DNA from: Dehalococcoidia bacterium
Lineage (GTDB): Bacteria > Chloroflexota > Dehalococcoidia > GIF9 > AB-539-J10
Direction of reading: 5' to 3'
NCBI GenBank assembly: GCA_030612025.1
Contig: JAUWOR010000008.1
Coordinates: forward strand, 15,792-79,791
Length of the DNA: 64,000 bases
Below are positions 1 through 64,000 of this stretch, piece after piece. Within the stretch, counting starts at the first letter, position 1, and each line of letters starts with the position of its first letter. A program made the translations under genes and the position numbers. The notes under the pieces were generated by a model. That model ran no database searches. It saw only the letters and a program-made list of their open reading frames with translations, and was not told the DNA's origin.

Positions 1-149
1 TTAAGCAGCCACGCAGCGGATACTTTAAAGGCTTTAGCCAGGGCGACTAGCTCAAAATCAAATACCGGGCGAGTGCCTTGCTCAATTTTGGAGATGCTTG
101 ATTGGTCAACCTTAAGCTCTAATATTTGCAGGCTTGGTACGATAATGTT
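1..149 (-). pseudogene. 3' part of an XRE-family helix-turn-helix gene; runs off the window start and lacks a canonical start codon
   Basis: Minus-strand frame reads ..LQILELKVDQSSISKIEQGTRPVFDFELVALAKAFKVSAAWLL (HTH recognition helix plus the SKIEQG turn). The same frame, read upstream to the TAA at 285-287, has no ATG/GTG/TTG and runs into a REP-like repeat (153-242). Confidence 0.35.
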
Positions 150-152
150 TTT

Positions 153-242
153 GTCACCCTGACCTTGAACGAAGTGAAAGGGAAGGGTCTCTAGATTCTT
201 CGCTTTGCTCAGAATCCAGGAGGCGAAGGGCTCAGAATGACA
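153..242. repeat. REP-like dispersed repeat (GTCACCCTGA.. / TTCGCTTTGCTCAGAAT / CTCAGAATGAC modules)
   Basis: Shares the modules TTCTTCGCTTTGCTCAG and GCTCAGAATGACA with the copies at 21936, 23495, 38038 and 58760. Confidence 0.6.
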
Positions 243-353
243 AGAGCATTGGCAAAGGCTTCTTTGATACCAAGTCTTTTTGAGTTATAGGTAGCTCTGT
301 TTGCTTTCACCCATAGCGAGCTAAGAGAAGCATCTGCTATAATGGGCATTAGT

Positions 354-1874
<1,521 letters not shown>

Positions 1875-1882
1875 GAGGCTAG

Positions 1883-2176
1883 CTACAAAATCAGCCATAG
1901 GACACCGCCAGCAATCACCAGAATAATGCCAATGATAAGCGAAATCCAGCCACCTATTTGCCAGGCGTTTAGCCAGGGACGCTCTGGTTCATGAGTTATG
2001 AACTCCTTCATATCCCTTCGGGTTACCAAGGAGTTATAATATGTTTTCTTCTCCCTCTTATTCCAAAGTATAAAAGCGATGCCCAAGAGGGTGAAGAAAA
2101 TACCCATCCCCAAGATAGCCCGGCAATTGGCAAGCGACATGTTACTCAAAATTAAAAGGCAAAGGGCAAAGATCAA
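1883..2176 (-). CDS. small membrane protein (two hydrophobic segments), unknown function
   Basis: 97-aa ORF with hydrophobic N- and C-terminal helices. Fills the gap between comM and rplL. Confidence 0.5.
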   Translation of the reverse strand: MIFALCLLILSNMSLANCRAILGMGIFFTLLGIAFILWNKREKKTYYNSLVTRRDMKEFITHEPERPWLNAWQIGGWISLIIGIILVIAGGVLWLIL

Positions 2177-2256
2177 AATGACAAATCAAAATGCAAACCT
2201 TTTTAATTTTTGCTCTGTATTTTTGCATTTTTATTTTTGCTTTTTGCTTTTTGCTT

Positions 2257-2736
2257 TCACCCTATCTCTACAGACGCTCCAGCAGCCTCCAGTTTCTCCT
2301 TTATGGTGGCTGCCTCCTCCTTGGAAATGCCCTCTTTTACTACTTGTGGAGCAGCTTCCACCAAATCCTTGGCTTGCTTTAACCCTAAACTGGTTACTTC
2401 ACGAACTGCCTTAATGACCTCAATCTTCTTTTCGCCGATATCCTTTAGGGTGACGCTAAATTCCGTTTTCTCCTCTTCCGGAGGCGCTTCAACTGGCTGG
2501 CTGGGAGCCGTTACTGGCGCTGCTCCCACAGCTACCGGAGCAGGGGTAACTCCAAATTCATCCTCTAAAGCCTTAACTAAATCAGCTAGATCGATCACGG
2601 TCATACTCTTAATAGCAGCAATGATTTCCTCCTTGGTCATTCCCTTGGCCTCTTTTTTCGCCTTCGCCTTTGTAGATTCCTTCCCCCCTTTTACTTTTAC
2701 TTTTTCCTCTTCTACCTTCGCTTCCTTTGGTGACAT
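2257..2736 (-). CDS. rplL: 50S ribosomal protein L7/L12 with N-terminal Lys/Glu-rich extension
   Basis: [53 protein letters not shown]-type sequence. The ATG at 2736 is preceded by TAAGGAGG with 5-nt spacing, 14 nt after the rplJ stop. The ORF-track TTG at 2754 overlaps rplJ. Confidence 0.9.
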
Positions 2737-2750
2737 GCTTTCCTCCTTAC

Positions 2751-3269
2751 TCAAGTAAAATTTTGAATCCTCACTTGTAGTACATGGCGTAACTCACGTA
2801 ACGGGGAACTTAGAATATTATGTAAACTCCTCACCGGTGCTTGCAATTGAGCTATTAATTGAGAGATAAGGATTTCCCTTGGTGGTAAACCGGCCAGAGC
2901 TATAACCTCATCAGCACTGAGCACTCGCTTCCCCAGCAAACCTCCTTTAATCTGCACCGCTAAGTCTGTAGATTTGATGTATTGGCTAAGGACTTTAGCT
3001 GCTTCGACTGCATCATCATAGCCAAAAACCAGAGCTGTAGGCCCATCAATGATGCCCACAATTTGCTCCTTACCAGCTCTTTGGGCAGCAAGGCGAGTTA
3101 AGGTATTCTTAACCACGTGGTAATCAGCAGCTGCACCGGCTAAAGCTCGGCGTAACCCAGTCATCTCCTTAGCCGGTAGACCCTGGTAACTAGTAGCGAT
3201 AACAATAGTACTTCGAGACAGATCGTCTGCCAGCTGACCAATAATTTGTGTTTTCTTTTCCCTTAGCAT
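2751..3269 (-). CDS. rplJ: 50S ribosomal protein L10
   Basis: 172 aa with an L10-like sequence, in the conserved position upstream of rplL. Confidence 0.9.
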
Positions 3270-3448
3270 GTCTCTAGCTAGGCAAATAAAAATCCCTGCG
3301 CCAATGACACAGGGCTAACACAAGGCCTCGGCAGGCAAGCGCTTTAACCCCCGGGGAGGATATCTTCACCCCCCTTTGCCCCTTTATCTAGCGAGGGGCG
3401 GTACCTGCTGTCATTGGCACCGATTCATTCTATTTATTATAGCAAAAA
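3270..3448 (-). promoter_or_regulatory. rplJ-rplL leader: internal promoter plus structured 5' UTR (L10-leader-like candidate)
   Basis: On the minus strand a TGCTATAAT extended -10 lies at 3436-3444. There is long-range pairing of GCCAATGACAGCAGG (3404-3418 region) with CCCTGTGTCATTGGC (3300-3314 region), enclosing a GC-rich ~90-nt core. This is a 179-nt non-coding gap in an otherwise tightly packed operon. Confidence 0.5.
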
Positions 3449-4159
3449 CTAACCAGCTAAAGCCAGTGCTGACTTGAGATCCAGCTTGAGCCCCGGCCCC
3501 ATACTGGTAGACAGTGATACGCTTTTGATATACTGCCCTTTAACCCCACTGGGCCTTGCCTTAACTATAGCCTCCATCACTGCCCTTAGGTTTTCCAGAA
3601 GTTTATCGCTATCAAAGCTAACTTTGCCTATCGGCAAATGGATAATTGCCGTTCTATCCAGGCGAAACTCCACTCTACCTTTACGCGCCTCGCCTATAAC
3701 TCGAGGTAAATCTTGGGGTGGCACCACAGTGCCCGACTTAGGGTTAGGCATCAAGCCCCGTCGTCCCAAAATACGCCCAAGCTTGGCTACCCTGGACATC
3801 ATATCGGGAGTAGCCATAGATACATCAAATTCAAGCCAACCAGACTCAATTTGCTTAATAAGCTCATCTGCTGCGGCATAATCAGCTCCAGCTTCCTTAG
3901 CTAATTTTATTGCCTCTCCTTGAGCAAAGACAAGTATCCTTACCTTCTTCCCCAACCCATTAGGCAGTAGGGCAACACCTCTCACTTGCTGGTCGGCACT
4001 ACGCGGATTGACCCCCATCCTTAAATGAAGCTCAACCGTCTCATCAAACCCAGCGTAGGAAGCCTTCTTAGCTAACTCGATAGCCTCCTCAGGTAAGTAA
4101 ACCCTTGACCTATCTACAAGCTTGCTAGCCTCTTGATACCTCTTACCATGCTTTGCCAT
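3449..4159 (-). CDS. rplA: 50S ribosomal protein L1
   Basis: 236 aa with an L1-like sequence, in rplK-rplA order. Stop codon is TAG. Confidence 0.92.
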
Positions 4160-4171
4160 CTTATACTCTAT

Positions 4172-4594
4172 CTATTCCACCTCTATTCCCATACTTCGAG
4201 CAGTGCCTTGAATGATGCTCGCCGCTTTATCAACGTCGGTAGTATTGAGATCCTTCATTTTACTTCGTGCAATCTGATAAAGCTTGTCTCTACTTATCTT
4301 GCCTATCTTGCTGCCTTTGGGGTCACCACTACCTTTTTCCACTCCTAAAGCACGCCGTAATAAATCAGAAGCGGGTGGCATCTTAGTCATAAAAGTAAAG
4401 GAACGATCAGCATACACGGTTATTTCTGCCGGGATAATGAAACCTTCTTGAGAGGCAGTTCGCTCATTATATTCTTTGCAGAAAACCATGATATTAATGC
4501 CGTATTGCCCCAAAGCAGGACCTACCGGTGGTGCCGGAGTAGCCTTACCCGCTGGCAATTGTAACTTAATAACCGCCTTGATTTTCTTTGCCAC
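4172..4594 (-). CDS. rplK: 50S ribosomal protein L11
   Basis: [29 protein letters not shown] is the canonical L11 N-terminus. GTG start, TAG stop. Confidence 0.92.
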
Positions 4595-4687
4595 GCTACA
4601 ACACCCTTTGGAAAGCTAACAGCTATCAGCTAACTGATAAGTGCTGATAACTGACATAAAAGCTTAGGATTTCGTATTTATTCATTG

Positions 4688-5218
4688 CTATATCTTTTCT
4701 ACTCCCAAAAAATCCAATTCCACAGGCGTTTCCCGGCCAAAAAGCGATAGCAGAACCGTCGCCCTTCCCTTTTCCAAGTTAACCTCCTCCACCTTGCCGA
4801 TAAAATCGATAAACGGGCCATCTGTTACACGAACACTCTCCCCCCTCTTAAAAGCCACCTTAACTTCGGAGGGAGTTTCCTCCGCTCGCTTGAGAATGAT
4901 ATTTGCCTCTTCTTCAGATAAAGGCACCGGTTTAACACCAGTGCTGACAAAGCCAGCAACGCCAGGAGTATTACGCACTATGTCCCAGCTATGCTCATCC
5001 AACTCCATGCGCACCATAATATAACCGGGAAAAGCTTTTTTACTCATGATACGGCGTTTCCCACCTCTGATCTCAATCTCCTTAGTCATAGGTACTACTA
5101 CATTGAATATCTTGTCGCCGGCATCCATATATTTAATGCGTTGCTCCAAGTTCCTCTTGGCACGCTCTTCCCGCCCAGAAGACACATATAACAAATACCA
5201 CTGTCCGTTAGATATCAC
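4688..5218 (-). CDS. nusG: transcription termination/antitermination factor NusG
   Basis: 176 aa with NGN + KOW architecture (WYLLYVSSGRE.., C-terminal GESVRVTDGPF), in secE-nusG-rplK synteny. Confidence 0.9.
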   Translation of the reverse strand: MISNGQWYLLYVSSGREERAKRNLEQRIKYMDAGDKIFNVVVPMTKEIEIRGGKRRIMSKKAFPGYIMVRMELDEHSWDIVRNTPGVAGFVSTGVKPVPLSEEEANIILKRAEETPSEVKVAFKRGESVRVTDGPFIDFIGKVEEVNLEKGRATVLLSLFGRETPVELDFLGVEKI

Positions 5219-5220
5219 CT

Positions 5221-5466
5221 TTAGCCACCTAGAAGCAAATCAGTAAGCAACTTAGTGAAACCATAATCTAAAGCACCTAAAATAGCTCCCACAACAACAC
5301 AAACAATAAGAACTATGATACTCAACCTCAAGGCTTCTTGTCTTGTTGGCCAGTGTGCTTTCTTTAATTCCTCTACCGCCTCTGGAAAGAAAGTCAGCCT
5401 TGACTTCTTCTTAGCTGGTGCAGCAATAGGCCTGGCAGCTTTAGCTTTCTTGGCATGACTAGTCAT
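5221..5466 (-). CDS. secE: preprotein translocase subunit SecE
   Basis: 81 aa with a basic N-terminal tail, a KVHWPTRQE-like motif (KKAHWPTRQE) and a single C-terminal TM helix. Sits in the conserved position. Confidence 0.85.
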   Translation of the reverse strand: MTSHAKKAKAARPIAAPAKKKSRLTFFPEAVEELKKAHWPTRQEALRLSIIVLIVCVVVGAILGALDYGFTKLLTDLLLGG

Positions 5467-5496
5467 AAAGTTTGCTTCGCTTTGCCCGCAATAACA

Positions 5497-5667
5497 TTAC
5501 TTCGCTTCTCGATGAAGGGTATGAATACGGCAACGCGGACAATACTTCTTCAGCTCTAACTTCTGTGGATCATTCTTTTTATTCTTAACAGTGGTATATG
5601 TCCTCTGCTGACATTGGTTGCAAGCTAGATGAATGATTGTGCGTAGCCCCCCCTTCTTCTTGGCCAT
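5497..5667 (-). CDS. rpmG: 50S ribosomal protein L33 (zinc-ribbon type)
   Basis: Not in the ORF track because it is under 60 aa. Hand translation: [56 protein letters not shown]. CxxC..CxxC motif. Starts 2 nt after the tuf stop. tuf-rpmG-secE synteny. Confidence 0.85.
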
Positions 5668-5669
5668 GT

Positions 5670-6872
5670 TTAGGCACCGACCTTAGAAATCACCCCAGCT
5701 CCCACTGTCTTTCCACCTTCCCTGAGGGCAAAGCGCAATCCTTCCTCCATAGCCACAGGATAGATGGTCTTAATCTTCATATGAGTTAAGCTATCACCAG
5801 GCATAGCCATTTCGACACCCTCAGGCAGCATTATGCTTCCAGTAACATCCATAGTCCGGATGAAGAACTGAGGTTTATATCCGTTGAAAAAGGGAGTGTG
5901 TCTGCCACCTTCCTCTTTCTTTAATATATATACCTCGGCCTCAGCCTCAGTGTGAGGCTTAATTGCGCCTGGCGCAGCTAGAACCTGACCCCTTTCTATC
6001 TCGTCCCGATCTATACCTCGCAGCAGCACTCCAATGGCATCGCCAGGTTCTGCCCCGGTCAACGTCTTATGGAACATCTCCAGGCTGACCGCCACCGTTT
6101 TTCTGGTCTCCCTCAACCCCACTATCTCCACCTCATCCCCAGGTTTGATAACACCACGCTCCACCCTCCCCGTGGGCACAGTCCCTCTCCCTTTAATGCT
6201 AAATACATCCTCCACAGACATCAAGAAAGGCTTATCCCTATCTCGCTTTGGCATGGGGATATATTCATCTATGGCATCCAGCAACTTCCATATTCCACCA
6301 CACCATTGACATTCTCTTTTGCCACAGCCACATTCCAGAGATTTAAGAGCGCTTAGCCGCACAACAGGGACTTCATCACCTGGAAAGCCATACTTTTTAA
6401 GTAAGTCTCTAACCTCCATCTCTACCAGCTCTAACAACTCGGGATCTTCCATCAAATCTACCTTATTGAGGGCTACCATTAAGCAAGGAACTTCTACCTG
6501 CCGAGCTAGAAGAACATGTTCCCTAGTCTGTGGCATAGGACCATCGTCAGCGCCAACTACTAGAATAGCTCCATCCATCTGAGCTGCTCCGGTTATCATG
6601 TTCTTGATATAGTCAGCATGCCCTGGGCAGTCAACATGGCAATAATGACGCTTCTCAGTTTCATACTCAATATGGGAGATGGCGATTGTCAGTCCGCGGG
6701 CTTTCTCCTCAGGCGCATTATCTATGGAATCAAAAGTGCGAAATTGAGTGGGGCCTGCTTTAGATAACACCTGAGTCATTGCCGAAACCAGTGTAGTCTT
6801 CCCATGATCAACGTGCCCTATAGTACCCACATTGATATGTTCTTTAGTGCGCTCATAAACTTTCTTTGCCAT
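5670..6872 (-). CDS. tuf: elongation factor Tu (with Cys4 insertion [11 protein letters not shown] in domain I)
   Basis: [13 protein letters not shown] and NKVD G-motifs. 400 aa, downstream of the tRNA-Thr/Tyr/Thr cluster. Confidence 0.95.
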
Positions 6873-6896
6873 TTTCTGTTAACCTCCTTATCTCAA

Positions 6897-6969
6897 AGCC
6901 CACAACCAGATTCGAACTGGTGACCCCGTTCTTACCAAGAACGTGCTCTACCAACTGAGCTATGTGGGC
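6897..6969 (-). tRNA. tRNA-Thr(GGT)
   Basis: Hand-folded cloverleaf: acceptor GCCCACA/TGTGGGC, anticodon stem CGTTC/GAACG with loop TTGGTAA, T-loop GTTCGAATC. Confidence 0.85.
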
Positions 6970-6985
6970 ATATTCTACCACATTT

Positions 6986-7072
6986 TGGTGGAGGGGGTAG
7001 GATTCGAACCTACGCAGCCCAACGGGCGGCAGATTTACAGTCTGCTCCGATTAACCACTCCGGCACCCCTCC
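6986..7072 (-). tRNA. tRNA-Tyr(GTA), long variable arm, encoded CCA
   Basis: Acceptor GGAGGGG/CCCCTCC, anticodon stem GCAGA/TCTGC with loop CTGTAAA, T-arm GTAGG TTCGAAT CCTAC, 3' ACCA. Confidence 0.85.
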
Positions 7073-7113
7073 CATCTTTAGTTTACTATAAAGTGCCTAG
7101 AAAAATCCAACCC

Positions 7114-7186
7114 AGCCCGAGAGGGGACTCGAACCCACTAACCTACCGATTACAAGTCGGTTGCGCTACCATTGCGCTACTCGGGC
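7114..7186 (-). tRNA. tRNA-Thr(TGT)
   Basis: Acceptor GCCCGAG/CTCGGGC, anticodon stem ACCGA/TCGGT with loop CTTGTAA, T-loop GTTCGAGTC. Confidence 0.85.
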
Positions 7187-7201
7187 AACTTTTGGCTCGT
7201 T

Positions 7202-7230
7202 AGTATAAATAAAGGCAATCACAATGTCAA
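7202..7230 (-). promoter_or_regulatory. near-consensus sigma70-type promoter for the tRNA-tuf operon
   Basis: Minus strand reads TTGACA (7225-7230), a 17-nt spacer, then TATACT (7202-7207). It lies ~16 nt upstream of the 5' end of tRNA-Thr(TGT). Confidence 0.6.
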
Positions 7231-7306
7231 CTAAGCGAGGTATTTGGAAATGCTTTGCTAATTTAGATACAATGCCATCACGGACATTAGAGAAAAAATT
7301 TTAGAA

Positions 7307-7903
7307 TTGCCAACTTACTCTCAAGAGCTCGGGCTTGATTTAAGAAGAGAGGAGGATAGATTCAAATGGTTTCTAGCCTCGATTCTTTTCGCCAAGAGGA
7401 TCTCCTCTGGAATAGCCAAAAGGACTTATAAAGAATTTGAAAGGGAGGGAATTGTAACTCCTGAGAAGATTATCGGAAGTGGCTGGGATAAACTGGTGGA
7501 GGTACTGGATCTCGGAGGCTACGTCCGCTATGATTTCTCCACCGCATCGAATTTGCTTGAAATAGCAGTTAGCTTGAAGGAGAAATATGGTTCATTAGAA
7601 ACTTTATATACTCAGGCGAGGGATAGCAAAGACTTGGAGAATAAGCTGCTTGAATTTAAGGGCGTGGGGTCAACCGCAGTCAGCATCTTTCTCAGAGAAC
7701 TAAAGGGAATCTGGGAAAGAGCAAAACCACGGCCCTCTCCACTTGCCAAAGAAGTTGCCTCCAAACTTGGACTAGGAGAGAGAGAATTAGAGCTTCCTGG
7801 TATAGAATCCTCTTTGGTGAGGATAAACTTAGAATTTTGCCGGCGTAAGAGGTGCTCTAGCTGCCCGGCAAAGGAGGGCTGTCACGAGCTAAAGATTAGC
7901 TAA
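7307..7903 (+). CDS. HhH-motif protein related to the endonuclease III / HhH-GPD superfamily, with C-terminal Cys cluster
   Basis: LEFKGVGSTAVSIFLREL hairpin-helix-hairpin-like motif and a C-terminal CRRKRCSSCPAKEGC cluster. TTG start. Confidence 0.55.
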   Translation: MPTYSQELGLDLRREEDRFKWFLASILFAKRISSGIAKRTYKEFEREGIVTPEKIIGSGWDKLVEVLDLGGYVRYDFSTASNLLEIAVSLKEKYGSLETLYTQARDSKDLENKLLEFKGVGSTAVSIFLRELKGIWERAKPRPSPLAKEVASKLGLGERELELPGIESSLVRINLEFCRRKRCSSCPAKEGCHELKIS

Positions 7904-7997
7904 GCTCTAATTTATATGGGCCAGCAAGTACAGCCTATTGACATTCGCGTCTATACCCATTATTCTGCTACCTACAAGTAAATAAAGGAGTCTAGAG

Positions 7998-8138
7998 ATG
8001 CAAGCATACTGTATGAAGTGTAAGGCTAAGAGAGAAATCAAGAACCCCAGGTCAGTCGTATTCAAGAATGGGCGCCCAGCAACCCAAGGAATTTGTCCTG
8101 TCTGTGGCACTAAGGTATTCCGTATTGGCAAGAGCTGA
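7998..8138 (+). CDS. 46-aa zinc-ribbon protein (resembles DUF5679-type small proteins, from memory)
   Basis: Not in the ORF track. AAGGAG sits 7 nt upstream of the ATG. Translation: MQAYCMKCKAKREIKNPRSVVFKNGRPATQGICPVCGTKVFRIGKS (CxxC..CxxC). The 7907-8131 minus-strand ORF is its shadow. Confidence 0.65.
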   Translation: MQAYCMKCKAKREIKNPRSVVFKNGRPATQGICPVCGTKVFRIGKS

Positions 8139-8208
8139 ACAGACTCACTGGTAGGCCAACTAAAAAGCCTGGAACCAGTCGATAAACGATGGAAGAGTAG
8201 GACAGTGT

Positions 8209-9093
8209 ATGCGCATTGTCAGAGGCATTTTCTCGGGAATCCTCAGCTTTGTGCTAGCTGTCACTCTGGTCACTCTAGGTATCGTTATCACGGTAAACGT
8301 TACTATCCTCAATCCCAACTTCATCATCTCCGAACTCGCTAAACTAGATATCTATCCGACCATCGCCAATCAAGTAAGAGAGCAAATTCCGGCGGAAGAG
8401 CCTTATATAGCTCAAGTTGTGGATGAAACCATCGCCGACCTTGAGCCCTGGCTAAAGGAGCAGACCGCCACTGTTATCTATAGTGGTTGTGCCTATCTTA
8501 AGGGAGACCAAGAGCTCAATATAGTTATCTCACTAGAACAAGTAAGAACTAGTATCAAGGATAACCTGGAGCAAGCTATACTTGAATCTCCCCCACCTGA
8601 GTTAGCAAGAGCTTCACAGAGCCAAATACAAGCCTTTCTATCCCAAATATATGCCGAAATAGATAGTCAGATTCCACAACAAATCGAAATTAACGAGACA
8701 TCCCTGGGACCGGAGATAACAACACAGCTTCAACAAGCACGGCAAATTGTTAGCTATATCAAGCTTGGCTATAAAGCGCTGATTGGCCTGGCCGCTCTGC
8801 TGATACTACTTATAGCTTTGATACAATGGTGGCATGTAAAACCTATCGCCCGCTACATCGGTATACCCTTTACTATAGTTGGCATTACTGGCCTTGTGGG
8901 TACTATAGCGGCTAGAAGCCTTATCCCCAAAGCAATCCAATTCGAAATCCCGCCTGAGATTATGTCAAGATTACCTCAGTTAATCGCTGATTTCAGCAGT
9001 CCTTTACAAATATATAGCGCAGGGTTCCTGGTTGCCGGAATAGGACTAATAACACTTTCTATTAAGCTCAAATCTCCAGGTTATGCCTCTTGA
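8209..9093 (+). CDS. membrane protein, unknown function (N-terminal TM, C-terminal multi-TM)
   Basis: 294-aa ORF with hydrophobic segments at both ends and a Q/E-rich soluble middle. Confidence 0.6.
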   Translation: MRIVRGIFSGILSFVLAVTLVTLGIVITVNVTILNPNFIISELAKLDIYPTIANQVREQIPAEEPYIAQVVDETIADLEPWLKEQTATVIYSGCAYLKGDQELNIVISLEQVRTSIKDNLEQAILESPPPELARASQSQIQAFLSQIYAEIDSQIPQQIEINETSLGPEITTQLQQARQIVSYIKLGYKALIGLAALLILLIALIQWWHVKPIARYIGIPFTIVGITGLVGTIAARSLIPKAIQFEIPPEIMSRLPQLIADFSSPLQIYSAGFLVAGIGLITLSIKLKSPGYAS

Positions 9094-9145
9094 TAAGATT
9101 CACTATAGTAGCTGCAGGGGCATACCTGCGTTACCTTCCTGCAAG

Positions 9146-9571
9146 GTGATCCTGAAAGCTCGAAAACCAGTTTCGGCTGCCTATCCCTAGGCATTAAGGA
9201 CATTAGGCGACCATCTAAGAAAAAGGCGGCTTGATCTGAAGCCTCTCCAGAGAGAGGTTGCTCGAAGGATTGGTGTTGATGAGGCCACTGTCTACAACTG
9301 GGAAAATAACCGAATATCTCCCTCTCTCTGTCTTATCCCCAAGATTGTTGAATTCGTCGGCTATGTGCCTTGTGGTACCTCACCAAAAAGCTTTGGAGAA
9401 GGGATACTCACCTCTCGTCAATTTCCTGGCCTCAGCCAAAAGGAGTTAGCTCATCGCTTAGGCATCGATCCAAGCACCCTTGGTCGTTGGGAAAGAAATA
9501 AAAACCAACCTTCGAAAAAGCTCTTGGGGGAACTAGCGACTTCTTTGACTTCCCTCCCTCGAAGCGGCTGA
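9146..9571 (+). pseudogene. tandem-HTH (2x XRE-type) regulator interrupted by an in-frame TAG at 9188-9190
   Basis: A single frame reads (V)ILKARKPVSAAYP*ALRTLGDHLRKRRLDLKPLQREVARRIGVDEATVYNWENNRISPS..GLSQKELAHRLGIDPSTLGRWERNKNQPS. There is no ATG/GTG/TTG between the TAG and the GTG at 9365, which would remove the first HTH. Confidence 0.5.
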
Positions 9572-9715
9572 GTTTCCCTAAATTTTCCACAAACTCTGAG
9601 ACAGGGTTGACCAGGCATGGTATAATGGACGGTGGCGGGTCGTCTCCGAACATCGGCGTAGAGGTTCGTAGGCGCCTCACTCGGGAACGAAGAGGAAGTA
9701 ACAGCTTTTTTGCCC

Positions 9716-10050
9716 GCGCGGCGGCTGGGCAGACACGTTCCGCTTCTCACTTGAGACATTGCAGCGTTTTCAGTCCCCTTTAGGGCGTATCCCAAGCAAA
9801 GTCGATGCGCGGGCCTTGCGTGTCTGTTGTCTCGAATACCTCATGCTTCCCTGAGATTTGTGGAAATGCCGCACTGATGGTCGAACCGCACGATATTGAT
9901 TAGCTGGCTACGAGTATGTGGCAGCTCATAAGTGACGACGATTTGAAGGAGACGCTTAGAGAGAAAGGGTTGGAGCGTGCCAAGATATTCAGTTGGCAGA
10001 GGCGCGCACAAGAACATTTGAAACTATATCAAGAGCTGTTCAAAGCATAG
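9716..10050 (+). pseudogene. decayed C-terminal half of a GT4-type glycosyltransferase
   Basis: Frame-hopping matches to GT4 C-termini: GRHVPLLT*DIAAFSVPF.., SMRGPCVSVVSNTSCFPEICGNAALMVEPHDID*LATSMWQLISDDDLKETLREKGLERAKIFSWQRRAQEHLKLYQELFKA. In-frame TAG at 9901-9903. No start codon. Confidence 0.55.
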
Positions 10051-10146
10051 GCTGAGTGGTGCCTATGGTAGAGTGTCTTCCACCTAGGGTGGGCAAGCAC
10101 TACAGGTTAAGCTGCCTACACCGAAGGCATCCTCCTGGAGGTAAGT

Positions 10147-11331
10147 TTGAAGATCGCTTTCATTGCACCTGGTGTTCATCATCAAGCAGGACCAGAAAGA
10201 GTCACCGCTGCACTGGTCGAGAGGCTTTGTGAAGACCATCAGGTTTCGGTTTTCTCTCACACTATCGAGGGAATCGACCTATCCAAAATTAAGCACCATA
10301 GGGTGCCAGCAATTATGCATCCCGAGTTCTTAAGGTACATTTCCTTCCTGGTATCCAGTACCATCATCCTTGCCGTTCTTTCCCTCTTCAGGAAAAGAGA
10401 CTTTGATATCATCCATGGGTATGTTTGTGCTTTTTCCACTGATGTTATCACCTTTCATTTCTGTGAGAGGGAAGGCCTTCGTCTCGAAGAAGCCAACATA
10501 ATTGAGATACCGCATAAGGGTGCATGGCAAAAACTGAAAGCCCTTGACCATAGGATATATCGCAGCTTGGCAGTCTTTGTTGAGGGGCTAATATTCGGCC
10601 ACAATAGCTCCAAAGCGCGCATCGCCGTTTCAGAGCGCATGAAAAAGGAGTTCATTCGCCACTACGGCCATGTCGCCAAAAGTATTATCGTAATCCCCAA
10701 TGGGGTAAATTCAAAGATGTTTACCCCAGCCAATCGGTCACTTTATAGGGATTGGGTCAGACGAAAGCACAGCATATCACGTGGCGACTTAGTACTAATG
10801 TTCGCTGGGGGTGATTGGGAGAGAAAAGGAGTGTCTTCTATCATAGAAGCGCTTTCGCTGGTTCCGAGGCCGCATGTCAAACTTTTGATTGTTGGTAGTG
10901 GCGATGAGAAATTCTATGGTCAACTTGCGCAGCAAAAGCAGGTGAGAGAAAGAATAATCTTTGTTTCTCACAGCAAAAACCTTTGGGAATATTATGCTGC
11001 TAGTGATGTATTCGTTTTCCCTACCATATATGAGCCCTTTGGTCTGGTCATCCTCGAGGCCATGGCCAGTGGCTTGCCTGTAATAACCAGCCGCTCAGCA
11101 GGAGCAGCTGACTTTCTGACTGATGGGGTCGACGCCCTTCTGTTGGGCAATCCGGGTGACATAAACGACTTGGTAGCAAAAATCGAGTTGCTGCTTTCAA
11201 ACAGCGAACTTAGAAAGACGATGGGTGAGCGCGCCAGGGAGACCGCAGAAAAACTTTCGTGGGAGCGGGTAGCTGAAAAAACCCTAGAGGTCTATAATAG
11301 GGTACCAAAGCGGGAGAGGAGGGTAGCGTAA
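10147..11331 (+). CDS. GT4 family glycosyltransferase
   Basis: 394 aa with EPFGLVILEAMASGLPVITS (E-x7-E region) and a GT-B fold-like layout. Confidence 0.8.
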   Translation: MKIAFIAPGVHHQAGPERVTAALVERLCEDHQVSVFSHTIEGIDLSKIKHHRVPAIMHPEFLRYISFLVSSTIILAVLSLFRKRDFDIIHGYVCAFSTDVITFHFCEREGLRLEEANIIEIPHKGAWQKLKALDHRIYRSLAVFVEGLIFGHNSSKARIAVSERMKKEFIRHYGHVAKSIIVIPNGVNSKMFTPANRSLYRDWVRRKHSISRGDLVLMFAGGDWERKGVSSIIEALSLVPRPHVKLLIVGSGDEKFYGQLAQQKQVRERIIFVSHSKNLWEYYAASDVFVFPTIYEPFGLVILEAMASGLPVITSRSAGAADFLTDGVDALLLGNPGDINDLVAKIELLLSNSELRKTMGERARETAEKLSWERVAEKTLEVYNRVPKRERRVA

Positions 11332-11339
11332 CAACTAGC

Positions 11340-13340
11340 GTGCTTAGAGACTTACCTGTAGGCAATGGCAACCTACTCATCAATTTCGATACCGCTTACA
11401 ACATCCGGGATATCTACTATCCTTATGTCGGCATGGAGAACCATGCCGGAGGTTGTGTATCACGTACTGGCATCTGGGTTGACGGAAGCTTCGCATGCAT
11501 TGACAGCCCCGAGTGGCAGAAGGAAATGACCTATGAAAGCGAGACTCTGGTCACCAGTGTTACTGCCGCTAATCCTGCCCTAGGGCTCACCCTGACCTTT
11601 TCTGACCTCGTGGACTTTCACAGGGACATCTTCTTCAGGCGGGTTGTTGTAGTCAACCACCGAGATCACCCCCGCGACGTACGCCTATTCTTCCATTATG
11701 AGCTACGGATTCTAGGCAGCAGAATCGGCGATACTATCTACTACCACCCGGGATTGAAAGCGTTGGTGATGTACAAAGGACGGCGTTATTTCCTGGCAGG
11801 TGGCCAGGTGAATAGAAGGACTGGCATTGACGACTGGACAACCGGAAGCACAAGATCAGAAGATAAGTTAAGTGCATGGCGCGATGCCGAAGATGGCCAA
11901 TTGGGAAAGGTGCCTCTTACGTGTGGATTCGCTGAGGGAGTTATGGGGCTGTATGACAACGCTGTGCCCGCTAGGGGAAGCTCAACGATTTATCACTGGC
12001 TGGCGGCAAGCACCCGCTTCCATGGAATCGAGGAACTTGATGCCTTGGTTCGCGAGCGTGGACCTGAGTCATTCATTATGCGCACCCGTGATTATTGGCG
12101 AGCTTGGGTGAATAAGGAATCGCTAGACTTTGTCGACCTGCCGACTCCTATATTGGATTTGTACAAACGCAGCTTGCTCAGTATGCGCGTGCAGATCGAT
12201 AACCGCGGTGCCATCATCGCTAGCACTGACTCGGACATCACCGAGCTCTCAGGGGATACCTATTCTTATGTGTGGGGTCGTGACGGTGCCTTCGCAGCTA
12301 AGGCCCTCGACATGGCCAACTATGATGAAGTCAGTCAGCAGTTCTTCGATTTTTGCGCCCATGCCATTACCAGTGAAGGTTACCTGCTTCACAAATATAG
12401 CTCTGATGGGTGTCTTGCAGGCCACTGGATACCCTGGGCAGATGAGGAGGGTAAGCTGCAACTGCCAATTCAAGAGGATGAGACTGCTTTGGTAATATAC
12501 AGCCTTTGGCACCATTACAACAAGTTCCGCAATGTGGAATTCATTCGTTCCCATTATCGAAAGCTGGTTAAGAACGCTGCCGATTTTATGCTCAGCTATA
12601 GAGAGCCTCATACGAAGCTTCCGGCACCTTCATATGACCTTTGGGAGGAACGGCGTGGCATTCACTCTTTTACGGTTGCTGCGGTCTGGGCCGCCTTACA
12701 AGCTGCGGCGAACTTTACAGAAATGTTTGGTGAGGTAGCACTCACAAAACAGTGCCGTCAGGCTGCTACTGAGATAAAGGAGGGTGCTATTGAGTATCTT
12801 TTTGACAAGAGGTTGGGACGCTTCCTGCGCTCGATCAAGGTTGACGGCAATGGTGTGGTGGAACCGGACTACACTATCGATAGCAGTATTTGCGCTCCTT
12901 TTCTCTTCGGGATGCTTCAATCTACTGATCCCCTTATTGAAAGCACGATGGCGGCACTTATAGACAGGCTTTGGTGTAAGACCAAGGTGGGAGGCATGTC
13001 GCGCTACGAGAACGACCGCTACCAGCAAGTCAGTCAAGACATCGCCAATATCCCCGGTAACCCCTGGTTCATCTGCACTATGTGGGTGGCACAATACTAT
13101 ATTGCCAGGGCTCAATCGGTGGATGATCTCAAGCCGGCCCTCCAGATCCTCACCTGGGCTCAGCATTGTGCTCTCCCCAGTGGTGTACTTGCCGAGCAGG
13201 TTCATCCCCACAGCAGTGCCCCGCTCAGCGTATCGCCGCTGACTTGGAGCCATGCCACCGTAGTGATAGCAATCCACGAATATATCGATAAGTACCGTGA
13301 ACTTCAAGCACAGCTACACCATAGGGAAAAAGGTACATAG
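11340..13340 (+). CDS. glycoside hydrolase family 15 (glucoamylase-like)
   Basis: 666 aa with YSYVWGRDGA, LPIQEDETA and DLWEERRGIHSFT motifs typical of the GH15 (alpha/alpha)6 catalytic domain. GTG start 8 nt after the GT4 stop. Confidence 0.8.
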   Translation: MLRDLPVGNGNLLINFDTAYNIRDIYYPYVGMENHAGGCVSRTGIWVDGSFACIDSPEWQKEMTYESETLVTSVTAANPALGLTLTFSDLVDFHRDIFFRRVVVVNHRDHPRDVRLFFHYELRILGSRIGDTIYYHPGLKALVMYKGRRYFLAGGQVNRRTGIDDWTTGSTRSEDKLSAWRDAEDGQLGKVPLTCGFAEGVMGLYDNAVPARGSSTIYHWLAASTRFHGIEELDALVRERGPESFIMRTRDYWRAWVNKESLDFVDLPTPILDLYKRSLLSMRVQIDNRGAIIASTDSDITELSGDTYSYVWGRDGAFAAKALDMANYDEVSQQFFDFCAHAITSEGYLLHKYSSDGCLAGHWIPWADEEGKLQLPIQEDETALVIYSLWHHYNKFRNVEFIRSHYRKLVKNAADFMLSYREPHTKLPAPSYDLWEERRGIHSFTVAAVWAALQAAANFTEMFGEVALTKQCRQAATEIKEGAIEYLFDKRLGRFLRSIKVDGNGVVEPDYTIDSSICAPFLFGMLQSTDPLIESTMAALIDRLWCKTKVGGMSRYENDRYQQVSQDIANIPGNPWFICTMWVAQYYIARAQSVDDLKPALQILTWAQHCALPSGVLAEQVHPHSSAPLSVSPLTWSHATVVIAIHEYIDKYRELQAQLHHREKGT

Positions 13341-13368
13341 CCCACTTATCTCGGTCTTTGAGTCTCCT

Positions 13369-13393
13369 GTTGAACAATTCGGCTTTTTGTTCA
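13369..13393 (+). terminator. hairpin downstream of the GH15 gene (weak terminator candidate)
   Basis: TTGAACAA-ttcggcttt-TTGTTCAA is a perfect 8-bp stem, but no clear U-tract follows. Confidence 0.3.
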
Positions 13394-13551
13394 AATTAGT
13401 CTAGCAAATTTGGGAAGAGTTCGTCTTCCGCCAATTCCTAGTAAGGAAATGCTTTTTGGCAGTGCTATTCTCCTCTCTCCTTTATACCTCCAGAGGTGTA
13501 AATATTTTTCCCTTAGTTCTTCAAATGGCTAATATCCCCTGGGGCTAGGTC

Positions 13552-13751
13552 GACGCTGATGTGCCCGGTGGGGGGACTTGCAGCCAGAGTTTCTTATGGC
13601 TGACCGCACCCTTTCTCTGGCCTCCTGAACCGCCTTGTCTGGCAAGCCTACGATTTGTTAACGAAGGCAACCTAGATGATATGTCAACCTCCACCTCCAC
13701 CAGGGCTCCTTCCAGCCCCACCACGGCGCAGCTCAAAACTTTAGCTAGCAT
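13552..13751 (-). pseudogene. degenerate fragment of a second comM 5' end
   Basis: MLAKVLSCAVVGLEGALVEVEVDISS.LPSL, then after a frameshift [24 protein letters not shown]. This parallels residues 1-70 of the intact ComM at 354 on the opposite strand, with roughly three quarters nucleotide identity by eye. It is truncated at about 13552. Confidence 0.7.
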
Positions 13752-13922
13752 ATCGGGTTAATTACATCAAAGGCTGGTACCCACTAGTAGACATATGGTT
13801 TGGTGCTGATAACGCATAGCATGGTGGGGAATGTTAGACATTATATCCCTATAGCCAAATCCCTTCTCAAAAGCTGCTCCTATCAAATCTTAGGTTTTTG
13901 CCAATACTATCTCTCTTTTTCC

Positions 13923-13958
13923 AACGTTGTAATTACATTCCGCACCGGCAGGGGTTTT
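13923..13958. repeat. cassette-boundary motif copy 1 (AACGTTGTAATTACATTCCGCACCGGCAGGGGTTTT)
   Basis: One of 4 same-orientation copies. Palindromic core TGTAATTACA at 13929-13938. Confidence 0.7.
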
Positions 13959-14151
13959 ACTACTACAGCGTTTCAGTTACTACAGCATTTCGCCTTACTG
14001 GGCTGCTAGTTCGAAGGCTCGAAGCTTCGAACAACGTTTCGCGAATAAAAGATGTTTGCCTTAGCAAATTTGGGCGAGAGTACATAGCACCGTAGCCTTT
14101 TAGCCGCCATTATACGTAGCGAACGAAATAAAATAATCAGCCAGGGAATGC

Positions 14152-14352
14152 CTATTTCCCAAGCACTTTATATACCGGTTTTATTGCTGCTAACACAAAA
14201 ATTATAGCATACCAATACCAATCTAAACTGAGCAGTGGTCCCCAAAGTTTCGCTATCATTAAAATACAACCTGCAACACTCAGTTTCATGAACTGGATAT
14301 CAATCCAATTCAACTTTTTTATTTTTGCATCTGCCAAAGTTCCAAAAGTCAT
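14152..14352 (-). CDS. small (66 aa) membrane protein
   Basis: AAGGAGG sits 9 nt upstream of the ATG. Two hydrophobic helices. Confidence 0.6.
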   Translation of the reverse strand: MTFGTLADAKIKKLNWIDIQFMKLSVAGCILMIAKLWGPLLSLDWYWYAIIFVLAAIKPVYKVLGK

Positions 14353-14511
14353 ATTTTTATACCTCCTTTCTATTTAAATTCAGCCTCTATTTATACTAAA
14401 ATTCAGGTGGTTTAAGAATTTGCCTCCCGAAGCCAATTGCGTATAACGTTTTCATGTGTTTGCGAAGTCCTAAAGGCATTTGGGCGAGTGAAGCGAACCG
14501 CAAACACGCTG

Positions 14512-14910
<399 letters not shown>

Positions 14911-15072
14911 TCACCTCCAGGATATCGTCTAACAGCCATATAAACGAACTCTGGATTCGCCCAGTCCGCTGTGGCTTATCAAATCTTGGCATCTGTCACA
15001 GTAGCCGTCAAGCTAATTGCAACCACAATTGCAGGGCCCCTCATTATCTTCCTAACAGGGCCACTCCCCCCA

Positions 15073-15104
15073 AAAGCTGTAATTGCATTCCAGACGGACA
15101 TTTG
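15073..15104. repeat. cassette-boundary motif copy 2 (AAAGCTGTAATTGCATTCCAGACGGACATTTG), most diverged
   Basis: Core TGTAATTGCA at 15078-15087. Lies 34 nt downstream of the marR stop. Confidence 0.55.
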
Positions 15105-15137
15105 TGGATAATGTGATTGAAGTGTATTTCCTCATTG

Positions 15138-15575
15138 TCAACTGAACCCTCTTTGTTTAAATGCTGCAGCATTCTCGGCCATCTTCTTCAGGAGGTCAAG
15201 GGCAAGCTGTCTTTCATTCTCTGTAAATCCGGTGGCCAGACCTTCAGTCCAGTGTTCTAAAGCTCTTTCTATCCTGGGCACGACGTCTTTGCCTTTAGCT
15301 GTCAGAGAAAGCCTGTAAAACCGCTTGTCCTGGGAATCACGGTTTTTCGCCACATATCCTAGCTCCACCAGCTTCTTAATTGCTCGCGCCGTCGTCGTTT
15401 TATCCATGCCGAGTGCTTCACTCAATTCGTCCTGGCTCAATCCATCCTGCTGATAAAGAACACGGATAAAGGGCAAATGACCTCCCTTGACATCGAGTTC
15501 AGCAAACTCTTTGTCTATAAAACTACGGCTGTACCTGTGAATGATAGAGACCCACCTGCCTAATGACTCGTTCAT
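15138..15575 (-). CDS. MarR family transcriptional regulator
   Basis: 145 aa with a winged HTH (LSQDELSEALGMDKTTTARAIKKLVELGYVAKNRDSQDKR). Lies 6 nt downstream of the MATE gene. Confidence 0.85.
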   Translation of the reverse strand: MNESLGRWVSIIHRYSRSFIDKEFAELDVKGGHLPFIRVLYQQDGLSQDELSEALGMDKTTTARAIKKLVELGYVAKNRDSQDKRFYRLSLTAKGKDVVPRIERALEHWTEGLATGFTENERQLALDLLKKMAENAAAFKQRGFS

Positions 15576-15581
15576 CGTGTA

Positions 15582-16943
15582 TCACCCCGCTTCCATTAGA
15601 ATTTGCTGTTTCTTGAACTCACGCATCTGGGGAATAACCATAGCAAGCGTTATGATAAAGGATAATGTATCGGCGATTGGGAATGATAGCCATACCCCAT
15701 TAAGTCCGAAGAAACGTGGCAGAATGAATACTAAAGGGATGAGAAAGAGAATCTGCCTGGATGTAGAGAGAATGAATGTTTGAATTGGTTTTCCAATTGC
15801 CTGAAATATGGTTGCGCCAACAATCTGAAATCCGACCAGCCAAAGTGCCATAAAGATAAGCCTTATTGCATGGGTGCCTTGGGATATAAGGGCAGCATCC
15901 GTGGAAAAAAAACGTATAATCGGCTCAGCGAAAAGGAGGATGATTAAGACAGCACCGACGGAAAAGGCCGCCGCAATAATAACGGACCGGCGTATTACTT
16001 CTATTCCCCTGTCATAACGCCTCGCACCATAGCTGAAACCAAGGATTGGCTGGAGTCCCTGAGCAATACCCATATTCGGCATTACGGCAAAGTGCAGCAC
16101 CCGATGTACCACACCAAAAACTGCTATGGAGACATCCCCACCGTAAAAACCAAGAGTCCTGTTAATAATGACAGCAATAAAGCTTCCTGCTGCAGTCCTT
16201 ACAAACACACCGAATCCTATGGCTACAATTTCCTTGACTACAGTCCGCTCAAGAATAAAGTTTTTCACCCGAATTCGTAGGGAACTCTTTCCAGAGAGAA
16301 AATAATGCGCCAGATACAGGGTGGTGACAACATGTGCAATAACCGTTGCAATTGCAGCCCCCCGGATACCCATGCCAAGGGCAAAGATGAAAACTGGGTC
16401 AAGCGCAATGTTTAAAAGAGCACCTATAAACATGCTTATCATTGCCACCCGGGCATTGCCTTCCGCCCTGATAATAGCATTGGCTGCCATAGAGAATCCG
16501 TGGAACACCACGCCGAGAAGAATTATATCCATGTATTCTTTTGCGTAGGGTAGAATGGTGTCCGTAGCTCCAAAAAGACGGAGAAGGAAAGTGCTTCTTG
16601 ACAATGCCACAACCGCTAACGTTCCCCCAAGAATAAGAATCAAAATTATGGCATTACCCAGTGTACGTTCCGCCCTTTTCATATTGTCAGCACCCAGGCT
16701 TCTAGAAATAAGGGAAGCTGCCCCTATTCCTACCATCAGCCCTATGCCCATTATTACCATCTGGATTGGGAAAACAATGGAAATGCCGGCGATACCCAGA
16801 ATACCCACTCCTCGACCAACAAAAATCGCATCTACGACGTTGTAGAGAGACATAACGAACATGCCTGCCATCGCTGGGAGAGAGAGTTTCCACAGCAATG
16901 TTTTTATGGGTTCGCTAGCTAGAGCTACACTGTGGTCATGCAT
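15582..16943 (-). CDS. MATE family efflux transporter
   Basis: 453 aa, ~12 TM helices, MATE-like N-terminus (LLWKLSLPAMAGMFVMSLYNVVDAIFVG). Confidence 0.85.
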   Translation of the reverse strand: MHDHSVALASEPIKTLLWKLSLPAMAGMFVMSLYNVVDAIFVGRGVGILGIAGISIVFPIQMVIMGIGLMVGIGAASLISRSLGADNMKRAERTLGNAIILILILGGTLAVVALSRSTFLLRLFGATDTILPYAKEYMDIILLGVVFHGFSMAANAIIRAEGNARVAMISMFIGALLNIALDPVFIFALGMGIRGAAIATVIAHVVTTLYLAHYFLSGKSSLRIRVKNFILERTVVKEIVAIGFGVFVRTAAGSFIAVIINRTLGFYGGDVSIAVFGVVHRVLHFAVMPNMGIAQGLQPILGFSYGARRYDRGIEVIRRSVIIAAAFSVGAVLIILLFAEPIIRFFSTDAALISQGTHAIRLIFMALWLVGFQIVGATIFQAIGKPIQTFILSTSRQILFLIPLVFILPRFFGLNGVWLSFPIADTLSFIITLAMVIPQMREFKKQQILMEAG

Positions 16944-16965
16944 AACTTATTCAAATCCCTTCATC

Positions 16966-17013
16966 AGTTGTAAATACAACTGATTATATCAAGGCATAGT
17001 TGTAAATACAACT
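16966..17013 (-). promoter_or_regulatory. two identical 16-bp palindromes AGTTGTAAATACAACT (probable MarR operators) bracketing a TATAAT -10
   Basis: Boxes at 16966-16981 and 16998-17013, 32 bp centre to centre. The minus-strand TATAAT (16983-16988) lies between them, 23-70 nt upstream of the MATE start. Confidence 0.65.
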
Positions 17014-17095
17014 AATCTTTGAAGTAGCCTTCCAGTAGAATTTGAGTGGAAGGCAGAAGGTTATTTATCTCCCAGCCAGAACCATTTCCCGCTCT

Positions 17096-17129
17096 AAAGT
17101 TGTAATTACATTCCGCATGGGCACGGATT
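17096..17129. repeat. cassette-boundary motif copy 3 (AAAGTTGTAATTACATTCCGCATGGGCACGGATT)
   Basis: Core TGTAATTACA at 17101-17110. Abuts the stop codon (17129-17131) of the 17129-17812 ORF. Confidence 0.7.
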
Positions 17130-17812
17130 CATGGGTACATGCTCCTTAGTTCCTCTACAATTCTCCTCTCTTCCGTAAGTTTCTCTCTTTGCTCCGGGGT
17201 TAGGCGAGTTTGGTATTCAGCAAGCTTACGGTGTAACCTTTCCATCTCCTTACCGGGTTTCGCCCCCTCGAAACCAGACATTGCAGGAGTTTCTTTAACT
17301 CCTTCGGCTAGGCCGATTTTAGCAGCAATCCTCGGATACCATGATGGTCTAAAAAACCCGGCAGTTAACCAGTCTCCAAACCGCACTATCAGAATGTCAA
17401 TATACCGCATAGGTGGAAAGAACCACCGCACAACCCCGCCTTCCTGACCTGTCACAGCACGCAATAGGGTGCCTCCTCCAGCATACAAGAAACATAGCGT
17501 GAGAAGAAAACAGGGCAGGCAGAGGATGACGAGGATCAGACTCCAAAAACCACCAGTGCCAACCGCACCAAAGATAAAGCTGAAGATAAGGCCAAACATA
17601 GACCAGACAAAGGCCAATACCAGGTAACCAGTGCCCCTGTACTCAGGTGGCTCTAGTTCGCTTAGTTTGGCGCCTCTTACTTCTGGATTAACGGCACTAT
17701 GTTTGCCGGCAACAAATAATAGAGCAGCAGCCGTCAATGAGAGGCCAGCAAGAATAGCAAAGAAAGAGGGAGAAAGTAATCTACCCAGTCTTACTAAGAT
17801 TTCCATGGCCAC
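17129..17812 (-). CDS. membrane protein (4-5 TM) with charged coiled C-terminal tail, unknown function
   Basis: 227-aa ORF with GGAGG-like AGGGAGGTGG upstream of the ATG. Confidence 0.6.
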   Translation of the reverse strand: MAMEILVRLGRLLSPSFFAILAGLSLTAAALLFVAGKHSAVNPEVRGAKLSELEPPEYRGTGYLVLAFVWSMFGLIFSFIFGAVGTGGFWSLILVILCLPCFLLTLCFLYAGGGTLLRAVTGQEGGVVRWFFPPMRYIDILIVRFGDWLTAGFFRPSWYPRIAAKIGLAEGVKETPAMSGFEGAKPGKEMERLHRKLAEYQTRLTPEQREKLTEERRIVEELRSMYP

Positions 17813-17964
17813 CTCCCTTCAAACTAGCTCCGACAAATATTTAAGGATAGCATAACAAATTTGAATGTGATGGAGCTAGTTGCAATCTCTATCGCTGAGC
17901 GATTTGACAGAATTTTGCGGATGAAATGATTACCCTAGTCCCTTCTCAAACAACTTTCCACCCC

Positions 17965-17999
17965 AACGTTGTAACTACATTCCGCACGGGCAAGGGTTT
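17965..17999. repeat. cassette-boundary motif copy 4 (AACGTTGTAACTACATTCCGCACGGGCAAGGGTTT)
   Basis: Core TGTAACTACA at 17970-17979. Lies in the divergent intergenic region between 17812 (-) and 18123 (+). Confidence 0.7.
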
Positions 18000-18122
18000 A
18001 GCTCCATTCTAAGATATTGACCATCACGCGAACGAGGACTAAACTCAAGTCCCAAAAGTTGATTATCACCTCTGAAAATCTGGTAATATTAAAAAGGGGG
18101 AAACGTAAGAAAGGAGACAGCT

Positions 18123-19175
18123 ATGAAGATTATTGACCTGCGAAGTGATACGATAACCCTCCCCACAGAGGATATGCGCCGAGCCATGTATGAGGCTGAA
18201 GTAGGAGATGACGTTTATAAAGAGGACCCCACCGTTAATCTCTTAGAGGAACTAGCTGCCCGCATGTTGGAGAAAGAGGCTGCTCTCTTTACAGCCAGCG
18301 GAACTATGAGCAACCTTATTGCTATCCTGACATATACCCGCCACGGCAATGAAATCATCATGGGCAGTGAAGCTCATATGTTATGGGCCGAGGTTGGCTC
18401 TGCATCTGCCTTAGGTGGAGTCGTGATGAGGACTGTTCCCAACGAGCAAGACGGCCGGCTGGACCTTGGTATGGTGGAGCAAGCTATTCGACCAGAAAAT
18501 ATCCACTTCCCTCAGACTACGCTCCTCTGTCTAGAGAATACCCACAATCGCTGTGGTGGCACTGTTCTGACTCCTGAATACACATCTACTATCGCCGAAC
18601 TCGCTCACCAACATGGACTTCGGGTTCACCTGGACGGAGCACGCATTTTCAACGCCGCCGTTGCCCTTGATGTGCCTGTAAGTGAACTGGTTGCACCCGC
18701 GGATTCTGTCTGCTTCTGCCTCTCCAAGGGCCTCAGCGCTCCCGTGGGCTCTCTCCTGTGTGGGACTCAGGAGTTTGTAGCGAAGGCCCGCAAGTGGCGT
18801 AAGATGCTGGGAGGAGGAATGCGCCAGGTGGGAATCATCGCTGCCGCTGGCATCATTGCTCTTCAGAAAATGGTTGCGCGTCTGGCTGAAGATCACGCTA
18901 CTGCCCGGCACTTAGCGTATGGGCTAGCCAACATCCCCGGCATCACCGTTCACCCTGACAGGGTTCAAACCAACATCGTGATGTTTGAGCCTCCGATTAC
19001 CATCCCCGCTCCCGAGTTCATCCAACGGAGCAGTGCCCGGGGTGTTAGGTTCGGCTCTCTGGGTGGGCGAAGAGTGCGGGCCGTCACGCACCGCATGGTC
19101 ACAAAGGCAGATATAGATGAAGCCCTGAACCGTATTGAGTTTCTTGTCAGAGAAACAGAGTCAGAAGCCCATTAG
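18123..19175 (+). CDS. ltaE: low-specificity L-threonine aldolase (PLP-dependent, GntG/LtaE family)
   Basis: IDLRSDTITLPTEDMRRAM..GDDVYKEDPTVN N-terminus. 350 aa. Confidence 0.8.
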   Translation: MKIIDLRSDTITLPTEDMRRAMYEAEVGDDVYKEDPTVNLLEELAARMLEKEAALFTASGTMSNLIAILTYTRHGNEIIMGSEAHMLWAEVGSASALGGVVMRTVPNEQDGRLDLGMVEQAIRPENIHFPQTTLLCLENTHNRCGGTVLTPEYTSTIAELAHQHGLRVHLDGARIFNAAVALDVPVSELVAPADSVCFCLSKGLSAPVGSLLCGTQEFVAKARKWRKMLGGGMRQVGIIAAAGIIALQKMVARLAEDHATARHLAYGLANIPGITVHPDRVQTNIVMFEPPITIPAPEFIQRSSARGVRFGSLGGRRVRAVTHRMVTKADIDEALNRIEFLVRETESEAH

Positions 19176-19359
19176 AAAAAGATTCCTCTCCCGAGCCTCG
19201 AAGTTAAGCGCTCGCTTATCGGGCTGTAATGGAGTATAGCGAGCGTGAATTGGTTAGAACTCGCGGTTCGCCTCAAGTGTTACCTATGTGGTCAGTCAGC
19301 ACACTATGGTGCAACACATCGCTCAATCAGGTATCATTGTCACTACTAAGGAGGTCAAT

Positions 19360-20229
19360 GTGAATAAAGTAGCTATTATGACTGACTCCATTGCCGCTAT
19401 ACCGCCGGAAATGGCACAAGAATATGGCATCGGAATAGTGCCAGCCCACGTCATCATGGATGGTAAGGATTATCCTGACACAGAAATAGATATGGGAATG
19501 CTCTATGCCCAGCTTGAAGGAAAAGAAAACCTGCCGACAACTTCAGGTGCTACCATAGGGCAATTCTTGCAAGCCTACCAGGAGATGAGCCAGAGGGCAG
19601 AGGCTATCCTGGTTATCACTCTCACTTCAGCTTATAGCGCAACATATGGGGCAGCCGTACAGGCTAGAGAAATAGTTCATGAAAAGCTGCCCAACACCAC
19701 TATTGAAGTGATTGACTCACGCACCGTCGCTGCCGCTCAGCTACTTATTGTTCTTCAGGCAGCCAAGACAGCCGCACAAGGCAAAAGTTTTCAAGAGGTA
19801 ACCAAGGTCGCTAACGACATGATACTCCGAGTAAATGATCTGTCAACGCGAGATACCCTTTTCTACCTGGATAAGGGAGGGCTAGTATATGAGGCTGGTT
19901 CATGGGCTAAAGCTGAATTAAAAAGCACTTTCAGAGCAATTTTGAAGGTCGATGCCTCTACTCAGGGGATAACAAAGCCTGTAGCCAGAGCTAAAACCAA
20001 AACACAAATAATGAACAAGATGGTTGACATAGCCAAGGAAAAAGTCAGAGGCAAGAAATTATATGCTGCCATAGTGCACACCAACGTCCCCGACCAAGCC
20101 GAACAGCTAAGAAAAATGATTCTATCCCAATTCCAGTGTGATGAAATTTATGTTGCTGAAGCCTTGGGAGCGACAGCAGTGAAAAATGGACGCGGGCTCA
20201 TTCACTTTGCATTCTACGGTGGCGACTGA
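19360..20229 (+). CDS. DegV family fatty-acid-binding protein
   Basis: (V)NKVAIMTDSIAAIPPEMAQEYGI.. is a DegV-like N-terminus. The GTG at 19360 has AAGGAGG 5 nt upstream. The longer ORF-track start at 19288 lacks an SD. Confidence 0.75.
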   Translation: MNKVAIMTDSIAAIPPEMAQEYGIGIVPAHVIMDGKDYPDTEIDMGMLYAQLEGKENLPTTSGATIGQFLQAYQEMSQRAEAILVITLTSAYSATYGAAVQAREIVHEKLPNTTIEVIDSRTVAAAQLLIVLQAAKTAAQGKSFQEVTKVANDMILRVNDLSTRDTLFYLDKGGLVYEAGSWAKAELKSTFRAILKVDASTQGITKPVARAKTKTQIMNKMVDIAKEKVRGKKLYAAIVHTNVPDQAEQLRKMILSQFQCDEIYVAEALGATAVKNGRGLIHFAFYGGD

Positions 20230-20234
20230 GCAGG

Positions 20235-20702
20235 TCAGCACTCCATAGGCTGTGTTGATATATCACATATCTGTGGGGCAACCAATTTTGTGATGTCCTG
20301 CACCTTCAGCTTGACTAACCTTGTTCTCGTCCCGCCACCACTCCAGACGCACTCGTTGCTCAAGACCTGTTGATCGAGATATACGGGCAGCCTCTTCTTA
20401 TGTCCCACCGGAGGTATGCCCCCTGTGGGATAGCCAGTAACCTTTTCTGCAATTTCATCTGAAGCAATTTTCACTGATTTTGACTGAGAGCAAGATTCAA
20501 GCTTGTGCCGGCTCACACTGCAGTCAGCCCTCACTATAGCTATTAGCGGCTTTGAATCTTGGTTAACAAAAACAAGAGTTTTTACAATCCTATCTAAAGG
20601 TATGTCAGTAGCCTTGGACGCTTCCAAGGCATGATGGGTAGATTTTTTCTCCACAAATTCAAATTCAACTTTGTTTTGGCGTAGAAACGCTGTTAGATTC
20701 AC
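20235..20702 (-). CDS. YbaK/EbsC-type aminoacyl-tRNA deacylase domain protein
   Basis: 155 aa with VKTLVF.., GYPTGGIPPVGH and similar motifs. Confidence 0.7.
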   Translation of the reverse strand: MNLTAFLRQNKVEFEFVEKKSTHHALEASKATDIPLDRIVKTLVFVNQDSKPLIAIVRADCSVSRHKLESCSQSKSVKIASDEIAEKVTGYPTGGIPPVGHKKRLPVYLDQQVLSNECVWSGGGTRTRLVKLKVQDITKLVAPQICDISTQPMEC

Positions 20703-20785
20703 TCTATACCCTCGAGAAACTATTCTGCTTTATATACTTTCTTGAAGGATATGTCGCCTCCTTCACTGGTAGCTATTGAAGCGTC

Positions 20786-21703
20786 TTACTCACCAAGTCT
20801 GTCTCCTGCTTTCAAATCCACTTGCTCGGCGAATTCTGTACCTGCTATCTTGGGAAAGCCTCCCACTTGCACCCGTTTAACAAGGATGGCCCCATTCATG
20901 GCAGCCACTGTAAATCCCTCTTTAGTAATATTAATAACCTGGCCAGGCAATCCACCCACACCGCCCACAAGTAGTTCTGCGTCAAAAAGTTTGAGCCGCT
21001 TACCCCGAAAATAGGTTATTGCCCCTGGCTGAGGATTAGTGCCCCGAATCAGATTATAGACTCTGGTTACCGGCTGAAGCCAGTTAAGAACAGCATCTTT
21101 TTCAGTGCATAGCCCTTCGTAAGTAGCTTGTGATTCATCTTGGGGGATTCGTGGAGCTATTCCCTTTTTAATCAACTCGATGCTCTCCACTAATGCCTCT
21201 ATTCCCAATGGGAAGAGTTTATCGAAGTAGAGCGAGCCCACAGTATCATCAGGAGAAATCTCTACCTCCCTCTGCAACAGGGTAGGGCCGGTATCTATCC
21301 CTTTATCAGGCCAGAAAATGGTAATGCCTGTCTTAGTCTCTCCATTGATGATAGCCCAGTTAATGGCACTACCACCTCGATGCTTCGGAAGTAACGAGGG
21401 ATGGTATTGGATTGTCCCCAACTTAGGATAGTTTAGGATACTCTCAGGTATGATACTGGTTACATAAGCCATAACATTCAGGTCCGGCTTAAACTTAATA
21501 TACTCGGTATAAACCTCTGGGGCTCGCATTTCTCCTGGCTGAAAGGTTGGTATACCTAATTGAACTGCTAATTCCTTAAGCGGGTTTGTCTTTCTAGGAA
21601 TATCAGGAGAGGTATAAACCCCGACAATCTCCTCTCCCCTTTCGGTCAATGCCTCGAGAACTTTCTGGCCAAGGGCTGCTTGCCCTATTATGACAATACG
21701 CAT
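20786..21703 (-). CDS. formyltransferase, methionyl-tRNA formyltransferase-like
   Basis: 305 aa with the HPSLLPKHRGGSAINWAIINGETKTGITIF catalytic motif and a C-terminal Fmt-like beta-barrel. Confidence 0.7.
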   Translation of the reverse strand: MRIVIIGQAALGQKVLEALTERGEEIVGVYTSPDIPRKTNPLKELAVQLGIPTFQPGEMRAPEVYTEYIKFKPDLNVMAYVTSIIPESILNYPKLGTIQYHPSLLPKHRGGSAINWAIINGETKTGITIFWPDKGIDTGPTLLQREVEISPDDTVGSLYFDKLFPLGIEALVESIELIKKGIAPRIPQDESQATYEGLCTEKDAVLNWLQPVTRVYNLIRGTNPQPGAITYFRGKRLKLFDAELLVGGVGGLPGQVINITKEGFTVAAMNGAILVKRVQVGGFPKIAGTEFAEQVDLKAGDRLGE

Positions 21704-21754
21704 TGCCTACCCTTTCTCATCCTTTAGGGACTCAACATTTTGGCGCTAATGGGT

Positions 21755-21839
21755 TGGTGGGGAAGGGGGGACTCGAACCCCCACGCCTTGCAGCACATGA
21801 TCCTAAGTCATGCTCGTCTGCCAATTCCGACACTTCCCC
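21755..21839 (-). tRNA. tRNA-Leu(TAG), long variable arm, encoded CCA
   Basis: GGGGAAGTGTCGGAATTGGCAGACGAGCATGACTTAGGATCATG..GGGGGTTCGAGTCCCCCCTTCCCCACCA. Anticodon loop CTTAGGA. Confidence 0.85.
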
Positions 21840-21935
21840 AGATACAAAATCACTTAATACAATAGCATTTTATCAGACTTGCCTCAAACAATCGGGACTC
21901 AAAAATGCAAAGATTGTTTGGGAAGCTCGCTTTTT

Positions 21936-22045
21936 GTCATTCTGAACCCTATGGGCGAAGAATCTCTTAATAGACTCTCCGCGGAGTCTGTCCTGAGCGT
22001 TATGAGATCCTTCGCTTCACTCAGGATGACAGCGAAGGACTCAGA
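21936..22045. repeat. REP-like dispersed repeat
   Basis: GTCATTCTGAAC..GCGAAGAATCTC..CCTTCGCTTCACTCAGGATGACAGCGAAGGACTCAG. Confidence 0.6.
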
Positions 22046-22083
22046 TCAACAATTTGCTGTTAATAAACATCCCCAAATGCAAT

Positions 22084-22261
22084 TCCACACCCTTAAGAGC
22101 GCCCTTGTTGTAACCTTCGTCGTGCTCGCTCGGATATTGAGCATATTGTGAGGCTTGGTGGTTGGGAAAGCCCTGATATGGTGCTCAGATATACTCGGTC
22201 AGTGAAGTTTGAGGATAGTTTGAGGGTTTACTGTGGGCTGGAGACTTTATCTAAAACCTAG
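22084..22261 (+). pseudogene. C-terminal remnant of a tyrosine recombinase (phage-type integrase)
   Basis: HTLKSAL.. (box II-like), then after a frameshift DIEHIVRLGGWESPDMVLRYTRSVKFEDSL (LGH-like + RY catalytic Tyr region). No N-terminal part is present. Confidence 0.5.
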
Positions 22262-22579
22262 CCCTTCGCTTCACTTGGAACATAAATGAGAGAGGTTTTT
22301 CGAGAAAGTCATTAACCCCCTTGGACTTGTCTTGGTAGGCTATAGTTTCTTTACCAATCATAATAGTAGCATAAGCGAGCTTTACCTCTTGCGAACCTAG
22401 CATCTTATAGTCTGGGTTGCGTTCGTTAACCTGGACAATTCCGCTCACGAAGCGGCTATGTTGCGAGGGTCCATCTTCAAAAGGAACATCTTGTAAGGCG
22501 ATTCGCATGCCACAAACGAGGTAGTTAGCATAAGGACTAGTCCCAAGACTAGAAGGACGAAATATTTGTTTCTGCTCAT
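22251..22579 (-). pseudogene. lipoprotein gene split by a frameshift near 22505
   Basis: The signal peptide with lipobox MSRNKYFVLLVLGLVLMLTTSFVAC is in one frame. The mature part GMRIALQDVPFEDGPSQ..(85 aa) continues in another frame. Confidence 0.45.
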
Positions 22580-22729
22580 TCCTCCGCCCTCCGTTGTACC
22601 TTCCCCTTGTCCAATTATACCCTTGATGAACCTCAAATAGAAGGCTCTCATTATGTATTTCCCATTCACCTGCTAAAATCTCGCTTGAAGAGACATGTTG
22701 TAGGTTGACTATAGCAAGAGGAATTTACT

Positions 22730-23136
22730 ATGTGGATTCGAGAGCCTGGTAAGGTCACTGACAGGATAGATTTTCCAGGAACACGAAAAAAACTGCCTAT
22801 ATCCGCTTAAAGGTAAAGAGACTGTGATTATTGCATGACTTTTCTCTATATATGGAATCGCTAAGGAAGCTGGCGGCTTATGAGGTAGCGCTATGTGCCT
22901 TTGCCCATCATGGTGTTTTTATCGCTGACCAAGCAAAAAGTATCCTCCCGTAAGGCCCAGAACAGACAGAAAGGTTTAAGGACTACATTATGGAGCAATA
23001 CCAAAAAACAGGTAACCTAGACAAAATAGCACAAAACCTTGCCGCTGAGGCAGCGGAGAAAAACAAAACTCCCTTCCTCAGCCTGGAATTCCAGACCACT
23101 ATTGCCAAGACTGTAATCCGTAGGATATTAGGCTAG
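22730..23136 (+). pseudogene. internally deleted / frameshifted MBL-fold hydrolase remnant
   Basis: N-terminal MWIREPGKVTDRIDFPG.. and C-terminal ..MESLRKLAAYEVALCAFAHHGVFIADQAKSI.., separated by stops and frame changes. Confidence 0.4.
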
Positions 23137-23155
23137 CTTGCCGAATAAACAAGAC

Positions 23156-23464
23156 TCAATATCTTCGACGCCCTCCTCCACCTCCACCTCCACCATAAAA
23201 CCCACCGCCGCCTCCGCGTTCAGTGCGAGGACGCGCCTTGCTAACAGTAAGCTTCTGCTCCCTTAATGGCGTCTCGCTGAGGCCGTCAATCGCTGCCTGA
23301 GCCTCGGTATCTACTGACATCTCAACAAATCCAAATCCCCTGGGTTGGCCAGTATACCTATCTTTGATAATGTTTACCGATGTAACTTGCCCAAAAGCCT
23401 CAAATGCCTGGCGTAACTCCTCTTCAGTAACCTCGGGTGACAAATTACCTACATATATATTCAT
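23156..23464 (-). CDS. RRM (RNP-1) RNA-binding protein with Gly-rich tail
   Basis: MNIYVGNLSPEVTEEELRQAFEAFG..RGFGFVEM (RNP-2/RNP-1 motifs), C-terminal GGGGGFYGGGGGGGGRRR. Confidence 0.9.
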   Translation of the reverse strand: MNIYVGNLSPEVTEEELRQAFEAFGQVTSVNIIKDRYTGQPRGFGFVEMSVDTEAQAAIDGLSETPLREQKLTVSKARPRTERGGGGGFYGGGGGGGGRRRY

Positions 23465-23494
23465 AATATTACCTCCCTTTGCATTTTTATTTTA

Positions 23495-23571
23495 TCACCC
23501 TCACCTTAGTTCCTTCGCTTTGCTCAGGACTAGCATCACCTCCCTTCAAGGGAAAGGCTAGGCGAGGGGTT
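23495..23571. repeat. REP-like dispersed repeat in the RRM gene 5' region
   Basis: CACCCTCACCTTAG..TTCGCTTTGCTCAGGA..CTAGGCGAGGGG with inverted ends. Confidence 0.5.
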
Positions 23572-23652
23572 AAAATACGCTGAATCTTTCCACTTCTGAA
23601 CCTTCGGGGGCTGGGCTCAATTCCAGCCCCTTTGAATCCAGTTACAATCAAC

Positions 23653-23958
23653 CTATTGTCGACTGCCCAATTTAACTTTGTTGTAACACTCACTGCAATA
23701 TACTGGCCTGCCTTCTCGAGGCTCGAAGGGTACCTCACATTCCTTACCACACTCAGCGCATACTGCCGGATACATTTGCCGCCTCAGTCTATCGTCACCA
23801 AAGCTTCTGCGCTGGTTTCTCCTTGCCTCACGGCAGGCAGTGCAACGCTTGGGCTCATTAGTATATCCCTTAGCCGCATAGAACTCCTGCTCCTCAACAG
23901 TAAAGGTAAATGTAGCGCCACAGTCAGAACATTGGAGTGTTTTGTCTGTAAACCCCAT
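23653..23958 (-). CDS. double zinc-ribbon protein (two CxxC..CxxC units)
   Basis: 101 aa: LQCSDCGATFTFTVEEQEFY..KRCTACR and AVCAECGKECEVPFEPREGRPVYCSECY. Confidence 0.75.
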   Translation of the reverse strand: MGFTDKTLQCSDCGATFTFTVEEQEFYAAKGYTNEPKRCTACREARRNQRRSFGDDRLRRQMYPAVCAECGKECEVPFEPREGRPVYCSECYNKVKLGSRQ

Positions 23959-24165
23959 TGGATGACCTCCTTTCTTAATAATATTTGGCTAGAGTCTCGG
24001 TCATCCAACGTCTGTAAATGGAACTAAAGGAATTTTTTCCAGAGAATCGGTAACCTGAACTTATAACCACTGTGATAAGTATATATGTTAATGGTAAAAT
24101 TTGCAAATTAATCAAGCTTGGCCGATGCAGAAACTAAAGTTTTAACTGCAAAACCACCTTGCGGT

Positions 24166-24235
24166 TCTCCCTCCCGCTAGGGGAGGGAGATAGAGGGAAG
24201 GAGAGTTTACCCTCACCTACCCTCTCTTGTAAGGA
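24166..24235. repeat. REP-like repeat with hairpin CTCCCTCC-cgcta-GGGGAGGGAG
   Basis: Shares the CCCTCACC / GGGAGAGG-type modules with 23495 and 34929. Confidence 0.45.
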
Positions 24236-24300
24236 AGAAAAAATTCATTACATGAGAGGGATTTTATAAGATATTATGCGGAACACTATGATTTAGGGAG

Positions 24301-25227
24301 ATGCATAAAGGAAAACTAAAGTCGAAATTCTTGGGATGCTTGATAGGGGCAGCCATAGGTGATGGGCTTGGCGCTTGGCGAGAAGGAAGGAGGATAGCTG
24401 AAAAAGAAGATATTGCCTCCTTAGCTGAGAGGGTGGAAGAGCTAGCTTATACCGATGACACTCACATGACAATCGGTGTGGTGGAATCGCTGATACAAAG
24501 CAGGGGCTTTGATGGAGAGCATATGGCCCAAACTTTTATCAAAAACTATGAAGCTGAGCCATGGCGTGGCTATGGACCAGGGCCACCCAGAGTTTTTAGG
24601 ATGATAAAGAGGGGTGAGCCATGGGATAGTGCCGCAAGCAAAATCTATAGGGGTGGCTCATTTGGAAACGGGTCAGCGATGAGAGTGGCACCAATAGGAC
24701 TCCTATATTCTAATAACCCAGCCAAGTTGAGGGAGATTGCTTACAAATCAAGTTCTATTACCCATTTTCACGAATTAGGCAAGGAAGGAGCAGCCCTCCA
24801 AGCTTATGCTGTAGCCTTAGCCCTGAATACTCCCTCGGATGAAGAAATTGATCGGGAAGCTTTTCTTCTAAAACTCCAGAACTTTGCCCAAACCCAGTTA
24901 TATAAGGAAAAGATAGCCAACACGAAAGAGCTACTGGGCGAGCAAGATAGGGCAAGGGTGGTTGCTGTGCTGGGAAATGGTATAGAGGCGTTAAACTCAG
25001 TGCCAACTGCCATCTATTGCTTCCTAAAGCAGCCGAAATCCTATAAGGATTCAGTGATTTATGCCATAAGCTTAGGCGGCGATACTGATACCATAGCTTC
25101 CATGGCTGGGGCTATCTTAGGAGCCTACCTGGGTATAGAGGCCATTCCACAAGAGTGGAGACTAAAACTCGAAAACAAGGCTTATATCGAAGGTTTAGCA
25201 GAAAGGTTGTGGCAAGCTGCAACGTGA
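24301..25227 (+). CDS. ADP-ribosylglycohydrolase family protein (DraG/ARH-like)
   Basis: GCLIGAAIGDGLGA, YTDDTHMT and GGDTDTIASMAGAILGA motifs. Confidence 0.85.
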   Translation: MHKGKLKSKFLGCLIGAAIGDGLGAWREGRRIAEKEDIASLAERVEELAYTDDTHMTIGVVESLIQSRGFDGEHMAQTFIKNYEAEPWRGYGPGPPRVFRMIKRGEPWDSAASKIYRGGSFGNGSAMRVAPIGLLYSNNPAKLREIAYKSSSITHFHELGKEGAALQAYAVALALNTPSDEEIDREAFLLKLQNFAQTQLYKEKIANTKELLGEQDRARVVAVLGNGIEALNSVPTAIYCFLKQPKSYKDSVIYAISLGGDTDTIASMAGAILGAYLGIEAIPQEWRLKLENKAYIEGLAERLWQAAT

Positions 25228-25265
25228 ATTTTGCCTCACCATGGTACCAAGGACAAAGGGGGCGG

Positions 25266-26246
25266 CTATACATGGAACTCAACTATGTCTCCATCCTGAA
25301 GCACATGTTCCCGGCTGACTCTCTGCCCATCATACTTCCCCGAGCCCCAAACAACAGCATATTTCAATTTGTCTTTAAAATCTTTATGGATAGATTCAGC
25401 AGCGTCCTTCACAGTGCTGCCCATTTTCAGTATTACAGGATCGGTTAAGTCAGCCTTGCCTCCCGGGGTTTTGGTATAAACTCGGAAAATGCCCAGAGCT
25501 TGGTAAATTGTTTCCTTCAATTCCTCTAAGCCAATTCCTTCCCTGGCAGAGACCGAAATCATAGGAAATAATGTGCCATATTGCGAATCTAACCTTTTCC
25601 AGTTGCTGGTCGAACCTTCCATATCATACTTATTGCCAATGAGCAAAATTTTCTTTTGATAGCTCCCTAGAGTTGCTTCTTTAGCATTATCCGTCACGGG
25701 CTCTATTCTGGCCTCTTTTAACTCCTGAAGAGTATTCTCCACCTGGCTTACCGACTCAATACTGAGGTCTACCACAATAGCAATAAGGTCAGCTCCCCTA
25801 AGTGTGTTAGCTAGCAATGTTCGCACATCTCTATGCCCTATAGGTGGCGTATCAACCAGTTGAATCTGGATATTCTCAAAACCCATCATTCCTGGGATGA
25901 GAGTTTGGGTGGTAAAAGGATATGCCGCTATCTCAGGAGACGCCTCGGTGACTGCTGCCAATAGCTGTGATTTCCCCACGTTGGTTGGACCTACTAGTAT
26001 TACTTGCCCAGCTCCTTCCCTTCGAATATAGAAACCTGCTCTTCTGGCTGTAGCATATTTCTTTTCCGCTTCCTGTGATAACCTGGCAATCTTCCGCCTT
26101 AGCCCTGCGTGGAGCTTATCAGTGCCCTTATGTTTGGGCATAATGGCAAGCATGAGTTGCAAAGCCTCAATTTTTTCCTCTGGGTCCTTAGCTAATCTAT
26201 ACTTTTTCTCGGCTTCAAAGTATTGTGGCGGTAAGTTCGCTGGCAT
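25266..26246 (-). CDS. OBG-HflX-like GTPase of the DRG/Rbg type with C-terminal TGS domain
   Basis: GPTNVGKSQLL (G1), DTPPI (G3), NKYD (G4). The C-terminal ..VVWGSGKYDGQRVSREHVLQDGDIVEFHV is TGS-like. Confidence 0.8.
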   Translation of the reverse strand: MPANLPPQYFEAEKKYRLAKDPEEKIEALQLMLAIMPKHKGTDKLHAGLRRKIARLSQEAEKKYATARRAGFYIRREGAGQVILVGPTNVGKSQLLAAVTEASPEIAAYPFTTQTLIPGMMGFENIQIQLVDTPPIGHRDVRTLLANTLRGADLIAIVVDLSIESVSQVENTLQELKEARIEPVTDNAKEATLGSYQKKILLIGNKYDMEGSTSNWKRLDSQYGTLFPMISVSAREGIGLEELKETIYQALGIFRVYTKTPGGKADLTDPVILKMGSTVKDAAESIHKDFKDKLKYAVVWGSGKYDGQRVSREHVLQDGDIVEFHV

Positions 26247-26347
26247 ACACCTATTTTAACACCTTTAAAGGAAGGCAAGTACGGAATATAGACAAACTTC
26301 CTTGCAAGCTGGTATAAATATCCCAACAAGCCATTAAGCAATTTGGA

Positions 26348-27358
26348 TTGACAAATCTTTCCCTATTAGATGCAGCCAAGCTTATCCAGAGGGGAATACG
26401 CAATTATATAACTAATCGCCCCTTAGTAGTCTCTTTCGAGGTGACACTTTCCTGTAATTGCAACTGCCGACACTGTGACCTTGGCGGCATAATAAAAGAC
26501 GAAAAGCAGCTTAAACCAGATGATTATGCTAGGTTAAGCAGACTCCTAAATCCACCCGTGGTGCAAATCTCTGGCGGTGAACCACTTCTACGTAAAGATA
26601 TAGTAGATGTAGTCAAGGCTATCAAACAATCTAAAGGGGTACCCTGCTTAATATTTGTCACCAATGGGGCACTACTAAATGAGGATGTCTATCTACAACT
26701 GCATGAAGCTGGGGTAAACCAGCTTTTAGTATCGCTTGATTTCCCTGATGAACGACATGATGAATTCCGACGGCGACCAGGTCTGGATAAACATCTGGAG
26801 CGAACAATTCCGAAGTTAGCAAGCTTTAGCCACCGGGACATTATTTTGAACACAGCCATAACGAAAGCCAACCTAAAAGATATATTGCCTTTAGCCCAAA
26901 AAGCCATGAATTGGCATGTATTCATATTGTAGAGTGCCTATACTTCACAGCGAACAGGTGACAAGGCTTACTCCGTCAATGATGAGAAGGATTTAGAGCT
27001 TTTGCGTAAAACTATTTATGCGCTGATAGAATTAAAGAGGCATGGCAATCATATAACCAACTCTAAAGCTGTACTTTTAAATACCCTGAAGTTCTTTGAA
27101 CGAGGCTACCGGCCAAATTGTAAGGCTGGTATAAGATTCTTTGTCATAATGCCTGATGGAAGCTTCGTCCCCGGCTCATTGCATCGCAACAAATATTCCA
27201 GTCAAAAAGAAATGATAGAAAGCTTCTCACGAACTAACCAATGTGGTGGCTGTTATGTAGCCATAAGGGCTTATAGCGATCGCTCACTTTGGGGATTATT
27301 GAAAGATACTCCAGCATATGGCAAACGACTTTTCGCTCACCCCAAGGGGATTACATAG
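26348..27358 (+). pseudogene. radical SAM enzyme with C-terminal Cys-containing (SPASM-like) region, interrupted by a single in-frame TAG at 26930-26932
   Basis: CNCNCRHC (CxxxCxxC) and GGEPLL in the first ORF. The second ORF (27002-27358) is in the same frame. The 23 intervening codons (SAYTSQRTGDKAYSVNDEKDLEL) are open. Confidence 0.6.
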
Positions 27359-27388
27359 ATAGGGTGTAACTTAAACCAAAACCCTGAA

Positions 27389-28093
27389 TCACCATAGCTG
27401 GGGCAAGAACCTAAATGCCCCATATCCCAAGTAAGCCTCAACGAGGCACCTAATTAGCCGGCCGGCAAAGCAGGCAAGGATAAACTTCCACAGAGGAAAC
27501 TTAGCTGACCCGGCAACAATCCCGATGAGGTCAAAAATAAGTACCGGCAACAAGGCAAAAAGGAAGATGGCAAAGCTCCCATACCTCTTCATCCAGAATT
27601 CAGCCTTGTTGTATTTTTCTGAATATTTATCGAGGATTATCTTTCTCCCCAAATAGCCAACAACATAGCTGCTCAGTTCCCCTAAAGTAGCACCTGCCGC
27701 AGCTACCACTCCAAGCAATAAGGGATCGAATAACGGTTCTAAAGTTAAGGGATCTAAAGCTGCTCCTGCCCCTATTATGACTGCTTCCCAGGGAAGGGGG
27801 AAAAGAATAGTGACGCAACTAAGAGATACCAAAAATATTCCGAGATAGCCATAAGCCAGAAATTTCTCCAAATCCAGATAAGAGCGGGCAAGGAAAAAAA
27901 TCGCTGCGGATAAAGCAAAGACCAAAATAAAAGCTGATATTTGGAAAGACTTGCGAGTTACAACTTTCTCCCGAAGGAATTGAACTTTGGAAGCAATGCT
28001 CATCTTGCCCAAACTATACCACACCTTTTTTCGTTTTCCTGCCAATGGTGTGCCAAATACCTCATTTGCTATATAAGAGACTTGAGCCATCAC
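27389..28093 (-). CDS. DedA/YqaA-type (VTT domain) membrane protein
   Basis: 234 aa, multi-TM, with a LGELSSYVVGYLGRK-like motif. Confidence 0.65.
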   Translation of the reverse strand: MMAQVSYIANEVFGTPLAGKRKKVWYSLGKMSIASKVQFLREKVVTRKSFQISAFILVFALSAAIFFLARSYLDLEKFLAYGYLGIFLVSLSCVTILFPLPWEAVIIGAGAALDPLTLEPLFDPLLLGVVAAAGATLGELSSYVVGYLGRKIILDKYSEKYNKAEFWMKRYGSFAIFLFALLPVLIFDLIGIVAGSAKFPLWKFILACFAGRLIRCLVEAYLGYGAFRFLPQLW

Positions 28094-28218
28094 GTAAAAG
28101 AATTCATTTAAGTAGCCTAGCTATGATACAATAGTCTCACTACGGTCAAGCTGAATTTAAGCTAATAAAAAGGAGGCCTGAGGTAAGGTGGAGATATTCC
28201 ATCCCCATAATTGTAAGC

Positions 28219-28599
28219 TTGGTGATTTCGTTTGGTTGTGCCCCACAGGGGGTTGGACCACCGCTGACTGGCGAAGAAACGAAGCGGATAATCGAGGTAG
28301 AAGCTGCTGACCAAACATTGCTTTACCGATGTCAATCTATCTGGTCGGCGGAGAGGTTCTCAGAACTCTCAGAGAATGACTTAAAAGCAAGATTCAAAGA
28401 AAAATATAACGTAGATGCTCGGGAATTTAAATTCTCCTTTGAGCCAGCAAATCACTCAACTGTAACCAAGTGCAATATTTATGGCACTATTACAAAAAGT
28501 AGGAATAGTTATACAGCTGACTTACTTTGGTTTTTGAGACCTCTCGGGTTAGACTTTATCAATGACGCTTTTGAGGAATCCAACCATGGGCTTTCCTAG
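28219..28599 (+). CDS. hypothetical (possible lipoprotein); both ends uncertain
   Basis: TTG start gives MVISFGCAPQG. The frame is open upstream (RWRYSIPIIVSLVISFGC looks like a fuller signal peptide) but has no canonical start there. The TAG at 28597 is followed by 43 further open in-frame codons. Confidence 0.45.
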   Translation: MVISFGCAPQGVGPPLTGEETKRIIEVEAADQTLLYRCQSIWSAERFSELSENDLKARFKEKYNVDAREFKFSFEPANHSTVTKCNIYGTITKSRNSYTADLLWFLRPLGLDFINDAFEESNHGLS

Positions 28600-28745
28600 A
28601 AGGGATGTGTCAATGGTATTCCAATGAGTATTGAGGTTAAGTGCCCACCACAAGACTGTGTCTATGAGGCTTGGCAACGTCCAGTTGGCCACTGCCATGG
28701 ACATATATGGTGGCCAGTCTCTTCTGAATAAAGTTAAGGGGAAAA

Positions 28746-29390
28746 ATGAAGATTACAATTGTTTACGACAACGAAGTAAAGAAGGAGGGACTAAAGGCAG
28801 ATTGGGGATTTTCCGCTCTTATAGAAAATGAAAAGGCGCCGCCAATTCTGTTTGATACCGGTGCCGATGGCACCACATTGCTACACAATATGAAAGAACT
28901 AGACATTGACCCCAAAAATATAGGGATAATAGTGCTCTCACATGCTCATTGGGACCACACTGGAGGGCTTTCTGAGATTCTCAAGCAAAATGAAACCGCT
29001 GAGTTTTACATCCCAAGCTCGTTTAGAAGGGCATTTCCTGCTAGGAAGATAACTACTGTGGGCAAAGAGGCTATTCAAATTTGCCAAGATGTCTTTTCCA
29101 CTGGCGAACTCGGAGGCACAGAGCAGTCCTTGGCCCTCAAGATTGATAAGGGAATATTTGTGGTAACAGGTTGCTCTCACCCGGGAGTGGGGAATATCCT
29201 GAAGGCTGCCTCAAAATTTGGAAGGCTCTATGGAATCGCCGGCGGGTTTCATGGGTTTCGTGACTTTAAGGCTTTAGATGAACTATCGCTAATTTACCCC
29301 TGTCATTGCACTCAATATAAAAGGGAGATAAGAGAGCTATTTAAGGATAAAGCTTTGGAATGTGGAGCCGGATTGGTAATCCAATTGTAG
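28746..29390 (+). CDS. MBL-fold metallo-hydrolase
   Basis: LSHAHWDHTGG motif. 214 aa. Confidence 0.8.
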   Translation: MKITIVYDNEVKKEGLKADWGFSALIENEKAPPILFDTGADGTTLLHNMKELDIDPKNIGIIVLSHAHWDHTGGLSEILKQNETAEFYIPSSFRRAFPARKITTVGKEAIQICQDVFSTGELGGTEQSLALKIDKGIFVVTGCSHPGVGNILKAASKFGRLYGIAGGFHGFRDFKALDELSLIYPCHCTQYKREIRELFKDKALECGAGLVIQL

Positions 29391-29391
29391 C

Positions 29392-30078
29392 CTATGAACC
29401 TCCGTAATCTCTTTCTCCAAATATCTTAGTTCCTATTCTAACTATATTGGCACCTTCCTCTATGGCAATTTTATAGGAGTTTGTCATCCCCATGGAAAGA
29501 TATTTCATCTCTACATTGGGTAAATCAAGCCCCTTAATCCTTTCAAATATCTTTCTTGTCTCCACAAAATAAGGTCGGGCATCTTCAGGGTTTCCAAAAC
29601 GAGGTCCCATAGTCATAAGTCCCATTACTTTGATGTTCCTGAGGTTTGAGACATCTCTTACCAATTGCTCCGCGTCCTCTGGGAATACCCCTGATTTTTG
29701 TTCTTCTCGACCGCTATTTATCTCAATTAATACTGGCATTACTTTGCCAATTTGAGCACATCTCCTATCAATTTCCTTTGCTATTTCCAAAGAATCAACG
29801 GTTTCTATCATATCGAACATTTCCACCGTTTTTCTTCTTACATTATGCTTCTGAAGGGTCCCAATGAAATGCCATCTTGCTCTCTTCCCTACCACTTCAT
29901 ACGCCTTTTTTGCTTCCTGAACATAATTTTCCCCGATGATTTTTACTCCTGCCTGAACCGCCTGCAGAATCTCCTCAGGTGTTCTTGCTTTCGCTGCTGC
30001 TACCAATTCGATACCATTTGGCAATTCAGCCAATATCCTTTGAATGTTTTGTTTAATCAACGCAGCCACATCTACCAT
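29392..30078 (-). CDS. yggS: YggS family pyridoxal-phosphate homeostasis protein
   Basis: LVAAAKARTPEEI, WHFIGTLQKHNV and MGMTNSY motifs. 228 aa. Confidence 0.85.
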   Translation of the reverse strand: MVDVAALIKQNIQRILAELPNGIELVAAAKARTPEEILQAVQAGVKIIGENYVQEAKKAYEVVGKRARWHFIGTLQKHNVRRKTVEMFDMIETVDSLEIAKEIDRRCAQIGKVMPVLIEINSGREEQKSGVFPEDAEQLVRDVSNLRNIKVMGLMTMGPRFGNPEDARPYFVETRKIFERIKGLDLPNVEMKYLSMGMTNSYKIAIEEGANIVRIGTKIFGERDYGGS

Positions 30079-30132
30079 CCAAACTTACAGCTTTATCTGC
30101 ACTCTCAGAGCTTTGATTGTCTTAGTGATAAC

Positions 30133-30765
30133 TCAATCAAAATAGCCCCAGAACCAAAATCTGTCAGTTTGAGGATCGATATAATAGAACTTGTTACCGA
30201 TAAAGCAACCATTCTTAAGATGATACCCATTGTCCCTAGCAACTAGAGTTACGGACATCACATAGCCATCATCATAAGCATGAGCCTGCAACATGCGCGC
30301 AAAATCTTCGCAATCAAACTGATTAGGAATATACCTGTTACTATCAGTATCATCCTGCGAAAGCCAAAGTACCAACTCTTCTTCGCTTCGGAATTCTCTG
30401 AGGGGCCTCCCTGGTCCGGGTTTTGTTTTGTAAGCATCTTTCCAATACGCTATTTGCCATTGGAGATCTGCTATAGCATCCTCCTCTTCCGCTCCCCTTT
30501 TACTCATGACTTGATACTGATACTCCAAGGCCACATATTGATGCTCCAAATCTTCGTACTTTTGGCTTAGGTAATCATATTGCTGGCTTAGGTAATCATT
30601 TCTTGAATTCAATTGCTCATATTCGCAGCTTAATTCAGCGTATGAAGCCTGGATTTGCTGTAACTCCTGCTTAACATTCCTAACATTGGAATGCTGGATA
30701 CCACCAAATACACCTCCTACCACCAGTAAAGCTCCCAACACAGAAATTATAATGGTCTTTCCCAT
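30133..30765 (-). CDS. membrane-anchored coiled-coil protein with C-terminal Cys/His-containing globular domain
   Basis: N-terminal TM helix, a heptad region with a 21-nt tandem duplication (DYLSQQY/DYLSQKY, 30564-30599), and a C-terminal ..FDCEDFARML..GYHLKNG..YYIDPQTD region. Confidence 0.6.
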   Translation of the reverse strand: MGKTIIISVLGALLVVGGVFGGIQHSNVRNVKQELQQIQASYAELSCEYEQLNSRNDYLSQQYDYLSQKYEDLEHQYVALEYQYQVMSKRGAEEEDAIADLQWQIAYWKDAYKTKPGPGRPLREFRSEEELVLWLSQDDTDSNRYIPNQFDCEDFARMLQAHAYDDGYVMSVTLVARDNGYHLKNGCFIGNKFYYIDPQTDRFWFWGYFD

Positions 30766-30978
30766 AATTGTGCCCCCTTACTAATCCCCTTATTTCGTAT
30801 TATGTTGATTGTCGCTTATCAATCCAGTAGCTGGGACGAGAGCTAAGGGAGTTTCCCTTTTTAACATATGCCATTGTATAGCACCACCCTCCACACCCCG
30901 TCTTTCAGATATAACCCCAAATCACAATGGTGCTTGATTTACAAACTGAGGAACTTTGAGCTTAATTTCATATTTAAT

Positions 30979-31023
30979 GTGAGCCGCCAAGGACTCGAAC
31001 CCTGAACCGGCTGATTAAGAGTC
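30979..31023 (-). repeat. 45-nt partial copy of the tRNA-Lys(CTT) 3' portion (att-type direct repeat, distal copy)
   Basis: GTGAGCCGCCAAGGACTCGAACCCTGAACCGGCTGATTAAGAGTC differs from 35844-35888 by one mismatch. The flanking sequence does not complete a cloverleaf. Confidence 0.8.
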
Positions 31024-31161
31024 GCAAGCGAACTATACCACCCGATGCTCCCAAATAGCAAGACGTGCTATAAGGTTTGAGGATTAGACTCATTTTGTAT
31101 CTGAGGTGGCATCAGGTGCTGGGGCATGCTCAGAAGTTTGTTAGCAAAATGTTAGCAAAAC

Positions 31162-31320
31162 TTAGGAGCTTGGGAGAGTCTCTGGTTGGTTCGGTTCTTC
31201 CCTCTTTTCCTGGGAAATTTCTAGCCTGGCGCCACACTTGAGGCAGGTTTGGTGGTCTGGCTCAAGCAATGCCCAGCCATAACAGTGGTAACCACATTTG
31301 GGACATTTTCCTTCTGGCAT
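31162..31320 (-). CDS. 52-aa zinc-ribbon protein
   Basis: Not in the ORF track. GGAGGAGTG SD 4 nt upstream of the ATG at 31320, i.e. just after the stop of the upstream HTH gene. Translation: MPEGKCPKCGYHCYGWALLEPDHQTCLKCGARLEISQEKREEPNQPETLPSS. Confidence 0.55.
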   Translation of the reverse strand: MPEGKCPKCGYHCYGWALLEPDHQTCLKCGARLEISQEKREEPNQPETLPSS

Positions 31321-31323
31321 CGT

Positions 31324-31629
31324 TCACTCCTCCTTCAGAAGGGCGTCGACATCCTGGCGGCGGAATCTCCTATCATGGCGGGGGCCAATACGGTATGATT
31401 TTAGTATTCCGTTTTCACTCCAGTGTCTCACAGTATTGGGATGCAACCCAAGCAACTGAGCTACACCGCTTGTCGTGAGCATAGCCCCAGAGGCTTTTTG
31501 CGGTGATGGTTTCTCCGTGGCAATTTGCCTGACTCGCTCACGACTTATGCCCAACCTGCGACCGATTTCGGCATAACTTAACTCGGCCTTCCTTAACTCA
31601 ACTACCTCATCCCGCGAAGTCATTAGCAC
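31324..31629 (-). CDS. two-HTH DNA-binding protein (sigma-70 region-4-like HTH + excisionase/MerR-type HTH)
   Basis: LSYAEIGRRLGISRERVRQI and MLTTSGVAQLLGLHPNTVRHWSENGILKSYRIGPRHDRRFRRQDV. Confidence 0.7.
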   Translation of the reverse strand: MLMTSRDEVVELRKAELSYAEIGRRLGISRERVRQIATEKPSPQKASGAMLTTSGVAQLLGLHPNTVRHWSENGILKSYRIGPRHDRRFRRQDVDALLKEE

Positions 31630-31714
31630 TGTCAGCCTCCTATAAATCCCGGGTTAGGGAGTCCCTTTTATGGGACTCCCCTTCCGTGATTCTAGCCTTG
31701 AGTTTAGCCAATGT

Positions 31715-34700
31715 TTAGCCCTCAGCCCTGCGGCGCCTGATAACAATAAAGCTACCAGCTATTATAGCCATACCTATAACAATCCACGGCGCCAGAATAG
31801 CTGGCTTATTAACGGGGTAAGCCTCACCACCTACTGGAGGCGCTACTGGGTAGGATTTAGAATCATTGGGATCCGTCTCACCAGGGTCCACCCTCCCATT
31901 GCCATTGAGGTCCTCTTGACCATCCGAAAAGCCGTCGCCATCGGTGTCAGGATTCAAAGGATCGGTAGTCGTGGTAGGATCAGCATCGGGGATGAATACC
32001 GCTGGGTCGGTATCAACTCCCTGTGGTGCGGTGAGACCTTTCTCTGTGCCATCCTGGACTCCATCACCATCTGTGTCTGGGTTGTTGGGGTCGGTTTCGC
32101 CGGCATCCACACAGCCATTCGCATTCATGTCCTCTGAGCTAGCAGGGCCATCCAACAGGCCATCGTCATCTGTATCCCCATCGTTGGGATCAGTTGTGGT
32201 GTCTGGACAACAATCCCCAGGACCACCCTCTTCGACGCAAGTTGGCAAGCCATCGCCGTCTGGATCGTCAGAGGGGGCAGTTAGCCAGGGTGTAACCGTC
32301 ACGTCAGCGCTCGTTTTGTCTCCTGGCCCACCTGGGTTCTCATCGGGATCATCCGGTCCGCCGGCGTTGCCCCACCAGTTGTAGGTGGCGTCTACCACGT
32401 TGCCGGTGGTATCATTGACTCCGAAGTTCGTATTGCCGGAGATGTTGTTGCAGTTTATTGGGTTGTCGTGGCAATTGGTACCTGCCAGCTTAATCCCTAT
32501 ATCGGTGTTCGAGGTGATGTCGTTGTTATAGATTTCGTTGCCGCTGGTATGGGGGCCACACCCCCAGAACAGATAGATACCTTTCTCCGAGTTCCCAGTT
32601 ATGAGGTTCCCGTATATCTCGTTGTCGGGTGAATTCTCCAACATGATGCCGACGGTGTTGTCCGAGATAGCGTTGTTGTCGTAGATCTCGTTGTCATGGG
32701 CGTTGAATAAGTATATACCATATCTAACGCCCCCTCCGGTGTTATGTGATACCTCGTTTTCGTATACCTTGTTGCCGTCGCATCCTATATCCATCCAGAT
32801 GCCCTTCTTGTTGGAGTTAGTTGTATTGTCGTGTATCAGGTTGTTGTCTGCATACTGCATGAATATACCGGTATTCCTCCACCCAGTAATTGAGTTAAAA
32901 GTATTGCCGACAATTTCGTTGCCATTGGATTCATATACCTGTATGCCATAGTCCACCGCGTTATTTGAAAAATCGTTTCCGGATATGGTATTGTTATTTG
33001 CCGAGTTCTCCAGGTAAATGCCGTCCCCAAACTGCAAGTTGCTACCTATATTGTTGGATATAGTGCAGCCAGATGCACCATCAAGCCATATGCCCCTAGC
33101 GGCATTTTGCACGGTGAAGCCGTCGAAGGTTACATTATCGGCTGTTATCTTAACAACAGGATTCGGACCGGGCCCTCCACCATCTATAAACGTGTTCGCT
33201 GCTGTGCCATTGGACTGGATGGTTAGGTTGGCCTTATCCACGGTTATCGGGAAAGTCTCGCCAAGAGCAGCATTGTATGTGCCCTCCGCCACATGCACCG
33301 TGCTCCCAGAAACATTATCAATACCGTCTTGGATAGTGGCAAAGGCATCGTAGCCAAAGGTGTGCCCATCGGCTGGGTCACCAGGACTAAGGCTTGCCCA
33401 ATCGTCGTCTACCCAGACTTCATCGGCTAGGGGCAGAAAACGAATGCCAATATCACCGCCGTCAGAACCAGCATTTTTGCATGGTGACCCACCTTGCAAG
33501 GTGTAATCTAATCCAGCCGCATTAGTCCATAGCGGGTCTTGGTTAATACAACCATTAGCCGCAAGCGCAAGCGTATCCCAGCCATCGTCTATATTGTTCC
33601 ACGTGTCAGTATAAGTAACATTGGGTGCATCGATGCAAAAAGCTTCCCCTCCGTTTGCCACAATGCAGTCTCTAACTGTTCGTGTAGCCGCCCAATTGTT
33701 AAACCCATAACTCTGAAATACATTGGCTACACAGTTTTCAAACACAATTTCACCGGGACACACCCAGTCAGCTTCAAAAGCACCATAACTATCATGAACT
33801 ACGCAGTTAGAAACTGTCCATGTGCCGTCACAACTTCCAAAACGCATACCAAGGCCCTTATAGGAACTCTTGGCATTTTCTACCAGACAGTATTCAATAA
33901 ACCCAACACTTCCAGATAGAGTGTGAAATATCCCTATACCCTTTGGTTTGGGATGCCAAAAGCCGCTACTGTCACCGGTAAACCAGATATGGTTATTCTG
34001 GATATAGACATTTGAGCATTCATGGATGTGGAGTGCTGCTAAGTCGTTCCCTGCGCTGGCCTCATTGTCGCCGCAGCGTTCAAATTTACAGCCGCGCACA
34101 ACAATGTTACCGCCGCTCATTTTACGGAAATTTACGCCTACTCCTCCCTGGTTAGCATCGTTGATGAAGGAACAGCTTTGCACCAGTATTGTATGCACAT
34201 TCGGGTGATAATAATCCGGGCCTGATTGACCCTGTTGGTGATTGGTAATCATACCCCAAGCATAGTAATCCATAGGATTATTCTTCATGGTAAGCCCGAC
34301 AAAACCAATATTGTTACTTGTTCCTTCCAGCCAAAAACCACGGTCTGCACTGGACGCTGGAGTTGGATTGGCTGAACAGTCAATAATCGGAGTATTACCA
34401 CTTTTTGCCCGAACAATCAGTTTTTCTATGTTGTTTATGTGGATATTTCCGTCATAGACAGCTTCATCCTGGATCTCAATGATAGCCCAATCATCTCCGT
34501 CACGCGTGAGAGCACCTTCAACAGCAATCTTCAGGGCATCACCACCACCTGTTACTGTCATCGTGGCAGCAGCATTTAATTTGCTCACCAAACCGTTGAA
34601 GGCCGCAGGCAAATCCGTGAATTCCCCCCACCGACCATTCGGGTCCCATATTACAGTGTCTCTGTACGTATCTGCGTTTGCCTCCACCGTTCCTGCCATT

Positions 34701-34786
34701 GGCACTGCTATTATTCCCAAAGACAACACTAGTGCCAGGGCAACCAGCAAATAAACTGGCTTGGCATACCATTTTGTTTTACTCAT
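31715..34786 (-). CDS. 1023-aa secreted/surface protein: signal/TM, right-handed beta-helix (PbH1/NosD-like) repeats, thrombospondin-type-3-like Ca-binding repeats, C-terminal TM + RRRR anchor
   Basis: N-terminal KPVYLLVALALVLSLGIIAVPMAG. Many N-x-I-x-x-N / GI-x-L repeats. DPNDGDTDDDGLLDG, DPNNPDTDGDGVQDG and DPLNPDTDGDGFSDG. C-terminal ILAPWIVIGMAIIAGSFIVIRRRRAEG. Confidence 0.8.
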   Translation of the reverse strand: MSKTKWYAKPVYLLVALALVLSLGIIAVPMAGTVEANADTYRDTVIWDPNGRWGEFTDLPAAFNGLVSKLNAAATMTVTGGGDALKIAVEGALTRDGDDWAIIEIQDEAVYDGNIHINNIEKLIVRAKSGNTPIIDCSANPTPASSADRGFWLEGTSNNIGFVGLTMKNNPMDYYAWGMITNHQQGQSGPDYYHPNVHTILVQSCSFINDANQGGVGVNFRKMSGGNIVVRGCKFERCGDNEASAGNDLAALHIHECSNVYIQNNHIWFTGDSSGFWHPKPKGIGIFHTLSGSVGFIEYCLVENAKSSYKGLGMRFGSCDGTWTVSNCVVHDSYGAFEADWVCPGEIVFENCVANVFQSYGFNNWAATRTVRDCIVANGGEAFCIDAPNVTYTDTWNNIDDGWDTLALAANGCINQDPLWTNAAGLDYTLQGGSPCKNAGSDGGDIGIRFLPLADEVWVDDDWASLSPGDPADGHTFGYDAFATIQDGIDNVSGSTVHVAEGTYNAALGETFPITVDKANLTIQSNGTAANTFIDGGGPGPNPVVKITADNVTFDGFTVQNAARGIWLDGASGCTISNNIGSNLQFGDGIYLENSANNNTISGNDFSNNAVDYGIQVYESNGNEIVGNTFNSITGWRNTGIFMQYADNNLIHDNTTNSNKKGIWMDIGCDGNKVYENEVSHNTGGGVRYGIYLFNAHDNEIYDNNAISDNTVGIMLENSPDNEIYGNLITGNSEKGIYLFWGCGPHTSGNEIYNNDITSNTDIGIKLAGTNCHDNPINCNNISGNTNFGVNDTTGNVVDATYNWWGNAGGPDDPDENPGGPGDKTSADVTVTPWLTAPSDDPDGDGLPTCVEEGGPGDCCPDTTTDPNDGDTDDDGLLDGPASSEDMNANGCVDAGETDPNNPDTDGDGVQDGTEKGLTAPQGVDTDPAVFIPDADPTTTTDPLNPDTDGDGFSDGQEDLNGNGRVDPGETDPNDSKSYPVAPPVGGEAYPVNKPAILAPWIVIGMAIIAGSFIVIRRRRAEG

Positions 34787-34809
34787 TTTTTCCTCCTTTC
34801 GTTATTTTT

Positions 34810-34869
34810 GAGATTGCCACGCTGTTTGCCACGCCTTCGGCTGACAACTTCGGCTCGCAATGACAGCCC
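34810..34869. repeat. 60-nt REP-like element (GAGATTGC..GCCACGCCTTCGGCT..CGGCTCGCAATGACAGC), intergenic twin of the copy inside the DUF89 gene
   Basis: Aligns gap-free over 60 nt with 58414-58473, with about 8 mismatches. Confidence 0.75.
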
Positions 34870-34919
34870 TGGGGAATGCCCAAGGGCACCGGCATGGGTA
34901 ATTATTATGTTAAGCTGTT

Positions 34920-35336
34920 TCATGGATTGTCACCCTCACCTTTAGCCTCTCCCATCAAGGGAGAGGGAATGCGAGTTTTGGTGCGCCGAAGCAAGGAACG
35001 AACCCAGGCTAAAAGCAAGATTAAATTAAAGGGGTGAGTCATATAAACATCTGCTCCGGATTCCAGAAAATGAATTCCTGCCCTTTCTTCCTTATCTTTG
35101 CCAAGGATAATGATGGGAGCTTTGCATATCTCCCGAATCTGCTTACATGGCTTATCTCCATTCATTTCAGCGAGAGCCTCAGCCATGATTATCACATCAG
35201 GCTCTTTCCTCCGTATTTCAGCCAAAGCTTGCTGACCATCATCAGCAGTTACCACTTGAAACCCTGAGTGCTGTAAGACGAAAGTTAATCTATCCGCTGC
35301 CTGTAGGTGGGGATGAATTAGTAAAATCCTGTCCAT
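34920..35336 (-). CDS. stand-alone pseudo-receiver (CheY-like fold lacking the phospho-acceptor residues)
   Basis: Receiver-like layout, but ILLIHPH replaces the DD pocket, VIIMAEAL replaces the D57 site, ILG replaces T87 and THPF replaces K109. The last ~15 codons (SPLMGEAKGEGDNP) are encoded by a REP-like hairpin (34929-34975). Confidence 0.65.
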   Translation of the reverse strand: MDRILLIHPHLQAADRLTFVLQHSGFQVVTADDGQQALAEIRRKEPDVIIMAEALAEMNGDKPCKQIREICKAPIIILGKDKEERAGIHFLESGADVYMTHPFNLILLLAWVRSLLRRTKTRIPSPLMGEAKGEGDNP

Positions 35337-35537
35337 CGGCTCCTTCAGCTAATATCCTGATAGGGGCTTGCCACCTTTAGTTATCATATATCGTAGCATC
35401 AAGTTTTGTCAAGATGCTTCTAATAACTTCTTTTTATTTCTAGTTGTGCCTAATTTTGGCCAGCTTGATATTCTTGGGTCAAATACAGTAAATTTCGGGT
35501 TTTTAATCAGGCAGGATTGAAAGTAAAGGATAAGTCT

Positions 35538-35729
35538 ATGGTAAAGGAAGATGAACTAAACCGAGGTGTAGAGAGGATATTCCTGACGTTTCGGGAAGCG
35601 CAGAGCTTTTTAGGGATAAGCCATCAAACGATGTATAAGCTTATGAAGGAGGGGCTGCCGTCTCATAAGATAGCCAGGAACCGGGTGTTCTTTAGGGAAG
35701 ACCTTATTAAATGGATAAGAGACCACTGA
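35538..35729 (+). CDS. excisionase-family HTH DNA-binding protein
   Basis: FLTFREAQSFLGISHQTMYKLMKEGLPSHKIARNRVFFREDLIKWI. The ATG at 35538 is preferred over the TTG at 35517. Confidence 0.7.
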   Translation: MVKEDELNRGVERIFLTFREAQSFLGISHQTMYKLMKEGLPSHKIARNRVFFREDLIKWIRDH

Positions 35730-35841
35730 TTGGTGAAGGATTAAGGCAAGGGTTACTTTGAATCTATGCTAGAGTGCGTGAGATTTGACAAGATACTGAA
35801 GCTAGATGCTAACAAAATATTAGCAAAGGGTCTTAACCACG

Positions 35842-35917
35842 TGGTGAGCCGCCAGGGACTCGAACCCTGAACCGGCTGATTAAGAGTCAGCTGCTCTTCC
35901 AATTGAGCTAGCGGCCC
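35842..35917 (-). tRNA. tRNA-Lys(CTT), encoded CCA
   Basis: GGGCCGCTAGCTCAATTGGAAGAGCAGCTGACTCTTAATCAGCCGGTTCAGGGTTCGAGTCCCTGGCGGCTCACCA. Anticodon loop CTCTTAA. Confidence 0.85.
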
Positions 35918-36028
35918 ACAAGTAAATAGATATTATCACTGAAAAAGGATAGAAGACAAGGCCAAGAATAAACAAACCTCCTCCTGCCTTTGAGACAGGA
36001 GGAGGTAAAAAGCTAATCTCGCGGCGAG

Positions 36029-36781
36029 TTAAATTATGGCATAGGCTATCTGAATGGTGAGAGTGATTTTCAGCTCTCCAGGGATTATAGGAGTCTCCGG
36101 GGCAGGAGCTGCACTAACTTCTTCCAAAGCCCTGGTAAGTTCTGGCCGATATACGGCACCCTCGGAAATATAAGTGGGCTTACCCAGCTTAACATCGGCT
36201 AAATCAGCTAATTGTAATGCTTTGTCTTTAGCATCCTTCACCGCTTTAGCTCGCGCCTCTTCATAGTATGGAGTTGGGTCATCCACACTAAAGCTTATCC
36301 CCTGAATCTGAGTAAGGTCACCGCCAGCTTCGGCTACAGCATCAATAATATCCCCAACTTTGTCCATCTCTCTTATCTTGGCAACCACTATATTGGTCAC
36401 TCGGTAGCCAATGATTTCCTCCTCATCTTTCTCTCTAATCCATCTTGTCACGGGATAGATGCTGAATCGCTGCGTCTGGATATCCTTCTCAGCCACGCCA
36501 TTATCTTTCAATGCTACCACCACTTCATCCATGGCTTCGCTTGCCTGTGTTTGAGCCTCGGCTACTGTATCCGCACGAGCCTCAACTCCAAGGCGCAACT
36601 CAGCTATATCGGGAACTGCCATTGCTTCTCCCTGACCAGTAACCCATATTCCAGTACTTTGCTGCTGCGCTACAGGAACAACATCTGGACTACCTTCCCA
36701 CCCCGGTATACTAGCGCAGCCAGCGGCACCTAATGCCAGCACCGCTATCAAACAAGGAATTAACCACCTAGCCTTTTTCAT
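36029..36781 (-). CDS. SIMPL/DUF541 domain lipoprotein
   Basis: Lipobox LGAAGCAS and a SIMPL-like body (..GVEARADTVAEAQ.., ..ITLTIQIAYAI). Confidence 0.7.
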   Translation of the reverse strand: MKKARWLIPCLIAVLALGAAGCASIPGWEGSPDVVPVAQQQSTGIWVTGQGEAMAVPDIAELRLGVEARADTVAEAQTQASEAMDEVVVALKDNGVAEKDIQTQRFSIYPVTRWIREKDEEEIIGYRVTNIVVAKIREMDKVGDIIDAVAEAGGDLTQIQGISFSVDDPTPYYEEARAKAVKDAKDKALQLADLADVKLGKPTYISEGAVYRPELTRALEEVSAAPAPETPIIPGELKITLTIQIAYAII

Positions 36782-36865
36782 GCAAACCTCCTCTCGTAAA
36801 AGTATCTTTTCACTTGGTATAACGACTAAACTGACTTTTGGTTTATGATAGAATAGCTTTCGTTA

Positions 36866-37459
36866 ATGAAAATTCTTCGCGAAATCGGCATAACCATTCT
36901 CATAGCTGCTGCCATCTTCGTTACCATTAAAGCCACCGTGCAAGGCTATAGGGTGCAATATTCCTGTATGCTACCAAATATTGAAGATGGTGAGTGGATT
37001 ATGGTGAATAAAGCAAGTTATTTCTTCTCGAATCCTGAACGAGGAGAGATTATTGTCTTTTGGCCGCCTGAGGATGTTAACTCACAATACCCGTTCATCA
37101 AGCGAGTTATTGTCCTGCCCGGCGATACCATGGAAATTAAGGATGGCACGGTCTTCATCAATGGTATTCCCATAAATGAACCTTATATCTTTCCAGAACC
37201 ATCACGACGCTATAAGGACTTTGGCCCGGAAAAAATGCTTGTTGACCAATATTTTGTTCTGGGAGACAATCGTAACAATAGCAATGATTCCCGTTCCTGG
37301 GGGACAGTCTCCCGAGATGACATTATCGGCAGGGCCTGGTTTGTGTACTGGCCACCGAGCAAATGGGGACTGGTAAAACATTACGGCTACCCGGAGTTAA
37401 CTGAAGCAGGTGCGCTGGGAGCAGCAATCTGCAATTCAGTGGGAGGTGCACTTGAGTGA
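36866..37459 (+). CDS. lepB: signal peptidase I
   Basis: N-terminal TM, SCMLPNI (S-M-x-P), KRVIVLPGD, GDNRNNSNDSR. Confidence 0.85.
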   Translation: MKILREIGITILIAAAIFVTIKATVQGYRVQYSCMLPNIEDGEWIMVNKASYFFSNPERGEIIVFWPPEDVNSQYPFIKRVIVLPGDTMEIKDGTVFINGIPINEPYIFPEPSRRYKDFGPEKMLVDQYFVLGDNRNNSNDSRSWGTVSRDDIIGRAWFVYWPPSKWGLVKHYGYPELTEAGALGAAICNSVGGALE

Positions 37460-38018
37460 CGAGGTGCTGAAGATATTCAAAATGGCCGGGGCGATAAAGG
37501 AGGGTCATTTCCTCCTTGCCTCTGGATTGCATTCACCCATGTATTGGGAGAAGTTTCGAATCTTGCAATATCCGCACTATACTGAGAAGCTGTGCCATCT
37601 TATGGCGCAACATTTCAAAGACCAAAGAGTAGAACTGGTTGCCGGACCAACCACCGGAGGCATTATCATTGCTTTCGAAACTGCTCGGCAACTAGGAGTA
37701 CGGAGCATTTTTGCCGAAAAAGAAGGAGACACAAGGGTCTTTCGCCGTGACTTTACTATCACCCTCGGTGAGAGAGTCCTTATTGTGGACGACATCCTGA
37801 CCACAGGTGGCTCGATTAAGGAGACAATAAGCGCTGTTAGAAAACTTGGTGGCATCGTCATTGGTATCGGAGTGCTTGTCGACCGGAGCACAGAAAAGGT
37901 AGACTTTGGTGTGCCCCTTTTTAGCTGCCTCCGCTCTCCTACCACAGTTTATCCCGCTGAAGAATGCCCTCTCTGTGCTGCTAATATCCCTTTAATTAAG
38001 CCGGGCGCCCTAAAATAG
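37452..38018 (+). CDS. pyrE: orotate phosphoribosyltransferase
   Basis: GHFLLASGLHS and the VLIVDDILTTGGS PRPP motif. The TTG at 37452 is preceded by GGGAGGTG. The ORF-track start at 37410 lies inside lepB. Confidence 0.8.
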   Translation: MSDEVLKIFKMAGAIKEGHFLLASGLHSPMYWEKFRILQYPHYTEKLCHLMAQHFKDQRVELVAGPTTGGIIIAFETARQLGVRSIFAEKEGDTRVFRRDFTITLGERVLIVDDILTTGGSIKETISAVRKLGGIVIGIGVLVDRSTEKVDFGVPLFSCLRSPTTVYPAEECPLCAANIPLIKPGALK

Positions 38019-38037
38019 TGGATTGTTTGGCATTTCT

Positions 38038-38191
38038 CCCTGTCATTGCGAGCCCTTCGCTTTGTGTCATTCTGAGGGAGCAGAACGACCGAGGAATCTC
38101 GCTCAGGATAAACTCCGCGAAGAATCTCATAGCGCTCAGGACAGGCTCCGCGAAGAATCTAGAGACCCCCTCCCCTTATTCAGGGTGACAG
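38038..38191. repeat. composite REP-like repeat block with an internal ~33-nt tandem duplication
   Basis: CCCTGTCATTGCGAGCCCTTCGCTTTGTGTCATTCTGAGG.., then GCTCAGGATAAACTCCGCGAAGAATCT / GCTCAGGACAGGCTCCGCGAAGAATCT, ending ..CAGGGTGACAG. Confidence 0.65.
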
Positions 38192-38253
38192 TAAAAACCT
38201 ACAAACCTAGCTTGCTTGACAGCGAAGGGAGGAAAACCTAGAATATCCGTACA

Positions 38254-38326
<73 letters not shown>

Positions 38327-38335
38327 CTTTGAAAT

Positions 38336-38410
38336 GCGGAAGTAGTTCAGCGGTAGAATGCTTCCTTGCCAAGGAAGAGGTCGCGAGTTCGAATCTCGTC
38401 TTCCGCTCCA
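38336..38410 (+). tRNA. tRNA-Gly(GCC), encoded CCA
   Basis: GCGGAAGTAGTTCAGCGGTAGAATGCTTCCTTGCCAAGGAAG..GAGTTCGAATCTCGTCTTCCGCTCCA. Confidence 0.85.
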
Positions 38411-38429
38411 TCTGAAAGGGGGTAAACGC

Positions 38430-38514
38430 GCCGAAGTGGCGGAATGGTAGACGCGGCAGTCTCAAAAACTGTTGGGAGGCAACTCCCGTGTCGGTTCGAA
38501 TCCGACCTTCGGCA
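38430..38514 (+). tRNA. tRNA-Leu(CAA), long variable arm
   Basis: GCCGAAGTGGCGGAATGGTAGACGCGGCAGTCTCAAAAACTGT..GTCGGTTCGAATCCGACCTTCGGCA. Confidence 0.8.
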
Positions 38515-38522
38515 GTAAGCAA

Positions 38523-38593
38523 TGCCGGGTTGTGTAGCGGTAGCACGAAGGACTTTGGATCCTTTAGCCCTGGTTCGAATCCAGGCCCGGCAG
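38523..38593 (+). tRNA. tRNA-Gln(TTG)
   Basis: TGCCGGGTTGTGTAGCGGTAGCACGAAGGACTTTGGATCCTT..CCTGGTTCGAATCCAGGCCCGGCAG, with a U1-A72 pair. Confidence 0.8.
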
Positions 38594-38618
38594 CTCTTTT
38601 GGCCTGTTAGAAAAGGAG

Positions 38619-38819
38619 GTGGAAATGGAAATAAGCTTGGCCCGGCGGAAGTTGCCACCGGTTCCTGGGCTTCCCAAAGTGGAATTGCCTGAAGTGGTGG
38701 TCAGACTACCTGGGAAGATAGAGGCAAAATGGGAGGAGTTGGAATTGGTATCAATAGAATTTTGCCCCGCCGCCCCTAAGGGCACTAAGTTTATCTTTAA
38801 GGAAAAACGAACCCAATAG
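38619..38819 (+). CDS. 66-aa hypothetical protein embedded in the tRNA cluster
   Basis: AAGGAGGTGGAA precedes the ATG. The ORF exactly fills the gap between tRNA-Gln and tRNA-Asn. Confidence 0.45.
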   Translation: MEMEISLARRKLPPVPGLPKVELPEVVVRLPGKIEAKWEELELVSIEFCPAAPKGTKFIFKEKRTQ

Positions 38820-38825
38820 CTTTGT

Positions 38826-38900
38826 TCCCTGGTAGCTCAATGGTAGAGCAGGCGGCTGTTAACTGCAAGGTTGTAGGTTCGAATCCTACCCGGGGAGCCA
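38826..38900 (+). tRNA. tRNA-Asn(GTT), encoded CCA
   Basis: TCCCTGGTAGCTCAATGGTAGAGCAGGCGGCTGTTAACTGCAAGG..GTAGGTTCGAATCCTACCCGGGGAGCCA. One mismatch in the anticodon stem. Confidence 0.75.
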
Positions 38901-38912
38901 CCTTCGAATTAA

Positions 38913-40058
38913 CTAGTAGGAATCTCTATAAATCTGGGCTACGGCAGGAGCATCAAGCAAATTAGGGTGTTTACTAAGCCAAGGAGCTGTCCTCACGGCA
39001 CAATCTGCCATTTCTTCGATACGCTGAGGTTCGATGCCCAAAGCTCGCAAACTGAGTTTCATCCCCACCTTATCCAACCACCCTTCGACTGCAGCTATCC
39101 CATCTGTCTCAGCAAAAACATTTCTGCCCAAGGAATTAAACCTATCTTGCCGTACAGGAAAAGTATACCTCATCCAAGCAGGAAGCAGTGCCGCCAGTCC
39201 ATCACCATGGGCAATATCATAGTACCCACTTAGAGAAAGCTCAATACCATGAAGAGTCAGATAGCCGGCACCACTTCCCAGATGTCTAACCGGTGAACAG
39301 GCAATGGTACTGGCCCAAGAAAGCTTGGTACGAAACTCAATATCGTCCAGCTTGCTCAGTGCTCTAGGTAAAGTCTCCACCACCAGCTTCATCACCGTTT
39401 CCAAAATTCCATCGGTCAGAGGAGATGCTCTCTCTGTTGTAATATAGCATTCGCCTACATGGCAAAAAATATCCACTCCTCCCTGCGCTGTTGGCTTCTG
39501 AGGAAGGGTAAGCGTCAGTTCAGGGTCTACAATGGAAACCTTGGAAAAGAAAGCCGGACTAAATAACACCCGCTTCTCATGAGTTTCCCAGTTAGTAATC
39601 ACGGCAGCATTATTGGCTTCAGAGCCGCTGGCAGCCACAGTCGGTACCAGCACAAGAGGTAATAAAGGTTCCACTACTTCAATATCCTCAGCTCCAATAT
39701 AATAATCCCAAATTGGTTTACCGCCACTGCTAGCTAATGCCATGCACTTGGCTGTGTCCATAGCGCTGCCGCCGCCAAGACCAATGATTAAGTCCACCCC
39801 CTTTTGGCGAACCAATCTAGCCCCCTCATCCACAGTAGAGGCACGAGGGTTAGACACTACTTTATCAAAAATGCAGACCTCCAGACCGTTGTTCTCCAAG
39901 TCTCGGGTTACCTTATCTAGTAACCCTGTTTGTCGCGCACTGTGGGAACCAGTTACCAGCACAACCCGCCTGCCCAATCTTCTCACCTCTGCTCCCAACC
40001 TCGTCACACATCCTGAGCCAAAGATAATCTTAGTGGGTAGATATAAAGTGGTTACCAT
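38913..40058 (-). CDS. iron-containing (group III) alcohol dehydrogenase
   Basis: GLGGGSAMDTAK motif. 381 aa. Confidence 0.85.
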   Translation of the reverse strand: MVTTLYLPTKIIFGSGCVTRLGAEVRRLGRRVVLVTGSHSARQTGLLDKVTRDLENNGLEVCIFDKVVSNPRASTVDEGARLVRQKGVDLIIGLGGGSAMDTAKCMALASSGGKPIWDYYIGAEDIEVVEPLLPLVLVPTVAASGSEANNAAVITNWETHEKRVLFSPAFFSKVSIVDPELTLTLPQKPTAQGGVDIFCHVGECYITTERASPLTDGILETVMKLVVETLPRALSKLDDIEFRTKLSWASTIACSPVRHLGSGAGYLTLHGIELSLSGYYDIAHGDGLAALLPAWMRYTFPVRQDRFNSLGRNVFAETDGIAAVEGWLDKVGMKLSLRALGIEPQRIEEMADCAVRTAPWLSKHPNLLDAPAVAQIYRDSY

Positions 40059-40293
40059 AAGACGCCTCCTGAGAAAGTATCAGCTACATAAATAATACTT
40101 CAAAAGAGAATTATATCATGTTACCTACACCATCAAGTTTGCGAACGAAATAAGTGGTGGAACCAAATACAGTGAAGTAGCATCTGCTCCACCCAGTGGA
40201 GGTAACCATTACAGTACATGTTCAGCCCTCAGTTGCGCCGCTTGTAGAAGATAGTTTCCGCTTAGCCGCTGAAACTAGGGGCTGCCACAATGA

Positions 40294-41130
40294 CTAGCGC
40301 AACAAGAATAGACTGATAGCCATCACCAGCATGCCAGTTCCCAGCCCTAGGAGCACAAGATGCTCCTTGCCATATCGGTGAGCCAAGGGGAGTATTTCAT
40401 CTAAACTTATGAACACCATTATGCCAGCTACGAAGGCCAGCATGCTTGATAGGAGTGTTGGGGTCAAGAAGGAGTATAGAATCCCATAGCCGACGAGAGC
40501 CCCCACAGGCTCAGCTACACCTGACAAGAATGAGTATGTGAAAGCTTTGCGACGACTGCCCGTAGCATAGAAGATAGGCACCGCTACTGCAATACCCTCA
40601 GGAACGTTGTGAATGGCAATAGCCACAGCTATCGTTATTCCAAGGGCAACATCTCCAGTAGCTGCAGCGCAGAAGGTAGCCAGCCCTTCTGGAAAGTTAT
40701 GAATAGCAATACCAAGTGCAATAAGAACGCCAGACCTCATAAGGGATGACTTTGATGGAGTTGTAAGTTGTGGAGGCAAACCCGAGATCTCCCGCTGCCC
40801 TAGTTCATCGATATTTTGAGGAGCTTTTTCTACACGCTCCTCTTTATACTCATGGGGGACAAATGTATCTATTAGCGCAATGAAGCCGATGCCAAGGAAA
40901 AATGCTATGTTGGCTCTGGCAAAACCAACATCCGCGATAGCTGTCCCCAGGAGTTCGGTAAAGGAAATATATATCATCACACCGGCGGAGAACCCTAGCG
41001 CCACAGCCAAGTAGGAGTATTTAGGCGTCCGTATGAAGAAGGCAATGGTGCTACCTATCCCGGTGGATAAGCCAGCCAGGGTAGTGAGCAGTATGGCAAA
41101 TGATAGATTAATTTCCATGACATGACTCAA
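40294..41130 (-). CDS. zupT: ZIP family metal (zinc) transporter
   Basis: HNFPEGLA and HNVPEGIAVA motifs. 278 aa, multi-TM. Confidence 0.8.
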   Translation of the reverse strand: MSHVMEINLSFAILLTTLAGLSTGIGSTIAFFIRTPKYSYLAVALGFSAGVMIYISFTELLGTAIADVGFARANIAFFLGIGFIALIDTFVPHEYKEERVEKAPQNIDELGQREISGLPPQLTTPSKSSLMRSGVLIALGIAIHNFPEGLATFCAAATGDVALGITIAVAIAIHNVPEGIAVAVPIFYATGSRRKAFTYSFLSGVAEPVGALVGYGILYSFLTPTLLSSMLAFVAGIMVFISLDEILPLAHRYGKEHLVLLGLGTGMLVMAISLFLLR

Positions 41131-41145
41131 TCAACCGCATCCTAT

Positions 41146-41712
41146 TTAAACCACTTTGGTATTTGCTAATTTTGCTATTTTCCTAAAGTTAAGCAGGTGA
41201 CCCTTTTGCTCTTTCAAAGAGAATAAACCTGTTGCTTCCATAATCTCTAGAATTCTATCTCTCTTCATACGAAAGCAAAAACGTGTAGAAAGGTATCCAT
41301 TTGGTTTCAAAACTCTATACAATTCTTTTAGTAAAGGCTCCTTACTCTCAATTTCAGGCAGCACTCCATATAGCAAAATGATGTCTACACTTTCACCAGG
41401 TAATCCAGTATTCCCATCAGATAATATCGTATCTATATTACGAACCCCCCCCATTTGAACTCTTTCTTCCACCTTTTTTATAGCTGATGGTTGCCTATCC
41501 AAAGCATAAACTTTTCCTTTCTTACCTACCAAACTGGCGACAGGGAGAGTGTAAGACCCAATGCCACACCCGTAATCCAATATTTTCTGCCCCACTTCAA
41601 TATTTAGTCTGTTTAGTTCTTCTTCTGGTTTGAAGGGAATACCAAATTTATCTCTTAACCCTAAAAGGAAATACTCTATTCTAGATTTGATATCAAGATT
41701 TCTCATATACAT
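41146..41712 (-). CDS. class I SAM-dependent methyltransferase
   Basis: ILDYGCGIGSY motif I. 188 aa. Confidence 0.75.
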   Translation of the reverse strand: MYMRNLDIKSRIEYFLLGLRDKFGIPFKPEEELNRLNIEVGQKILDYGCGIGSYTLPVASLVGKKGKVYALDRQPSAIKKVEERVQMGGVRNIDTILSDGNTGLPGESVDIILLYGVLPEIESKEPLLKELYRVLKPNGYLSTRFCFRMKRDRILEIMEATGLFSLKEQKGHLLNFRKIAKLANTKVV

Positions 41713-41844
41713 GTTAAACAGAGTCGTGATGCTATGCTGACAATTCCCCTCCCGATTAAAGCACCGGCGATATAGGTGTTAATTCTATATCCATAATATG
41801 GCTTCCCCAGGTTCTCTTTCATGTGTATTACAACCCCTTTCCCT

Positions 41845-44085
41845 TTATGCCCGCCTATCTACAATTATCCTGAGCAAGGCAGGCAGGAATATGATGGCGC
41901 CAAAGAAGCAAAGGCTCAACCCAATAATGGGGATGAGGCTCAAGGACCTCATTGAGGGGTGGCTGGAGAAAAGGAACGAGGAAAATGCCAGACAGGTGGT
42001 GGCCGTGGTAAGGAATATAGCCTTCCCCGTGAGTTGTATAACTTGAGGCAGTGAACCCTTACCCTCTTCTAAGTAGCGGTGAACGATGTGAATGCCATCA
42101 TCTATTCCTATTCCGATGACCAAAGGTATCATGCTAATCGAAGAAACGTTCAGATTGGCACCAAACCACTGGTAAGTTCCCAGGAGCCCAAGTACGCCAA
42201 AGGCAACTGGAACCATGGAAAGCAGGGCGTAGACCGGACTACGCCGCCTGGTCCCAAAGTAAACGATGAGGACAAGCATCCCGGAAGCCATCAAGGAGAC
42301 GCGGATTACATCTGTGGTCATCACGGTAAGCAACTTGGTCCAGAGTACAGCGCTAGCAGTAACATCAGGGTGAATCTCACGTAGATCAGCGAGTAGCTTT
42401 CTCTGGTACGATTTATCATACAGGTCATCATCGGGGATTATCCTTATCAAGAACTCCCCCTCATCGGAAACCCACGAGCGGGAGATTTCGTTTGGTAGCT
42501 CCTTATAGCTCATCGGTGTTACCTCTATCCCGGGCACAGTGGCAAGTTCAGGATGAAGCCTAACAGCTTGCTTAATGGCCTCCAGCTTTTGGTCCTGATT
42601 TTCGGGTAGGTAATCGAGAATGGATTCTACCTTCAGAACCCCATCCACATTCTGAAATTCCCTGACACAGCGGTTGAGTTCCCGCTGCCCTTTAACTACA
42701 CAGGTAAGCTGCTCAGGGTCATAGTCAAAATTCTCCTTGACCTTCTCAAGCTGTTGGTAGGTCTCAACCTGAGTCGGCATGAGTTCATACATACTCTCAC
42801 TCAATTTGGCACTGGGCGCCCTGATACCGAATAAGACAAAGAGGGCAACCAGGATTACCAGAATTCCCGGAGCAAAGCGCTGTATTTGCACACCGAGCAC
42901 TCTGAGAATATTGGATCTTGTGCGCTTAAGTTTGAACCGGCCAAATTTAAGCCTCAAGACAACCAGGGCAGGAAGCAGGACGAATACCGCCACCAGGGTC
43001 AGGGGCAAACCGATGGCGCCGATGACGCCTAACTGATGTAGCGCTTTGGTCTCGGCAAAGTAAAAGGAGAAAAATGCTGCTGCCGTGGTGAGACAACCCA
43101 GAATAACCGCCTTCCCAGTGTGGACAAAGGTATGCTCAAAGGCAAGGGTGACATTATCGTGCTCCTCCATCTCACCCATAAACCTCGTCAGTAAGTGGAT
43201 ACAGAAGTCGATACCAAGGCCCAATAGCAGGACGGCAAACGCAGCAGAGAGTGCATTGAGAGAGTCATATACGAGGAATATCACCCCCGATGTCCAGATT
43301 ATTCCGATGAGCAGCGGGATGGCGGACAGAAGCGGTAGAGACAGGCTTCTGAAAGAGACGAAAAGGAGAATTAAGATGAGTATCAAGGTGATAAACGCTG
43401 TGAGGTAAATGTCTTGCATAGCCAGCTTGTCACCTTCGTAATCGATGACCATCAGACCGCCAGTAAAGCCTACATTGAGGGCTTCATAGTCTTTATCCTC
43501 CCCCCTGGTTTCGGTGATAAGCCTCCCCAGGTCGTCGAGGAGATAATTCCTCTCCAGAGGATTCTCCATGTCTATGGTGAAGCCCATAGTGACGAGGTAA
43601 ATCTTCTTGTTATCCGAGACGATATATTCTGAGAGAGTTGCCTTTTCCAGCGTAGCGGTTGGTAAAGCCCCGAGTATTTCTGGTGCGGCACGAGGGTCCG
43701 TCAGGGCGGCAAATTGCTCCTCCGGCAGGTAGAGAATTCCCTTTTCGGCGGCAAAGCTGAGGTCTTTTTTATATTGAATATCCTCCCAGCGGCTGTCCTT
43801 TTCTAATTTCTTTACCAGCGTCTTGGCATACGCCTTGGCGGTGTAAGCATTTGAGTCTGAACAGTCTATGACCACCACTACCATATTAGACCCTCCAAAT
43901 CGCTCTTCAACTGCCTCGGCCGCGAGGAAATCGGGGTCATCCGACTCGAAGTATCCCTCCATGCTGGTATCTATGGTGAAATTTGAAGCCGGAATAGCAG
44001 CCAGTATGGTTATGCCAAGCACGACCGCCATCGTCTTTACCGGATGGCGGGTCGTCTTCTTCACCAGCCTTTCGAGAATATTCAT
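41845..44085 (-). CDS. RND-superfamily / MMPL-type transporter
   Basis: 746 aa with two 6-TM bundles, each preceded by a large extracytoplasmic loop. Lies downstream of the adaptor gene. Confidence 0.8.
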   Translation of the reverse strand: MNILERLVKKTTRHPVKTMAVVLGITILAAIPASNFTIDTSMEGYFESDDPDFLAAEAVEERFGGSNMVVVVIDCSDSNAYTAKAYAKTLVKKLEKDSRWEDIQYKKDLSFAAEKGILYLPEEQFAALTDPRAAPEILGALPTATLEKATLSEYIVSDNKKIYLVTMGFTIDMENPLERNYLLDDLGRLITETRGEDKDYEALNVGFTGGLMVIDYEGDKLAMQDIYLTAFITLILILILLFVSFRSLSLPLLSAIPLLIGIIWTSGVIFLVYDSLNALSAAFAVLLLGLGIDFCIHLLTRFMGEMEEHDNVTLAFEHTFVHTGKAVILGCLTTAAAFFSFYFAETKALHQLGVIGAIGLPLTLVAVFVLLPALVVLRLKFGRFKLKRTRSNILRVLGVQIQRFAPGILVILVALFVLFGIRAPSAKLSESMYELMPTQVETYQQLEKVKENFDYDPEQLTCVVKGQRELNRCVREFQNVDGVLKVESILDYLPENQDQKLEAIKQAVRLHPELATVPGIEVTPMSYKELPNEISRSWVSDEGEFLIRIIPDDDLYDKSYQRKLLADLREIHPDVTASAVLWTKLLTVMTTDVIRVSLMASGMLVLIVYFGTRRRSPVYALLSMVPVAFGVLGLLGTYQWFGANLNVSSISMIPLVIGIGIDDGIHIVHRYLEEGKGSLPQVIQLTGKAIFLTTATTCLAFSSFLFSSHPSMRSLSLIPIIGLSLCFFGAIIFLPALLRIIVDRRA

Positions 44086-44206
44086 CTGTTACCCGTGTCA
44101 AGAAATATAGGTGCCTTATCCTCTAAGAGCCATAACCCCCGTGCACCCTGTTTCCTCTACCTCAATTACGTCATGCTACACAACTATTTCCTACCTTAAA
44201 AGGGAA

Positions 44207-45406
44207 TTAAATCACAGGAAGTACAACTTCTTCTCCCTCTTTTAGCCCGGACAGAACTTCAGTATATGTGCCATCGCTTAAACCCAGAGTAACTTGCCTC
44301 TTCTCAGTCTCATCGTCGGTGACAACTTCCACCCAGGGTTTTTCCAGAGACCCTTGAATAGCTCGATTGGGTATCAGCAATACATTATCACAGCGGTTAG
44401 TGATAATTTCAGCACTGGCGCTCATGCCATCTTTAAGTTTTTCATCAGGATTCTGCAAAGTTATGGTAATTTTGTAAGACACCTCATCTTCCCAAACTTT
44501 GCCCGTTGGGGAGATGAAAGTTACCTTCCCTTTTACTTTTTTATCAGGCAAAGCAATCAAGGTAATAATGGCTTCCTGCCCTAGCTTCACCCTGGAAATG
44601 TCTATCTCGTCAATTTCACCACTCATTTCCACTTCATTGGGGTCAACCAAGTAGATTGCTGGACTGCTGTATGTCATAGCCGAAAGCTGCTGCCCTTCAT
44701 CTATATAAACATCGGCTATGATGCCATCGAAAGGAGCAATAATTGTCGCTTTGGCTAGCTCCAGCTCAACCACGGCTAACTCTAGCTTCGCCATATCCAG
44801 AGCTGCTCTGGCTTCATCTGTCTGCAGCTCAGCCAATTTAACGGAGAGAGGCAGCGCCCATCTTCTAGCGTGTGATTTTTTCTGTGCCGTGGATGTGCTC
44901 TCCCCGACTAACTCCAGTAAAGCTTGTGCTCTCTCAATTTCCCCTTGCTCTAAAAGCTCTTGAGCTTCCTCTAAGTTATTCTGGATTTCCTCTAAAGCTC
45001 GCCAGACCCCAGGCACGTCAATGGCATAAGTATTAGTATAATGTGGATAGATTGTTCGCATAAGGTTATTTTCAGCCATTTCGTAATTAGCTTGAGCCAT
45101 TTCGCACCCAGCCTGAGCCATCTCTACTTTTAGTTCTAAAGGGCAAATATCGAGCTTGGCTAATACTTGACCCTCGATTACCTTATCCCCCTTTTCCACC
45201 AGTATCTCGTCTACCTCTCCCATAGTGCCAAATGGTAAGTACTCCTTATGACGCATTTTTAAATTGCCTTCTTTAGCAGAGACACTTATTATTAAATCGC
45301 CCCGAGTAACTTCAGCGGTTTGCAAAGGCATTTCTTGCTGGGCGCATCCGGCTAAAATTGAGCCAACCAAACACATCGCTATTATTGAAATTAACCATTT
45401 TTTCAT
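44207..45406 (-). CDS. efflux periplasmic adaptor (HlyD/MFP family) lipoprotein
   Basis: Lipobox ILAGCAQ, a coiled-coil hairpin and a beta-barrel C-terminal region. Confidence 0.8.
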   Translation of the reverse strand: MKKWLISIIAMCLVGSILAGCAQQEMPLQTAEVTRGDLIISVSAKEGNLKMRHKEYLPFGTMGEVDEILVEKGDKVIEGQVLAKLDICPLELKVEMAQAGCEMAQANYEMAENNLMRTIYPHYTNTYAIDVPGVWRALEEIQNNLEEAQELLEQGEIERAQALLELVGESTSTAQKKSHARRWALPLSVKLAELQTDEARAALDMAKLELAVVELELAKATIIAPFDGIIADVYIDEGQQLSAMTYSSPAIYLVDPNEVEMSGEIDEIDISRVKLGQEAIITLIALPDKKVKGKVTFISPTGKVWEDEVSYKITITLQNPDEKLKDGMSASAEIITNRCDNVLLIPNRAIQGSLEKPWVEVVTDDETEKRQVTLGLSDGTYTEVLSGLKEGEEVVLPVI

Positions 45407-45528
45407 TTAATCAGCCTCCTCTTTGGAAACGTCTCCATTTTACTGCCACCGCCAAAGCTCGACAAGACCGGTAACCACACCATAAATAGAGATACTAAAA
45501 GAAACACCTCCAAAACAATTATGCTCAT
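45403..45528 (-). CDS. 41-aa hydrophobic peptide, translationally coupled to the adaptor gene
   Basis: Not in the ORF track. GAGGAGGG SD 4 nt upstream of the ATG. Translation: MSIIVLEVFLLVSLFMVWLPVLSSFGGGSKMETFPKRRLIK. Its TGA overlaps the adaptor ATG (ATGA). Confidence 0.4.
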   Translation of the reverse strand: MSIIVLEVFLLVSLFMVWLPVLSSFGGGSKMETFPKRRLIK

Positions 45529-45654
45529 TGGCCCTCCTCTTATTATTCATTTGGAATAACTTTCCACCACATCATTATTGCGCTGCTTTTTGTTTCATAC
45601 ACGCCATCCTACAACTTCTCCAGGCCAAAAAGAAAACGCTGTAAGCCCCCTGTT

Positions 45655-47364
45655 TTACAAGATCAGGTTCTGCAGGCTACCCACGGTCAGTGCCGCGGCT
45701 ACCATTATTCCCGTAGCTTTAAGGGTGTCTCTTGTCCGTAGCTCTCGAGCCAGTATCACAAAGGTAGCCACACAAGGGAAAAACATAGCTAGGACCGTAC
45801 TGCTGATAACCAGCTGCTTAGCAGTTAATGCTAAGGGAGCTAGCATGCCCATAGCCACGTCCTTACGCAAAAAGCCAATAACTAGGGCAACAACTGTTTC
45901 CTTGGGCAACCCCAGCAACTCGCTCACAATCGGGGCAGCAATATTAGCAATAGCATCGAAAACCCCTAAAGCATAGAGAATATTTACCACCAGCACAGTG
46001 CTAAGAACTATGGGCAAAGCTTCTTTGATAAAGCCGGAGACCCGCAGCCAAAGCTTCTCACCGATGACTCGCCACGGCGGCAAGCGATAGGGCGGAATTT
46101 CCACCAGAAGTTCCGGGCTGAAACCCTTGACAATGCGATTAAGGATAAGCCCTATGATAACCCAAGATGCAAACAGGCTACCGTAGACCATAGCTACGTA
46201 CTGTCCACCTTGCTGCCCCACCAGTCCTATTATCATAGCTTGCAACGCTGCGCATGGAACGCCAATAGAAATCAAAGTAGCCGCAATAAACCTTTGTCTA
46301 CGGCTCTCCAAAATACGGGTTGCCATAACCGCAGGCACATTGCATCCAAAGCCGAGGATAGTAGGGATGATGGCATAACCGTGTAGCCCCAACCTGTGCA
46401 TTAGGGTATCCATCAATACTGCTAAACGGGGTAGGTAACCAACATCTTCCAGTATTCCTAACGCCAGGTAAAAAGAGACGATATACGGTAACACCGCACC
46501 AAGAGGGATGTAAAATCCAGTGCTAAGCAAACCAAAGGATTGAAAATAGTCAATTTCCCCAGCAATAAGGTTGCCTATCAAGACACTGTGCCAGAAACCT
46601 CCTGACCCTAAAGCAAGGCTCACTTTCATTAGCAAAGGGGTCCATAGCCACTCGAAAAGAGGGTCGGTCACGTAACCAATGATACTCTCACCAATAAGGC
46701 GGATGACCCAAAAGGTGGCAAGGAGAACCACCAGGGCGATGAAAACTCCGCCCACCGGATGATCGCTGACGTCTTCCAGAACATCACGCCAGGTATGGTG
46801 GTGATGGCTTAACGATTGCACTTGACTGACGATATTGCCAACTCTTGCCCATCGTTCATCACTACCAGAATAAGTAGTTTTAGGCACCTTCGCTTCTGGA
46901 AGACGCCTGACTAACCCCTTTATTCCTTGCCCGGTTACCCCTACTGTGGGGACAACTGGCACCCCGAGAAGTTCTTCTAGCTTGGCAACATCGATATTTA
47001 TGCCTCGGTGACGAGTATCGTCCCAAATATTGAGGGCAACTATTACCGGTACTTGTCTTTCCAGCAGCTGCAAGGTGAGATTGAGGTTTCTCTCCAAATT
47101 GGTGGCATCAACAACATCGATGACTAAATCCCCGTCTTTAAGCATCTCCACAGCCACCTCTTCCGCCTTACTAGTCGGCTCAAGAGTATAGGTGCCAGGC
47201 ACATCGATAACTTCAGCTTGCTCTTCACCCAGTTTCAAATGACCCTTGGTGAACTGCACCGTGGTGCCGGGATAATTGGAAGCGATTATGTGTATACCAG
47301 TAAGCCGGGAAAACAGGGCGCTTTTGCCCACATTAGGATTACCCACAAGTAGGATTCGCATCAT
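45655..47364 (-). CDS. feoB: ferrous iron transporter FeoB
   Basis: LVGNPNVGKSALF G-domain plus a multi-TM permease. 569 aa. Confidence 0.9.
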   Translation of the reverse strand: MMRILLVGNPNVGKSALFSRLTGIHIIASNYPGTTVQFTKGHLKLGEEQAEVIDVPGTYTLEPTSKAEEVAVEMLKDGDLVIDVVDATNLERNLNLTLQLLERQVPVIVALNIWDDTRHRGINIDVAKLEELLGVPVVPTVGVTGQGIKGLVRRLPEAKVPKTTYSGSDERWARVGNIVSQVQSLSHHHHTWRDVLEDVSDHPVGGVFIALVVLLATFWVIRLIGESIIGYVTDPLFEWLWTPLLMKVSLALGSGGFWHSVLIGNLIAGEIDYFQSFGLLSTGFYIPLGAVLPYIVSFYLALGILEDVGYLPRLAVLMDTLMHRLGLHGYAIIPTILGFGCNVPAVMATRILESRRQRFIAATLISIGVPCAALQAMIIGLVGQQGGQYVAMVYGSLFASWVIIGLILNRIVKGFSPELLVEIPPYRLPPWRVIGEKLWLRVSGFIKEALPIVLSTVLVVNILYALGVFDAIANIAAPIVSELLGLPKETVVALVIGFLRKDVAMGMLAPLALTAKQLVISSTVLAMFFPCVATFVILARELRTRDTLKATGIMVAAALTVGSLQNLIL

Positions 47365-47391
47365 CTCCTAACAAAGTTCCCAGGCAGATAT

Positions 47392-47640
47392 TTATCCAAC
47401 CTCGACTATTATTCTGTTAGCCATGCCAAAGCCAATAGCTAGCTGGGCATTATCCACCCTGAGAGTAACCGGCCCGCGAAAAAGAGTAGAACTTACTTTA
47501 GTCACCTTCTTCCCCGGCCTGATATCCAAAGCCTCCAGCCGCCGCATTAAGCCTCGCCCCCCCAGAATTCCAATTACAGTTCCAGTCTGTCCAATTTCCA
47601 TCTGGCGCAAGGTCAATTGTCTCCCTTGGTGAATAGTCAT
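47392..47640 (-). CDS. feoA: FeoA family protein
   Basis: 82 aa, SH3-like FeoA sequence (LRQMEIGQTGTVIGI..RRLEALDIRPG). Confidence 0.85.
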   Translation of the reverse strand: MTIHQGRQLTLRQMEIGQTGTVIGILGGRGLMRRLEALDIRPGKKVTKVSSTLFRGPVTLRVDNAQLAIGFGMANRIIVEVG

Positions 47641-47824
47641 AATTTATCCCCTATCTCTGAAATGTCTTAACAAGGCCTCCCAAATAGCAGTCTTAGTTCT
47701 TCTAAATGCAGTCAGCCTACTTCGTGATTCTTTCTTATCTTGAATACTATGGTGAAAAACATATTGGCAACTACTCAATACCCTGAATCACTAATACATT
47801 GGATTTGCCAAAACAAAATTTTGA

Positions 47825-47840
47825 GTTAGTCTTGTCTAAC
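47825..47840. promoter_or_regulatory. DtxR-type operator candidate upstream of feoAB
   Basis: GTTAGTCTTGTCTAAC has inverted arms GTTAG/CTAAC and is near-identical to the box at 48385. Confidence 0.5.
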
Positions 47841-47858
47841 TTACACATATCAAAATTT

Positions 47859-48365
47859 TTACTTTCTCCTCTCCTCCTTCTCCAAACCCTTAGCCAGACA
47901 CTCTTCAGGAAGCTGTCCATGCTCCAGATAATATTTATACCTTTTTGGGAAGTTAGGCTCTTCTAAGGGACATGCTTGTATAAACTCTATGAACTTAATC
48001 ATCCTCTCCAGACTTAGCGGGCTAATGACGTGCTCAATCTTGCAGGCATCCTCCTCAGCCGTTTCCCGATCAATGTCCAGCGCCTCAGTAAAAAAGCAGC
48101 TCAGTGCTTCATGACGGTGAACCACACCCTCAGCAACACTTTCACCCTCAGGAGTAAGCTCCACGTATCTATATCTCTCGTGCACCACAAGCCCCTTCTC
48201 TGAAAGCTTCTCCAAAGCTGAAGTAACGCTAGGCATTCTAACTTTCAGCCTTCGGCTGATCTGACTTACCCTCACTGCTTTATTCGCATCACGAAGCATG
48301 GCTATCGCCTCAAGATAATCTTCCATACTAGGAGTATGTTGCCTTTGCATTTCCTGTTTCACCAT
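47859..48365 (-). CDS. DtxR/MntR family metal-dependent transcriptional regulator
   Basis: SMEDYLEAIAML.., VRVSQISRRLKVRMPSVTSALEKLSEKGLV. 168 aa. Confidence 0.85.
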   Translation of the reverse strand: MVKQEMQRQHTPSMEDYLEAIAMLRDANKAVRVSQISRRLKVRMPSVTSALEKLSEKGLVVHERYRYVELTPEGESVAEGVVHRHEALSCFFTEALDIDRETAEEDACKIEHVISPLSLERMIKFIEFIQACPLEEPNFPKRYKYYLEHGQLPEECLAKGLEKEERRK

Positions 48366-48384
48366 CGCTCATCACTTCAAGAAT

Positions 48385-48402
48385 TGTTAGCCTTGTCTAA
48401 CA
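48385..48402. promoter_or_regulatory. DtxR-type operator candidate upstream of the regulator gene (autoregulation)
   Basis: TGTTAGCCTTGTCTAACA palindrome, 20-37 nt upstream of the ATG and directly downstream of a CATAAT -10-like hexamer on the minus strand. Confidence 0.5.
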
Positions 48403-48505
48403 ATTATGTCACTGCCTAATTTTCTTGTCAACACCCCCTCCGTATCTAGTTCCAAAAAAATTTGATATTATAGGCAGTAAAATAAATAGGTTTTAAGTTA
48501 TTATT

Positions 48506-49150
48506 ATGTCAAGCAAATTAGTAAGGTGGATAGGCAGCGATGAAGCTGGCAAGGGCGATTACTTTGGACCACTGGTGATTGCCGGCGTGTTGGTAGATAA
48601 CACAATTGTTAAGTCGCTTGAGGAATTGGGGGTAAAGGATAGCAAGAGGCTTTCTGCTAATTCAGTAAAAGAATTAGCAAACAAAATTAAGAAAATGTGC
48701 CTGTGCTCAGTAGTAACCATAGGACCGGCAAAATACAATGAACTATATAATAGGATAAGAAACCTAAATCGCCTGCTTGCCTGGGGGCACTCTAGAGCTA
48801 TAGAAAACATTCTAGATAGAGAAGAATGTGACTACGCCCTAGCTGACCAATTTGGAGACGAGAAATTTATAATCGCTGCCTTAATGGAAAAAGGTAAAGG
48901 GATAAAGGTGAAACAGGAAATTAGAGCTGAAAGCGATATAGGAGTAGCAGCAGCCTCAATACTAGCCAGGGCAGAGTTTGTTCATCGCCTGGCAACGCTG
49001 TCAGTAAAATATGGAATGGATTTTCCCAAAGGCGCTTCGCCAGCAGTAATTGAAACCGGAAAGGAATTTGTCAGGAGATACGGAAAGGAAAGGCTAATGG
49101 AAGTGGCTAAAATCCACTTTAAGACGACAAAATCAGTGCTCGCGGACTAA
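48506..49150 (+). CDS. RNase HII/HIII-family ribonuclease H (short, catalytic domain only)
   Basis: GSDEAGKGDYFGPLVIAGV and LGVKDSKRLS motifs. 214 aa. Confidence 0.75.
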   Translation: MSSKLVRWIGSDEAGKGDYFGPLVIAGVLVDNTIVKSLEELGVKDSKRLSANSVKELANKIKKMCLCSVVTIGPAKYNELYNRIRNLNRLLAWGHSRAIENILDREECDYALADQFGDEKFIIAALMEKGKGIKVKQEIRAESDIGVAAASILARAEFVHRLATLSVKYGMDFPKGASPAVIETGKEFVRRYGKERLMEVAKIHFKTTKSVLAD

Positions 49151-49309
49151 AAGGAGGAGAGAGATGGAGCCCAATTTATTGGGCGTCTGTGCCTGATAAA
49201 TCAAGCAACTACAAAATTTGGAGGTGAAGAATTTCCGGGATAGTCAAGACAAATCTGAATCCAAAGCTAGAGCAAAATTAAACAGCCTAAGAATAAGAAA
49301 GGAGGGGAA

Positions 49310-49888
49310 ATGGAGGTAATTATCAACAACACAAAATTATCCCTAATCCAAGGAGATATCACCGAGCAAGCTACCGATGCCATAGTCAATGCCGCCAACC
49401 CCAGTCTAATGGGAGGTGGTGGTGTGGATGGTGCCATACATCGAGCTGGAGGGCCAGCTATCTTAGAAGAATGTAAGCAAATCGTTGCTAAACAGGGGCG
49501 ATTGCCCACAGGAAAAGCTGTGATTACCACTGGAGGAAATCTTAAGGCAAAATATGTCATACATACTGTTGGCCCCATCTGGCGTGGCGGAAGTAGAAAT
49601 GAAGCTGAGCTTTTAGCTAGCGCCTATCATGAATCCTTAACAGTGGCGGCTGAGAATAAGTTAGCCAGCATCTCCTTTCCCTCCATAAGCACAGGAGCTT
49701 ATGGCTACCCGGTGGCTGAGGCAGCCAGGATAGCCCTGAGAACCGTGGTTTCATTTCTCAAAGAACAAGCCACCTCTATCAAAGAGGTGGTATTCGTTCT
49801 TTTTGATTCCAAAACTTATGAAAGCTATTGCTCTGCGCTGCAGGAGATAATAGGCGGTTCTAAAACCCAGAAATATAAAGAGCATTAG
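49310..49888 (+). CDS. macro domain protein (O-acetyl-ADP-ribose deacetylase / ADP-ribose-binding, YmdB/MacroD-like)
   Basis: [46 protein letters not shown]. Confidence 0.85.
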
Positions 49889-49927
49889 AGCAGGCCTGGT
49901 TGAATGGTATTGGTAGAGTATAAGCCC

Positions 49928-50329
49928 TTACACAGAACGAATCTTTAGATTTTCTACTGCTTCAAAATGTCTTATGTTACTAGTGAGAAGAGTAAGGTTA
50001 TGATAAAGGCAGGTAGAAGCAATTAAGAGATCGAAGTCACCAATTATTCTTCCCTGCCGTCTTAATCTTCCCCGCTCTTTACCAAAGATTCTACAAATCC
50101 TTTCATCAATGCCAAGAATCACCAAATCTGGAGCTAGAAACCTCTTAAGGGTTTCCTCGCTTAGGACTGGATCACGAGAATAATAAATCCCCTCGTAAAG
50201 CTCAGCTAAAGAAACAATACTCAAAGCTAAACCTTGTGGGGCTAATTCCTCTAACTTCCTCGTAACTTTTTCTATCTTGTTGAAGTGGTCAATAATCCAG
50301 TCAGTATCAATAAGATAGGAAGTATTCAT
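49928..50329 (-). CDS. vapC: PIN-domain toxin VapC
   Basis: YLIDTDWII.., ..LLIASTCLYHNLTLLTSNIRHF. 133 aa. 4-nt overlap with the upstream antitoxin gene. Confidence 0.8.
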   Translation of the reverse strand: MNTSYLIDTDWIIDHFNKIEKVTRKLEELAPQGLALSIVSLAELYEGIYYSRDPVLSEETLKRFLAPDLVILGIDERICRIFGKERGRLRRQGRIIGDFDLLIASTCLYHNLTLLTSNIRHFEAVENLKIRSV

Positions 50330-50571
50330 AGCCTTATCTCTGGTCTGGTGCTAACAAGGCGATCAGCATAAATATTCTTTTTTAGCTCCTCAGCATCTAC
50401 TAAATCCTTCCAGCCCCCAGATGTAGCCTTCAGAGCTTCAAGGAATTTCTCTGCTTTAGAGCAGGGGATTTCAGAGATAGTGATAATCAGCTCTTTCCCT
50501 TCTTCAAATTCTAGTTTCTCTAATGGCTCAATTATTCCTTTTGAGAACCTTGCTTTTATGCTCCTTGCCAT
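50326..50571 (-). CDS. antitoxin of the VapBC pair (DUF104/AF2212-like N-terminus)
   Basis: MARSIKARFSKGIIEPLEKLEFEEGKELIITI. The ATG at 50571 has GGAG 5 nt upstream. Confidence 0.65.
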   Translation of the reverse strand: MARSIKARFSKGIIEPLEKLEFEEGKELIITISEIPCSKAEKFLEALKATSGGWKDLVDAEELKKNIYADRLVSTRPEIRL

Positions 50572-50757
50572 TTTCACTCCCTTGTTTTTGGCGATTAAGT
50601 TTTCTATCTATTTTTAGATTTCTAAATCTCGACCATTACTAAGTTTACTCCACCTGTGGAGACTGTCAAGGCGCATTGGTTTTTATGATGCTCAATCTGG
50701 ATCAAAAAGTTCATCGAAGCTGTTTATAGTTAACCACATAGGTCGTTGCACAATTTT

Positions 50758-50790
50758 CCCTGTCATTGCGAGCAAAGCGAAGCAATCCCA
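50758..50790. repeat. short REP-like element (CCCTGTCATTGCGAGCAAAGCGAAGCAATCCC)
   Basis: Minimal version of the GTCATTGCGAGC..GAAGCAATC family. Confidence 0.6.
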
Positions 50791-50948
50791 TACAGAATGT
50801 TGGGGCTTTTGGTGGTATTATACCTCGCCGCACGGGCTAACAAGCCATTGAGCATTTCGAGGTAGAGGTGGCTGTGGATGTCACACTACGCTAAAAATGT
50901 TACTTATCGAGGATATTATAGAAGTAAACCTTCATATAGCAGGCAGCG

Positions 50949-53498
50949 TTATAGCTGGGTTGCCGCTAGAGCGTGGTGGTAAAGTTGCTCGAAGGTCGTG
51001 GCTGTAGTGGAGCGAAAAACATTTTCCGGAACCTTTATATAGTGCCAGGATACTCCGGTGAGCGCTGTGGCATCCTGACACCATTTAGTAGCCCGAACAT
51101 CTTTTCGAGCTACCTCTATATCCTCAAGTCCCTTGGTCTCTACCAAAAACATCTCGCCAGAGATAAGCCTGACTATGAAATCAGGATAGTAGTAGCGGAC
51201 GCCACCCTGAGAACTTAAGTATTCAATAGCAAAGTGAGTAGCTTCAGTGTTTTTGGCAAAGGCAGCCACACCTAGGACGCCATCAAGAAAGGCAGCGAAC
51301 TCAGCTTCGTAATGAGAATCACAGGCAACCAGGTTGAATATCGTCTTGTGCGCTGGATATGTCTCTTTTGTCCAGGGGAAAGCATTGGTACCACTAAACT
51401 TGATGGGGTTTCCCTGAATATGTACGGGGTGTGACTCTATAGTTAGGTTATTTATGGCTTGAGCAAAGACAGTGATAATTATCTGCCGGGCGTCAGGTTC
51501 GCTGAGACGGCGCAATATGGCTGGACTATTTAGGTCAACCTCGTGTCCGAACAGAATAGTACGGATATATTCTTTGACCAATGGCACCAGTTCAGCAAAG
51601 CGCCCTGGCATTCGTGCTTCCTTCAGAATCATCTGACTAAAATAAGCTATCACTCCTTCAGGCTGGTCTGGGAAGGGAATGAGTAAATCTTTTTCCTCCA
51701 CTATTTCTCTAGTTAGCATGTGGCGACCGGTATAGTGAATAATGTCTTCTTTCACGAGATAACCGCTAGGTAAGCTAATAGTCCGTTTTGGTATCTTGTC
51801 TAAGTCAAGGGCTTTTAAGGCGGCTACCGAACGGCTGAGTACCGGGGAGAGCTGGGGAATCTCTATATCGAACTCAAGTTTTGTTGATTCTACAATAATA
51901 GTCTTAATATCAATGCGGACATTCTCCAGGCGGTCGCGCTCAATCTCAAGCCCCTCCTCCTTTATCTCTCTATCCCAGAAGTCACGAAAGGCATCATGCT
52001 CAACAACTATAACTCTCTCTTCAAAGCCTGAGCCTGGTCCAGTCATACGACGCAGACCTCTGCCTAATGTCTGCTCAGGAAGGATGTTAGCTTTAGCAGT
52101 ATAAGGACGCAGCGGGACAATAACCACCACATTTCTTACGTCCCAGCCTTCCCGCAGCATAAGGACACTTACAATAACCCGGTATGGATTCTGGTCACTG
52201 TCAACCTCACGGCTGGCTTGGCGAGCATCATCAAGTTCTTTCTTGGTAATCTCGCCCTTCTTATCGGTGTGGATAGTAAGTACGTGGTTACTCAAGTCTG
52301 GCAGTGTCTCTAAATAATCTCTAATATCGTCTGCTGACCTAGTATCCTCGGTCATAACAAAAAGGACTGGTTTCTTGCCACTTTTCTGGAGGTCAGTCCA
52401 GTAGTCTCGCCATTTGGCAATGCCGGCGTCTATCCACTGGCGATAGCGTACCGAGGCGTCATTGCTGGGTATTTGCACTGGTCCGCCGATTTCACCCAGT
52501 ATAGGCTGTTTAACAATGCCATCTTGAATAGCCTGTGATACAGGGTAATCAACTATTATCTGGGGAAAGAGCTTTCCCTGTTGAGTCTTTGGTGTGGCCG
52601 AAAAGTCCAGTTGGGCAACTAACCCCGGTGCTCCCCGGCTCTGGAGTTGCTCGTGAAGATTTACAATGGTCTGATACCAGACCAGGTCTTCATCGTGAAC
52701 ATGGTGAGCTTCATCGTTAAGGAGCATCAGGTCAGAATGACGTAGAATGCGGTCAATAAGCTCTCCGGCAGAGACTTTAATCTCAAGTTTTGGTTTAGGA
52801 CCAAGCATTGCCTCAACCGGATTAGCTTCTTCTTTTGGCTCCCGCTCATAAAGGCGCTGGACATTGGTCAAGTAGAGTGTGCCAAGTGTGGTGGCTGGGG
52901 CTGGCTCATCTTGAAGAACAACTCGCATTTGCCAATCGGATGCCCACTCAGGCGGGACAAGCGGGTCTTGGTCTTCCCGGAAAATCTTGCCGCCGGCAAA
53001 GTCCTGCTTTAGTCTTTCAAAGACAATAACATTGGGGGCGATGAGAAGAAAAGTCTTAGCTAAAGGCGAATTTGGCTCTTTAATACTATGGAAATATGAC
53101 CAGACTATTGCTAGGCTCATTACTTTGGTCTTACCCGAACCGGTTGCCATCTTGAAGACATAACGAGGAAAGCGGTCTGCGGCCGGGTCATAGTAAACAC
53201 CCCCGCTACCGCCAAAATCCTGCATCAGTTTAGCAAAGGAGCGGGCTTGGACTACCTCGTAGCAATAGATAAGTGTTTCAGTGGCTTCACGCTGGCAGAA
53301 ATAGTAGCCGAAGGGCTTGCCATCAGGGCTGCGATGGTCTTCAAAGAACCAGTAGGTTAGCAATCGGCGTGTGGTATCAGAGATGCCGGGATAGTCTTGG
53401 GCTCGCCATCCATCCACTACTTGCCGTAGCTTGGACACCAGGTAGGCGACGGTGGAACGATGCTGAGTGGGTACAGCATACGGATTAAGCAGCTTCAC
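50949..53498 (-). CDS. res: Type III restriction endonuclease Res subunit (SF2 helicase + PD-(D/E)xK nuclease)
   Basis: MATGSGKT (motif I), LLNDEAHH (DEAH), C-terminal YYPDFIV..FLVETKG. 849 aa. 4-nt overlap with mod. Confidence 0.85.
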   Translation of the reverse strand: MKLLNPYAVPTQHRSTVAYLVSKLRQVVDGWRAQDYPGISDTTRRLLTYWFFEDHRSPDGKPFGYYFCQREATETLIYCYEVVQARSFAKLMQDFGGSGGVYYDPAADRFPRYVFKMATGSGKTKVMSLAIVWSYFHSIKEPNSPLAKTFLLIAPNVIVFERLKQDFAGGKIFREDQDPLVPPEWASDWQMRVVLQDEPAPATTLGTLYLTNVQRLYEREPKEEANPVEAMLGPKPKLEIKVSAGELIDRILRHSDLMLLNDEAHHVHDEDLVWYQTIVNLHEQLQSRGAPGLVAQLDFSATPKTQQGKLFPQIIVDYPVSQAIQDGIVKQPILGEIGGPVQIPSNDASVRYRQWIDAGIAKWRDYWTDLQKSGKKPVLFVMTEDTRSADDIRDYLETLPDLSNHVLTIHTDKKGEITKKELDDARQASREVDSDQNPYRVIVSVLMLREGWDVRNVVVIVPLRPYTAKANILPEQTLGRGLRRMTGPGSGFEERVIVVEHDAFRDFWDREIKEEGLEIERDRLENVRIDIKTIIVESTKLEFDIEIPQLSPVLSRSVAALKALDLDKIPKRTISLPSGYLVKEDIIHYTGRHMLTREIVEEKDLLIPFPDQPEGVIAYFSQMILKEARMPGRFAELVPLVKEYIRTILFGHEVDLNSPAILRRLSEPDARQIIITVFAQAINNLTIESHPVHIQGNPIKFSGTNAFPWTKETYPAHKTIFNLVACDSHYEAEFAAFLDGVLGVAAFAKNTEATHFAIEYLSSQGGVRYYYPDFIVRLISGEMFLVETKGLEDIEVARKDVRATKWCQDATALTGVSWHYIKVPENVFRSTTATTFEQLYHHALAATQL

Positions 53499-55492
53499 TG
53501 TACGTTAACCTCCAGTAGCTTGGTGGTGTCGTTGCCGAAGATGTCTACTATTTTTACCAGGAGCTTATAGGTGCCGGGACTGAGATAGTTATGCCAGTCG
53601 CTTTCGGCAGCCAGCGTTGAGTGTTTTCGGGTGCGATATGACTGCCACTGGTTGTGAAAGGTGTCTTCTTTGAAGTCCCAGTCAACCGCCCAGTAGTCAA
53701 CGTAATCTGACCATTTCTTGACTTTATCCCGCACCTCAAGGGGAACAAGCTCTAAGCTGGGGATAATGAAGTCCCTGAGAGCTATTTGAACCGCTGTTCC
53801 CTGCTGTCTGACCTCAGTTTCAACATAAGCCAGCTCATAGAAATGGACATCGCCAGCTTCCACCGCCCGCTTGTCCATGACCTCTCTGGGGATATTAAGC
53901 AGACGCAGGTCTATGCCTCGCCGCCTGGCTTCATTGCCAACCACATCGTGAAGCCCCATCTCCCACTCCCAACCCAAAACATCCAGAGCCGTTAATCTGT
54001 TGGCTAAGCATTCTTCTAAAGCCTCTATGATTTCAGAGAGGGTAACCGGGGCATCGGTGGCGCCGACATGAACCATTCTGCCTGCCTTTCTGCCGTGAAG
54101 GTGGCTAAAACCGATGACCGGCTCAGCATGGTAGAGCCTAATGATAAAAGCCAGGTATTCAAAGATAGCCTTCTGGCTGTCTTTCTGCCGACCACTTATG
54201 CCATTCATCTGCCAGTATTTTCGTTCATATTTACCCAGATTCAGGATTTCAAAAGGCTGGCAATCGGGAATGTCCAGCAAACGCTTTCTGCTAGTGTGAA
54301 TGGCAAACCTGCCTAAATCGCAGCCGAGCCACCGCCTGCCCAGCTTCTCAGCCACCGCCAGTGTCGTCCCCGAGCCACAGAAGAAGTCGGCAATAATTCC
54401 GTTAGGCGGACATGCCATCTTGATAACTCTTCCTACCAATCCTTCGGGCTTCTGCGTTTCGAAATTCACCTTTTCTAAGCTGTGGGCACCAAGATATCGA
54501 ACGCCCTCATCATCCCAGATGCTCTGAACCGGTTGATATTGGTGTTCATCAAGGTACTGTTTATAGTGAACCGCTCCACCCCCTGTTATAACGATTAACC
54601 CACTTGCCCAAGCCTCATCTATTTTCTCCTGGCTCCAGCGCCAGTGCGTGCCCGGGGGAGGCACAATCATCTTATCCCCAAAGCGCCTGACAGGCCCAGC
54701 ACCTTTTGCATTCATTGAAACGAGCCTATATCTACGACCATCAGCATCTTCATATTTGTAGAAGTCTTCAATGTATTCCTTGCGTAGCGGCACACCCGGT
54801 TGTTTGAAATAATAAGAGTCGCTCCGGGAATACCAAAGAATGTTATCATGAATCTGCCCACAGCCTTTGCGATCCCCATGAGCAGTTACCCTTCGCCATA
54901 CAATTTCATTTACAAAGTTCTCCTTCCCAAAAATTTCATCCATCATCAGCTTCACATAGTGCCCCACATGCCAATCCATGTGGACATAAATACTCCCGTT
55001 CTCCGCCAGTAGCTCTCGCATCAAGACCAGGCGCTCATACATCATCTGGAGATAGGAATCAGTGCCTTTGCCCCAAGTATCGTTATAGGCTTTCTGCTCA
55101 ATGATAGAGGGCTGTTTGACCAGCTCCTCGTCGCCTATCTTGACCCTGAAGCTGAAATCATCGCCGGTATCAAAGGGTGGGTCAATATAGATAAGGTTAA
55201 TCTTACCGGCAAAGCCTTCTTTCAGCAGAGAAGCCAGGACATACTTGTTATCACCCCAGATAAGCTTATTGCGCCAGACATCTTTATCAGCAGGTTTACC
55301 TTCAAAAAGAGGTAAGGGCGGCAAGCCTGCAAGTAGCGGCGTCTGCTCCCTGGTAGCCCGGGACTGATTTATGGTCTCAATGACCTGAAAGGGCAGCGGA
55401 ACACGCTCTACTTGGGTGCGCTTGCCTTCCCAGACCAGCTCAGTTCCTGTGGCATTAACCCTTAGTTTCTCGCTCTCGGTCATCCCTGCCAT
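53495..55492 (-). CDS. mod: Type III R-M DNA methyltransferase Mod subunit (beta-class N6A/N4C MTase)
   Basis: LIYIDPPFDTG (motif IV) precedes ADFFCGSGTTLAVA (motif I). 665 aa. Confidence 0.85.
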   Translation of the reverse strand: MAGMTESEKLRVNATGTELVWEGKRTQVERVPLPFQVIETINQSRATREQTPLLAGLPPLPLFEGKPADKDVWRNKLIWGDNKYVLASLLKEGFAGKINLIYIDPPFDTGDDFSFRVKIGDEELVKQPSIIEQKAYNDTWGKGTDSYLQMMYERLVLMRELLAENGSIYVHMDWHVGHYVKLMMDEIFGKENFVNEIVWRRVTAHGDRKGCGQIHDNILWYSRSDSYYFKQPGVPLRKEYIEDFYKYEDADGRRYRLVSMNAKGAGPVRRFGDKMIVPPPGTHWRWSQEKIDEAWASGLIVITGGGAVHYKQYLDEHQYQPVQSIWDDEGVRYLGAHSLEKVNFETQKPEGLVGRVIKMACPPNGIIADFFCGSGTTLAVAEKLGRRWLGCDLGRFAIHTSRKRLLDIPDCQPFEILNLGKYERKYWQMNGISGRQKDSQKAIFEYLAFIIRLYHAEPVIGFSHLHGRKAGRMVHVGATDAPVTLSEIIEALEECLANRLTALDVLGWEWEMGLHDVVGNEARRRGIDLRLLNIPREVMDKRAVEAGDVHFYELAYVETEVRQQGTAVQIALRDFIIPSLELVPLEVRDKVKKWSDYVDYWAVDWDFKEDTFHNQWQSYRTRKHSTLAAESDWHNYLSPGTYKLLVKIVDIFGNDTTKLLEVNVQ

Positions 55493-55754
55493 ATTCTTAC
55501 TATATGGCTTGGCTAAGGCTCTGTCAACATACCCGCTTCAGAACCACGGCACGGAGATATGGTAGAATTACCTTGTGTCAGCCCTAAGTGAACAAACCGT
55601 CATAATGTTTACCAGACTGGCTTTAACTTGAACTTAGCTGTGTCGAGCCTTATTACATATATACCGAAGACGCTTGATATTCCGTCTGGGGCAAGTTAGT
55701 AGAATATTTCGTGACTATATTGCTTACAAGTGAACTAAATTATAAAATAGGCTT

Positions 55755-57404
55755 GTGTCTGAGCAGAAAAGCAAGAATCCACAATTAAAGAAACCCAAAT
55801 CAGAAGTACTCAAAGGGCATAAAAAGGTTGGGACCAAATATTTGCCCCCTCTTATGACATATCTCAAGCTAGTGCCTATTAGTTGGGCTCATGATATGCT
55901 CCCAGAACTTCTATGGTTAGCTTTATTGAGCGACCAACTGGGGTATCGCGTAGCCATACAAAAAGCAATTCGACTTTCGGATATTATGAATACTATAGTA
56001 CAGGAGCCAAGAAAGGGCGGGTTCAATTTGGCTTCTGACTTTAATAAAACACTTCAAAGTGAACGTGTTGAGGTCAAGTCCAAGATAGATGGTGGCCTAA
56101 CAAACTCGTTGGACTCCTGTGTCGGATTAATAGCAAAGTTTTATCCAGAGTTGCCAATGAAATGGCTGGTATCAGAAAAATGGATGAAGGAGACTAGTGT
56201 TGGATTGGATGGGCTTGAACAGATTAAGAATGCCATCAGGACACGCGTTGATAGAACCAGCAAACTTGCAATGGAGTGTCAAGTATTAGCGTTTGTAATG
56301 GAAGGTAAAGCCGGCAAGTTGAAGGTTCATTCAGAGATTGCACATGATCTTAACCTAATATCAGAATATCCCAATTCTGACGAAAGCCGTAGGATGGCTG
56401 CTCAAGTCAGGGCTGCCTTGAACGCTCTTCTTATGCACCGTAAGAAACCTCGCATTTGGCCAAACTATTTTTGGCGACACTCTTGGGAAATATCACTATG
56501 CGAATACCGTTCCAAAAATAAGGACTTTGAAAAGTCTTATCCAGATGTCAACGAGGCCGCGGAACCAGAGGCCGCGGTCATCCCAGCTGTTAATAAGAGT
56601 TTTGAATTTGGGCGGCAATTCGAAGATATGACTCAGACAGAACTACAAAACTTGTGGAATGATGCAAAAATTGATCTTGCTGATCCTACTAGGCACGATG
56701 TTATTATTGGCCTATTAGCGAGGAATTTACAGTTGGCATGCGATATTGTGCAAAACCCAGGTCTTTGGATTATGCCGATATCAGCTATTCTTGTAAGGTG
56801 TATGATTGAAACACAGATTAGGCTGACGTGGCTTATTAAATGTGGGAATGATATGGACTTCAAGGATTATGTAGAGTATGGGCTTGGGCAAGAAAAGTTA
56901 TATGTAGAACATTTGAAGCGCCTGTCACTTGAAGATCGCCTTGACAAACAAGAAATCACCGAAGATATTGAAGGGCGGGAGAAGTGGATAAATGCGCAGC
57001 GATTTACCTTTCTGTTACCTGTTGATGTTGGTGGGGGTAACAAAGGCAAGAACCTTCGCGTTATGGCAGAGGAAGCTGGCATACTTGACCTGCATAGACT
57101 AGGATATAGCCCACTATCATCGGCTGTGCACGGGCATTGGAATACTATCGCACGATTGAACTTAACTCCTTGTTTAAATCCATTACATGGTCAACACTGG
57201 CTTCCAACTCTACCGCAACGTCCAATTAGTTTATTTTTCGTTTTTGATGCGGTTAATTGTTACTCCGCGTGCTTTGAGCTGGTAAGCCTAGCACTTACAG
57301 GTAAAAAGAAGGAAAGCGAAGCAGTACTAAGCTATTTAAAGCGAATGCGGGAAGTATTTAATTCTCCTCCTGAGCGTAGTGGAGGAAGTGATAGTACCAA
57401 TTAG
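55755..57404 (+). CDS. orphan 549-aa protein, unknown function; the helical C-terminal half is faintly DUF5677-like (from memory)
   Basis: Long ORF transcribed divergently from mod. Visibly lower GC than its neighbours. GTG start without a clear SD, so the start is uncertain. Confidence 0.65.
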   Translation: MSEQKSKNPQLKKPKSEVLKGHKKVGTKYLPPLMTYLKLVPISWAHDMLPELLWLALLSDQLGYRVAIQKAIRLSDIMNTIVQEPRKGGFNLASDFNKTLQSERVEVKSKIDGGLTNSLDSCVGLIAKFYPELPMKWLVSEKWMKETSVGLDGLEQIKNAIRTRVDRTSKLAMECQVLAFVMEGKAGKLKVHSEIAHDLNLISEYPNSDESRRMAAQVRAALNALLMHRKKPRIWPNYFWRHSWEISLCEYRSKNKDFEKSYPDVNEAAEPEAAVIPAVNKSFEFGRQFEDMTQTELQNLWNDAKIDLADPTRHDVIIGLLARNLQLACDIVQNPGLWIMPISAILVRCMIETQIRLTWLIKCGNDMDFKDYVEYGLGQEKLYVEHLKRLSLEDRLDKQEITEDIEGREKWINAQRFTFLLPVDVGGGNKGKNLRVMAEEAGILDLHRLGYSPLSSAVHGHWNTIARLNLTPCLNPLHGQHWLPTLPQRPISLFFVFDAVNCYSACFELVSLALTGKKKESEAVLSYLKRMREVFNSPPERSGGSDSTN

Positions 57405-57542
57405 CCAAAATGTGTCCTCAATTATCTATAGTGCCATGTTCGCTATCTACATCGCTATGATACAATTATAAAAAGGGGCTGCGAGAGTAATTCTCGCAGG
57501 AGGTGGACTATCACAGTTAGGGACAGCATACCGTGCCCAGCC

Positions 57543-57761
57543 TTGGGTTGTGGAAAGAGTTTTAGCTCTTTTCTGAACCTTGCAAGACACATGACCATGA
57601 CTGGCAGGCCTAGTGCTACACGTTCCAGTAGCGAAGAAATCAATTGGTTAGAAGATCATCTCGGCGAGGACTTCGTTGAGTTTGGATGGAAGTCTGACAA
57701 GAAAATAGCCATTGCTTTGAGAAGGCTATGGAAAGCCAACGACAACAGGTGGCCGCAGTAA
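57543..57761 (+). CDS. small hypothetical protein; the frame is open upstream to a strong SD with no canonical start
   Basis: AGGAGG at 57498-57503 is followed 6 nt later by an in-frame ATC (57510). The extended product begins ..IPCPALGCGKSFSSFLNLARHM (C-x4-C..H, zinc-finger-like). Confidence 0.3.
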   Translation: MGCGKSFSSFLNLARHMTMTGRPSATRSSSEEINWLEDHLGEDFVEFGWKSDKKIAIALRRLWKANDNRWPQ

Positions 57762-57849
57762 TACTTAACTTGGTTAAGAGCAACAATCCATCGGAATGTT
57801 TTTTGGTGCTTGAAGCGTGCTACGGGGAGTAGCCCGATAGATCCTTAGC

Positions 57850-58734
57850 TTACCATAGCATAGCCACGTAGCTACTCAGAGGCACCCCGAGCGAATCTGC
57901 TACAGGTTTACACTTCGCCATAAGGCAATAGAAAAACTTCCCTTGTTTGGGAAGCTCACTCAAGGCTTCATAATGACCCATCCCTTTAGCAAATATCAGG
58001 TCGGCTGATTCAAACTCCTGCTTGAACTGAGTTGAGGCCAAGGTAAAAATTATTCCCGGCGAGGCTACACCAGTAGTTATGACCCTCCCAAAGTCATTTT
58101 CCAAGCCAGCATTGCTAATATCCTCCAGAGTAGCATCATTCTGAACCGGTAAGGGCTTAACTACGTAGATAACATCAGCAAATTGCCTCATCTTTTTGAC
58201 TAAAGGCAAGTCGAAGTAAATTTCACCAGCATTATCAGCCAAATATAAAATTTTGCTTGCCTTTCTTAACCTCGCTTCAAATCGTTGTGAGTCATCTATG
58301 GCGAAGTTTACCGGTTTCCTTATATCGTCCTTGATGATGCTCGGCTGTCTGAAGAAATCTATGGCATTCGCTGCAGCGGCGAGTTTAAGACAACCCTCAA
58401 AATCATCCTTATAGAGATTGCTTCGCTTCCTGCCACGCCTTCGGCTCGCAGCTTCGGCTCGCAATGACAGCTCAGGGTATAATTCCCTAGCAATTGCCAT
58501 CTCCTTCTCTTTCATCCTCCGATAAGGGTCAGGATTGTGGGTTATTTCCTTTATCACCTGATGAATCTTAGTAGCAATCACAATAGATATCTGGTCATAG
58601 GAAAATTCATCATCCAGAATTCTCAGAGCTTCTTCTATTGCCTTCTGTTTAAGCAAGTTATTATCAGTTGCTAAAGTAGCAGCTTGATGAATTAACCTTT
58701 GCAAACACTGATAGCATTCCAGTGAAATTTTCAC
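57850..58734 (-). CDS. DUF89 (ARMT1-like damage-control phosphatase) family protein carrying an in-frame REP-element insertion
   Basis: MKISLECYQCLQRL.., ..AAAANAIDF.., ..KGMGHYEAL... The segment ELSLRAEAASRRRGRKRSNL is encoded by the 60-nt repeat at 58414-58473. Confidence 0.75.
   Translation of the reverse strand: MKISLECYQCLQRLIHQAATLATDNNLLKQKAIEEALRILDDEFSYDQISIVIATKIHQVIKEITHNPDPYRRMKEKEMAIARELYPELSLRAEAASRRRGRKRSNLYKDDFEGCLKLAAAANAIDFFRQPSIIKDDIRKPVNFAIDDSQRFEARLRKASKILYLADNAGEIYFDLPLVKKMRQFADVIYVVKPLPVQNDATLEDISNAGLENDFGRVITTGVASPGIIFTLASTQFKQEFESADLIFAKGMGHYEALSELPKQGKFFYCLMAKCKPVADSLGVPLSSYVAMLW
58414..58473. repeat. 60-nt REP-like element inside the DUF89 coding sequence
   Basis: GAGATTGCTTCGCTTCCTGCCACGCCTTCGGCTCGCAGCTTCGGCTCGCAATGACAGCTC versus 34810-34869. 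Confidence 0.75.
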
Positions 58735-58759
58735 TTCACCTCCTGGTTCAAAAAGAAAG

Positions 58760-58864
58760 CCTAAGATTCTTCACCATCGTTCAGTCACCTTTTCCTTGTC
58801 ATTCTGACAAACTGAAGCAGAATGAAGGGCATCAGAGATTCTTCGCCTACGGCTCAGAATGACA
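58760..58864. repeat. REP-like dispersed repeat
   Basis: AAGATTCTTCACC..GTCATTCTGACAAACTGAAGCAGAATGAAGG..GAGATTCTTCGCCTACGGCTCAGAATGACAG. Confidence 0.6.
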
Positions 58865-58954
58865 GAGAATAAGGTTATCAAACACTCCCCTTAAATTTGA
58901 GTGACCTGCACTACTATATTATAATAACTGAAAAACAACCAGTGGGTGTGGGCT

Positions 58955-60025
58955 ATGCTTGATAAATTGGAATTAATACAGAAGCGCTATGAAGAGCTAA
59001 CTCGGCTGATAGCTCAACCCGAAATAGCCACTGAACCAAAGCAAGTACAGGAGCTAACCAGAGAGAGAGCTAGCCTCGAAGACATCGTCAACACATACCA
59101 AGAATACAAGGCTAACTCTAAAGAGTTAGCCGAAATGGTGGCTTTGCGCGACAGCACTACAGAGGAAGACTTGATAGCTCTCATTAAGGAGGAAACGAGC
59201 AAGCTTAAACAACACCAGGATGATCTCCTTCGCCAACTCAAACTCTCTTTACTGCCCAAAGACCAGCTAGCTAATAAAGATGTCATCATTGAAATAAGAG
59301 CTGGTGCTGGTGGTGAAGAGGCAAGCCTTTTTGCTGCCGACCTATTCCGTATGTATAGCCGCTATGCCCAAAATAAAGGCTGGGAAGTAAACATTATCAA
59401 TAGCAACCAGAGTGAAATCGGAGGCTTCAAGGAAGTAATATTTGAGGTTAAAGGTAAAGGCGCCTTTAGTCAATTAAAGTACGAGCGTGGCGTTCACCGA
59501 GTGCAAAGAGTGCCTCTCACTGAGGCTTCTGGACGAATACACACCTCCACAACCACTGTAGCTGTTCTACCCGAAGCAGAAGAAATTGAGCTGAACATCA
59601 ACCCAGATGACCTCAAAATGCAATTCTTCCACAGCCATGGCGCTGGAGGACAGAATGTAAACAAAGTAACTACAGCAGTTCGCATTACGCATCTGCCCAG
59701 CGGCATAGTAGCTACTTGTCAAGATGAGCGCTCCCAAGTAAGAAACAGAATGAAAGCCATGGCAGTACTCCGAGCCAGGCTATTTGACTTAAGACAGCGC
59801 AAGCAATCTGAAGAGATAGATAGACAACGAAGAACTCAAGTAGGCAGTGGCCAGCGGGCAGAGAAAATACGCACCTATAACTTCCCACAAGAGCGTGTTA
59901 CCGACCACCGCATCAATTCAACTTTCCACAATCTGAGCCAGATTTTGGACGGAGAACTCGATGAAATCATCGAAGCTCTGTCTGCTAAAGAGCAAGTTGA
60001 ACAATTAGAAGCAGTCCTTTCATGA
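58955..60025 (+). CDS. prfA: peptide chain release factor 1
   Basis: RVQRVPLTEASGRIHTS (P-x-T) and the GGQ motif HGAGGQNVNKV. The ATG at 58955 gives MLDKLELIQKRYEEL. Confidence 0.9.
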   Translation: MLDKLELIQKRYEELTRLIAQPEIATEPKQVQELTRERASLEDIVNTYQEYKANSKELAEMVALRDSTTEEDLIALIKEETSKLKQHQDDLLRQLKLSLLPKDQLANKDVIIEIRAGAGGEEASLFAADLFRMYSRYAQNKGWEVNIINSNQSEIGGFKEVIFEVKGKGAFSQLKYERGVHRVQRVPLTEASGRIHTSTTTVAVLPEAEEIELNINPDDLKMQFFHSHGAGGQNVNKVTTAVRITHLPSGIVATCQDERSQVRNRMKAMAVLRARLFDLRQRKQSEEIDRQRRTQVGSGQRAEKIRTYNFPQERVTDHRINSTFHNLSQILDGELDEIIEALSAKEQVEQLEAVLS

Positions 60026-60873
60026 CTTCAAGCGAAACTTTATATTTAGCTGGCCACATATTATCTACGGCAAGAATTGACGATGCTTCTATCGAGGCTG
60101 AACTTTTACTATGCCATGTCCTGGGAATAGCAAAAACGCAGCTATATAGTGAACCAGCGCGGCTATTAACCTTGGCAGAAATAAATCACTTATGGCATCT
60201 CCTTCAGCGTCGTCTTCTCCACGAGCCCACCGCTTACATCTTAAAGTGTTGCCAATTCTATGGCATCAACTTTTACATTGACAATCGTGTTTCTATCCCC
60301 AGGCCAGAGACAGAGCTTTTAGTGGAAAAGGCTGTTGAGTTTGCTAAACAACGCTTCCCCCTAGGAAACCCTATCATAGCTGACATTGGCACCGGCAGCG
60401 GGAATATCGCTATCAGCCTTGCCTTGGCACTTCCTAAAGCTAAAATCTATGCTACAGACATTTCAGCTTCAGCTCTCGAGGTAGCTGGTATGAATTGCCA
60501 GCATCATAAGCTTGACAGCCAAGTAGAACTTCTCCAAGGCAATTTGCTTGAACCATTACCCCAACCTGTAAATGTCATAGTGGCTAACCTTCCTTACATC
60601 AAGGATTCTGAACTGAAGGCACTAAGTCTAGAAATAATAAATTTCGAGCCAATAATAGCTTTAGCCGGTGGCGAGGATGGCCTGGATAAGATACGCTGCC
60701 TTTTAGCTCAAATTCCAGGGGAAATTTGCCCTGAGGGAAGCCTGTTCCTAGAGGTAGGTCAAGCCCAAGACAAAGTAGTAAGCTCGATTATAAATGATTA
60801 TTTCCCCCAAGCCAGTATTGAGTTAATTCCTGACTTAAGCGGTATTAACAGGGTAGTAAAGGTTATACTATAA
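60022..60873 (+). CDS. prmC: release-factor glutamine N5-methyltransferase PrmC/HemK
   Basis: DIGTGSGNIAISLA motif I and VANLPYI (NPPY-type motif). 4-nt overlap with prfA. Confidence 0.85.
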   Translation: MTSSETLYLAGHILSTARIDDASIEAELLLCHVLGIAKTQLYSEPARLLTLAEINHLWHLLQRRLLHEPTAYILKCCQFYGINFYIDNRVSIPRPETELLVEKAVEFAKQRFPLGNPIIADIGTGSGNIAISLALALPKAKIYATDISASALEVAGMNCQHHKLDSQVELLQGNLLEPLPQPVNVIVANLPYIKDSELKALSLEIINFEPIIALAGGEDGLDKIRCLLAQIPGEICPEGSLFLEVGQAQDKVVSSIINDYFPQASIELIPDLSGINRVVKVIL

Positions 60874-60885
60874 AAGACTGAGGAT

Positions 60886-61650
60886 ATGGAGATTGACTTA
60901 TTATGCGACCTAATTCTGCAGGCTAAAAAGATTGTAGTTTTCACCGGCGCCGGTGTGAGCACTGAATCAGGGATACCAGATTTCCGCAGCCCAGGAGGAA
61001 TCTGGGACAAATATGACCCCGATGAGTTCACCATTCAAAAGTTTCTCAGCAGTGCAGAAGCTCGCAGAAAACACTGGAAGATGCTCAGTGAAAGCAGCCT
61101 TATTACAGAAACCAAGCCAAATCCCGCCCATTACGCTATCGCCGAGCTTGATAGATTAGGTAAGCTGGATTGCGTCATCACTCAAAATGTGGATAACCTC
61201 CATCAAAAGGCAGGAGTACCTGAGAACAAGGTGTTTGAGCTTCACGGTAATATGAAATGGACGATATGCTTAAGCTGCCACCAACGCTTTCTTACGGAAG
61301 AGCTATTACAAAGAATAAAGCAAGAAACCGATGTCCTTGCTTGCCCCAACTGTCAGGGCATTTTGAAACCAGATGTCGTTCTATTCGGTGAGGCACTACC
61401 CGAGAAAACATTGACAAAGGCCACTCGCCGCTCACAGAACTGTGACCTTCTAATCATTATAGGCTCTACGCTCGTTATTTATCCCGCGGCTTATATACCA
61501 ATGTATGCCAAAAATGCCGGAGCTAAGCTAGCTATTATTAACCTTAGCACCACTCCCCTTGACCATTATGCTACGTTAGTCATTCACGGCAAAGCTGGCG
61601 AAATAATGTCAAGGGTCATAGAAAAGGTTAAACTTTCCCAGCTAAAGTGA
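60886..61650 (+). CDS. NAD-dependent protein deacylase (Sir2 family)
   Basis: GAGVSTESGIPDFRSPGG, QNVDNLH, Zn module CLSC..CPNC. Confidence 0.85.
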   Translation: MEIDLLCDLILQAKKIVVFTGAGVSTESGIPDFRSPGGIWDKYDPDEFTIQKFLSSAEARRKHWKMLSESSLITETKPNPAHYAIAELDRLGKLDCVITQNVDNLHQKAGVPENKVFELHGNMKWTICLSCHQRFLTEELLQRIKQETDVLACPNCQGILKPDVVLFGEALPEKTLTKATRRSQNCDLLIIIGSTLVIYPAAYIPMYAKNAGAKLAIINLSTTPLDHYATLVIHGKAGEIMSRVIEKVKLSQLK

Positions 61651-61732
61651 ATAGGCACCTCACTAGTCTCAAGGCAAAGTTACCGCCAGTAATATAGTCG
61701 TTGTTTCACCCTATGGAGGTCGATTTCCATGC

Positions 61733-62500
61733 CTAGGTTACTGTTTTTCGAATACGCTTAATGTCCACCGCCTTACCAGTATCTTCATTCACTTCGATCA
61801 AGATGGCATTGAAGTCAACAATCCCCTTCCCCACTGACAAACGTCCAGGTATTTGGGAGAGAAAACGATTAATTACATTGTTCGCATCATCACCAATGAT
61901 CGAGTCCATAGGACCAACCATGCCTATATCAGTAACATAAGCGGTACCTCTGGGCAATATACGAGCATCAATAGTACCTACATGAGTATGTGTGCCGAGC
62001 ACGGCACTAACTCGACCATCGAGATACCAACCCATTGCCACTTTCTCCGAAGTTGCCTCGGCATGAAAGTCAACAATGATAACATTTGTTTTATCTTTAA
62101 ACTCAGCTAACAATTTGTCCATAGCTCGAAAGGGGCAATCGAAATTGCCAATGAAAGTGCGCCCCATAAGATTAACAACTAAAACATTGTCCCGGAACCA
62201 ATAGCCACGGCCGCGAGACGCTGGAGGGTAGTTCAGTGGGCGGAGAATAGACGAATTACCATCCAGATAAGGGAGAAGCTCCTTATGGGCCCAGATGTGA
62301 TTGCCCGAAGTAATTACATCGATGCTTGAATCAAAAAGCTCCTGTGCTGTGTTTGGAGTTAACCCTATACCACCGGCAGCATTCTCACCGTTGCCTATTA
62401 CCAAATCAAGCTCATATTCACGATGCAAGCTTGGTAGCAATTTCCTCACAGCGTTTCTACCAGGCTTGCCAATAATGTCGCCTATTACTAATATCTTCAG
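61733..62500 (-). CDS. ymdB: YmdB-type metallophosphoesterase (TIGR00282 family); probable non-canonical (CTG) start
   Basis: ..NGENAAGG.., ..DFHAEATSEK.., ..GTHTHV... The first canonical start (GTG at 62449) would delete the conserved N-terminal KILVIGDIIGKPGR metal-binding motif, which is open in frame upstream. Lies directly downstream of rny, as in Bacillus. Confidence 0.75.
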   Translation of the reverse strand: MKILVIGDIIGKPGRNAVRKLLPSLHREYELDLVIGNGENAAGGIGLTPNTAQELFDSSIDVITSGNHIWAHKELLPYLDGNSSILRPLNYPPASRGRGYWFRDNVLVVNLMGRTFIGNFDCPFRAMDKLLAEFKDKTNVIIVDFHAEATSEKVAMGWYLDGRVSAVLGTHTHVGTIDARILPRGTAYVTDIGMVGPMDSIIGDDANNVINRFLSQIPGRLSVGKGIVDFNAILIEVNEDTGKAVDIKRIRKTVT

Positions 62501-62503
62501 TTT

Positions 62504-62529
62504 GCTTCGTCCCCTCGCAATGACATTGC
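62504..62529. repeat. short REP-like element between rny and ymdB
   Basis: GCTTCGTCCCCTCGCAATGACATTGC. Confidence 0.4.
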
Positions 62530-62544
62530 TTTGCCCAAACCATC

Positions 62545-64000
62545 TTACTTAGCATAGTCTACGGCTACGGTCTCTCGCAGCACTATTACTTTTATTTGAC
62601 CAGGGTAAGTCAGGCTTTCTTCTATTTTCTTAGAAATGTCCCGAACCAGCCTAATAGCTGTCAAATCATCAATTTCCTCAGGTTTCACCAAAACACGTAC
62701 TTCCCGCCCAGCCTGAATAGCAAAGGCTTTCTCGACCCCAGGGAAACTACTAGCTATATCCTCCAATTCCTCAATCCGCTTTAGATATTGCTGCAAAGAC
62801 TCACGTCTAGCACCAGGACGTGAACCACTTATAGCATCGGCAGCAGCAACAATAAAGCCCATAACACTGGATGTTGAAGCTTCGCCATGATGCTCAGCAA
62901 CAGCTTGAGTTACTTCAGCAGATTTATCCCACTGTTTAACCAAATCAGCACCTATCAAGGCGTGAGAACCCCCCACTTCATAACTCACCGCCTTCCCAAT
63001 ATCGTGAAGCAATCCCGCCCTTCTAGCTACACCGGCATCGGCCCCAATTTCATCAGCCAGCATACCAGCTAGATGGGAAACCTCGAGGCTATGAAGTAAA
63101 ACATTCTGCCCATAACTAGTACGGAATTTAAGCTGACCAAGTAACTTGATCAATTCCGGATGTAACCCTGGTACTCCACCCTCATAAGCAGCCCGTTCAC
63201 CCTCATTGCGGATTATAACTTCAACTTCAGTCTTAGATTTTTCCACCACCTCCTCAATCCGAGCCGGATGAATACGCCCATCAAGGATAAGCCTATTCAG
63301 AGCAATGCGAGCTATCTCACGCCTTACTGGGTCAAAGCTAGAAATGGTAACTGTTTCCGGAGTATCATCAATAATAAGGTCAACGCCAGTAGCTTGCTCC
63401 AAAGCTCGGATATTACGCCCCTCTCGACCAATAAGCCGCCCCTTCATCTCATCGCTGGGTAAGGAAATGGTAGATACCATGGTCTCAGAAACAACATCGG
63501 TGGTGCACCTCTGGATAGCCGTGGCTAAAACGCGTTGAACTTCTCTATCAGCTTCTTCCTTTACTTGGGCTTCCCATATTCGAACCTGCCGTGAGGCTTC
63601 CTCTTTAACTTCCTGCTCTAGAGCCTGGAGCAGAGAACGCTTTGCTTCATCGCTAGATATGCCAGCCAGGGACTCAAGTTTCGCCAGCTGCTCTTTCCTT
63701 ATCCGCTCGAGCTCAACCTTTGTCCTTTCGATGCCCTTTGCTCTATTATCTAGGTCGCGCTCACGCCGTTCTAAGGAATCTAATTTTCGCCCTAACGCTT
63801 CCTCTTTCTGGTCGAGGCGCCTTTCTAAGCGCTGTGACTGAAGGCGATGCTCCCTACTCTCCGCCTCAGCAGCATTCCTAACCTTGGTGGCTTCCTCTTT
63901 AGCCTCAAGAAGAACTTCCTTATGCTTAGCTGTTGCTTCATCTAATAATCTCCGCGCTTCCTTTTTGGCACTTCGAATCTGCTGATTGGCTACCATCTGC
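62545..64000 (-). CDS. rny: ribonuclease Y (N-terminus probably beyond the window end)
   Basis: Coiled-coil region, KH domain ([11 protein letters not shown]) and HD domain (LLHDIGK). The frame is open to the window edge and the usual N-terminal TM helix is not seen. Confidence 0.9.

Follow-up and report, generated by a model that had tools for sequence, protein, structure and literature searches.

The question raised by this locus is how a block of 4.9 kb without an integrase of its own (the islet, 30979-35888) came to lie between a tRNA-Lys(CTT) gene and a second, partial copy of that gene, within a window of 64,000 nt from the genome (G000) of an uncultured Dehalococcoidia bacterium. A repeat search returned a single direct repeat of 45 nt, with 98% identity and a spacing of 4865 nt, confirming the repeat described in the sequence-only reading; the sole mismatch was an A at 30990 versus a G at 35855. 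The tRNA-side copy was the 3' part of the tRNA gene, and inspection of the sequence placed the start of the repeat 2 nt ahead of the anticodon loop of the tRNA and its end at the discriminator base. At the second site, where the earlier reading had held that no tRNA could form, ARAGORN called none. A 32-mer from the repeat occurred at just these two positions in the whole assembly of 1,400,681 bp, and a chance origin of the repeat was therefore excluded. The arrangement is that of a tRNA-integrated island, in which the 3' part of a tRNA gene is directly repeated, the complete gene bordering one side and a displaced fragment the other. The G+C content of the islet was 51-57% in the left third (about 31200-32700) and 45-52% elsewhere, versus 41-43% in the flanks.

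Five orfs were assigned to the islet (Table 1), with the products being a zinc ribbon, a protein with two helix-turn-helix (HTH) domains, a surface protein of the beta-helix type, a pseudo-receiver and an HTH_17 protein; domain matches supported all the cargo listed earlier. The 101-aa protein possessed an N-terminal sigma-70 region 4-like HTH and a C-terminal HTH of the HTH_17/excisionase family, its TIGR01764 score exceeding the cut-off. The zinc-ribbon gene was translationally coupled to this upstream gene, with its ATG 3 nt past the HTH-gene stop and AAGGAGGAG ahead of the ATG; homologues adjoined the same arm (P') in genomes G004, G002, G015 and G023. The 1023-aa protein had an N-terminal membrane or signal segment, a right-handed beta-helix, and Asp-rich Ca-type repeats, with CglD-like matches at residues 823-986; near its C-terminus was a membrane helix with RRRR after it. 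The pseudo-receiver lacked, as read from its sequence, the acidic pocket and the phospho-Asp, Thr and Lys residues. Together with the HTH_17 gene it formed a conserved divergent pair in L176, L177 and L180-L182, and the control region between them resembled those of L184 and L197 more weakly. The 70-aa HTH_17 protein was 84% identical to its positional counterpart in the island of G004 and belonged to a family common beside tRNA-linked integrases. The two HTH genes designated earlier as excisionase-type encode proteins of the HTH_17 family; since the tRNA-side gene is also paired with the pseudo-receiver gene elsewhere, its product is as likely to be a regulator as an excisionase.

Table 1. 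Features of the islet and its two ends, with positions in the window
Feature	Position	Strand	Support or remark
Displaced partial tRNA-Lys(CTT) copy, anticodon stem to 3' end; far-junction core (attL-type, B-core-P')	30979-31023	.	45 nt, 1 mismatch
P' arm: about 117-118 nt of conserved non-coding DNA, then tandem 11-nt repeats	31024-31165	.	
P'-side arm-type repeat TTTGTTAGCAAAATGTTAGCAAAA, two 11-nt units (putative site)	31137-31160	+	
52-aa zinc-ribbon protein	31162-31320	-	weak Zn_ribbon matches
101-aa two-HTH protein	31324-31629	-	HTH_17 47.4 bits; Sigma70_r4 36.4 bits; TIGR01764 48 bits
1023-aa beta-helix/NosD-type surface protein	31715-34786	-	Beta_helix 5e-29; NosD 2e-27
138-aa stand-alone pseudo-receiver	34920-35336	-	Response_reg 1e-15
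Divergent control region, pseudo-receiver/HTH_17	35337-35516	.	74-98% identical in L176-L182
70-aa HTH_17 (excisionase-family) protein, towards tRNA	35517-35729, alternative start 35538	+	HTH_17 39 bits
P arm	35730-35843	+	89.5% identical to G004
tRNA-side arm-type repeat CTAACAAAATATTAGCAAAG (putative site)	35809-35828	+	15 nt from core
tRNA-side core copy (attR-type, P-core-B')	35844-35888		3' part of tRNA-Lys(CTT)
tRNA-Lys(CTT), intact	35842-35917	-	ARAGORN

Empty sites, for which relatives were searched, were found in three genomes. In the congener G003 the site was exactly empty, the left flank running without interruption through a single core into the tRNA, and the flanking proteins were 87-100% identical; G018 and G020:C51, from two other genera, were likewise empty. 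At this site, three to four other genomes carried islands that had the two end arms of the islet and different cargo. The congener G004 possessed an island of 12.4 kb between the tRNA and a core copy matching at 42 of 45 positions, which had the same HTH_17 gene and P arm on one side, the zinc-ribbon gene and P' arm on the other, and an ImmA/HTH pair, a Liv-type transporter and other genes as cargo, with no integrase inside; in G002 and G015 the far junction was the same as that of the islet. The interpretation of the two ends as attL and attR, left by integration into a tRNA 3' half, was borne out by these precise empty sites and by integrase-bearing relatives having the same core boundary and arm geometry (see below), and the islet is a genuine product of integration. 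Homologous recombination between the 45-nt repeats can likewise yield an empty site, so that such a site is no proof of integrase-mediated excision. Divergence between the arms of G000 and G004 was 10-22%, equal to or above that of the surrounding host genes, which points to old, vertically inherited scars, not a currently moving element.

The short repeats just inside each end, proposed at 31141-31160 and 35809-35828 as putative arm-type sites, proved to be conserved elements. In an alignment of six loci they formed a run of 20 invariant columns, reached in none of 20000 shuffles, with only 41% of the columns otherwise invariant in the arms. An 18-mer built from both sites had three matches genome-wide at up to 3 mismatches, two of which lay at the ends of the islet and were oriented alike; the motif had no match in viral contigs. 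The P' arm was conserved at 75-90% in at least six Dehalococcoidia loci, beside Lys and other tRNA cores, and in G002 and G023 its repeat had three 11-nt units. Furthermore, in intact elements the tRNA-side copy constituted the C-terminal codons of an integrase with an Arm-DNA-binding domain.

These intact elements belong to a group of tyrosine integrase elements of Dehalococcoidia, defined in this analysis as type A, whose integrase of about 424 aa has the domains Arm-DNA-bind_4, SAM_3 and Phage_integrase; the family was present in 94 of the 202 genomes of the order. At tRNA-Lys(CTT), intact type A relatives were 5-6 kb long and carried a rolling-circle Rep-like gene, with the integrase as the last gene reading into the antisense tRNA and its last codons (..VSKMLAK) forming tandem 11-nt TTAGCAAAATG arm-type units. 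In L172, L171 and L169/L145, the far end consisted of a partial core, about 118 nt and the motif, as in the window, and at the tRNA end the integrase gene and the motif were separated from the tRNA by 12-15 nt; in L145 the tRNA was followed by LepB and PyrE, also as in the window. The L100 integrase gene read into tRNA-Lys(TTT), again with the motif 12-15 nt from the tRNA end, and the DNA encoding ..FVSKMLAK at its 3' end was identical to the P'-side repeat of the islet. The C-terminal V(S/G)KMLA(K/N) was conserved across type A integrases at different target tRNAs. The islet had the repeat at the right place and no gene of about 424 aa, and hence was not itself a type A element.

Searches with PF00589 and PF00239 gave no match inside the islet, in agreement with the description of it as integrase-less, and no relaxase or secretion domain was found among its five orfs. 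In the assembly, PF00589 matched only two Xer-like genes (289 and 312 aa), which were of a conserved housekeeping type present in nearly all relatives, and an 87-aa fragment; PF00239, for resolvase-type enzymes, matched nothing. With integrases of types A and B as queries, tblastn detected nothing intact in the assembly and nothing in the islet except a weak trace of the C-terminal end; type A integrase was found in none of the contigs of G000 and was also absent from G002 and G003. As to the check proposed earlier, for an integrase elsewhere in the genome with its own element flanked by the same 45-mer, the assembly contained only Xer-like genes and fragments, and the repeat only at the islet ends.

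The weak trace lay in the P arm, the last 73 nt or so of which (35771-35843; ..CVRFDKILKLDANKILAKGLNHV) may be a relic of an integrase 3' end, about 22 codons long. Its local score against integrase C-termini was 34, compared with 24.4 +/- 3.8 for shuffles, 59 of 2000 of which reached that score (p about 0.03); a profile built from such C-termini did not pick it out (E = 16). The first 41 nt of the P arm matched the spacer following the homologous HTH_17 gene in L184, where the order was the 70-aa HTH_17 homologue, a 106-aa integrase remnant and tRNA-Thr; in G010, a truncated integrase (residues 282-426) stood beside tRNA-Lys(CTT). Judging from the shared motif and junctions, a type A family integrase likely made the insertion. 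The series of 70-aa HTH_17 gene, intact type A integrase and tRNA-Lys was not found among about 140 related loci, and since HTH_17 homologues more often adjoined a small integrase of type B (256-332 aa, between the tRNA and the HTH_17 gene; in one case, L213, at tRNA-Lys(CTT)), the lost enzyme could be of this kind.

Taken together, the islet is probably a remnant, CIME-like and integrase-deleted, of one of the site-specific integrative elements that occur in uncultured Dehalococcoidia. A tyrosine integrase, predicted to be of the type A family with an N-terminal arm-binding domain and final codons that double as arm-type sites, would have recombined the attP of the element with the part of tRNA-Lys(CTT) that lies between the anticodon loop and the 3' end; the element would have supplied the new tRNA 3' half, and the original one would have been pushed 4.87 kb away, to the far junction. 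In the lineage of the islet and the G004 island the integrase gene would subsequently have been deleted, rather than never having been present, leaving both cores, both arms with their repeats and possibly the relic codons, and the cargo between the arms would have been exchanged or rearranged since. In its present form the islet has no means of moving on its own; excision, or transport along with another element, could take place only after the entry of a type A family integrase into the cell. A decayed element and a satellite mobilised in trans, as named in the sequence-only reading, were the right pair of alternatives, of which the first, decay of an ancestor that had an integrase, is favoured by the evidence.

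A dedicated satellite, which never had an integrase and consisted of att arms, arm-type sites and small DNA-binding proteins moved in trans by co-resident helpers of 5-6 kb, is the best of the other explanations, though an unlikely one. It would fit the far stronger conservation of the arm-type repeats than of the remaining arms, and the recurrence of the integrase-less P arm with the HTH_17 gene in G000, G004 and the metagenome variant L176, and of the P' arm with the zinc-ribbon gene in these three as well as in G002, G015 and G023. In G023:C55, the latter module lay beside a different tRNA core, as would be seen after a move of the backbone or a change of its target. Moreover, tRNA-Lys(TTT), the commonest helper-type home in relatives, was the only essential tRNA missing from the assembly, and a helper could therefore sit in the unassembled part of about 4%. 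However, the arms of the congeners had diverged as much as the host DNA with no sign of recent spread, type A integrase was lacking from three of the genomes concerned (G000, G002 and G003), decay intermediates with truncated integrases were present at the same kind of site, and the P arm held the weak trace of integrase codons.

Still less probable is a cassette exchanged by homologous recombination, in which the block came or swaps via conserved flanks and arms and the repeat is an inherited scar. The islet was mosaic relative to L176, being 95% identical over 2.15 kb, then replaced by about 1 kb of unrelated sequence, then 88% identical; the replacement fell within the surface-protein gene, swapping its N-terminal half, and the HTH_17 proteins were 100% identical with the pseudo-receivers just 72%. 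Likewise, G000 and G004 held different cargo between the same arms. Such exchange accounts for cargo turnover, but not for the origin of the junctions, whose anticodon-loop core boundary, arm geometry and repeats match those of integrase-bearing elements in every detail. Local duplication of part of the tRNA gene, with the copies separated by unrelated genes and no mobile element, explains the repeat itself and nothing more, and is ruled out to near certainty by the exact empty sites in a congener and two other genera and by the arms shared with integrase-bearing elements and with elements at other tRNAs, the raised G+C content of the block also speaking against it.

The islet, read as the remains of an integrative element, is of a well-documented, ordinary kind, that of stranded or helper-dependent genomic islands. 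Phage satellites (P4-like, PICI) and IMEX elements, which exploit XerC/XerD, were considered and rejected, as the five orfs included no own integrase or replication, capsid-redirection or packaging genes and the site, a tRNA 3' half between arm-type repeats, was not dif-like. The closest resemblance was to the CIMEs (cis-mobilizable elements) related to Streptococcus ICESt1/ICESt3: the attL and attR of the islet looked functional and shared arms with integrase-bearing relatives, recombination, integration and transfer genes of its own were absent, the location was the 3' end of a conserved gene, and tandem and decayed forms occurred at the same site in relatives. It differed in its host (Chloroflexota, class Dehalococcoidia) and in its parent elements, which were of 5-6 kb with a Rep-like gene and not conjugative; mobilisation by accretion, jointly with an incoming element inserted beside it, would be a putative property of the islet.

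In lambda-type attP, arm-type sites on the P and P' arms are bound by the N-terminal domain of the integrase. The islet similarly had tandem short repeats on both arms in the same orientation, and its associated integrase family has an Arm-DNA-binding domain; unlike in lambda, the predicted P-arm sites are part of the coding sequence, at the 3' end of the integrase gene, and specify its conserved tail (..VSKMLAK). Islands and prophages in tRNA genes reportedly arise from tyrosine integrases crossing over in the anticodon loop (Williams, 2002, Nucleic Acids Res 30:866). The identity block of the islet, which starts at the anticodon loop and reaches the 3' end of the tRNA, its rebuilt intact tRNA at one end and displaced 3' fragment at the other, and the empty sites in relatives conform to this pattern, whereas the defining tRNA-adjacent integrase is missing and represented by at most about 22 possible, weakly supported relic codons. 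In Dehalococcoides, ssrA-specific genomic islands are reported to use a serine recombinase and the tmRNA gene (McMurdie et al., 2011, BMC Genomics). Although the islet differs from these in its site (tRNA-Lys), its linked family (tyrosine integrases) and a genome without a resolvase-type gene, it shares with them strain variability, the bacterial class and direct repeats of the 3' end of a small-RNA gene.

The 45-nt tRNA-Lys(CTT) direct repeat that the sequence-only reading had placed at both ends of the islet was recovered by a repeat search as a single strong family, with a spacing of 4865 nt between the copies and one mismatch (G at 35855 versus A at 30990). Read from the sequence in tRNA terms, it extended from the discriminator base back to 2 nt before the anticodon loop. 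As that reading had also noted, only one end bore a tRNA, since ARAGORN called tRNA-Lys(CTT) there and nothing tRNA-like around 31000. In the assembly of the genome under study (G000; 1.40 Mb in 19 contigs, completeness 95.6%), a 32-mer of the repeat occurred at only two sites, both of them islet ends. Five ORFs were found in the islet, in agreement with the earlier gene list, and a domain search revealed neither integrase nor resolvase domains within it, in line with its description as integrase-less. The zinc-ribbon gene started 3 nt past the stop of the preceding HTH gene, and its start was preceded by AAGGAGGAG. The G+C content was raised to 51-57% over the left third (approximately 31200-32700) and was 45-52% in the remainder of the islet, compared with 41-43% in the flanks. 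The pseudo-receiver gene took its final codons from a short REP/MITE-like repeat (34924-34970), found also in the related genomes G009 and G021. The cargo, with a pseudo-receiver and small DNA-binding proteins on either side of a large and variable surface protein, is a candidate strain-specific cell-surface module.

Features of the islet at tRNA-Lys(CTT), in window positions
Feature	Position	Strand
Core repeat, far side	30979-31023	
P' arm (far side)	31024-31165	
Putative arm-type motif, P' arm	31137-31160	
52-aa zinc ribbon	31162-31320	-
101-aa double HTH: sigma-70 region 4-like and HTH_17/excisionase-family	31324-31629	-
1023-aa beta-helix surface protein	31715-34786	-
138-aa receiver domain without phospho-acceptor residues (pseudo-receiver)	34920-35336	-
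70-aa HTH_17 protein	35517-35729	+
P arm (tRNA side)	35730-35843	
Putative arm-type motif, P arm	35809-35828	
tRNA-Lys(CTT)	35842-35917	-
Core repeat, tRNA side	35844-35888	

The earlier reading had proposed a check for empty sites in relatives, and these were found in the congener G003 as well as in G018 and G020:C51. The gene order in G003 was p234-MBL-YggS-p210-tRNA-Lys-SIMPL-LepB-PyrE, with p210 and the tRNA adjoining without genes between them. Its flanking proteins shared 87% to 100% identity with those of the window, unevenly between genes, and at the nucleotide level it ran from the left flank of the window through a single core into the 5' half of the tRNA and the flank to the right. 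The three empty sites thus exclude a mere tRNA duplication. As homologous recombination between the 45-nt repeats could also yield an empty site, such a site does not by itself prove integrase-mediated excision. Between the tRNA and SIMPL, G003 possessed an REP/MITE-like element of approximately 170 nt (L030, 3665-3830). A second tRNA-Lys core with a P' arm was observed in G020:C20 (L032, 10523-10697), downstream of acpS and hydrogenase-maturation genes; with the C51 site empty, this extra copy is either a scar at an ectopic position or a sign that the bin mixes strains.

The same ends enclosed other cargo in related genomes. In the congener G004 (WJOY01000044.1), a 12.4-kb island, in which no integrase was found, ran from the tRNA to a 42/45 copy of the core. 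Its tRNA end possessed the same P arm and a homologue of the 70-aa HTH_17 protein (84% identity). At the far end, a homologue of the zinc-ribbon protein accompanied the P' arm of the islet, GTTTGTTAGCAAAATGTTAGCAAAAC included, and the cargo in between contained, among other genes, an ImmA/HTH pair and a Liv-type transporter. The same far junction was present in G002 and G015, up to their contig ends, while in G023:C55 the P' arm and the zinc-ribbon gene adjoined a tRNA-Arg(TCG) core in an integrase-less islet with a HicAB pair. The arms of G000 and G004 shared 78% to 90% identity, versus 91% to 96% for the adjacent host genes, indicating that the arms are old; nothing suggests that they spread recently. 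A metagenome search starting from the 70-aa protein yielded L176 (contig Ga0114919_10018491), in which the islet occurred as a mosaic variant. Identity was 95% for the first 2.15 kb; next, roughly 1 kb of unrelated sequence took the place of the surface-protein gene's N-terminal half, and beyond it identity was 88%. The HTH_17 protein of this variant was 100% identical to that of the islet and its pseudo-receiver 72% identical.

Within the arms, a motif of tandem 11-nt units (TTAGCAAAATG) was present, with two units in the window versus three each in G002 and in G023. The motif block contained a run of 20 invariant columns, compared with 41% invariant columns in the arms otherwise, and was matched by 0 of 20000 shuffles. 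Allowing up to 3 mismatches, only three matches were observed in G000 genome-wide, two of which were the islet ends in the same orientation. The P' motif matched approximately 25 Dehalococcoidia contigs in a scan of species-representative genomes, and no match was found in the viral contigs searched. In G023:C55 (L136, MNYE01000120.1, 3540-6650 reverse-complemented), an arm of approximately 117 nt plus a motif copy abutted an intact tRNA-Arg(TCG), and the direct repeat of the islet reached 28 nt past the tRNA end into half a motif; this islet appears to have been left behind when an earlier element underwent a deletion between its two motif copies.

In locus L100 (DIKD01000036.1), the motif formed the 3' end of an intact gene for a 424-aa tyrosine integrase, which ran directly into an antisense tRNA-Lys(TTT), the protein tail ..SEQFVSKMLAKNEDL.. 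continuing over the tRNA. Homologues of this integrase, here termed type A, possessed Arm-DNA-bind_4, SAM_3 and Phage_integrase domains and were found in 94 of 202 genomes of the order, G000, G002 and G003 being among those that lacked them. Many adjoined tRNA genes (Lys-TTT, Lys-CTT, Arg, Ala and Thr), and the tail V(S/G)KMLA(K/N) was kept irrespective of the target tRNA. Three complete elements of 5-6 kb were situated at tRNA-Lys(CTT), in G113:C172 (L172), G084:C25 (L171) and G107:C18 (L169/L145), and LepB and PyrE came after the tRNA in G107 as in the window. Each began with a partial core, followed by approximately 118 nt, the motif GTTAGCAAAAATGTTAGCA and the cargo; after the cargo came an HTH_17 excisionase-family gene, a zinc-ribbon membrane protein gene and the integrase gene, and at the tRNA end the motif GTTAGCAAAATGTTAGCAAA and 12-15 nt preceded the tRNA. 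The identity block of these elements stopped in the anticodon loop, no more than 2 nt from the boundary in the window. The small elements also encoded a REP_ORF2-G2P Rep-like protein and an HEPN protein, and the parents of such islands seem to be very short elements of 5-6 kb that carry a Rep-like gene. Similarity in core boundary, arm geometry and motifs thus indicates that the islet has the type A att architecture at both ends; compared with members of this group, it had the repeats at the right places, without the integrase gene.

As to the enzyme that was probably lost, homologues of the 70-aa protein more often accompanied a small integrase of 256-332 aa (type B), sited between the tRNA and the HTH_17 gene, and one such locus (L213) lay at tRNA-Lys(CTT). 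The motif, however, was absent from the type B loci holding 70-aa homologues, and type A is therefore preferred. Decay intermediates exist: G010 retained only integrase residues 282-426, adjoining tRNA-Lys(CTT), and in L184 a 70-aa homologue (76% identical) was followed by a 41-nt spacer, a 106-aa integrase remnant and tRNA-Thr(CGT), the spacer being also conserved after the 70-aa gene of the window. The window at 35771-35843 reads ..CVRFDKILKLDANKILAKGLNHV, and its best local alignment to integrase tails (FDKMLK......VSKMLAK) scored above 97% of shuffles; a profile of the integrase C-terminus, run against six-frame translations of the window and G004, did not match the P arm significantly (E = 16-21). 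Because the local alignment beats shuffles and the tail profile does not single out the P arm, there is weak support for this stretch as a possible relic of about 22 integrase codons. Since the plus-strand frame at 31077-31241 also reads ..KFVSKMLAK, a split integrase gene was considered, with attP inside it as in Sulfolobus SSV-type elements, and was rejected: no long frame ran over the joined arms, and in the intact elements the P' motif is non-coding and the integrase stops before the core. Host Xer recombinases, as in the IMEX idea, were rejected in view of the type of site and the ubiquity of their genes.

The recombinases of G000 were two Xer-like proteins (289 and 312 aa), of a kind occurring in nearly every relative, and an 87-aa fragment; a profile search of the assembly detected no resolvase. 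The possibility that these two were island-type small integrases was rejected, as they shared just 25-27% identity with the type B enzymes. The C-terminal remnant of a type B integrase, approximately 50 aa long (43-52% identical), was found at 22079-22231 (G000:C15:37870-38022), adjoining tRNA-Leu(TAG) at 21755-21839. In addition, the frame RLSAHHKTVSMRLGNVQLATAMDIYG at 28628-28828 (+), 2.2 kb outside the islet and overlapping the start of the MBL-fold gene, resembled a block conserved in type A integrases, KAGVHPKIVSERLGHASIAITLDTYS (E = 0.013 in a search of 3520 six-frame segments), and could be a further integrase relic. Of the essential tRNAs, tRNA-Lys(TTT) alone was absent from the assembly, in which 47 other tRNAs were present; relatives carried it next to tRNA-Gly(CCC), which was not so in G000. 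As the tRNA-Lys(TTT) locus was the commonest home of type A elements in relatives, a helper element may lie in the unassembled 4% or so of G000. An REP-like element and an HEPN-domain gene were located beside tRNA-Gly(CCC) (C16:12163-12862). Among interrupted integrase homologues across the order, TAG-only breaks numbered about 16, versus about 6 for TAA-only and about 3 for TGA-only, an excess that might reflect read-through of TAG in these bacteria.

The 70-aa gene and the pseudo-receiver gene formed a conserved divergent pair on contigs without a following tRNA (L180-L182), and zinc-ribbon and pseudo-receiver homologues were adjacent in other loci. By these arrangements, the small genes of the islet may be a regulatory set for the cargo, not recombination factors. 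Pseudo-receiver homologues (53-71% identical) directly upstream of zinc-ribbon homologues were observed in L089 (G023:C111, 1465-2890) and L092 (G001:C5, 863-1608), where the pairs adjoined OmpR- or LuxR-type regulators.

It is rather unlikely that the islet and its kin, instead of being dead scars, are helper-dependent satellites, with the 11-nt repeats of their arms under selection, moved or reshuffled by type A drivers of 5-6 kb integrating beside them. Besides the type A integrase, the proposed drivers encode an excisionase-family protein and a rolling-circle Rep-like protein, and such a system, if true, would account for the regular lack of an integrase in the tRNA-linked islands of Dehalococcoidia. 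The reading preferred here is that of the integrated remains of an integrase-deleted, CIME-like element. By itself, the islet is one more integrase-less tRNA island; what is new is that the site was found empty in relatives, that the arms form a family, and that a link could be drawn to one particular integrase family and to small parent elements bearing Rep. Dehalococcoidia islands of this sort can now be tied to a concrete integrase family and to a DNA motif corresponding to the last codons of the integrase. In this poorly cultured class with streamlined genomes of 1-2 Mb, flexible islands may arise as small driver elements integrate time and again and the integrase is then lost, an idea that the motif and the enzyme family make directly testable. 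The islet junctions are of the same type as those of classical tRNA islands with anticodon-loop crossover, and its putative arm sites resemble those of lambda-type systems, although, unlike in the latter, the P-arm sites of this family fall in the last codons of the integrase.
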